Made by a program: the position numbers and the translations under genes
The notes under the pieces: generated by a model
The model's input: only the letters and a program-made list of their open reading frames with translations
The model's database searches: none
Told to the model about the DNA's origin: nothing
From: Prorocentrum cordatum
Lineage: Eukaryota
Assembly: GCA_963575745.1 (NCBI GenBank)
Contig: CAUYUJ010000247.1
Span: 62,001 to 116,373 of the forward strand
Direction of reading: 5' to 3'
Length of the DNA: 54,373 nt
Shown: in pieces, positions 1 to 54,373 of the stretch
Numbering within the stretch: the stretch's first letter is position 1
How the letters are laid out: every line of letters begins with the position of its first letter

Positions 1-10604: not shown

Positions 10605-10708
10605 GGGGGCCACCTGCGAACCCTACCCCTACCCCCCACGATTTCCACCTGCGAACCCTCCCCCTCAAAAATCGTGGGGGGTGGGGGTAGGGTTCGCATG
10701 CGGCCCCC
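10605..10708. mobile_element. MITE family A, short copy, flanked by TA
   Basis: ~40-bp TIR GGGGGCC(A/G)C..GCGAACCCTACCCC.ACCCCCCACGATTT; TA at 10603-10604 and 10709-10710; related copy at 39841-39990. Confidence 0.85.
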
Positions 10709-10734
10709 TATCGGTTGCCGCGCCCCCCCCGCAG

Positions 10735-10842
10735 GGGGCCGTGCCGGCGGCACACCCCAGCGCCGCCGTGGCGTCCCCGCGCCCGCGGCGCCCCGGCGAC
10801 CTGCGGCTCGGGCTGTCCGCGTCGGCACCGAGCCTTGCGCTG
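10735..10842 (+). CDS. Candidate host exon (GAVPAAHPSAAVASPRPRRPGDLRLGLSASAPSLAL if phase 0)
   Basis: C-run plus GCAG|G acceptor, 108 nt, G|GC donor, GC3-rich; reading frame not certain. Confidence 0.45.
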
Positions 10843-11009
10843 GCGCCGGGCGGCGCGGGCGCCCGGGGCGGCGCGCGCCGCTCCCCCGCGAGGCGACGCG
10901 GGGGGGAGAGGAGGGGGGCAGGGAGGAGGACGACGAAGGAGGGCTCCTCCTCTTCGTCGTCCTCCTCTGGCTCCTCTTCCTTCTCCGGCTCCTCCGCCGC
11001 TCCTCCGCG

Positions 11010-12625
<1,616 letters not shown>

Positions 12626-13447
12626 CAGAGGAGGACGCAGATGTCCCAATCTTCGAATGACTTCAGAAACGGAGGACATTCTTCCGTAATGCAGGCTCAG
12701 GGGCTCCCAGAGGGGCGGTCGAGCCCCCCGTTTTTCTTCCCTCTTAACCCCAAGGTGTCCCCCCCTATCTCGCTGCTTCTTTCCGGCGGCCGCGCGGGAG
12801 GGTCAGCCACGACGCCGCTCCTCGACGACGACGACCTAGACGACGCCAGCGCCGACGTTCGACGGCGGCGATCTTCGATCGTCGACCGATTGGCGATCGT
12901 CGTCGTCTGGCTTTCGGGTCATGCGGCCAGGAACTTTGGCTTAACGCCTCGCTGGTTCCGGCCCACCACGCTGCGGCGCGACACGCCATCCGCGTCCCGG
13001 TCCCCAAGCGTCAGCGTCCCGAGCCTTTTCCCCGCCTCCCGCCCCACCGAGCGGAGCGATGCACTTATCAGCTCGCAGGGCATAGCGCGTCGCCAGGGCC
13101 GCCGCCGCGACACGCTGAGCAGAAGCTCCCGACCATGGCTTGAGTCTCTAGCGGCCGTTCGGGACGATTGGGGCAGCCCCTGGAACGCTATCGGCAAGGC
13201 GCAGCCTCTGGAAGGCATCCCGAGGCTGGAAAGTTGCTGAGAACCGACGAAACGCCCGTAAACCTAGAAGGGGCTCATAAATCTTGAAAACCTAGATAGC
13301 CGAGGTTCGAGCCTCGAACCTCGAACCTCGAACCTCGAAAACCTGGATGACCTCGACCCTCGATCGTCGTCGTCGACGTCGACGCCTCCGGGGAGCACCG
13401 CCACCGTGGGCGGGAAGCATGTCCATATCCACGGCCTCGCGAGCCAG

Positions 13448-13536
13448 GCCCCTGGGCCTCGACCCCAAGGATACGGCTCGATGTTTCGCGGGTGCTCCAC
13501 CCGGACCGTATCTAGGCGACCGCTCATGTCCACGAG
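13448..13536 (+). CDS. Candidate host exon
   Basis: CCAG|G acceptor, AG|GT donor; a phase 0 to 2 reading fits a following candidate exon starting at 13845. Confidence 0.3.
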
Positions 13537-14002
13537 GTCGCGCCCCAGAATCCACACCGCGACGTTGATGTTCGGCGGCGGGCCCAGGGAAAAGAGTCCT
13601 CGGGGGCGGGCCTGCTCAGGAGGCTCGGGAGGCCTCCGGCCTTCCTTCTGAGAAGTTTTCCGAGCCCTCTCCGAAGACGCGGAGGAGGAGGAGGAGGAGG
13701 AGGAGGAGGAGGAGGAGGAGGAGGAGGAGGAGGAGGAGGAGGAGGAGGCGGAGGAGGAGGAGGAGGAGGAGGAGGAGGAGGAGGAGGAGGAGGAGTGTCC
13801 CCGACGGTGCGCGCGGCTCGCGCGAGGGGGTTAGTGAGGGCCAGGGCGCTCAAGCCAGCTCTGCACCCGGCCGCCTCGGCCAGCTGGGTGTTATCCGTGC
13901 TGGGCAGGGCCTCGCTGCAGGAAGCCGGGCGAGCGGGAGGGGTCCTGTCATCGCTGTGTCGCCACAAGGCGGCACCTGCGCCTGCGAAGACTGAAGGGGC
14001 CC

Positions 14003-14154
14003 TGGGACACGCAAAAGGACAGACACAGATCACCGGATCCCCCATATCTTCCCATACGTTCTGGGCTTTCGTCTTCCCCCCTCCGCTTCCCATAGTTTCC
14101 CATGCTTTCTGGGGAACCGACGATTCAGTGTGTCGGTGTTTTTTTTCCCTCCTG
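14003..14154 (+). repeat. Dispersed repeat family D (other copies 41148-41303, and inverted at 39216-39440 with an internal ~70-bp duplication)
   Basis: Shared GACAC..CCCCAT..TTTTTGTCTTCCCCCC..GGGAATCGACG..TGTGT..CCCTCCTG pattern. Confidence 0.8.
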
Positions 14155-14314
14155 CGATAAGACACGGGGGAAGCTGCCTCGGAAGGCCGGAGGGCGTCCG
14201 GGAAGCGCCGCGGCCTGCCGAGCTCGACTGGACGCAAGAGTGACCGTTCGCCGGAGGGACCTCTGGTGCGGGCACAGATGGGTCCCCAGATGGCCAAAAG
14301 CGAGGCAGTACAGT

Positions 14315-14482
14315 AGGGGTCTTGAAGAAGGAACCCTTTTCGTTGGGGAGGGGCTCCGCGTTCCTTAAGTGTTTCGCAGCTTGTCTTGGGTTTTCCTTAG
14401 GTTTTCGATAGGAAATCGAAGTTTAACTTATGGAAAAAAGGGGCCTCGTTCCTTATTTAGGGTTCCTTAGGTCAACGCCCCG
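14315..14482. mobile_element. Probable MITE with ~23-bp imperfect TIRs
   Basis: AGGGGTCTTGAAGAAGGAACCCT vs AGGGTTCCTTAGGTCAACGCCCCG; AT-rich interior. Confidence 0.55.
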
Positions 14483-14734
14483 TTTGTAGCAACTGCTTGC
14501 GCGCCCAGGTTTGGTCCCCCCGCGGCCCCCAAAAAGCCGCGCACCAAAGGTCACCCTTACCCAGGGTCACTCTTGCGTATAGCCGCCGAGCAGGCCAGCC
14601 CTCCCTCCCTCACTCCCCCCCCGAGTCGGCACCACCCAAACGTGCCTGTACTGTGTGTGCTGTGTGTGCGTCGGCCCCATACCCCTCGGCCGTTGAAAGC
14701 AGGTATTATTCGGCTTCCCAGGGATCCCAGTCTA

Positions 14735-14901
14735 CACATTGTTCATTTCTAATTCTCCGAGAGTTCTTTGATTTTTTTGGGGGCCAAGATCCTTTCGTTT
14801 CTAATTGTTCTACCCCGGGCCTTTTCCTGGCCACTAGGGGGCCAGGAGCGATTAGAAACGAGCACAATGAGAAATGAGCACGATTAGAAATGAACGACGT
14901 G
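14735..14901. mobile_element. MITE family C, 167 bp, TA TSD (Tc1/mariner-type signature)
   Basis: TA|CACATTGTTCATTTCTAA...TTAGAAATGAACGACGTG|TA; copies at 16800-16953 and 38848-39014. Confidence 0.85.
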
Positions 14902-16392
14902 TACCCATCGGCCATTGAAAGCAGGTATCTTTCGGCTTCCCAGATCCCGTCTACTTCTGGCGCGCCTTCCTTACTTCAAGAACCGACATGCTTTTGCGGT
15001 GTTTTGTCATTCTCTGGGAGGGCCTGAGATCAACCTTTTTCATCCGCCTTCCTACTTCAAGAATCGATCGTTGAAAGTAGGTTTTTTTGGCCTCCCAGTT
15101 CTCCCAGTCTACTTCAGCGCGCCTTCCTGCTGCAAGAGCCGACGTGCTTCTGCGGTTCTTTTCTGCAACTCTCTGGGAGGGCCCGAAACCAACCTGCTCT
15201 ACAGTCAACCCGCACAGTAGGGATGGGCCACCTTCCCAAGGCCACCCTTGCATCCCTGCCTCCTCTTGGCATCGCTCGGACGTGTGCATGTCTCCTTCGG
15301 CGAGGACCATCGAGGAGCATCCTTGATCATTTGGCGAAAAGGCCACGCACGAAACCGAACAAACGCGCAGGGAACGGACGTCCGAGCGATGGCGAGCCCT
15401 CGTTCCATCCCTGGCCGCTCTCGTTGGCCGCCCCGCGCTCGGAGAGCCTCGAGATCGGCGGGCAGGGCCCCCCGCACCCTCGCCGCGCCTCCCTGCCACA
15501 CGGGCTGCCTGCATCCGCCTTCCTTCCTTCCTGCCTCGAGCTGCCTCTCCCCACCGATGGGGTACGGGCGGGCGACGCGCCCGCCCAGGAAGCCTACGTA
15601 CAGACAGCGCCAGCTCCGTGGCGGGCGCGGCGCCTCGTGGCCGTGCCGCTCGGGAAAGCGATGCGCCACGGTCGATCTTTTGTGCGGCGCGAGGTGTCGC
15701 AGGTCGCTGGACTTCCTACCCTGACACGCCGATTAAGGAATTGGTCGTTTTCGGTTCGCGAGAGGGCGTCGCGGCCGTCATTTTTGCGGGTCCAGGTCCG
15801 TCGGTTTTTGGTCCGGGTCCAGGTCCGTCGGTTTGCGCCTTTCCCGCTCCCGTTGTTCCCAATTTGGCCCCGAAGCGTCTCTCGGCTGCCCAGACCGCGT
15901 CTTGGGCCCAATCGCCGCGACAGGAACAAGAGGCTTCGGGTCGAGCGTACGTCTCCAACAGGGGCACATCGTACGAGTCTGTTGATGGGCCTGTTTTCCA
16001 CCACGACCACCACACGTTGGAGGGGGGAAGGATGTGGAGGAGGAGGAGGAGGAGTTCGTGGAGGGGGAGTTCGTGGAGGAGGAGGAGGAGGTGGAGGAGG
16101 AGGAGCAGGAGGTGGAGGAGGAGAGGAGAGGAGGAGGAGGAGGAGGAGGAGGAGGACCCCCTCCCCCTCCAACTTCTGGTGGTGGTGGTGGTGGTGGAAA
16201 ACAGGCCCATCATATGTTCTCGTGCGTCCCTCCGGGCGCGCCGCCGATCCAGACCGCGAGGTGGACGTGTGCGGGGCCCACTGAGTGCACACCGCCGCCT
16301 CCCTCGGCTCCTCCCTCCGCGGGGAGAGGAGGAGAGGGAGAGGAGGGCAGAGGAGGGATGCGGGGAACGAAAAAATGGCACAAACATAGAAC

Positions 16393-16527
16393 TCGGAGGT
16401 CCGCGCGGGTTGCTTGGATCCGCGCTGGACCCCCCTCCCCTGGCGCGCGGGGCGCGCCAGGGGCGGCGCCAGAGGCGCCGCCAGGGGGCCCCAGCGCCGA
16501 TCCGAGAAACCCGCACGGAACTCAGAA
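16393..16527. mobile_element. MITE family E, ~40-bp TIRs (related copy 37102-37231)
   Basis: GAGGTCCGCGCGGGTTGCTTGGATCCGCGCTGG vs CCAGCGCCGATCCGAGAAACCCGCACGGAACTC. Confidence 0.75.
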
Positions 16528-16637
16528 TTTCTATGGTCATGTCATTGTTCGTTCCCCCAGGGAGGAGGAGTGGAGGTGGTGGTGGTGGTGGTGGTGGTGG
16601 TGGTGGTGGTGGTGGTGGTGGTGTATCTTCTTGGAGC

Positions 16638-16792
16638 CTCACCGAGCGCGATCCACTACTCGCAAAGTGCCTACTCGCAAACGTCCGAAAAACACATGTC
16701 TGCTTGACATGTCATGTCTCGTAGCTCCCCCGCGGTGGATCCAGGCCAGTTGCGAGTAGGTACTGTGCGAGTAAAGGAATGCGCTCGTCGAG
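16638..16792. mobile_element. MITE family B, uninterrupted copy
   Basis: TIR CGAGCGCG.TCCACTACTCGCAAAGTGCCTACTCGCAA and its inverse; interrupted copies at 38813-39134 and 39786-40096. Confidence 0.8.
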
Positions 16793-16799
16793 TGGTGTG

Positions 16800-16953
16800 C
16801 ACATTGTTCATTCCTAAGTATTCGAAGCTCCTTTGATTTTTTCGGGGGGCCAAGATCCCTTCCTTCTGAGTGTTCTGTCCTGGGCCTCTTCCTGGCCACT
16901 GGGGGGCCAGGGACGGTCAAAAAAACGAGCACAGCCACACTCGGAGCGACGTG
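16800..16953. mobile_element. MITE family C, diverged copy
   Basis: Collinear with 14735-14901; flanked by TG and CA. Confidence 0.8.
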
Positions 16954-17022
16954 CATATGTCCTTGGCGCCCGCAACATGGATGTGCTCGCCGCTCGTTGG
17001 GCGGCCCGTCCCCCTCCGCGAG

Positions 17023-17134
17023 GCGGCCGGCCGCCCCCGTCCTGCCCGAGCACGCGGGCTTCGACGGCGCCGACGACGCCGCCAGCGACGGCAGCGGCGC
17101 CTCGGCGGAGAGCGGCGCGGGCAGCGCCGGGCAG
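17023..17134 (+). CDS. Candidate host exon RPAAPVLPEHAGFDGADDAASDGSGASAESGAGSAGQ
   Basis: AG|G acceptor, CAG|GC donor, every codon ends in G/C. Confidence 0.65.
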
Positions 17135-18226
17135 GCCGCCCCGCGGCGGCCTCCTCCCGGACCTCTCGGCTGCATGCAGTGCGTGCGCCTCCTCCTCCTC
17201 CTCCTCCTCCCCTCCCTCCTCCACCTCTCCGCTCCCCTCCTGCAGTCTCCCTCCTCCTCCTCCTCCTCCCTCCCCTCCTCCTCCTCCTCCTTCCTCCCCT
17301 TCCTCCTCCTCTCCCTCCTCTCCTCTCCTCCCTCCCCCCTCCTCCTCCTCTCCCTCCTCCCTCTCCTAATCCTCCTCCTCCTCCTCAGCCTCCTCTCTCC
17401 TCCTCCTCCTCCCCTCCTCCGCCTCCTCCTCCTCCTCCCTCCGCCTCCTCCTCCTCCTTCCTCCGCCTCTTCCTCCCTCCTCCTCCTCCGCCTCCTCCTC
17501 CTCCTCCCAGTCAGAACGCGCCCTGGAAGAGGTCTGCGGAGTAGAGGTATTGGTATGTTTTGGATTGCTTGGAGGGAGAGCGCGCAGCGGGGGCCACGGC
17601 TCCTTTGTAGGCACTGTGGGCGTCTTCCCTTCTGGTTTGGATTGGTAATGCGATGCGAATCGCATGCCGAAGATGGCAGAATTCCTGTTGTTTTGTTGTT
17701 TTGTTGTCTCTCTCCCTCTCTCGTTTTTTTTTTTTTTTTTTTTGTTTCTCTCTCTCTCTCTCTCTTTGGGCTGATGGCTGCAGATCTTCCAAGCTCGTGG
17801 TGGGCGTACGTCTTCCCGCCTGGCTCTCTTGTGCGCCCCGCCACGCCTCAGCGTCTGCGGACCGCGCGCGGACGTGCCTGCTCCCTCCCTCCCCTTTCCC
17901 CCTTCCTCCATCACTCGTCCTCCACCTCCCTTCTCCCTCCTTCTCCCTCTTCCCCTTCCCCTCCCTCCCTCCTCCGTCCTTGCTCCTCTTCTTCTTTTCT
18001 TCCCTCTCTCTCCTCCCTGCTCCTGCCACCTCCCCAATCAATCCATTTCCTTCGGGGGGACTCCTAACTTCAGGCGTTCTTTTCTGATGCCCTCCTTTTT
18101 CATCGGTTTCCCTTATAACGATTCCTCCCTGTCGCACCCCGAAACGTGTCGGTAGGGCTGGCTGGGCGTTTCTCTTGAATCTCCTCTACCATCTACCATC
18201 CTTAACTTGAGACGTTGCAGCAGTTT

Positions 18227-18420
18227 CACGGATGGAGGGCGGTTGGATTTCAACAGGTGGCTCTCGCTGTAGCGCCGCGCGCATTCGTCTTACAAGTTCG
18301 CAATCGTTTCGCGGATGGAGGGCGGGTCGTTTTCACAAGGTGGTTTTCGCCTTCGCGCCGCGTTCGCCCGAACATCTGACACGAACTTCACGGATGGAGG
18401 GCGGGTGGCTTTCCAAAGTT
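18227..18420 (+). repeat. Three degenerate ~80-bp tandem units
   Basis: TTC(A/G)CGGATGGAGGGCGG recurs near 18227, 18308 and 18387. Confidence 0.75.
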
Positions 18421-18627
18421 TGACTCTTTTCCACGTGTGGATATGGGAGAATTTTTCTTCGCGACAGCATGCAAGGCAGGGGGAAACATGGGAAGACATG
18501 GCAGCACAATGGCTACGATTCACATCTGGTATTCATACACACACAGAAGCCGATTGAACTTCTATTGGTTTCGAGCACATCTGAGTAATTCTGCCCAGCT
18601 AAAGCGTTGACGCCTGCTTAAGCTGAG

Positions 18628-18731
<104 letters not shown>

Positions 18732-19277
18732 GTCCTTCTTTTCCTCCTCCTCTAGCCCTCCTCCTTTTCCTCATCCCCCCCATCCTCCTTCCACCTCTCC
18801 CACCTTGGAGCCTCCTGGTCTCTCCTGGCCCATGCCGGCACCCCCGCTGGCTCCGGAAGGCTCCAGGGGCGGCCTGGCGCCGCCGCCGGGGCTCCTCCGC
18901 CTGGCGCCGCCGCCGCTGCTGCTCCCAGCCGCCCAGTTCTCTCCCCTCCTTCCTCCCTCCCTCCCCCTCTCCCTCCCTCCCTCTTCTCCTCCCCCTCTTG
19001 CCTCCTCCCCTTCCTTCCTCTCCCTCCCCCTCCTCTCCTCCTCCTCCTCTCCGCCTCCGCCTCCTCCTCCTCCTCCTCCTCCTCCTCCTCCTCCTCCTCC
19101 TCTCTCCTCCTCCATTCCTCCGCCTCCTCTTCTTCCTGCTCCCGCCTCCCTCATTCCTCCTCTTCTCCCCTCCCCCTCCTCCTCCGCCTCCTCCTCCTCC
19201 CCCTCCTCCTGCATCCCTCCTGTCCCCCTCCCTCCCCTCCCTGCTGCCCCTCGTGTGCTCTGGCCGCCCCTGAAAAG

Positions 19278-19323
19278 GCCAGCGACGACCTGGAGGGGCT
19301 GCTGCTCTCCCTGGAGATCCACG
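19278..19323 (+). CDS. Candidate host exon ASDDLEGLLLSLEIH
   Basis: AAG|G acceptor, G|GC donor, all codons G/C-ending. Confidence 0.6.
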
Positions 19324-19779
19324 GCTCCCCCTCGGGGGGTCAGTGCTCCGCCCGCCAGCCCAGGCCGAGGGCCCAAGGGGGAGGGAGGGGGGGACGGAGG
19401 GAGGGGGGGAGGAGAGGATACGAGGGAGGACAGAGGAGGAGCAGGGGGGAGGGGGATGGGGAGGGAGGGAGGAGGGAAAGGAGGGAGGGAAGGAGGAGGG
19501 ACAGGGGGGGAGGGAGTAGAAGGGAGGGATGATGGAAGAGAGGGGGGGGGAGGGATGGGATGAGGAGGAGGAGCAGCAGGAGGATGGTGTTGTTGCTGAT
19601 GATGACGGTGGTGGTGGTGGTGGTGACGGTGAGAATGAGGATCAGGAGGACGAGGAGGATGAGTATGAGGGAGGTGGATGAGGGATAACGAAGGAGAGAG
19701 AGAGAGGATGATTCTGATAATGGCAAGGCTGAAATGGGTGATCATGACGAGTACGACCCTGTCACTGGACACTGGCGGT

Positions 19780-21850
<2,071 letters not shown>

Positions 21851-22099
21851 TTTGTTTTACTAGTACTAATACTTATCAGCATACTCATAAGAACACGAAT
21901 GCTAGTAATACTCACACTGGTACGATCAATAATAGTAAGACGAGAAGGTGGAATAGGAGGAGGCGGAGGAGGATGAGGAAGAGGACGAGGGAGGACGAGG
22001 AGGAAGGAGAGGATTGATTGGACTGGTGGTTGCAACTCGGGCCCCCCCCTGTCATCCTCGGCGGCGTCCCGCTCGCCTGCGGCCGCGGGCTCGGAGCAG

Positions 22100-22179
22100 A
22101 TGGTCGAGCGCCTCGGCGGGCTGATGGCGCTGCTGGGGCCCCGCTACCGGACCCTCCCGAAGGACTTCCTGTGGGAGAG
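22100..22179 (+). CDS. Candidate host exon MVERLGGLMALLGPRYRTLPKDFLWE(R); may extend 5' to 22041
   Basis: All codons G/C-ending; AG|GC donor in phase 2 that joins in frame to 28724. Confidence 0.65.
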
Positions 22180-22217
<38 letters not shown>

Positions 22218-22582
22218 GAGGAGGAGGAGGAGGTGAGGAGGAGGAGGAGGAGCAGGAGGAGGAGGAGGAGAGGAGGAGGAGGAGGAGGAGGAGGAGGAGG
22301 AGAGGAGAGGAGGAGGAGGGGAGGAGGAGGAGGAGAGGAGGAGGAGGAGGAGGAGGAGGAGGAGGAGGAGGAGGGAGGAGGAGGAGGAGGAGGAGAGGAG
22401 GAGGAGGAGGAGGAGGTGCAGGAGGAGCAGGAGGAGCAGGAGGAGCAGGAAGAGGGAGGAGGAGGAGGAGGAGGAGGCGGATGAGGAGGAGGAGGAGGAC
22501 CAGGAGGAGGATGAGGATGAGGATGAGGAGGAGGAAGAGGAGGAGGAGGAGGAGGAGGAGGAGGAGGAGGAGGAGGAGGAGA

Positions 22583-22602
22583 TCCGTAGCCATTGGCTCA
22601 AG
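22583..22602 (+). other. Relict dinoflagellate spliced leader
   Basis: TCCGTAGCCATTGGCTCAAG equals canonical DCCGTAGCCATTTTGGCTCAAG minus two T; a second SL-end-like TTTGGGCTCAAG lies at 22634-22645. Confidence 0.85.
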
Positions 22603-22681
22603 CCGTTGCCTGGGGCCTTCGCCTTCCCTGGGGTTTGGGCTCAAGGTGGTGCAGGACCTGAGCCGAGACCGTATTCATAAT

Positions 22682-23790
22682 ATGGCACCCACTGCTTACA
22701 CGCAGTGGAATGGCAATCAATCTACTTGGCGCTGTCAGGGGTGTGGATGTGCGAAGAACCTGTTATCGGTGGCCCACTGCAAACACTGGCAAGCACTGGG
22801 AGACGGGAGATCTCAAGAAGAAAGGGAAAAGGAAATGATAAGGACCACCAAGGCAATGCGCTTGATGCTCCTCCTGGCCTGGGTGGCGTTGCTATGGGGG
22901 CACCACTATCCGTCGGGCTGCAGGGAGGAAAGGATCCAGTACCAGACTTGGACATCAACGAGGTTAAGATACTCTTCAGCTTGGCCGAGAAATCGAAGAA
23001 CAATGATCTTGCACAATATTACCAACATGTCCTGCTCATCAAGGACAGATCGGAGATGGTCCCACAGGTCCGCGCAGACCAGAGCCATCGCCTCATCCAG
23101 AGCCTCGAGGCGGACTTGCTCAAGCAGACGGCCGTCTTGGAGGAGCTGCACCAGAAGGTTGAGGAGCAGGGCAAACTTGTCCAAGAGACCCTCGGCAACC
23201 TGGGCAAGCAAGAGGAGATATATACGGAGGCAATCATTGAGCTGCACGGCGCAGTGGCCAAACCGCAGGAGAAGGCCAAACCAGTCTTGTACCCCGAGGA
23301 CATCCTCAATGGCAATGAGTACTGGGAGCTGTCCTGTGGTGAAGGAATATTTCGGACTCAAGGATTACATTGGCATCTCGGAACCAGACTTCAAAGAAGC
23401 TCGTGAAAGGGAGGCCCGCCTTAAGACCCAGTTTGGTGACCTCGCAGAGGAGCTCTTTGGGAATGTCAATCAAAAAGCAGAAGAGTGCCAGCGAGAGCAA
23501 GAGGCCCTCAAGGCCCGACTGGCTGGGAAGAAGCGACGCACTAGGGAAAAACTGGCGCTGATCAAGGGCAGCAAGAGGGCGCGGAAGCTCCCGCAGGAGG
23601 TACGGCAACAGCAAGTTCGGCACCAACGGCATCGGGAGATGGATGTGCCGGTGCAGGAGCAGGCAAGGGCCAGCAAGGCTCGGCGCTGCGGCACAAGGCG
23701 GCCACACTCTTGGCCAATGGCGCGGGCAAGGGGGCCAACGACCAGAAAGGTAAGGCCAGCGGCGACGCAGAGGCGAAGTCGCATTCCTAG
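22682..23790 (+). pseudogene. LINE ORF1 (zinc-finger-like N-terminus, coiled-coil-like core), frameshifted
   Basis: MAPTAYTQW..WRCQGCGCAKN..HCKH; heptad-like LIQSLEADLLKQTAVLEELHQKVEEQGKLVQE; KARLAGKKRR; ends ..GKASGDAEAKSHS* at 23790. Confidence 0.7.
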
Positions 23791-26700
23791 CCCAGCTGGA
23801 CGACGTGCTCACGGCGGACCTGCTGCTACATGGAGGATCGTCACTGCCAATGCCTCGGGTTGGAGTGGGGCGATGCATCTATTGACGGATGATTGCATTC
23901 ATGGGGCGCATGCTGCGTGTTTACAGGAATGCAAAGTTTTGAAGGCGAGTGTTGCTCAGAAGGAGTCGATGATGACCAGTGAAGGCTGGAAGCTTAGGCC
24001 CTCTGGCGCAGCTAGGACTCCTCAAGATGGTGTCTCAGCAGGTGCGGGTGTAGTCGTCCAGCATCATGTTGGAGTAGGTGAAGCTGTTGAGCATCACAGG
24101 CACGTATTGCACTCTCGCAGCTCTACTGTCTGGGTCAATGTGTGTGTGTGTGTGTGAGAGAGAGGTGGTTTCTACTGATTCGCATGTATTTTCCTGATGG
24201 AGAAGGAGTCGAGGGGTTCAAAGGGAGGCAGATGTTGAACCATGTGGGTGGATTCTTGTTTGCGTCTCAGAAGCCCGTCGTCATCGCAGCTGATTTCAAC
24301 TCGACTCCGAGCGAAGTCCAGAAGGTTTCGATTTTTTACGAAACTCATGGGAGTGGTCGTATATGGCAATGAACCGCTCGCAGAGTCGGGAATAACTGGA
24401 GGGAGTTTGATTTTTTCGTGGTATCGCACGATCTCTTGGGGTCTGCACGAAGCTGCAGGCGCATCCAGGACCCGGAGAACAAAACCCACTACCCTGTAGA
24501 GCTTGTCTTGGGGGCTCAGGCTCATCAGCAGGTTAAGCGGGTCCTGAAGCTCCCGGAGCCTTTCCCCAAGGAGGTACCCGGTGAAGCTGAAGTAGGGCCC
24601 CGACTTCCACCATGGAATTTGAGTTTTATCGTCCAGGCTTCAGGACTGCGACTCGTGGCCGACGGTCACGGAGTTTAACGTGATATATTCAGATTTGTGC
24701 AGCATGATGGAGCTCGAGCTCTGTGACGTGCTAGGCAGCAAGGAAGCAGATCGAGCCCCGCACATCGGCAGAGGCGCTGGATGCCGCATCGTTTCGCAGC
24801 GAGTTTTGCAGTGCGTCGAGGGCCCGCGCCCAAGGTGCACGATAGCCTCTAGAGCCCTTCGCAAGATGGCCGTCTGGTTGGAGGAGCTGAGGTTTCTGAG
24901 GAGGAAGGGTCCTCGATGGGGCTCTCGTGGGGTCCAGGCCGTCGTCGGTAAGATATGCAGTGCCCAGCCTCATATTGCCTTTGCTCCAGGGTGGCAGGTT
25001 TTTTCATTCATGAATAGTTTTAGGCGAGGACGTGGACCTCGACGACTTGGTCGAGCTCGGGCGCCAGGTCCAGGGGCTTGCAGCGGTTGTCGAATCCTGT
25101 GCGACTAGGGTTAGGACTAGAGTTTGGAGGCAGTGGGTGCAGGACTCTATCAGTAAAGGAGGAGGTGCAGTATATCAGTATACTAAGAAACCTTTAGGTT
25201 GGGCCCCAGATCCCAATTGGCTTCGAGGGGGGCCCGCTGGGCAAGTTGGCATGACAGAGGCCTCGCTCGAAGAATGGGAGAGTATCTGGCACGAAGGAGA
25301 ACCATCCCTTCTAACTGCTGAGCAATTAGGTCTGCCTCTAGGCCCGCCCCCCCCCCCCCCCCCAGTGCCCGCGGCAGACCAAGTGAGGGGAGCCCTTGGG
25401 AAGTTCAAGGAGAACACGGCGGTTGGCATCGACGGGCGGGGCCCGACCTCGCTCGAGCTCTTGAGCGGCGACGCGCTCGCAGCGTATGGCCAGTTTCTTT
25501 CGCGTGGAGTCGCGCCTCCTGATTCCGGGGCAGCGCGACCATGCGCCCTTGGCCTTTCTGAAGAAATCGGATGGAGGATATCGGCCACTTGGGGTACTTG
25601 CAACAGCAATCCGTGTCTTAGGTAAGGTTAGACGGCAAGGTCCAAGCGAATGGGAAGCTGAGCGCCATCTAGATTGCGTCTCCGGGGCCAAGGGAAAATG
25701 CCATGAGAGAGCGGTGCGGCAACGAGCAGCAGTGGGAGAAACATCGCGAGCAATAGGAACGTCGTCTGCATCAGCTCTCGTGGACGTGGGAAAGTGCTAC
25801 GAAAAGCTTCCGCACGACGTTCAATGGCATGCGTGTGTTAAGCGCAACTTTGACCTTCGCCGCGCCCGCTTGCTTTTGAAGGTCTACGGTGGGCCAAGGT
25901 GTGTGAATATTAAAGAAGTAGTTTCGGATATAGTTCGCATCGCGCGTTCAATCGTAGCTGGGTGTACGTTTGCAACGACGTTGCTGAGAGTGGTGTTGCA
26001 AGACTCTGTGGAAGTACTGAGAACTAGAACTCGGTGGGCCTCTTTGGGGCTTGCTGTGCTGGTTGACGACCTTGCGATTGAAGCCATGGGTTCCATGAGG
26101 CATGTTGAATGCGCACTCTCGGCAGCAGTGCCTCAGTGATGTTCCAGGCTGGAGGCCATGGGCACGGTCTCGCGGAAGAATTGCCAGCTCGTCGCCTCCT
26201 GCCGCCAGCTGGCCGCCAATCTCCAGAGAGCGCTGGCCAAGTGCAGTTTCAAGGCCTATGGCTCGGTCAAGAACTTAGGTCGCGACTTCGGCCGGCAGGT
26301 GGGGAAGAAGAAATTTGTCCTTCGGAGGCGTGTCTTGGGAGTTCGGAGGCGAGCTAACCGTTTCAGGTCTTTGAAGCATCATGAGAAAGGACTCGCCAGA
26401 GTCTTTCGGGGGGGTGGCATCGTGGCTGCGACGTATGGGGTGGGGGTCTTCGGAATGAACGATTCTGGGCTTTCGGATCTCCGAGCTGTTGCCGGCTACG
26501 CGATGTTCGGGAAAGCGAAGGGGAGGTCTCGGGCTGTGCAATATCTCCTCACCGACCCCCCCCCCATCTCGACTCCTCCTACCTCATCGACGCCCTCCCG
26601 CTCATCACGTGGCTGCAGGCGTTGCACTAGCAGTGGATCGCAGATAGCCTCGTGAAGACATTTCCTTTTAGCGGCGGTGGCATCAGCTCATCTTGGATGG

Positions 26701-28296
26701 GCATCGGTCACGGGGCCAGCAGGTGCAGTAGTGCAAACGCTCGGAAGGCTCGGCTGGACGGTGATTGATTGCGCACACTGGAGGGGCCCTCAGGGCCTGC
26801 ACGTGGACCTCACCAACATGGGGGCTCGCGCGCTCAAAGCACTGGCACACCGCGCGATGCGGCACAAGCAAGAACGACAAGCAGCGACAGACTTGCGATG
26901 GGACAACACCCCGCACTTCGAACCTGTTCTGGACAAGCTGCGCAGGGTGAGAGGGCGGGGGGAGAACATCCAGGCCGATTTAGTGATGGCACATTGTTCT
27001 GGTGGGCTCTGGACTCAAGCGAAGCTGTTCACGGAGAGGTATGAGCTGGAACCAACGTGCCTTCGGTGCCGCCAGGCGCCAGGAACGATCGGACACAGAT
27101 TACATGCTTGTGATGGACTCGCTGCATGGCGGCGAGACCGAGGATTTCAAGGGCTGCGCTCCATCTATCATGAGGCTGGAAATTGTCCACTCGTGGAGCG
27201 TGGAATTACTTCTAGCAGGATATGGGTTTCCGCTTCCCCTCCAGGGCCCAGAAGCAGGTTATGTTTGGAGGCCAGAATGTTCAGGACACCTTGGGGTCGA
27301 AACTTTTGTCGATGGCTCTGGGCTTGACCCGGTGGTTGACTGGAGGGCGCGTTCAGGATGGGCATCAATTTTCTTGGCTCCTGGACCCAGGGGGTAGCGT
27401 CAGCTGCTGCGTCCGGGCCTGTTCCTGGGCCAGTTCAGTCGGCAGGTGTGGCAGATCACTGCGCGCTCTACATGTGTTTGTGCCTCATGGGCACGTCGGC
27501 CACGGTGGTAACTGACCGCTACAACTTGGTCAAGGGCCTGGACAAAGGGTCTGAAATCATGTGTGACCCAGCCCAATCCTATCTCCAGATCTGGAAGCTG
27601 ATTTTGTGGAGGCTGGAGGATATCGGTCGTGAAAACGTGGAGGCCGTCTTGATGCCGTCGCATAAGACTCGGGCGTGGCTCAGAAATAAATGGTATCCAG
27701 ATCGGCGGTTCCCTTGCAACTCGATAGCTGATAAGTATGCCAAGATAGGTGCTATGCAACAGCCCAGGATTTCACATCTTCAGGACCGCTTGAGGAGTGC
27801 TGATGAGTACGCGAGGCAGTTCACTCGTCTACTGGGTGGTGCACTGTATCAACTGAGCCGTGCAGGTTTCCCAGACGTTTCGCAAATTCGCAAGCCACAA
27901 ATCGAGCCCCCCATGAAAGTTGGAGGTTGTCTCGTGTGTACTAGTAGGCTCGTGAAACATGATAATGGGCACCATGTCCATCTGGTAGGGGACCTTTGGG
28001 GCTGTAGGACTTGTGGGTTATCGTCTAGCCGTCGGAACAGGATAACTTGCGAGCCGTGCCCAGGGGTGCCCAAGATTGTAAGTAGGTCTCACGCACCCCA
28101 CAAATTGTGGGTGGCGGGCGAGACGTGCTACTGCAACAAGTGCAGCGCGTACGCGACAGGCCAGGCCAAAGGACTGGCCGCCCGCTGCCCGCCGTCAGGA
28201 CCTGGGGAATGGGGTAGGAGGGCTCTCAAGCAACTCGAAGCAGGGAAGATTCCGACGACCAAGGAGTTTGTTGGTAGACCGTTCCCTGTGCACTAG
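23717..28296 (+). pseudogene. LINE ORF2: AP endonuclease, reverse transcriptase, zinc finger, RNase H, C-terminal Cys/His region; many frameshifts
   Basis: APE: IVTANASGW, LQE, SAG, ADFN, THYPV. RT: AVGIDG, KKSDGGYRPLG, VDVGKCYE, SIVAGC, LVDD, KNLG. CLRC..GTIGHRLHAC. RNase H: FVDGS, PGPVQS, VTD, PSH, NSIADKYAKIGA. Confidence 0.9.
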
Positions 28297-28361
28297 CCCC
28301 TCCCAGGATACATATCCCTGACTAGGCTTTCTTGCGGTTCGCTGCGGGATCGACCTTTCCG

Positions 28362-28410
28362 AGGCTCCAGGCTCCAGGCTCCAGGCTCCAGGCTCCAGGC
28401 TCCAGGCTCC
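28362..28410 (+). repeat. (AGGCTCC)7 LINE 3' tail
   Basis: Seven perfect heptamers 65 nt after the ORF2 stop, directly before (GAG)n. Confidence 0.85.
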
Positions 28411-28544
28411 AGAGGAGGACGAGGAGGAGGGGGAGGAGGAGGAGGAGGAGGAGGAGGAGGAGGAGGAGAGAGGAGGAGGAGGAGGAGGAGGAGGAGGAGG
28501 AGGAGGAGGAGGGGAGGAGGGGAGGAGGAGGAGGGGGAGGAGGA

Positions 28545-28575
<31 letters not shown>

Positions 28576-28723
28576 GAGGAGGAGGAGGAGGCGGAGGAGG
28601 AGGAGGAGGAGGAGGAGGAGGAGGGGAGGAGGAGGAGGAGGAGGAGGAGGAGGAGGAGGAGGAGGAGGAGGAGGAGGAGGAGGAGGAGGAGGGAGGAGGG
28701 AGGAGGCTGGCGCTACCCGAGAG

Positions 28724-28796
28724 GGCCACCGTCGGGGAGCGCGGACGCTTCAAGCGGGAGGAGCTCAAGCTGCACGCCCTGGCCGCCAGCAGGGAG
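28724..28796 (+). CDS. Candidate host exon (R)ATVGERGRFKREELKLHALAASRE
   Basis: AG|G acceptor in phase 2 matching 22179; GAG|GC donor; nearly all codons G/C-ending. Confidence 0.65.
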
Positions 28797-29345
28797 GCCG
28801 CCTGCGCGGCCCCGGCCCGGGCGCCTGGGTTGCGGTGGGCGGGCGCGGGCGGCCTCAAGGGCGCAGCGCGGCCGAAGAGGGAGGATGCCGGCGGCGCGCG
28901 CCGAAAAGGGCGGATCGGCGACGGGGCGGCCTTCCGACAAGAGGAACAACAACAATAATACCAATGTCAACAGTATTATTACCAGTCGCAGTTTTAGTTG
29001 TAATAATGGTAATCATGATCGTTATAGTGATCGTAATCGTGATAGTATCAGGAATAGTAAGAGTAACAGTACTGGTGCTACTCAATACTCGTACTAATAC
29101 TCGTGATGGTAACCGTGAGAGTAATCGTAGTAGTATTGGTCGTAGCACTACAGTTCGGTGAGTCATTTGGTAGTGAAAATGCTGACCAGGAGAAGACTGG
29201 GTTAGTGGTGGTGGGGGAGTGTGCGCTGGAACCCATCTGTCTTGAAGGCATGAGGCGCTGCAACCATTATCCCTCGTAAATATTGGGCGCTGGAACCGAC
29301 GCCGTGGGGCGCTGGAGCCACCGCCCCTCGTCAAAAATGGGCGCT

Positions 29346-29890
29346 GTCGGTCGGGTCGGTCGGTCGGTCGGTCGGTCCGGTCGTCGGTCGTCGTTCGTCG
29401 TCGTCTCGGTCTGTCGGTCGGTCCGTTGGTCGGTCCTGTCGTGGGTCGTCGGTGTGTCGGTCGGTCCGTCCGTCGTCGTCGTCGTTCGTCGTCGTCGTCG
29501 TCTCGGTCGGTCGGTCGGTCGGTCCTTTTGGTCGTCAGGGCTTGTTCGCAAGCGTGGAGCGCGTGTAATGTCTCGGTCGGTCGGTCTGGTCGTCGGTCGC
29601 TCGGTCGGTCGGTCCGGTCGTCGGTCGGTCCGTCGGTCGGTTAGTCGATCGGTCGTCGTTCGTCGTCAACTCGGTCGGTCGGTCCGTCGGTCGGTCCCGT
29701 CGTGGGTCATTGGTTTGTCGGTCGGTCTGTCCGTCGTCGTCTTTCGTCGTCGTCTCGGTCGGTCGGTCGGTCGGTCGGTCCGTCTGGTCGTCGGTCTTCG
29801 ATCGATCGGTTGGTCCGTCGTCGTCGTCGGTCGTCGGTCGTGTCGGTCGGTTTTTGTCGGTCATCGTCGCTTTCGTCGTCGGTCGTCGGT
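29346..29890 (+). repeat. Mixed (GTCG)n/(GTC)n microsatellite
   Basis: Direct inspection. Confidence 0.9.
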
Positions 29891-30045
29891 AGGTTGTTCG
29901 TTCCTTCATAGCGCACCTCTGGGGCCAAACAGGCCACGCATGCAATGGTTATAAAGACATGAGAAATGCCCCACTGACGCGTCCGATACGTGCATATGCG
30001 CTCCAGTATTCCACTATCAACAATATTCCCCCCACTGGCGTAGAT

Positions 30046-30325
30046 GTTTTTCGCCCGGGTTGGTTTTCGCCCGGTGCGTTTCGCCCGGTTCGTTTCGCCC
30101 GGGTTTGCTTTCGCCCGGTTGGCTTTCGCCCGGGTTGGCTTTCGCCCAGGTTGGCTTTCGCCCGGGTTGGCTTTCGCCCGGGTTGGCTTTCGCCCGGTTG
30201 GCTTTCGCCCGGGTTGGCTTTCGCCCGGGTTGGCTTTCGCCCGGGTTGGCTTTCGCCTGGGTTGGCTTTCGCCCAGGTTGGTTTTCGCCAGGGTTGGCTG
30301 TCGCCTGGGCTCGTTTTCGCTTGGG
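30046..30325 (+). repeat. 16-bp tandem array (TTGGCTTTCGCCCGGG)n
   Basis: Direct inspection; inverted relative of 32775-33025. Confidence 0.9.
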
Positions 30326-30700
30326 TTCCCGCGTCCATCAGGAGCGCGGGTGACGGTCATGGATCCCGGAAGAGGGCCGCGGGCCGGAGGAGGACAGGAA
30401 AGGCAAGACCGCGAGGGGAACTGAGGAGGGCGACCAGGAGGGGAACGGGAGGACGGGGAGTCGTCGTCGTAGTATTCGGCGTCCTCCTAGTCGTAGTCGT
30501 CGTCGTCGACGTCGTCGACGTCGTCGTCGTCGTTGTGTTATTGTCGTGGTGGTGGTCGTCGTCATTGTTTTAGCCGTTGTCGTCGTCGTCGTCGCCGTCT
30601 TCGTCGTCGTCGTCGTACTCGCCGTTGTCGCTGTCGTCGTCGTCCTCCTGGTCGCCGTCGTTGCCGTCGTCCTCGTCGTGGTCGTTGTCGTCGTAGTGGT

Positions 30701-32237
30701 CCCGCCCGTCAGGGTCCGCCCGCCCGACCCGACCCGCCCGTTAGCGTTCGCGCGTGCTGAGTCGAGCGCGCCCCACACTTCAGTGCCCCGCCCGCCCGAC
30801 CCGACTCGCGTGATAGGGTCCGCCCGACCCGACCCGACCCGTCCCGCCCGTTAGGGTCCGCCCGCCCGACCAGACCCGCCCGTTAGGGTTCACGCGTGCC
30901 CACTCGAGCGCACCCCACACTTTAGTGTCCCGCCCGCCAGACCCGTCCCGCCCGTTAGGGTCCGCCCAACCCGACCCGACCCATCCCGCCCGTCAGGGTC
31001 CGCCCGACCTGCCTGTTGGAGTTCACGTGTGCTCGCTCTGGCGTGCCCCACACTTCAGTGCCCCGCCCGCCCGACCCGACCCAAGTGTTAGGGTCCGCCC
31101 GACCCCACCCGACCCGTCCCGCCCGCTAGGGTCCGCACGCCAGACCAGACCCGCCCGTTAGGGATCACGCGTGCCCACTCGAGCGCGCCCCACACTTTGG
31201 TGTCCCGCTCGCTTGACTTGATTCGCCCCTTAGGGTCCGCCCGACCCGACCCGACCCGCCCGTCAGGGTCCGCCTGCCCGACCGGACACGAGCGTTAGGG
31301 TTCCCGCGTGCCCACTCGATCGCGCCCGCACATAGTAGTGTCCCGCCCGCCCGACCCGACCCGCCCGCTAGGGTTTGCTCGACCCGACCCGACCCGCCCG
31401 TTATAGGGTCCGCCCGCCCGCCCGACCCGACCCGCCCGTTAGGGTCCGCCCGCCCGACCCAACCCGCCCGTTAGGGTTCACGCGTGCCCATTCGAGCGTG
31501 CCCCCACACTTTCGTGTCCCGCCCGCCCGACTCGACCCGCCCGCTAGGGTTTGCTCGACCCGACCCGACCCGCCCCGCCCGTTAGGGTCCGCCCGCCCGA
31601 CCCGACCCGCCCGTTAGGGTTCACGCGTGCTCGTTCCGGCGCGCCCCACACTTTAGTGTCCCGCTCCCGCCCGACCCGACCCGCCCGTTAGGGTCCGCCC
31701 GACCCGACCCGACCGGACCCGACCCGCCCGTTGAAAGTTCACGCGTGCTCGTTCCGGCGCGCCCCACACTTTAGTGTCCCGCCCGCCCGACCCGACCCGC
31801 CCGTCAGGCTCCGTCTGACCCGACCCGTCCCGTCCCGCCCGTTAGGGTCCGCCCGACCGACCCGACCCGCCGTTGAAGTTCACGCGTGCTCGTTCCGGCG
31901 CGCCCCACACTTTAGTGTCCCGCCCGCCCGACCCGACCCGCCCGTTAGGTCCGCCCGACCCGACCCGACCGTCCCGCGTTAGGGTCCGCCTGCCCCACCC
32001 GACCCGCCCGTTAGGGATTACGCGTGTCGCTCGGGCGTGACCCACACTTTAGTGCCCCCGCCCGCCCGACCCGACCCGCCCGTTAGTGTCCGCGCGGCCC
32101 GACCCGACCCGTCCCGCCCGTTCGGGTCCGCTCGCCCGACCAGACCCGCCCGTTAGGGTTCACGCGTGGGCCCACGCGTGCTCAATCGAGCGCGCACCCA
32201 TTTTTTAGTGTTCCGCCCGCCCCGACCCGCCCGTTAT
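30701..32237 (+). repeat. ~140-bp higher-order satellite (about 11 units) built from TTAGGG-containing sub-repeats
   Basis: CACGCGTG-like marker at ~30750, 30891, 31024, 31166, 31303, 31479, 31622, 31740, 31881, 32019, 32161; sub-repeat GTTAGGGTCCGCCCGACCCGACCCGCCC. Confidence 0.9.
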
Positions 32238-32501
32238 GGTCTCCGAATTCATTCACGCCGGCGGCTCCCTCGGGTCCGCAGTCGTTCCCAAGGACAGCGC
32301 GTCCTAGGGCCACCCCTGCGGCCGACCCCGGCCCACAAAACTTACCGTTTTGTTTTTCCTGGGCGTCGGAGGTCTCGGCGCGCCCCCTTCCGCCACAGCT
32401 TCCAGTACCACCGCCAATGCCCCCACCAGCTGCGACCGCCACCACGACCGCCGGCCGCTTCCGGGGGCGAAGAGAAACAGAAGAATTGCTCAGAGGGGAC
32501 A

Positions 32502-32620
32502 GGAGACATAGATGCCCCATCACCCATTCATCGCCGATTGGTCCCAGAGCGCCCCGCCCTGCCCAGGAACGCGCGGCGTCCCTGTCTGGGGGCTTATCGC
32601 CAACCTGTCGGCGATGTGTC
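32502..32620 (+). repeat. Dispersed repeat family F (related copy 42637-42756)
   Basis: Shared GCCCAGGA..GGGGG(C/T)(C/T)TATCGCC..CTGTCGGCGATGT.TC. Confidence 0.6.
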
Positions 32621-32774
32621 AACTATTCTAAAGCATCCGGCACCTTCCTGAGCCCCCAACACGTCTCTTCACCCCTTTCGCCTGGGCAAGCGGCGCGCCT
32701 CAAGGGCTCCCGGGGGTCACGACGTCGGCGGCGGCGACGGCCACGCCAGCGGCGACGCGCCTACTCCCCGCCTG

Positions 32775-33025
32775 GCCCCAGCGAAAGCCAACCCCGTCGA
32801 AAGCCAACCCCGGCGAAAGCCAACCCCGGCGAAAGCCAACCCCGGCGAAAGTCAATTCGGCGAAAGCCAACCCGGCGAAAGCCAACCCCGGCGAAAGCCA
32901 CCCTCCGGTGAAAGCCAACCCCGGCGAAAGCCAACCCCGGCGAAAACCAACCCCAGCGAAACGAAGCCTGGCGAAACGAAGCATGGCAAAACGAAGCCCG
33001 GCGAAAGCCAACCCCGGCGAAAAGC
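32775..33025 (-). repeat. 16-bp tandem array, (GGCGAAAGCCAACCCC)n on +
   Basis: Reverse complement of the 30046-30325 unit except for one position. Confidence 0.9.
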
Positions 33026-33059
33026 ATACGTGCACCTTTATTGTGGTAGAAAGAACAAG

Positions 33060-34900
<1,841 letters not shown>

Positions 34901-35159
34901 TGATCGTATTAGTTATATTGGGAGTCATACGCGTAATAAGACAGGTAATATTTCCAATGCGAGTTCAAGAGCCATATCATGACAACGAACATGCCATCAT
35001 AAGGGTTTGAGTAATGATCATACTGATGCTCATGGCCAGGCGTGAAAGAATGCCAAGGTCTGTCTGGTAGGGTTCTTTCAATTCTAATGGGGGGCCCTCC
35101 CCTTCCCTACTCGCCAACTGCCGCGTGCACCGCCCTTCCTTTCCGAGGCCACTTCTTTC

Positions 35160-35445
35160 GTGACCGCTCGAGGATGGAGCACTTCCATCATGGCAGCGAA
35201 TGCCGAACCTCCCATTCCACGCGTGCACGCTCGAGGATGGTGCATTTTCCACATGGCAGCTGATGCCCGAACCCTTCGTCAACGCGTGCCAGCTCGAGGA
35301 TGGTGCACTTCCCGCATGGCAGTTAATGCCTGAACCCTCATTCTATGCGCGCCCGCGCGAGGATTGTGCACTTCATTGATGCTAGCTCCTAGACCCTTCA
35401 TCCCACGCTCACCCGCTCGAGGATCGTGCACTTCACGCATTCCCA
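35160..35445 (+). repeat. ~63-bp tandem repeat, 5 units
   Basis: CTCGAGGATGGTGCACTTC-like motif near 35167, 35230, 35294, 35357, 35417. Confidence 0.8.
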
Positions 35446-35519
35446 GGCGCTGCTCCCAAGCGCTCCAGGGCCTCGCAAGCCACAATCCTTCATTAACCTA
35501 TGGATATGCGTCCCGAGAT

Positions 35520-36050
35520 TCCAAGACGGCCCGTGCAGGCAACTAACAACACCAAGATGGCCCAAGATGGCTCGAAGACAGCCCAAGATGGCACCAAGGC
35601 TGCCAAATATTGCTTCAAGACGGCCCAAGATGCCTCCAAGAGGGCCCAGAGGGCCATTAGAGGACCTCCAACAGGGTCCGAAGAAGTCAAAATCGTTGAG
35701 CTCCCTTGGGTTTTCGAATGGTTGTTGCATTCTCGCCTTTCCGGGCTTACTTAAGCCCAAGACGGCTCAAGAGAACTCCACAATGGCCCTCGAGGCATCC
35801 AAGACGGCCCTAAAACGACCTAAGAGGGCCTCCCGTGGAACCCAAGACTGCCTTAGAAAGTCCTTCAACACGGCGCCAAGACGGCCCTACGAATGCCCCC
35901 CTCCCACACGCCCACAGTACGGCCAAGAGGGCCCCAAGACGGCCCAAGAGGGCCCCAAGCCAGCGTAAGAGGGCCCCAAAATGGCCCAAGAGTGCCCCAA
36001 GGGCCCCCAAAGACTGCCTCACAGGAGGGCAGGACAGCCCCAATACGACC
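35520..36050 (+). repeat. Degenerate 10-11-bp (GGCCCAAGA..)n repeat; similar short patches near 9110-9230, 38670-38810 and 45985-46070
   Basis: Direct inspection. Confidence 0.75.
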
Positions 36051-36060
36051 CGAACGGGTC

Positions 36061-36129
<69 letters not shown>

Positions 36130-36600
36130 CCATCACCATCATCATCACCACCATCATCATCATCAACATCAGCAACAACAACGACAACATCATCATCATC
36201 AGCATCACCACCACCACTACCATTACCACCATCACCATCACCATCAACCATCACCATCACCATGACCATCACCATCACCATCATCATCAGCAGCAGCAGC
36301 AGCGTCGTCGTCAGCGTCGTTGTCGTCGTCGTCGTCGTCGTCATCGTCATCAGTAACATCGTCATGATCAGCGTCATCATCATCACCATCATCATCATTA
36401 TCATCACCACCACCATCACCAACACCACCCCATCCTCATCACCATCACCATCATCACCATCACCATCACCATCAGCAGCATCATAATCAGCATCATCATT
36501 ATCACAAGCATCATCAGATCGAACGTCATCGCCATCGTCTTCGTCGTCGTCCTCCTCCTCATCATCATCCTCATCATCATAATCGTCATCATCGTCATCA
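36061..36600 (+). repeat. (CAT/CAC)n tract
   Basis: Direct inspection. Confidence 0.95.
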
Positions 36601-38812
36601 CGGCTCTTCCGAGTCTGGAGACACGAGGTGTCACACGTGACGGCCTCTTGTGCCCCCTTGAACAGTCGCCACCCAGAATATTGGGTTGGCACGGTGGCGA
36701 GATTTGCCGCGGGCAGCTGGGTAGTATGAATTATGTCAAGACAATGATGACAGTAATAAGAATAGTAGTAATTACTGCAATGCTAATAAACAACAGTAGC
36801 AGTATTATCAGTATGAATACTAGTAATAACATTTCTGATATATATATATATGTATGTAATGTATGTACCACTTGTACAGTAGTGTTTGTCGTAATACATA
36901 TGGATATTACTAGTAAGAGTAATAAAGTCCAGTTTCATAAAGAGAATTCTGAAACTACTTATACGAATAAGCAAACTAATCTAAGTAATATCAGAAGTGG
37001 TGTGAGCTCAAACGGAGTGGCAGAAGAGAATGACCAACGCGCAAATCAAGAGGGCGGGGGCTTCTTTTATAGCAGAACAGCGGACGGCACAAACATCACA
37101 TTTCGGAGGTCCGTGCGGATTTATCAGATCGGCGTTCGACCCCCTGGCCTCCCAGCGCCACCCCTGGCGCGCCCCGCGGACCAGGGAGGCGGGTCCAGCG
37201 CCGATCCGAGACATCCGAGCGGGCCTCCAAAGGTTGATGCTTGCGCCGCTGTTTCTCTTCTAGAGGGACCCTCTCGTTCTGGATTTGCGTGCTGGTCTTC
37301 TTCGAGCCTGCTTTTCGCGCATTTTCTCGCGATGGCGACCATTGCCAGGGGAGGGTGGAGGAGGCTAGTAACGTCACGTTTCGCGCTGGTGCCGCTCGAG
37401 AATTGGCTACCCCTAGCTATTCCCAGACGGCGCCAGCGCGAATCGTGATGTTACCAGGTGGAGGGCGAGGGGGGGGGCGTCCCCAGTAATAGGCGTGATC
37501 GCGAATCTTCAAAGACGCGCTCTTTTCGTGCCGGTTCCTTTTGCGTTCATCCTTCCCCCTCCTCTCCTCGCGTCGCCTTCTCGCCTCCCAGAGAATGGGA
37601 CCGTGCCGCCACTGGGCTTCCGGAGTGGCAGGGTAGCATAGCATAGCGCAGGCAGCCGATGAATGTGATAAAAAAGCCTCCCCCCCCCAGGGCCCCTGGT
37701 TTCAATTGCCGGAGATGGGGAAACCCAATCCGGTTTGCGAGAGCAAGTCGGGCGTGGCTAGGACGAGGGTTCATCCGTGCCAGCGCGTCCCAGAGCGTTC
37801 TGAGAGCGTCTTCGCAGGCCGCGGCGCCAACGGCGCCCTCCAGAGCCGCCGGGTCTCCGAGACTCTCGATCTACCCTCGCCCGACGTTGCTGTCGTCCTG
37901 GCTTCGTCACAGCAGTCTGTCTGGTCACCCCTTGGCGCGCGGCGGCGTCGGGGGAGGCGCGGCGCGCCTCCCCCTTGTTCCGGCAGAGGGGGCGCGCCGT
38001 GCCAGGGGGCGCGCTGTATGTCCCGCTCCCGTTTGCGCACCCCGCGCCCGGCAGAGGGGGGGGCGCGGGGAGGGGAGGGCGCGCCGCGCCAGAAGGGGGG
38101 GGGGGGCTTCCCCTCCGGACTCCCCCCTCCTCCTCCCCTCCTCCTCCTCCTCCTCCTCCCTCCTCCTCCTCCTCCTCCTCCCTCCTCCTCCTCCCCCTCC
38201 CCCCCCCCTCCTGCTCCTCCTCTCCTCCTCCTCCTCTCCTGCTCCTCCTCCTCCTCCTCCTCCTCCTCCTTCTCCTCCTCCCCCTCCTCTCCCTCCTCCT
38301 CCTCCTCCTCCTCCTCCTCCTCCTCCTCCTCCTCCTCCGCCACCCCGCGCTCAGCAGGGGGCCGCGGGGAGGGGAGGGCGCGCCGCGCCAGAGGCGGGGG
38401 GCGCGACGTAGTGGGGCCGAGACGTAGGAGCGAGGTCGGTTCGGGGAGGGCACCCTGATGCTCTTCGCATTAGTTGGCTGCTCTTGTGCGTCCTGGGGGA
38501 GGGCACCCCCGAGTGTTCTGTGTGGTTCGGCCGGCGGAGGGTTCGATGCTCTGGCAGGGTGGTCTTCTGTCCTGGCTCCGGCCGTAGGGTCCGGCACCCT
38601 TGTGAGATGGGATGCTTTCAGGAGTGCCTCTTGCGTGTTGCCCACGTTTTCGCATAGCTCCTCGGCGGCCCAAGGGGCCTCCAAGAGGGCCTTCGGGAAG
38701 GCCCGCGGGGCCAGACTCGTCGGCCTCTGCCTCCCCCCGGCCCTCCGGCGGCCCGAGCCGGCCCGAGAGCCTCCCAAGATCGCCCCAAGGTTGCCCAAGA
38801 GGCTTCCAAGAT

Positions 38813-39134
38813 TCACCGAGCGCGTTCCACTACTCGCAAAGTGCCTGCACATTGTTCATTTCTACTTCTTCGAAAGTTGTTTGATTTCTCCGGGGACCAA
38901 GATCCTTCCATCTCTAATTGTTCTGCCCTGGGCCTTCTCCTGGCCACTAGAGGGCTAGGAACAATCAGAAACGAACACAATTAGAAATGAGCACGGTTAG
39001 AAATGAACGACGTGTACTCGCAAACCTGCGAAACACAGATGTCTGGCTCGATGCCATTTCTCGCAGGTCTCCCCCCGCGGATCCAGGCCATTTGCGGGCA
39101 GTCACTTTGCGAGTAGTGGGGCGCGCTCGCCGAG
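38813..39134. mobile_element. MITE family B carrying a nested family C MITE (38848-39014)
   Basis: B's TIR GTGCC-TA-CTCGCAAA is split by the 167-bp C element: GTGCCTG|CACATT...GACGTG|TACTCGCAAA. Confidence 0.85.
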
Positions 39135-39785
39135 AGATGGCCCCCAAGACGGGCCTGGCCCTGGGCCGCCAGGGGGGGGGGGGGGGGCGCGCCCCCGGGT
39201 GCAGTCCGACTCGTTCAGGAGGGAAAGAAGCACACACAGACACAATTCATCGTCGATTCCCCAGAACATACGGGAACATATGGGAAGTGGGGGGGAAGAC
39301 AAAAACCCAGGCACAATTAATCGTCGATTCCCCAGAAAATATGGGAGAATATGGGAAGTGGGGGGAAGACAAAAACCCAGAAACTAGGGGGAACTATGGG
39401 GAATATCGTGTTATTTGTGTGTCTTTCTTGGTGTGTCCTGTGGCCCCCTGCACTCGTCGCCCCGCCGTCGGCGGAGCTCCATGGCGCGCGCCAGCCCTGG
39501 GCGCAGCGGGGCCGCAGGGGGCCTAGCTTTGGGAGTCGCCCCCCCAAACCTCCCTCCCTCCCTCCCCCCCCCTCCCTCCCTCCCTCCCTCCTCCTCCTCC
39601 TCCTCCCCCCCCCCACTCCTCCTCCTCCTCCTCCTCCTCCTCCTCCTCCTCCTCCTCCTCCTCTCCTCCTCCCCCTCCTCCTCCTCCGCCTCCTCCTCCT
39701 CCTCCTCCTCCTCCTCCTCCTCCTCCTCCTCCTCCTCCTCCAGGCCGCAGCTGTCTGCAGAGTCGCCCCCCCTTTCTCATCGCCG

Positions 39786-40096
39786 GAGTGCGTTGCACTG
39801 CTCGCAGAGTGCCTGCTCGCAAATGTCTGCAACAAAAACAGGGGGCCGCACGCGAACCCTGCCCCTACCCCCCACGATCTCTGAGGGGGAGGGTGGGGTT
39901 CGCTTCGCTCGGGAGCTCCCGAACGAAATGAGCCCCACCCTCCCCCACAGAAATCGTGGGGGGTAGGGGTAGGGTTCGCATGCGGTCCCCTAAAAAACAC
40001 ACACATGTCTGCTTCGATGTAGCTTATCGTAGGTCCCCCGGCGGCGGATCCAGGCCCTTTGCGAGCAGTCGCTCTGCGAGTGGTGGAACGCGCTCG
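39786..40096. mobile_element. MITE family B carrying a nested family A foldback MITE (39841-39990)
   Basis: Flanks collinear with 16643-16787; insert is a 150-bp imperfect palindrome centred on GGGAGCTCCC. Confidence 0.8.
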
Positions 40097-40103
40097 TCTA
40101 CCC

Positions 40104-40247
40104 CAGGGGTGGACCTAAATGGTGTTTTGGCGATTTCGTGGCCCGTTTTCGTTTCGACTTCGTTTTGCCGTAGAGGTGGACTGAAGACAAAACGAGGGAA
40201 AACGAAAACAACACGAAATCGAAAAACACCGTTTACGTTCAGCCCTG
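40104..40247. mobile_element. MITE with ~60-bp imperfect TIRs starting CAGGG (hAT-like terminus; no clean TSD)
   Basis: CAGGGGTGGACCTAAATGGTGTTTT..CGATTTCGTG vs CACGAAATCGAAAAACACCGTTTACGTTCAGCCCTG. Confidence 0.75.
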
Positions 40248-40550
40248 CCCCTCCCCCGAACCTTTCTCAATTGCCAGTCCTCGCCAGTCTGAAGCAAATA
40301 AGACCCTCCCGCCTTCTTGATTAGTCAGGAAGACGATGATCGGGTTGGGAGGATGGGGCTGGAAGAAATGAGGGTATCCTTACCCGTAATCGGCCGAATG
40401 TATCGTTCCTTGCATCCAGTTGCTGTTGCTCATGCCCTTCATCCTCCCAGCCCTCTCCTCCCAACACGAGACTTATTCTTCTCAATCAGAGGGCCGCCCC
40501 CCCCTGCTACTCCCTCCGCTACCCCTCCCCAGCGCGCGCGGTCCTTACAG

Positions 40551-40658
40551 GAGCTCCCGCTTCCCCTCGTGGACCCGGACGCCAAGGCGCGGAAGGGCTA
40601 CCTCGCCAGTCGCTCCGGGAGCAAGCCGGGGCCCGCGGTCCCCCGGGTGGCGAAGTGA
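40551..40658 (+). CDS. Candidate host exon ELPLPLVDPDAKARKGYLASRSGSKPGPAVPRVAK (terminal, or spliced just before TGA)
   Basis: CCTTACAG|G acceptor in phase 0; strongly GC3-biased codons. Confidence 0.6.
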   Translation, partial: ELPLPLVDPDAKARKGYLASRSGSKPGPAVPRVAK

Positions 40659-41515
40659 CCGCGGGGGGCTACCGCGAGGCTGGCGCCGAGATCTCTTCGA
40701 CGATTCGTTTTTTCTTCCCCGGGGCAGGGGAAGCAGTCCTCGGGGAACAAAAGGGGTTGGGACCTCGTGGGGCCGCGCCTCGGAAGTGCCGCCTCGTCGG
40801 GCGCGTGGGCGCGCGCGATGCGGCCGCCCCGGCGGGAGATGCGCAGGCATGATCACGGCCGCGCGTCTGCCCGCGCGCTCGGCCCCTCCTCGGCCGGGCA
40901 CGCCGGGTCTCCGCGTGCGGGCACGGGGCGAGCTCTCGGGGACGTCGTGCCTCGGGGGGGGGGGGGGATGGCCAGGGGGGGGGTGGGCATCATGGCGGGG
41001 GCCGCGACACCTCCCCAGGTCTCATAGGGGCTAGCGCCTCTGCTCCTTTCAGGGCGTCCCTGGCCCCCCCCCGCCCCCCGCCGGGCCGCGCACGTGCCCC
41101 TGGCCGTGATTCCCCTGCTCTTGGGCGCCCCCCTCGTTGAAGGGGCCCCGAGACACACAAATAGATACACACACAAATAAAAGGATTCCCCCATCTTTTC
41201 CTATACTTTCTAGGTTTTTGCCTCCCCCCCCCCACGTCCCATATTTTCCATATTTTCCTGGGAATCGACGCTTCATTGTGTCTGTGTGTTTTGTCCCCTC
41301 CTGACTCTTGGCCGCTCCGGAGTGCCTGGCACTTCGGGCGCACTCGCCGGTGTCGGCCGTGCAGCAGCAGGCGCACCAAAGCGGAGGGCGGCCTGCCCGC
41401 AGGTGCCCCCCCCCGGAAGTGTGCACGCGAGGGCTTCGCTCACCCACCGACGCCCTGGGGCACCCCAGTTCGATGCTCGTTTTGGGGACCTTCTTGGGGG
41501 CCACCTAATGGATCT

Positions 41516-41647
41516 GTTCGACTCAGGTTCGACTCAGGTTCGACTCAGGTTCGACTCGGGTTCGACTCAGGTTCGACTCAGGTTCGACTCAGGTTCGACT
41601 CATGTTCGAGTCAGGTTCGACTCAGGTTCGACGCAGCTTCGACGCAC
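41516..41647 (+). repeat. 11-bp tandem array (GTTCGACTCAG), 12 units
   Basis: Direct inspection. Confidence 0.9.
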
Positions 41648-42074
41648 GAGTGGAGCGAGTGGCTCCAGGAAGGTCCCCAGAATGAGCATCTAACCCCAGG
41701 AAGCTCAGAGGTCAACGAAGAACGAGCCCCTACATTCTAGGCCTCCCAGGCGGGGTCCGAGTCGATGGGGCCCGAGGATCGCGCCGCATCGCCGATGCCT
41801 CGAGGAGGCCTGTCTCTCTATATACTTCCTGTAGCAAGATGTCTTTTCGCAGTTCGGCCGTCGGGGGGCGGGCTCCTTTCTCCCGTCAAGAGGGGCCACG
41901 CCTCTGGGGCGTGGCTGCGAGGCGTCAAGCGAGCAGAGCTGAGCGTCGAGCATCACTCGTGACACTGGCAAGCAAGCTCGAGCATCGTGAAACGGCCCTC
42001 AAGGCTGCCCAACGATCACACACACCCACACATATATATATATATATTTCTCTCTCTCTCTCTATGTCGTATCG

Positions 42075-42280
42075 GGGAAACGTAGGACTCGAGTAAGCCA
42101 GAACTCGGGTTAGCCGAAGTTCTTTGACGAGCGCGTCCAGGATCTTGACGGTCCAGTTTTCGTGGGATGTCTGCAGCGGGAGCCCGCGTCAAGCTTCCGG
42201 CCGGACCTCGTCGTTTTCGCGATGGCCCCCGTCGGGCCAGCCCGAGTCCCCCGTGCCCGAGTCTTACGCCTCCCCGATCG
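42075..42280 (+). repeat. Dispersed repeat, copy 2 (copy 1 at 10110-10315)
   Basis: Collinear similarity over about 200 bp. Confidence 0.85.
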
Positions 42281-42792
42281 TATACGCGCTTGCAGCACCT
42301 GGGACCCCGAAGGGGCCAGGGGCCCTCCAGTGCCCCGCTCTCACTCCTCGGAGCGCCGCCGACGGCGAGCCGCTCGCCCGGCGCGCGCACCCGCGCCCTT
42401 CCGGCGCGGGTGGCCCCCGCGTGCCCGCCGGGCAGCCGCGGGCTCTCTGCGCGCTGCAGCCATCGAGTGGCCTCCGCACGCGCCGCAGGCGGGCCCCGTC
42501 GCCGAGGGTGCCTCCCCGGCGTCCTGGAGGAGGAGGAGACGGAAGAGGAGGAGGAGGAGGAGGAGGAGGAGGAGGAGGAGGAGGAGGAGGAGGAGGAGGA
42601 GGAGGAGGAGGAGGAGGAGGAGGAGGGGAAGCCCAGGGGGGATGCATCGACCCCCAGTCGCCCGTGCATCCCCGGCGGCGGTCTGATCGCCCGCCCCGCC
42701 CAGGAGGGTGCGGACTCGCTACCGGGGGCCTATCGCCGATCTGTCGGCGATGTCTCGCCGCTTCCATGCCGATGTTCCCCCCCCCCGGGTAG

Positions 42793-42940
42793 CCCTGACC
42801 TTCCAGGAGGGCTAAAAAGTAGCACCTGACTTAAAAACCTATCCCAGAGCTATTCTACGTCTTGGTTTTAGGCTGTTTCGCTTAGCTTTTTAGGTTTTTA
42901 GGTCTCCAGTGCTAAAAAATAGCTCTCTGGAAGGTCAGGG
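42793..42940. mobile_element. MITE with perfect 14-bp TIR CCCTGACCTTCCAG and AG on both flanks (CACTA/CMC-like)
   Basis: 42793-42806 vs 42927-42940; AG at 42791-42792 and 42941-42942. Confidence 0.8.
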
Positions 42941-43929
42941 AGCCAGTCCCCCTCCGCCGTTCCCCGCCGCAGGACTTGTAGTTGGCCGGCCCTGTCTGGT
43001 GGTCGCGCCTGCCTGCTCTTCCCAGCCCAGGCTCCGAAGTCGGGGTGGGCCTCTTTTCTAGGAACTAGAGGGGTGAGGAGAGGGCGGTCTGGGTGGGGGG
43101 CAGTGGCGCACCATGTAGGAACGACTTTTCCATATCAGGCGCTATTGTTGCAGAGCGAAGCCACTTATGTGGACCTCCTCATGCTCCTCCCCCCTCCTCG
43201 GACGGCGTGTGCAGCATGGCCTACGATCACTTCTTGTGCAGGCAGGCGAGCAACCAAACATGCTTGACTTAGGTGAGGTCTGTCGAGAATTTTCACCGCG
43301 CCCTCCTTTGAAGCGCGGGTGGTCGATGCTGCAGTGGCTTTCCAAGGCCTAGTAAGCTGGGGCAGACGACTGGAGCGAAGGTGCACCTTGCCCAGAGGAA
43401 GGCGCCCGATCGCCCTGCCGCCCTCGCACCTCCGTCCCCCTCTCTCGTGGTGTAATTATACGCTCCCTCTCTTCATGCCGGGCTGCGGAAACTGTGAACC
43501 CAAAGCAGTTCTTATCTCTTGGGGGGCAACTCCTTACTTCCGCCGGCTTCCGCCGACCTCCGCCGGCGGAGGCGGCCTCGTTTGATTCCCGCCGCCTCTC
43601 GCCGCCCTGCCGCCGCCTTCCGCCGAGGCGGAGATGGCAGCTCCCTCGACCCTCGCAAGCGAGGCCCCTTTCGGAACGCTCCAGGCCAGGCCACCGGGCT
43701 GCGCCACGCCCGATCCAGCTCCGTCGGGACCCGTCCCCGGGCCCCTCCCGGGACCCGGCCGTGGCCACGAGGGCGCCCCCCGAGGCCCAAGGCGTGCCCG
43801 GCACGCTCGAGCGCCATCGCTGCCGCGCGCCTCCGCCCGCCCCCCTCCCCCTCCCTCCGGGGCCAAGCTGCTCCCTTCCGTCCCCTCGGGCCTCCCCTCC
43901 TCAGGACTCCCTTTGGCAGGACCTGGTGG

Positions 43930-44310
43930 CTCGAGGGCGGCTCTCGACGCTCGCCGGCGTGGACACGTGAGCTTCACGGTGCCGTCAGTCTCCATGGCAG
44001 TCGCGTGCCAGCTGGGCGCGGTGCCCAAACCGCCCACGGTTCCGACAGGCTCCGTGAGTGCGCGCAGTGTCAACGAGGCTCCACCAACATGGGGTCGTCC
44101 CTGCTGCCCGCGCCGTGGTTCTGATTAGCTTCCACGTCGTGCCGTATGGGCCCCCTATCACATTTTGTGTTTCTGCCGCTTGGGCTTCGGAGGGGGCCGA
44201 GGACTCTTTTATGGACCCTCTGCCAACGAAGACGTCCATAAAGACGGTCCAAACGCACCTCCACATTCTTTACACCGTAACCCAATATACCAGTTAACCA
44301 CTTGCTCATG
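43930..44310 (-). mobile_element. Possible highly degenerate LINE C-terminal fragment
   Basis: HEQVVNWYIGLRCKECGG and LV...HGAC...QLARDCHG loosely resemble the LINE ORF2 C-terminal Cys/His region; abuts (CCT)n. Confidence 0.35.
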
Positions 44311-44719
44311 CTCTCCTCCTCCTCCTCCTCCTCCTTCTCCTGACCCTTCTCCAATCCTCCTCCCCTCCTCCTCCTTCTCCTCCTTATCCTCCCTCTCCTC
44401 CCCCTCCTCCTCCGCCTCCTCCCCCTCTTCCTCCTCCTCCTCCTCCTCCTCCGCCGCCCCCTTCTTTCGGACTGGGATTTCGCAGCCAGGAGTGCTTGCG
44501 AAATCCCAGTCCGAGGCCATTTCGCAGGGCCCCCCCCTTGTGTGTGCGCTCGGTTCTTCCTCCTCCTCCTCCTCCTCCTCCTCCTCTTCCTCTCCTCCTC
44601 CTCCTCCTTCTCCTCCTCGCCCTGCTCCTCGTCCTCGTCCTCGTCCTCCTCCTCCTCCTCCTTCTCTTCTTTCGCAGTTCATTGCTCTTCATCTGGATGG
44701 CGAGCCCGAGCAGGCGCTT

Positions 44720-45640
44720 CGGTGAAAATGCGTGCGCGGATGCGAGAAGGGGGGGGAGGGGAGGGGGGGGGCAACATGCGCCTGGCGCGTGCGGGTGGGG
44801 CACGTATTTTCTAGGCAGGGCTCCGGCCCCTGGTTCTTTTTCCGTCTGCGGGCTCAAGCCCTTCCACCAGAAGTGTGTCGAGCAGCAGGCGTCGGAATGG
44901 GACAAGTGAAAACACGTGTTCGGAGGGGCTGTCTCCAACATGAGTCTCACGCACGCGTGCGTTCGGCATGTGTGTTTCACATGTTTCTGGCTACGAAGGG
45001 GCCGCAGGCGAGGGACCCAACTTGGCCCGCCAGATTGTTTACACGGAACTGTACGTGTGCAGAGTGGGGGACCCAACATGCGCCTGCCGCGTGTGCGCGG
45101 GACACGTATTTTCACGTGTCCGCGGTCCCTCCAAAAATACGTGCGCGGAGGGGGCAAGATGCGCCTGGCGCGTGCGCGCAGGGACATGTATTTTCACGTC
45201 GACGTGTCCACGGCCCCCGGGTGGGAACCAAATTGGGGGCGGGGGAGATTCAACATGCGCTTGGCGCGGGCTTGGCGCGTGCGCGCGTGGGGGGAGCCCA
45301 ACATGCGCCTGGCGCGTGAGCGCGGGGCATGTGTTTTCACGTGTCCACGGCCCCCAGGGGGGGGACCCATTTTGGACCCGCCGGAGTCTTTACACGTAAA
45401 CATGCGTTCGCGTATGGGGGAGGGCACCATGTGCCCGGCGCGTGCCGGCAGGTCACGCGTGTTCAGCCCACGGCCCTCAGGGGGGGGCCGAACTCGGGCG
45501 CGTCGGATTCTTTCCGCGGGAGAATGCGTGAGCGGAGGGTGGGGCCAACGTGCGCCTGGCACGTGCGCGCGGGGCACGTGTTTTTTTTGCATGCCCACGG
45601 CCCCCATGGGTGACCCAGCTTGGTCGCGGTGGATTCTCCA
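44720..45640 (+). repeat. Degenerate tandem repeat rich in alternating purine-pyrimidine
   Basis: AACATGCGCCTGGCGCGTGCGCGC..TTTTCACGTGTCCACGGCCCC recurs about 7 times. Confidence 0.75.
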
Positions 45641-46240
45641 CACTTGCGCAAGCGCCGCCGAGCAGGAGGAAAATGACGATGGGGAAAAGGAAGGTGGAGG
45701 CAGGAATATGATGACGAGGAGGAGGATGGAGGAATGATGGAGGAGGAAAGAAGAAGGAGGAGGATGAAGAGGAGGGTGGGGATGATGAGGAGCAGGGGGA
45801 GGAGGGTGAGGAGGAGGAGGAGGAGGTGAATACGCAGGACGCGCAGGAAGTAGTGGTTGCAGCCACGCAAAGGGAGTCAGAAAAAGTTCGACTCAAGTTC
45901 CTTACAGGGTTTGTGGCCCCCTCAAGTTTGCACGATTTATGGGTGCTCGCCGATTCGGTCTTTCGAGCCTCCACAACCGCAGAAGATGCCCCCAAGCATC
46001 ACACCTCGCCCCAGAGATCCCTAAGAGTGCTTCAGGATGGGCCCAGGACGGTTCAAGAGGGTCCTAGTCTATGATCCAAGGTGTCGGGCGTCCACGTCCC
46101 CCCCCCCTGATGGTATGGGTCCCAGGGATCCCACGTCCCCCCCCCGGGGGGTGCGGCGGCGACGACGACGGCAACGACGACGGCGACGACGACAGCGGCG
46201 ACGACGGCGACGACGACGGCGAAGACGACGTCGAAGCGAA

Positions 46241-46274
<34 letters not shown>

Positions 46275-46969
46275 GCGACGACGTCTGCGAAGACGACGGC
46301 AACGACGACCACAGCGAAGACGACGACGATGACGGCGCGGCCTTCGCTGACGATTACGTCGGAGACACGCACGCAAGCGCGCACGCGCACGCACGCACGT
46401 ACACACGCACACACACAACCACCTCGCAGCACACCATACCACACCCAGAGGGGGGGGACACGCACGCACGTGCTGCGCAAACCACCACACCACAGCACAC
46501 CACTGCACCACGCCACACCCACAGGGGGTGGGCTGGGGGACACGCACGTACGCACGCACGCACGCACGCAAACCATCACACCACACCACGCCACACCCAC
46601 AGAGGGGGGGGGGGGGGCGGGGGATCCGCATGTACGCACGTACGCACGTGCGAAAACCACCACACCACACCACAGCACACCAAAGGGGGGGGGCACCCAT
46701 CATGGGGGGGGGCTGAACATCATGCCATCTGGTGGGGGGGGTGGGGGGGAGGGCAGACCCTGATGTACCAAGAAGGCTCCAGGTCTTCCCGAGAGGGCGC
46801 CTGGAGGGGCTCACACAGCCGGCGAGAGCCCCGCCACGGCCCATCAGGGCCTCCAGACCGCTGGAGGCCATCAGCAGACCACGCTGCCTTGGCCGCGGTT
46901 GCGGCGCTTGCGCCTGCACCGACGCCGCCTGGATCCTGCCCCGCATCTAGATCGCTCCTTGATCTTGGA

Positions 46970-54373: not shown

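What the first reader, a model, noticed from the sequence alone, without database searches (positions are those of the whole stretch)
22583..28410. LINE that begins exactly with a spliced leader, in sense orientation inside a host intron
Seen: unique sequence starts with TCCGTAGCCATTGGCTCAAG right after (GAG)n, only about 80 nt before the ORF1 ATG, leaving little room for an internal promoter. Known: dinoflagellate mRNAs receive this SL by trans-splicing, and retrocopies keep relict SLs whose AG can be reused as acceptor. Inferred: the element's RNA was trans-spliced, fully reverse transcribed and inserted. Such LINEs could be promoter-less, being released and capped from host read-through pre-mRNA by trans-splicing onto their own relict SL, and could thereby cut the host transcript.
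Basis: partly seen in the sequence, partly recalled or inferred. Interest (0 to 1): 0.8.

Follow-up and report, generated by a model that had tools for sequence, protein, structure and literature searches.

The report
LINE copy starting with spliced leader
A decayed jumping gene (LINE) in this dinoflagellate-type DNA begins with the short leader that the cell splices onto its messenger RNAs, which shows that it was copied back from a finished, trans-spliced message and so arrived without any upstream promoter.

Summary
The sequence observation holds. Window 22583-28412 is one non-LTR retrotransposon with RanBP2-like zinc finger/coiled coil, APE, RT, RNase H and a Cys-rich tail. It splits a (GAG)n array and ends in (AGGCTCC)x7.

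Its first 20 bases are the 22-nt dinoflagellate spliced leader (SL) minus two T. This is the only match within 2 edits in the window, against 0 in 171 random sequences. The ATG lies 79 nt downstream. A second SL-like piece (11/12) lies at 22634-22645.

The copy is dead, with at least 3 frame changes and 4 in-frame stops.

An independent, intact 8.9-kb LINE of the same architecture (L191, a contig in a bacterial MAG) begins with a perfect 21-nt SL directly after an (AG)n array. So SL-capped LINE mRNA is a template for full-length retrotransposition in two distant lineages.

Not shown:
- The "host intron" claim: 0 of 147 flanking ORFs reach a Pfam cut-off.
- Sense-orientation bias.
- Any transcript.
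- The promoter-less, read-through-and-resplice life cycle.

I found no paper describing SL-initiated LINEs. The closest hint is a GO enrichment in Song 2017. I rate it a new variant of a known kind, of moderate interest.

The parts
22217..22581 (+). upstream half of the (GAG)n/(GGA)n microsatellite that the element split (target site)
   Evidence: TRF: period 3, 123 copies, 86% matches; sequence read
22583..22602 (+). relict dinoflagellate spliced leader, 20 of 22 nt (two T of the T4 run missing); first base of the element
   Evidence: one match within 2 edits in the window, 0 in 171 random sequences; SL consensus as printed in 10.1101/783902 and PMC5585692
22603..22645 (+). possible older SL relict: CCGTTGCC (7/8 of CCGTAGCC) abutting the first SL, and TTTGGGCTCAAG (11/12 of TTTTGGCTCAAG) at 22634-22645
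   Evidence: the 12-mer match is reached by 0 of 685 other 79-nt stretches of the window and by 1% of shuffles; CCGTTGCC alone is not significant (20% of shuffles)
22682..22795 (+). start of ORF1 (ATG 22682, frame 2) with a RanBP2-like zinc finger, W-x-C-x2-C...N...C-x2-(W), at about 22727-22789
   Evidence: translation; local match to the zinc finger of L191 ORF1 (E 0.002), which itself hits Pfam Zn_ribbon_RanBP above cut-off; Pfam gives nothing for the window piece itself
22798..23406 (+). coiled-coil part of ORF1, now in frame 1 (apparent frameshift after the zinc finger)
   Evidence: weak coiled-coil families only; 27% identity over 187 aa to L191 ORF1, E 5e-4
23837..24600 (+). APE-type endonuclease domain, split between frame 2 (to 24157) and frame 1 (24175-24600)
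   Evidence: tblastn of P0153 residues 107-247 and P0004 residues 157-276; weak N-terminal match E 0.013; translation
25041..26655 (+). reverse transcriptase domain (frame 3 to about 25505, then frame 1), in-frame stops at 26137 and 26653
   Evidence: Pfam RVT_1 4.6e-5, below cut-off; tblastn; phmmer E 5.9e-76 to P0003 and 1894 relatives; stops
26656..27339 (+). post-RT region with a Cys/His motif (zf-RVT-like, weak); in-frame stops at 27325 and 27337
27421..27874 (+). RNase H-like domain
   Evidence: 25% identity to the Pfam-confirmed RNase H region of L191 ORF2, E 0.001; covered by the P0153/P0004 alignments
27875..28296 (+). Cys-rich C-terminal region and stop codon (28294-28296)
   Evidence: alignment to P0153 up to residue 1479
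28362..28412 (+). 3' tail of the element, (AGGCTCC) x 7.3, no poly(A)
   Evidence: TRF, 100% matches; sequence
28412..28706 (+). downstream half of the split (GAG)n microsatellite
   Evidence: TRF: period 3, 98 copies, 92% matches

Best explanation
Window 22583-28412 is a dead, full-length copy of an APE-RT-RNase H LINE. It was made by target-primed reverse transcription of a mature, SL-trans-spliced LINE mRNA into a (GAG)n microsatellite.

Shown:
- The LINE identity.
- The SL relict at the exact 5' junction.
- The split microsatellite.
- The decay of the reading frames.
- A second, intact LINE elsewhere (L191) with the same arrangement.

Inferred:
- In these organisms the translated and reverse-transcribed LINE RNA carries the SL, as other nuclear mRNAs do. 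Every full-length daughter therefore starts with an SL relict and inherits nothing from upstream of the acceptor site.
- Because the lineage persisted, SL-initiated copies must be re-expressed. The likeliest route is transcription entering from flanking DNA, followed by a new trans-splice at an AG in or next to the relict (terminal AG 22602, internal AG 22589, or an upstream AG).
- Use of the terminal AG would renew the SL without leaving a trace. Use of an upstream AG would give the SL-SL arrangement suggested at 22583-22645.
- The loss of two T in the relict is a later slip in the T run or a reverse-transcription slip.
For: 1. The SL match is unique: one hit within 2 edits, 0 in 171 random sequences. 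The exact 19-mer occurs once against 0 in 100 shuffles.
2. It lies at the first base after (GAG)n, and (GAG)n resumes after the tail.
3. The element is a LINE. phmmer gives E 5.9e-76 to P0003 and 1894 relatives. tblastn maps APE, RT and RNase H onto 24175-28299. The family profile hits LINE-1 ORF2p at E 1.2e-13 and exonuclease III.
4. L191 (9096 nt) reads: (AGAGAGAC)n/(AG)n 1-116, exact 21-nt SL 117-137, ATG 231, ORF1 with Zn_ribbon_RanBP, ORF2 with Exo_endo_phos, RVT_1 and RNase_H all above cut-off, an open frame of 2536 aa, an A6 tail, then (AG)n again.
5. L191 and the window element are only distantly related: 26% identity in the RT core, E 3e-5. The arrangement is therefore not one recent family's accident.
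6. A second SL-like 12-mer lies in the 5' UTR.
7. No ribozyme or other Rfam family is found in the window or in L191, and the 5' UTR has no unusual fold (z -0.18). No alternative 5'-end-defining device is visible.
8. Literature: relict SLs mark retrocopies, and the SL-internal AG is reused as acceptor (passages of PMC3229502, PMC5585692, PMC12014239).
Against: - Only two SL-initiated LINE copies were seen, and L191 was found by searching for the SL, so it says nothing about frequency.
- No copy chosen independently of the SL had its 5' end in reach. All 7 further LINE contigs examined lack SL-like sequence and 5 of them are open to a contig end.
- The window relict is not canonical (2 nt short).
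- The second relict does not have the usual truncated form CCATTTTGGCTCAAG directly after the SL. Its first part (CCGTTGCC) is not significant on its own.
- No relict is significant in the L191 UTR (13.7% of shuffles), and the two UTRs are not alike.
- Nothing shows that this or any SL-initiated copy is transcribed again.
- A preprint states that functions enriched in DinoSL-relict genes and in RT genes do not overlap in two Symbiodinium genomes (10.1101/783902, passage).
Confidence: 0.8

Rival explanations
1. The first reader's full model is the main mode of propagation. The family has no promoter at all. Copies lying in sense orientation in transcribed DNA are carried on host read-through pre-mRNA. 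They are cut out and capped by trans-splicing at an AG of their own relict SL, and this truncates the host transcript.
For: - SL-initiated copies cannot carry upstream promoter or outron sequence (logic).
- The terminal AG of the relict would regenerate exactly the SL+UTR structure seen in the intact L191.
- The window UTR suggests two rounds of splicing.
- No ribozyme is found.
- Relict-SL AG reuse is documented for retrogenes (passages).
Against: - No host gene, intron or transcription direction could be shown around the element.
- No orientation statistics and no RNA data were obtained.
- Both copies lie in purine microsatellites, which offer AGs but no obvious polypyrimidine tract.
- The 79-99 nt UTR and the start of ORF1 could still hold an internal promoter.
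Confidence: 0.3
2. The relict SL is itself the promoter. The TTT(T/G) motif of the DinoSL acts as a core promoter, as proposed for retrogenes, so SL-initiated LINE copies arrive with a minimal promoter and need no host read-through.
For: - Song et al. 2017 (PMC5585692, passages) report that TTTT/TTTG is preferentially kept in relicts and that the best-kept relicts lie 50-100 bp before the start codon.
- Here the SL relict starts 99 bp before the ATG. The second piece keeps TTTG and starts 48 bp before the ATG.
- L191 keeps TTTT, with the SL starting 114 bp before its ATG.
Against: - The first relict of the window copy has lost the T4 run (ATTGG).
- A start inside or after the relict leaves almost no outron for the next trans-splice, yet daughters carry a complete SL.
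- The promoter role of the motif is a hypothesis in that paper, not an assay.
Confidence: 0.15
3. SL-initiated copies are dead-end by-products. Master copies have their own promoter and outron upstream of the acceptor site and propagate through unspliced RNA. Trans-spliced RNA is only occasionally retrotransposed, like a processed pseudogene.
For: - The window copy is dead.
- Trypanosomatid LINEs, in another SL-using group, have an internal promoter (Pr77) that gives unspliced transcripts (titles and abstract starts of PMC1874656 and PMC3383444 in the listing).
- SymbioLINE elements are described with conserved 5' UTRs and no mention of an SL ('spliced leader' and 'DinoSL' occur 0 times, and 'trans-splic' once in a general remark, in PMC5890265).
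Against: - L191 is SL-initiated and fully open (ORF1 370 aa, ORF2 frame 2536 aa), as expected of a young and possibly competent copy.
- Two distant lineages show the same arrangement.
- The possible tandem relict in the window copy implies that an SL-initiated copy was itself a source.
Confidence: 0.2
4. The SL was joined by template switching of the reverse transcriptase from the LINE RNA to an SL RNA (as in U6/L1 chimeras), or the element is a site-specific inserter into SL RNA genes (SLACS/CZAR type), or the match is chance.
For: SL RNA is an abundant small RNA. Chimeric LINE insertions with small RNAs are known (abstract start of 10.1101/2025.02.02.635956).
Against: - Only the 22-nt exon part is present. 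The base after ...CTCAAG is C (window) or T (L191, TCG...), not the GT start of a spliceosomal intron.
- The flanks on both sides are microsatellite, not an SL RNA gene.
- Rfam finds no RNA gene.
- Chance is excluded and by the second case.
Confidence: 0.03

Closest known systems
Dinoflagellate retrogenes with relict spliced leaders ('recycled cDNAs', Slamovits & Keeling 2008; seen here through passages of PMC3229502, PMC5585692 and PMC12014239)
   Same: A DNA-encoded DinoSL lies at the 5' end of a retrocopy, within about 100 nt of the start codon. There may be more than one relict. AGs of the relict are candidate acceptors for the next trans-splice.
   Different: The retrocopied RNA is that of the retrotransposon itself, the presumed source of the RT activity, not a host gene. 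The tail is (AGGCTCC)n or a very short A run. The second relict is not the usual truncated CCATTTTGGCTCAAG directly after the SL.
SymbioLINE / dinoflagellate APE-RT-RNase H LINEs (de Mendoza et al. 2018, PMC5890265, passages)
   Same: The ORF2 architecture is Exo_endo_phos + RVT_1 + RNase_H. There is no poly(A) tail. They are two-ORF LINEs in dinoflagellate genomes.
   Different: ORF1 here is a RanBP2-type zinc finger plus coiled coil, not a DNMT. That paper describes conserved 5' UTRs and TSDs but never uses the terms 'spliced leader' or 'DinoSL' in its main text. Direct sequence relationship was not tested because no SymbioLINE sequence was at hand.
Trypanosomatid L1Tc/ingi with Pr77 promoter and HDV-like ribozyme, and R2 with its 5' ribozyme
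   Same: These are LINEs living in co-transcribed or polycistronic DNA that need a device to define their own RNA 5' end.
   Different: Those elements use an internal promoter and/or a self-cleaving ribozyme, and L1Tc transcripts are unspliced (titles and abstract starts). R2's ribozyme is recalled, not seen in a call. Here no ribozyme is found, and the 5' end is the SL itself.
SLACS / CZAR / CRE, LINEs specific for SL RNA genes of trypanosomatids (recalled, not from a call)
   Same: A LINE is physically associated with spliced-leader sequence.
   Different: Those insert into SL RNA genes, so SL gene sequence flanks them. Here the flanks are microsatellite, and the SL is part of the inserted copy.
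Human LINE-1 ORF2p, the closest solved structure
   Same: The RT region of the family profile matches LINE-1 ORF2p (8sxt_A, E 1.2e-13). The APE part matches exodeoxyribonuclease III.
   Different: It has an extra RNase H domain (matches RNase H1) and a Cys-rich C-terminus. The protein is only distantly related.

Membership tests
Non-LTR retrotransposon (LINE), APE type with RNase H | Reverse transcriptase domain of the LINE type | tested here: met
   phmmer gives E 5.9e-76 to P0003 and 1894 hits. Relative P0001 carries PF00078 and PF03372. The family profile hits LINE-1 ORF2p. Pfam RVT_1 on the window piece alone is below cut-off (23.7 against 29.6 bits).
Non-LTR retrotransposon (LINE), APE type with RNase H | Apurinic-type endonuclease N-terminal to the RT | tested here: met
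   tblastn places P0153 residues 107-247 at 24175-24600 (E 2e-16, joint with the next piece). The N-terminal part is only weakly matched (E 0.013). Pfam gives nothing for the broken window pieces.
Non-LTR retrotransposon (LINE), APE type with RNase H | No terminal repeats; 3' end is a simple-repeat or A tail | tested here: met
   Self-blastn of the element against the window gives only the self hit. The tail is (AGGCTCC)x7.3.
Non-LTR retrotransposon (LINE), APE type with RNase H | Target-site duplication | tested here: inconclusive
   Both flanks are the same (GAG)n repeat, so a duplication cannot be delimited.
Non-LTR retrotransposon (LINE), APE type with RNase H | Open reading frames intact (autonomous copy) | tested here: not met
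   The homology changes frame three times, an apparent further shift follows the zinc finger, and there are four in-frame stops. The copy is a relic. L191 is intact.
SL-tagged retrocopy of dinoflagellates | DNA-encoded DinoSL at the 5' end of the copy, upstream of the start codon | tested here: met
   20 of 22 nt at 22583-22602, 79 nt before the ATG. L191 has 21 of 21 nt.
SL-tagged retrocopy of dinoflagellates | Truncated relict (CCATTTTGGCTCAAG) in tandem directly after the SL, marking repeated cycles | tested here: inconclusive
   No canonical truncated relict is present. Instead there is CCGTTGCC...TTTGGGCTCAAG, and only the 12-mer is significant. Nothing is significant in L191.
SL-tagged retrocopy of dinoflagellates | Parent transcript known and trans-spliced | not testable with these tools
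SL-RNA-gene-specific LINE (SLACS/CZAR/CRE type) | Insertion inside an SL RNA gene, with SL gene sequence on the flanks | tested here: not met
   The flanks are (GAG)n on both sides. Rfam finds no RNA gene in the window.
Small-RNA/LINE chimera by template switching (U6/L1 type) | Whole small RNA, including its 3' part, fused to a usually 5'-truncated LINE | tested here: not met
   Only the 22-nt exon part is present, followed by UTR and the ORF1 ATG. The LINE is full length.
Ribozyme-released LINE (R2, L1Tc type) | Self-cleaving HDV-like ribozyme at the 5' end | tested here: not met
   0 Rfam families at gathering score in the window and in L191. The 5' UTR fold is no better than shuffles (z -0.18). 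A divergent ribozyme could escape Rfam.

The most novel reading that the evidence does not exclude
A class of dinoflagellate LINEs has given up its own promoter. Its 5' end is re-created in every generation by trans-splicing at the terminal AG of its own relict spliced leader, out of RNA that enters from flanking DNA. The relict SL works as a portable splice-acceptor 'landing pad' that renews itself without trace and cuts whatever host transcript carries it. The elements may in addition aim at purine microsatellites ((GAG)n, (AG)n).
Probability: 0.25. Interest if true: 0.8.

Novelty: new variant of a known kind. Interest (0 to 1): 0.55.

Why it matters
LINEs are assumed to be the source of the reverse transcriptase behind the very large number of SL-tagged retrogenes in dinoflagellates. 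How these LINEs themselves are expressed is not known.

A LINE whose full-length copies start with the spliced leader shows two things. The SL-capped mRNA is the retrotransposition template. Daughters inherit no upstream control region.

This turns the question 'how does a LINE survive in a genome with almost no gene-specific promoters?' into a countable one: 5' ends, number of relicts, and orientation within transcription units. It also gives a contrast to trypanosomatid LINEs, which solve the same problem with an internal promoter and a ribozyme.

The SL relict also gives a clean marker for full-length insertions and for dating them.

If the re-splicing model holds, such insertions are ready-made trans-splice acceptors. 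They could split host transcription units and create new gene starts.

Tried and rejected
1. Whole genome of the window: none is held. Earlier findings of the scan: nothing by place, words or sequence.
2. Sequencing runs: one DNA holder (0.35 of the sampled words) and two runs of the same study. No RNA holder is listed.
No read or contig evidence on other copies or transcripts was obtained, and I did not resend.
4. The search for homologous proteins:
   - The RT read-through gave 2 hits.
   - The ORF1 coiled-coil piece gave none of 120 candidates.
   - The SL+UTR+zinc-finger frame gave none of 1 candidate.
   No protein reading through a 5' UTR with an SL was found.
5. None of the 164 proteins then on file has an SL-derived peptide at its N-terminus. 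The two motif hits, at residues 15 and 832, are internal and unrelated. This is uninformative, since most are ORF2 models.
6. The search for related loci with alignment A1 failed for lack of a conserved stretch. With A2 on metagenome contigs it gave 50 AT-rich contigs with generic RT matches, and 0 of 50 carry an SL. They do not belong to this family and say nothing. With A2 on viral contigs it gave no relatives.
7. The window's 19-mer SL variant has 0 matches in viral contigs.
8. LINE search in records that hold SL sites:
   - No match in G002 and G003.
   - Of 15 MAGs, 2 had a match.
   - The 7 contigs fetched carry no SL-like sequence, and 5 are open to a contig end.
   - An ORF1 search found only L191 itself.
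   - An SL pattern search with up to 3 mismatches in G001, G004 and G007 found 6 sites, none new next to a LINE.
9. Among the other 117 ORFs that start within 500 nt after an exact SL, none has an RT or endonuclease domain.
10. The UTRs of the window element and of L191 are not significantly alike: the observed score of 14 is below the shuffle mean of 17.7. The apparent shared relict in the MAFFT alignment is therefore dropped.
11. The bacterial promoter/terminator scan does not apply to this organism and found nothing.
12. GGCTCAAG at 35764 and 44851: the contexts are not convincing relicts.
Full report
**The observation**

The window reads ...GGAGGAGGAGA TCCGTAGCCATTGGCTCAAG CCGTTGCC... at 22572-22610. 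The spliced leader of dinoflagellates is DCCGUAGCCAUUUUGGCUCAAG, as printed in passages of 10.1101/783902 and PMC5585692 and in the abstract start of PMC2606063.

The window stretch is that leader with two of the four U/T missing. Without indels, the canonical 21-mer is not found even at 3 mismatches. With indels there is exactly one match in the window on either strand, at 22584-22602, with two deletions. There were no matches at up to 2 edits in 171 Markov-1 random sequences of the same length. The exact 19-mer occurs once against 0 in 100 shuffles.

The ATG of the first reading frame is at 22682, 79 nt after the leader. So the sequence observation is right, with the qualification that the leader is 20 of 22 nt.

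**What the element is**

(GGA)n runs from 22217 to 22581 and resumes at 28412-28706. Just before it resumes lies a perfect (AGGCTCC)x7.3 array at 28362-28412. The unit 22583-28412 (5830 bp) is therefore an insertion that split one microsatellite. It occurs once in the window.

Its conceptual translation is broken.
- Frame 1 from 25465 to 28296 has four in-frame stops.
- Homology to intact relatives changes frame three times: APE residues 107-247 of P0153 map to 24175-24600 in frame 1, residues 266-333 to frame 2, residues 391-538 to frame 3, and residues 551-1479 to 25549-28299 in frame 1.
- A further shift appears to follow the N-terminal zinc finger.

A full HMMER pass with the 943-residue read-through (stops as X) found 1894 proteins at E <= 0.001, the best at E 5.9e-76 and 31% identity. 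The word-index search found only two. One is a 1601-aa protein that the source names as from Prorocentrum cordatum. By my reading of its sequence, it has the same order: zinc finger, coiled coil, APE, RT, RNase H.

A profile of nine relatives matches human LINE-1 ORF2p (E 1.2e-13), an R2 protein, exodeoxyribonuclease III and retroviral RNase H domains among solved structures. The element is thus a decayed APE-RT-RNase H LINE. Its ORF1-like N-terminus carries a RanBP2-like zinc finger and a coiled coil.

Short proteins 67-78% identical to parts of it exist in ENA and in a EukProt record. Closer relatives are therefore in public data, but their DNA could not be fetched.

**An independent second case**

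No genome is held for the window, so I scanned two collections for the exact 21-nt leader.
- IMG/VR gave 119 stretches, 80 of them fetched with flanks.
- The prokaryote genome collection gave 20 stretches.

A tblastn of seven, then of all longer, LINE proteins against the 138 loci hit a single locus, L182. The whole contig (L191, 9096 nt, binned in a bacterial MAG) reads as follows:
- (AGAGAGAC)n/(AG)n at 1-116.
- CCGTAGCCATTTTGGCTCAAG at 117-137.
- ATG at 231.
- ORF1 of 370 aa, with Pfam Zn_ribbon_RanBP above cut-off.
- An unassigned 686-aa ORF.
- ORF2 with Exo_endo_phos, RVT_1 and RNase_H, all above cut-off, in a frame open for 2536 codons.
- ...GGGTAAAAAA, and then (AG)n again.

The base before CCGTAG is C. 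It fits the flanking repeat unit rather than the D (A/G/U) of the leader.

This is an intact LINE that begins with the leader at the junction with a split purine microsatellite, exactly as in the window. It is only distantly related to the window element: 26% identity over the RT core (E 3e-5), 25% over RNase H, and 27% over ORF1. The arrangement therefore occurs in two lineages.

L191 was found through its leader. It proves that the arrangement recurs and can be intact, not that it is common. Of the 117 other ORFs that start within 500 nt after an exact leader, none has an RT or endonuclease domain.

**How it most likely arose**

Only the 22-nt exon part of the leader is present. What follows is UTR and the ORF1 start, not an SL-RNA intron. 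The flanks are microsatellite, not an SL RNA gene. No Rfam family is found.

That excludes an SL-gene-specific inserter and a template switch onto SL RNA. It leaves the simple reading: the LINE's own mRNA was trans-spliced like other nuclear mRNAs, translated, and reverse transcribed to its very 5' end at a nick in the microsatellite. This is the mechanism accepted for SL-tagged retrogenes (passages), here applied to the retrotransposon itself.

**What follows for its life cycle (inference)**

A daughter that starts with the leader cannot contain anything that lay upstream of the acceptor site in its parent. To be trans-spliced again, it must be transcribed from further upstream. The element offers AGs at the end of the relict (22602), inside it (22589) and further on (22645).
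- Splicing at the terminal AG would replace the old leader by a new one and leave no trace. This would fit the clean SL+UTR of the intact L191.
- Splicing at an AG just upstream would give leader-leader tandems.

In the window, the 8 nt after the leader are CCGTTGCC (7/8 of CCGTAGCC). At 22634-22645 lies TTTGGGCTCAAG (11/12), a score reached by 0 of 685 other 79-nt stretches and by 1% of shuffles. I read this as moderate evidence for an older leader, hence for at least two cycles. The first part alone is not significant, and the form is not the usual truncated relict.

The 5' UTR shows no unusual fold and no ribozyme, unlike the trypanosomatid L1Tc (abstract starts) and R2 (recalled, not from a call).

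**Rivals**

- Song et al. 2017 propose that the TTT(T/G) of the relict is a core promoter. The window's second piece and L191 keep it, while the first relict lost it.
- SL-initiated copies might be dead-end by-products of masters with their own promoter. The intact L191 and the two lineages speak against this but do not exclude it.

**What is not supported**

I found no host gene. None of the 147 ORFs of 70 aa or more outside the element (low-complexity ones left out; 37 and 110) reaches a Pfam curated cut-off. The surroundings are dominated by microsatellites and tandem arrays (62 TRF rows).

Short exons would escape this test. 'Inside a host intron, in sense' is therefore unverified rather than refuted.

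No SL-independent sample of 5' ends was obtainable: the 7 extra LINE contigs carry no SL-like sequence and 5 are open to a contig end.

**Literature**

Five full-text searches and passages of ten papers gave no description of a LINE that begins with a spliced leader. I read passages, not whole texts, and opened no supplements.

Nearest statements:
- Song et al. 2017 report GO 'RNA-dependent DNA replication' enriched among genes with DinoSL relicts. This suggests that RT genes with relicts were in their lists.
- 10.1101/783902 states that functions of relict-bearing genes and RT genes do not overlap, and calls the two processes independent.
- de Mendoza et al. 2018 describe APE-RT-RNase H LINEs without a poly(A) tail. 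'Spliced leader' and 'DinoSL' occur 0 times in the main text, and 'trans-splic' occurs once, in a general remark.
- A virus-like transcript with a 5' DinoSL is known (passage of PMC10235124).

**Verdict**

The finding is a real and reproducible arrangement, expected from known biology but apparently not described. The bold mechanism remains open. I rate it a new variant of a known kind, interest 0.55.

Noticed in passing
L051-L130 (IMG/VR giant-virus bins, e.g. the bin of L061 = G002, 951 kb in 20 contigs): Dozens of exact 21-nt DinoSL copies lie directly upstream of ORFs (DUF4116 repeat proteins, CCCH and RING fingers, NADAR, an ABC transporter) in contigs binned as giant viruses. This is either dinoflagellate nuclear DNA mis-binned, or viral genomes carrying SL-tagged retrocopies. 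No LINE of this family was found in G002 or G003.
   Followed up: partly
L117 (5319-nt IMG/VR contig), SL at 5299-5319 on the minus strand: The contig ends exactly with the DinoSL, and its first long ORF has a viral RdRP_1 domain (4.5e-7). It looks like the dinoRNAV-type transcript with a 5' leader mentioned in PMC10235124.
   Followed up: partly
L191:1696-3756 and L191:4371-4784: The intact SL-initiated LINE carries an extra 686-aa ORF with no Pfam family between ORF1 and ORF2, followed by a 207-bp unit repeated twice. It is either a third LINE gene or captured host sequence.
   Followed up: partly
window 22217-22581 / 28412-28706 and L191:1-116 / 9005-9074: Both SL-initiated LINEs sit inside purine microsatellites ((GAG)n and (AG)n), with the purine strand in sense. 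GGA-type arrays on the plus strand cover roughly 3% of the window (about 1.75 kb by my sum of the TRF rows; perfect runs total 1446 bp). This may reflect target preference, but n = 2.
   Followed up: partly
window 47280-52606, 34030-34894, 11286-12493, 21370-21850: The trinucleotide arrays are very long: (GAT)n of 5.3 kb, (TAG)n of 0.9 kb, (GAT)n of 1.2 kb and (ACT)n of 0.5 kb. TRF returned 62 rows for the 54-kb window, some of them overlapping descriptions of one array.
   Followed up: no
window 30699-32168: A tandem array has 142-bp and 38-bp periodicities, and its units contain CCCGTTAGGGT, a telomere-repeat-like core, in a 70% G+C stretch.
   Followed up: no
window 44834-44858: CCGTCTGCGGGCTCAAG, on the plus strand after a T run, could be a much-decayed SL relict. 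It is more than 4 edits from the leader and not significant.
   Followed up: partly
P0009, P0037: The closest protein fragments to the window's RT (67-74% identity) come from a EukProt record that the source names as a Pyramimonas strain, a green alga. The name is not in the taxonomy copy. Either that data set holds foreign sequence, or the family is wider than dinoflagellates.
   Followed up: no
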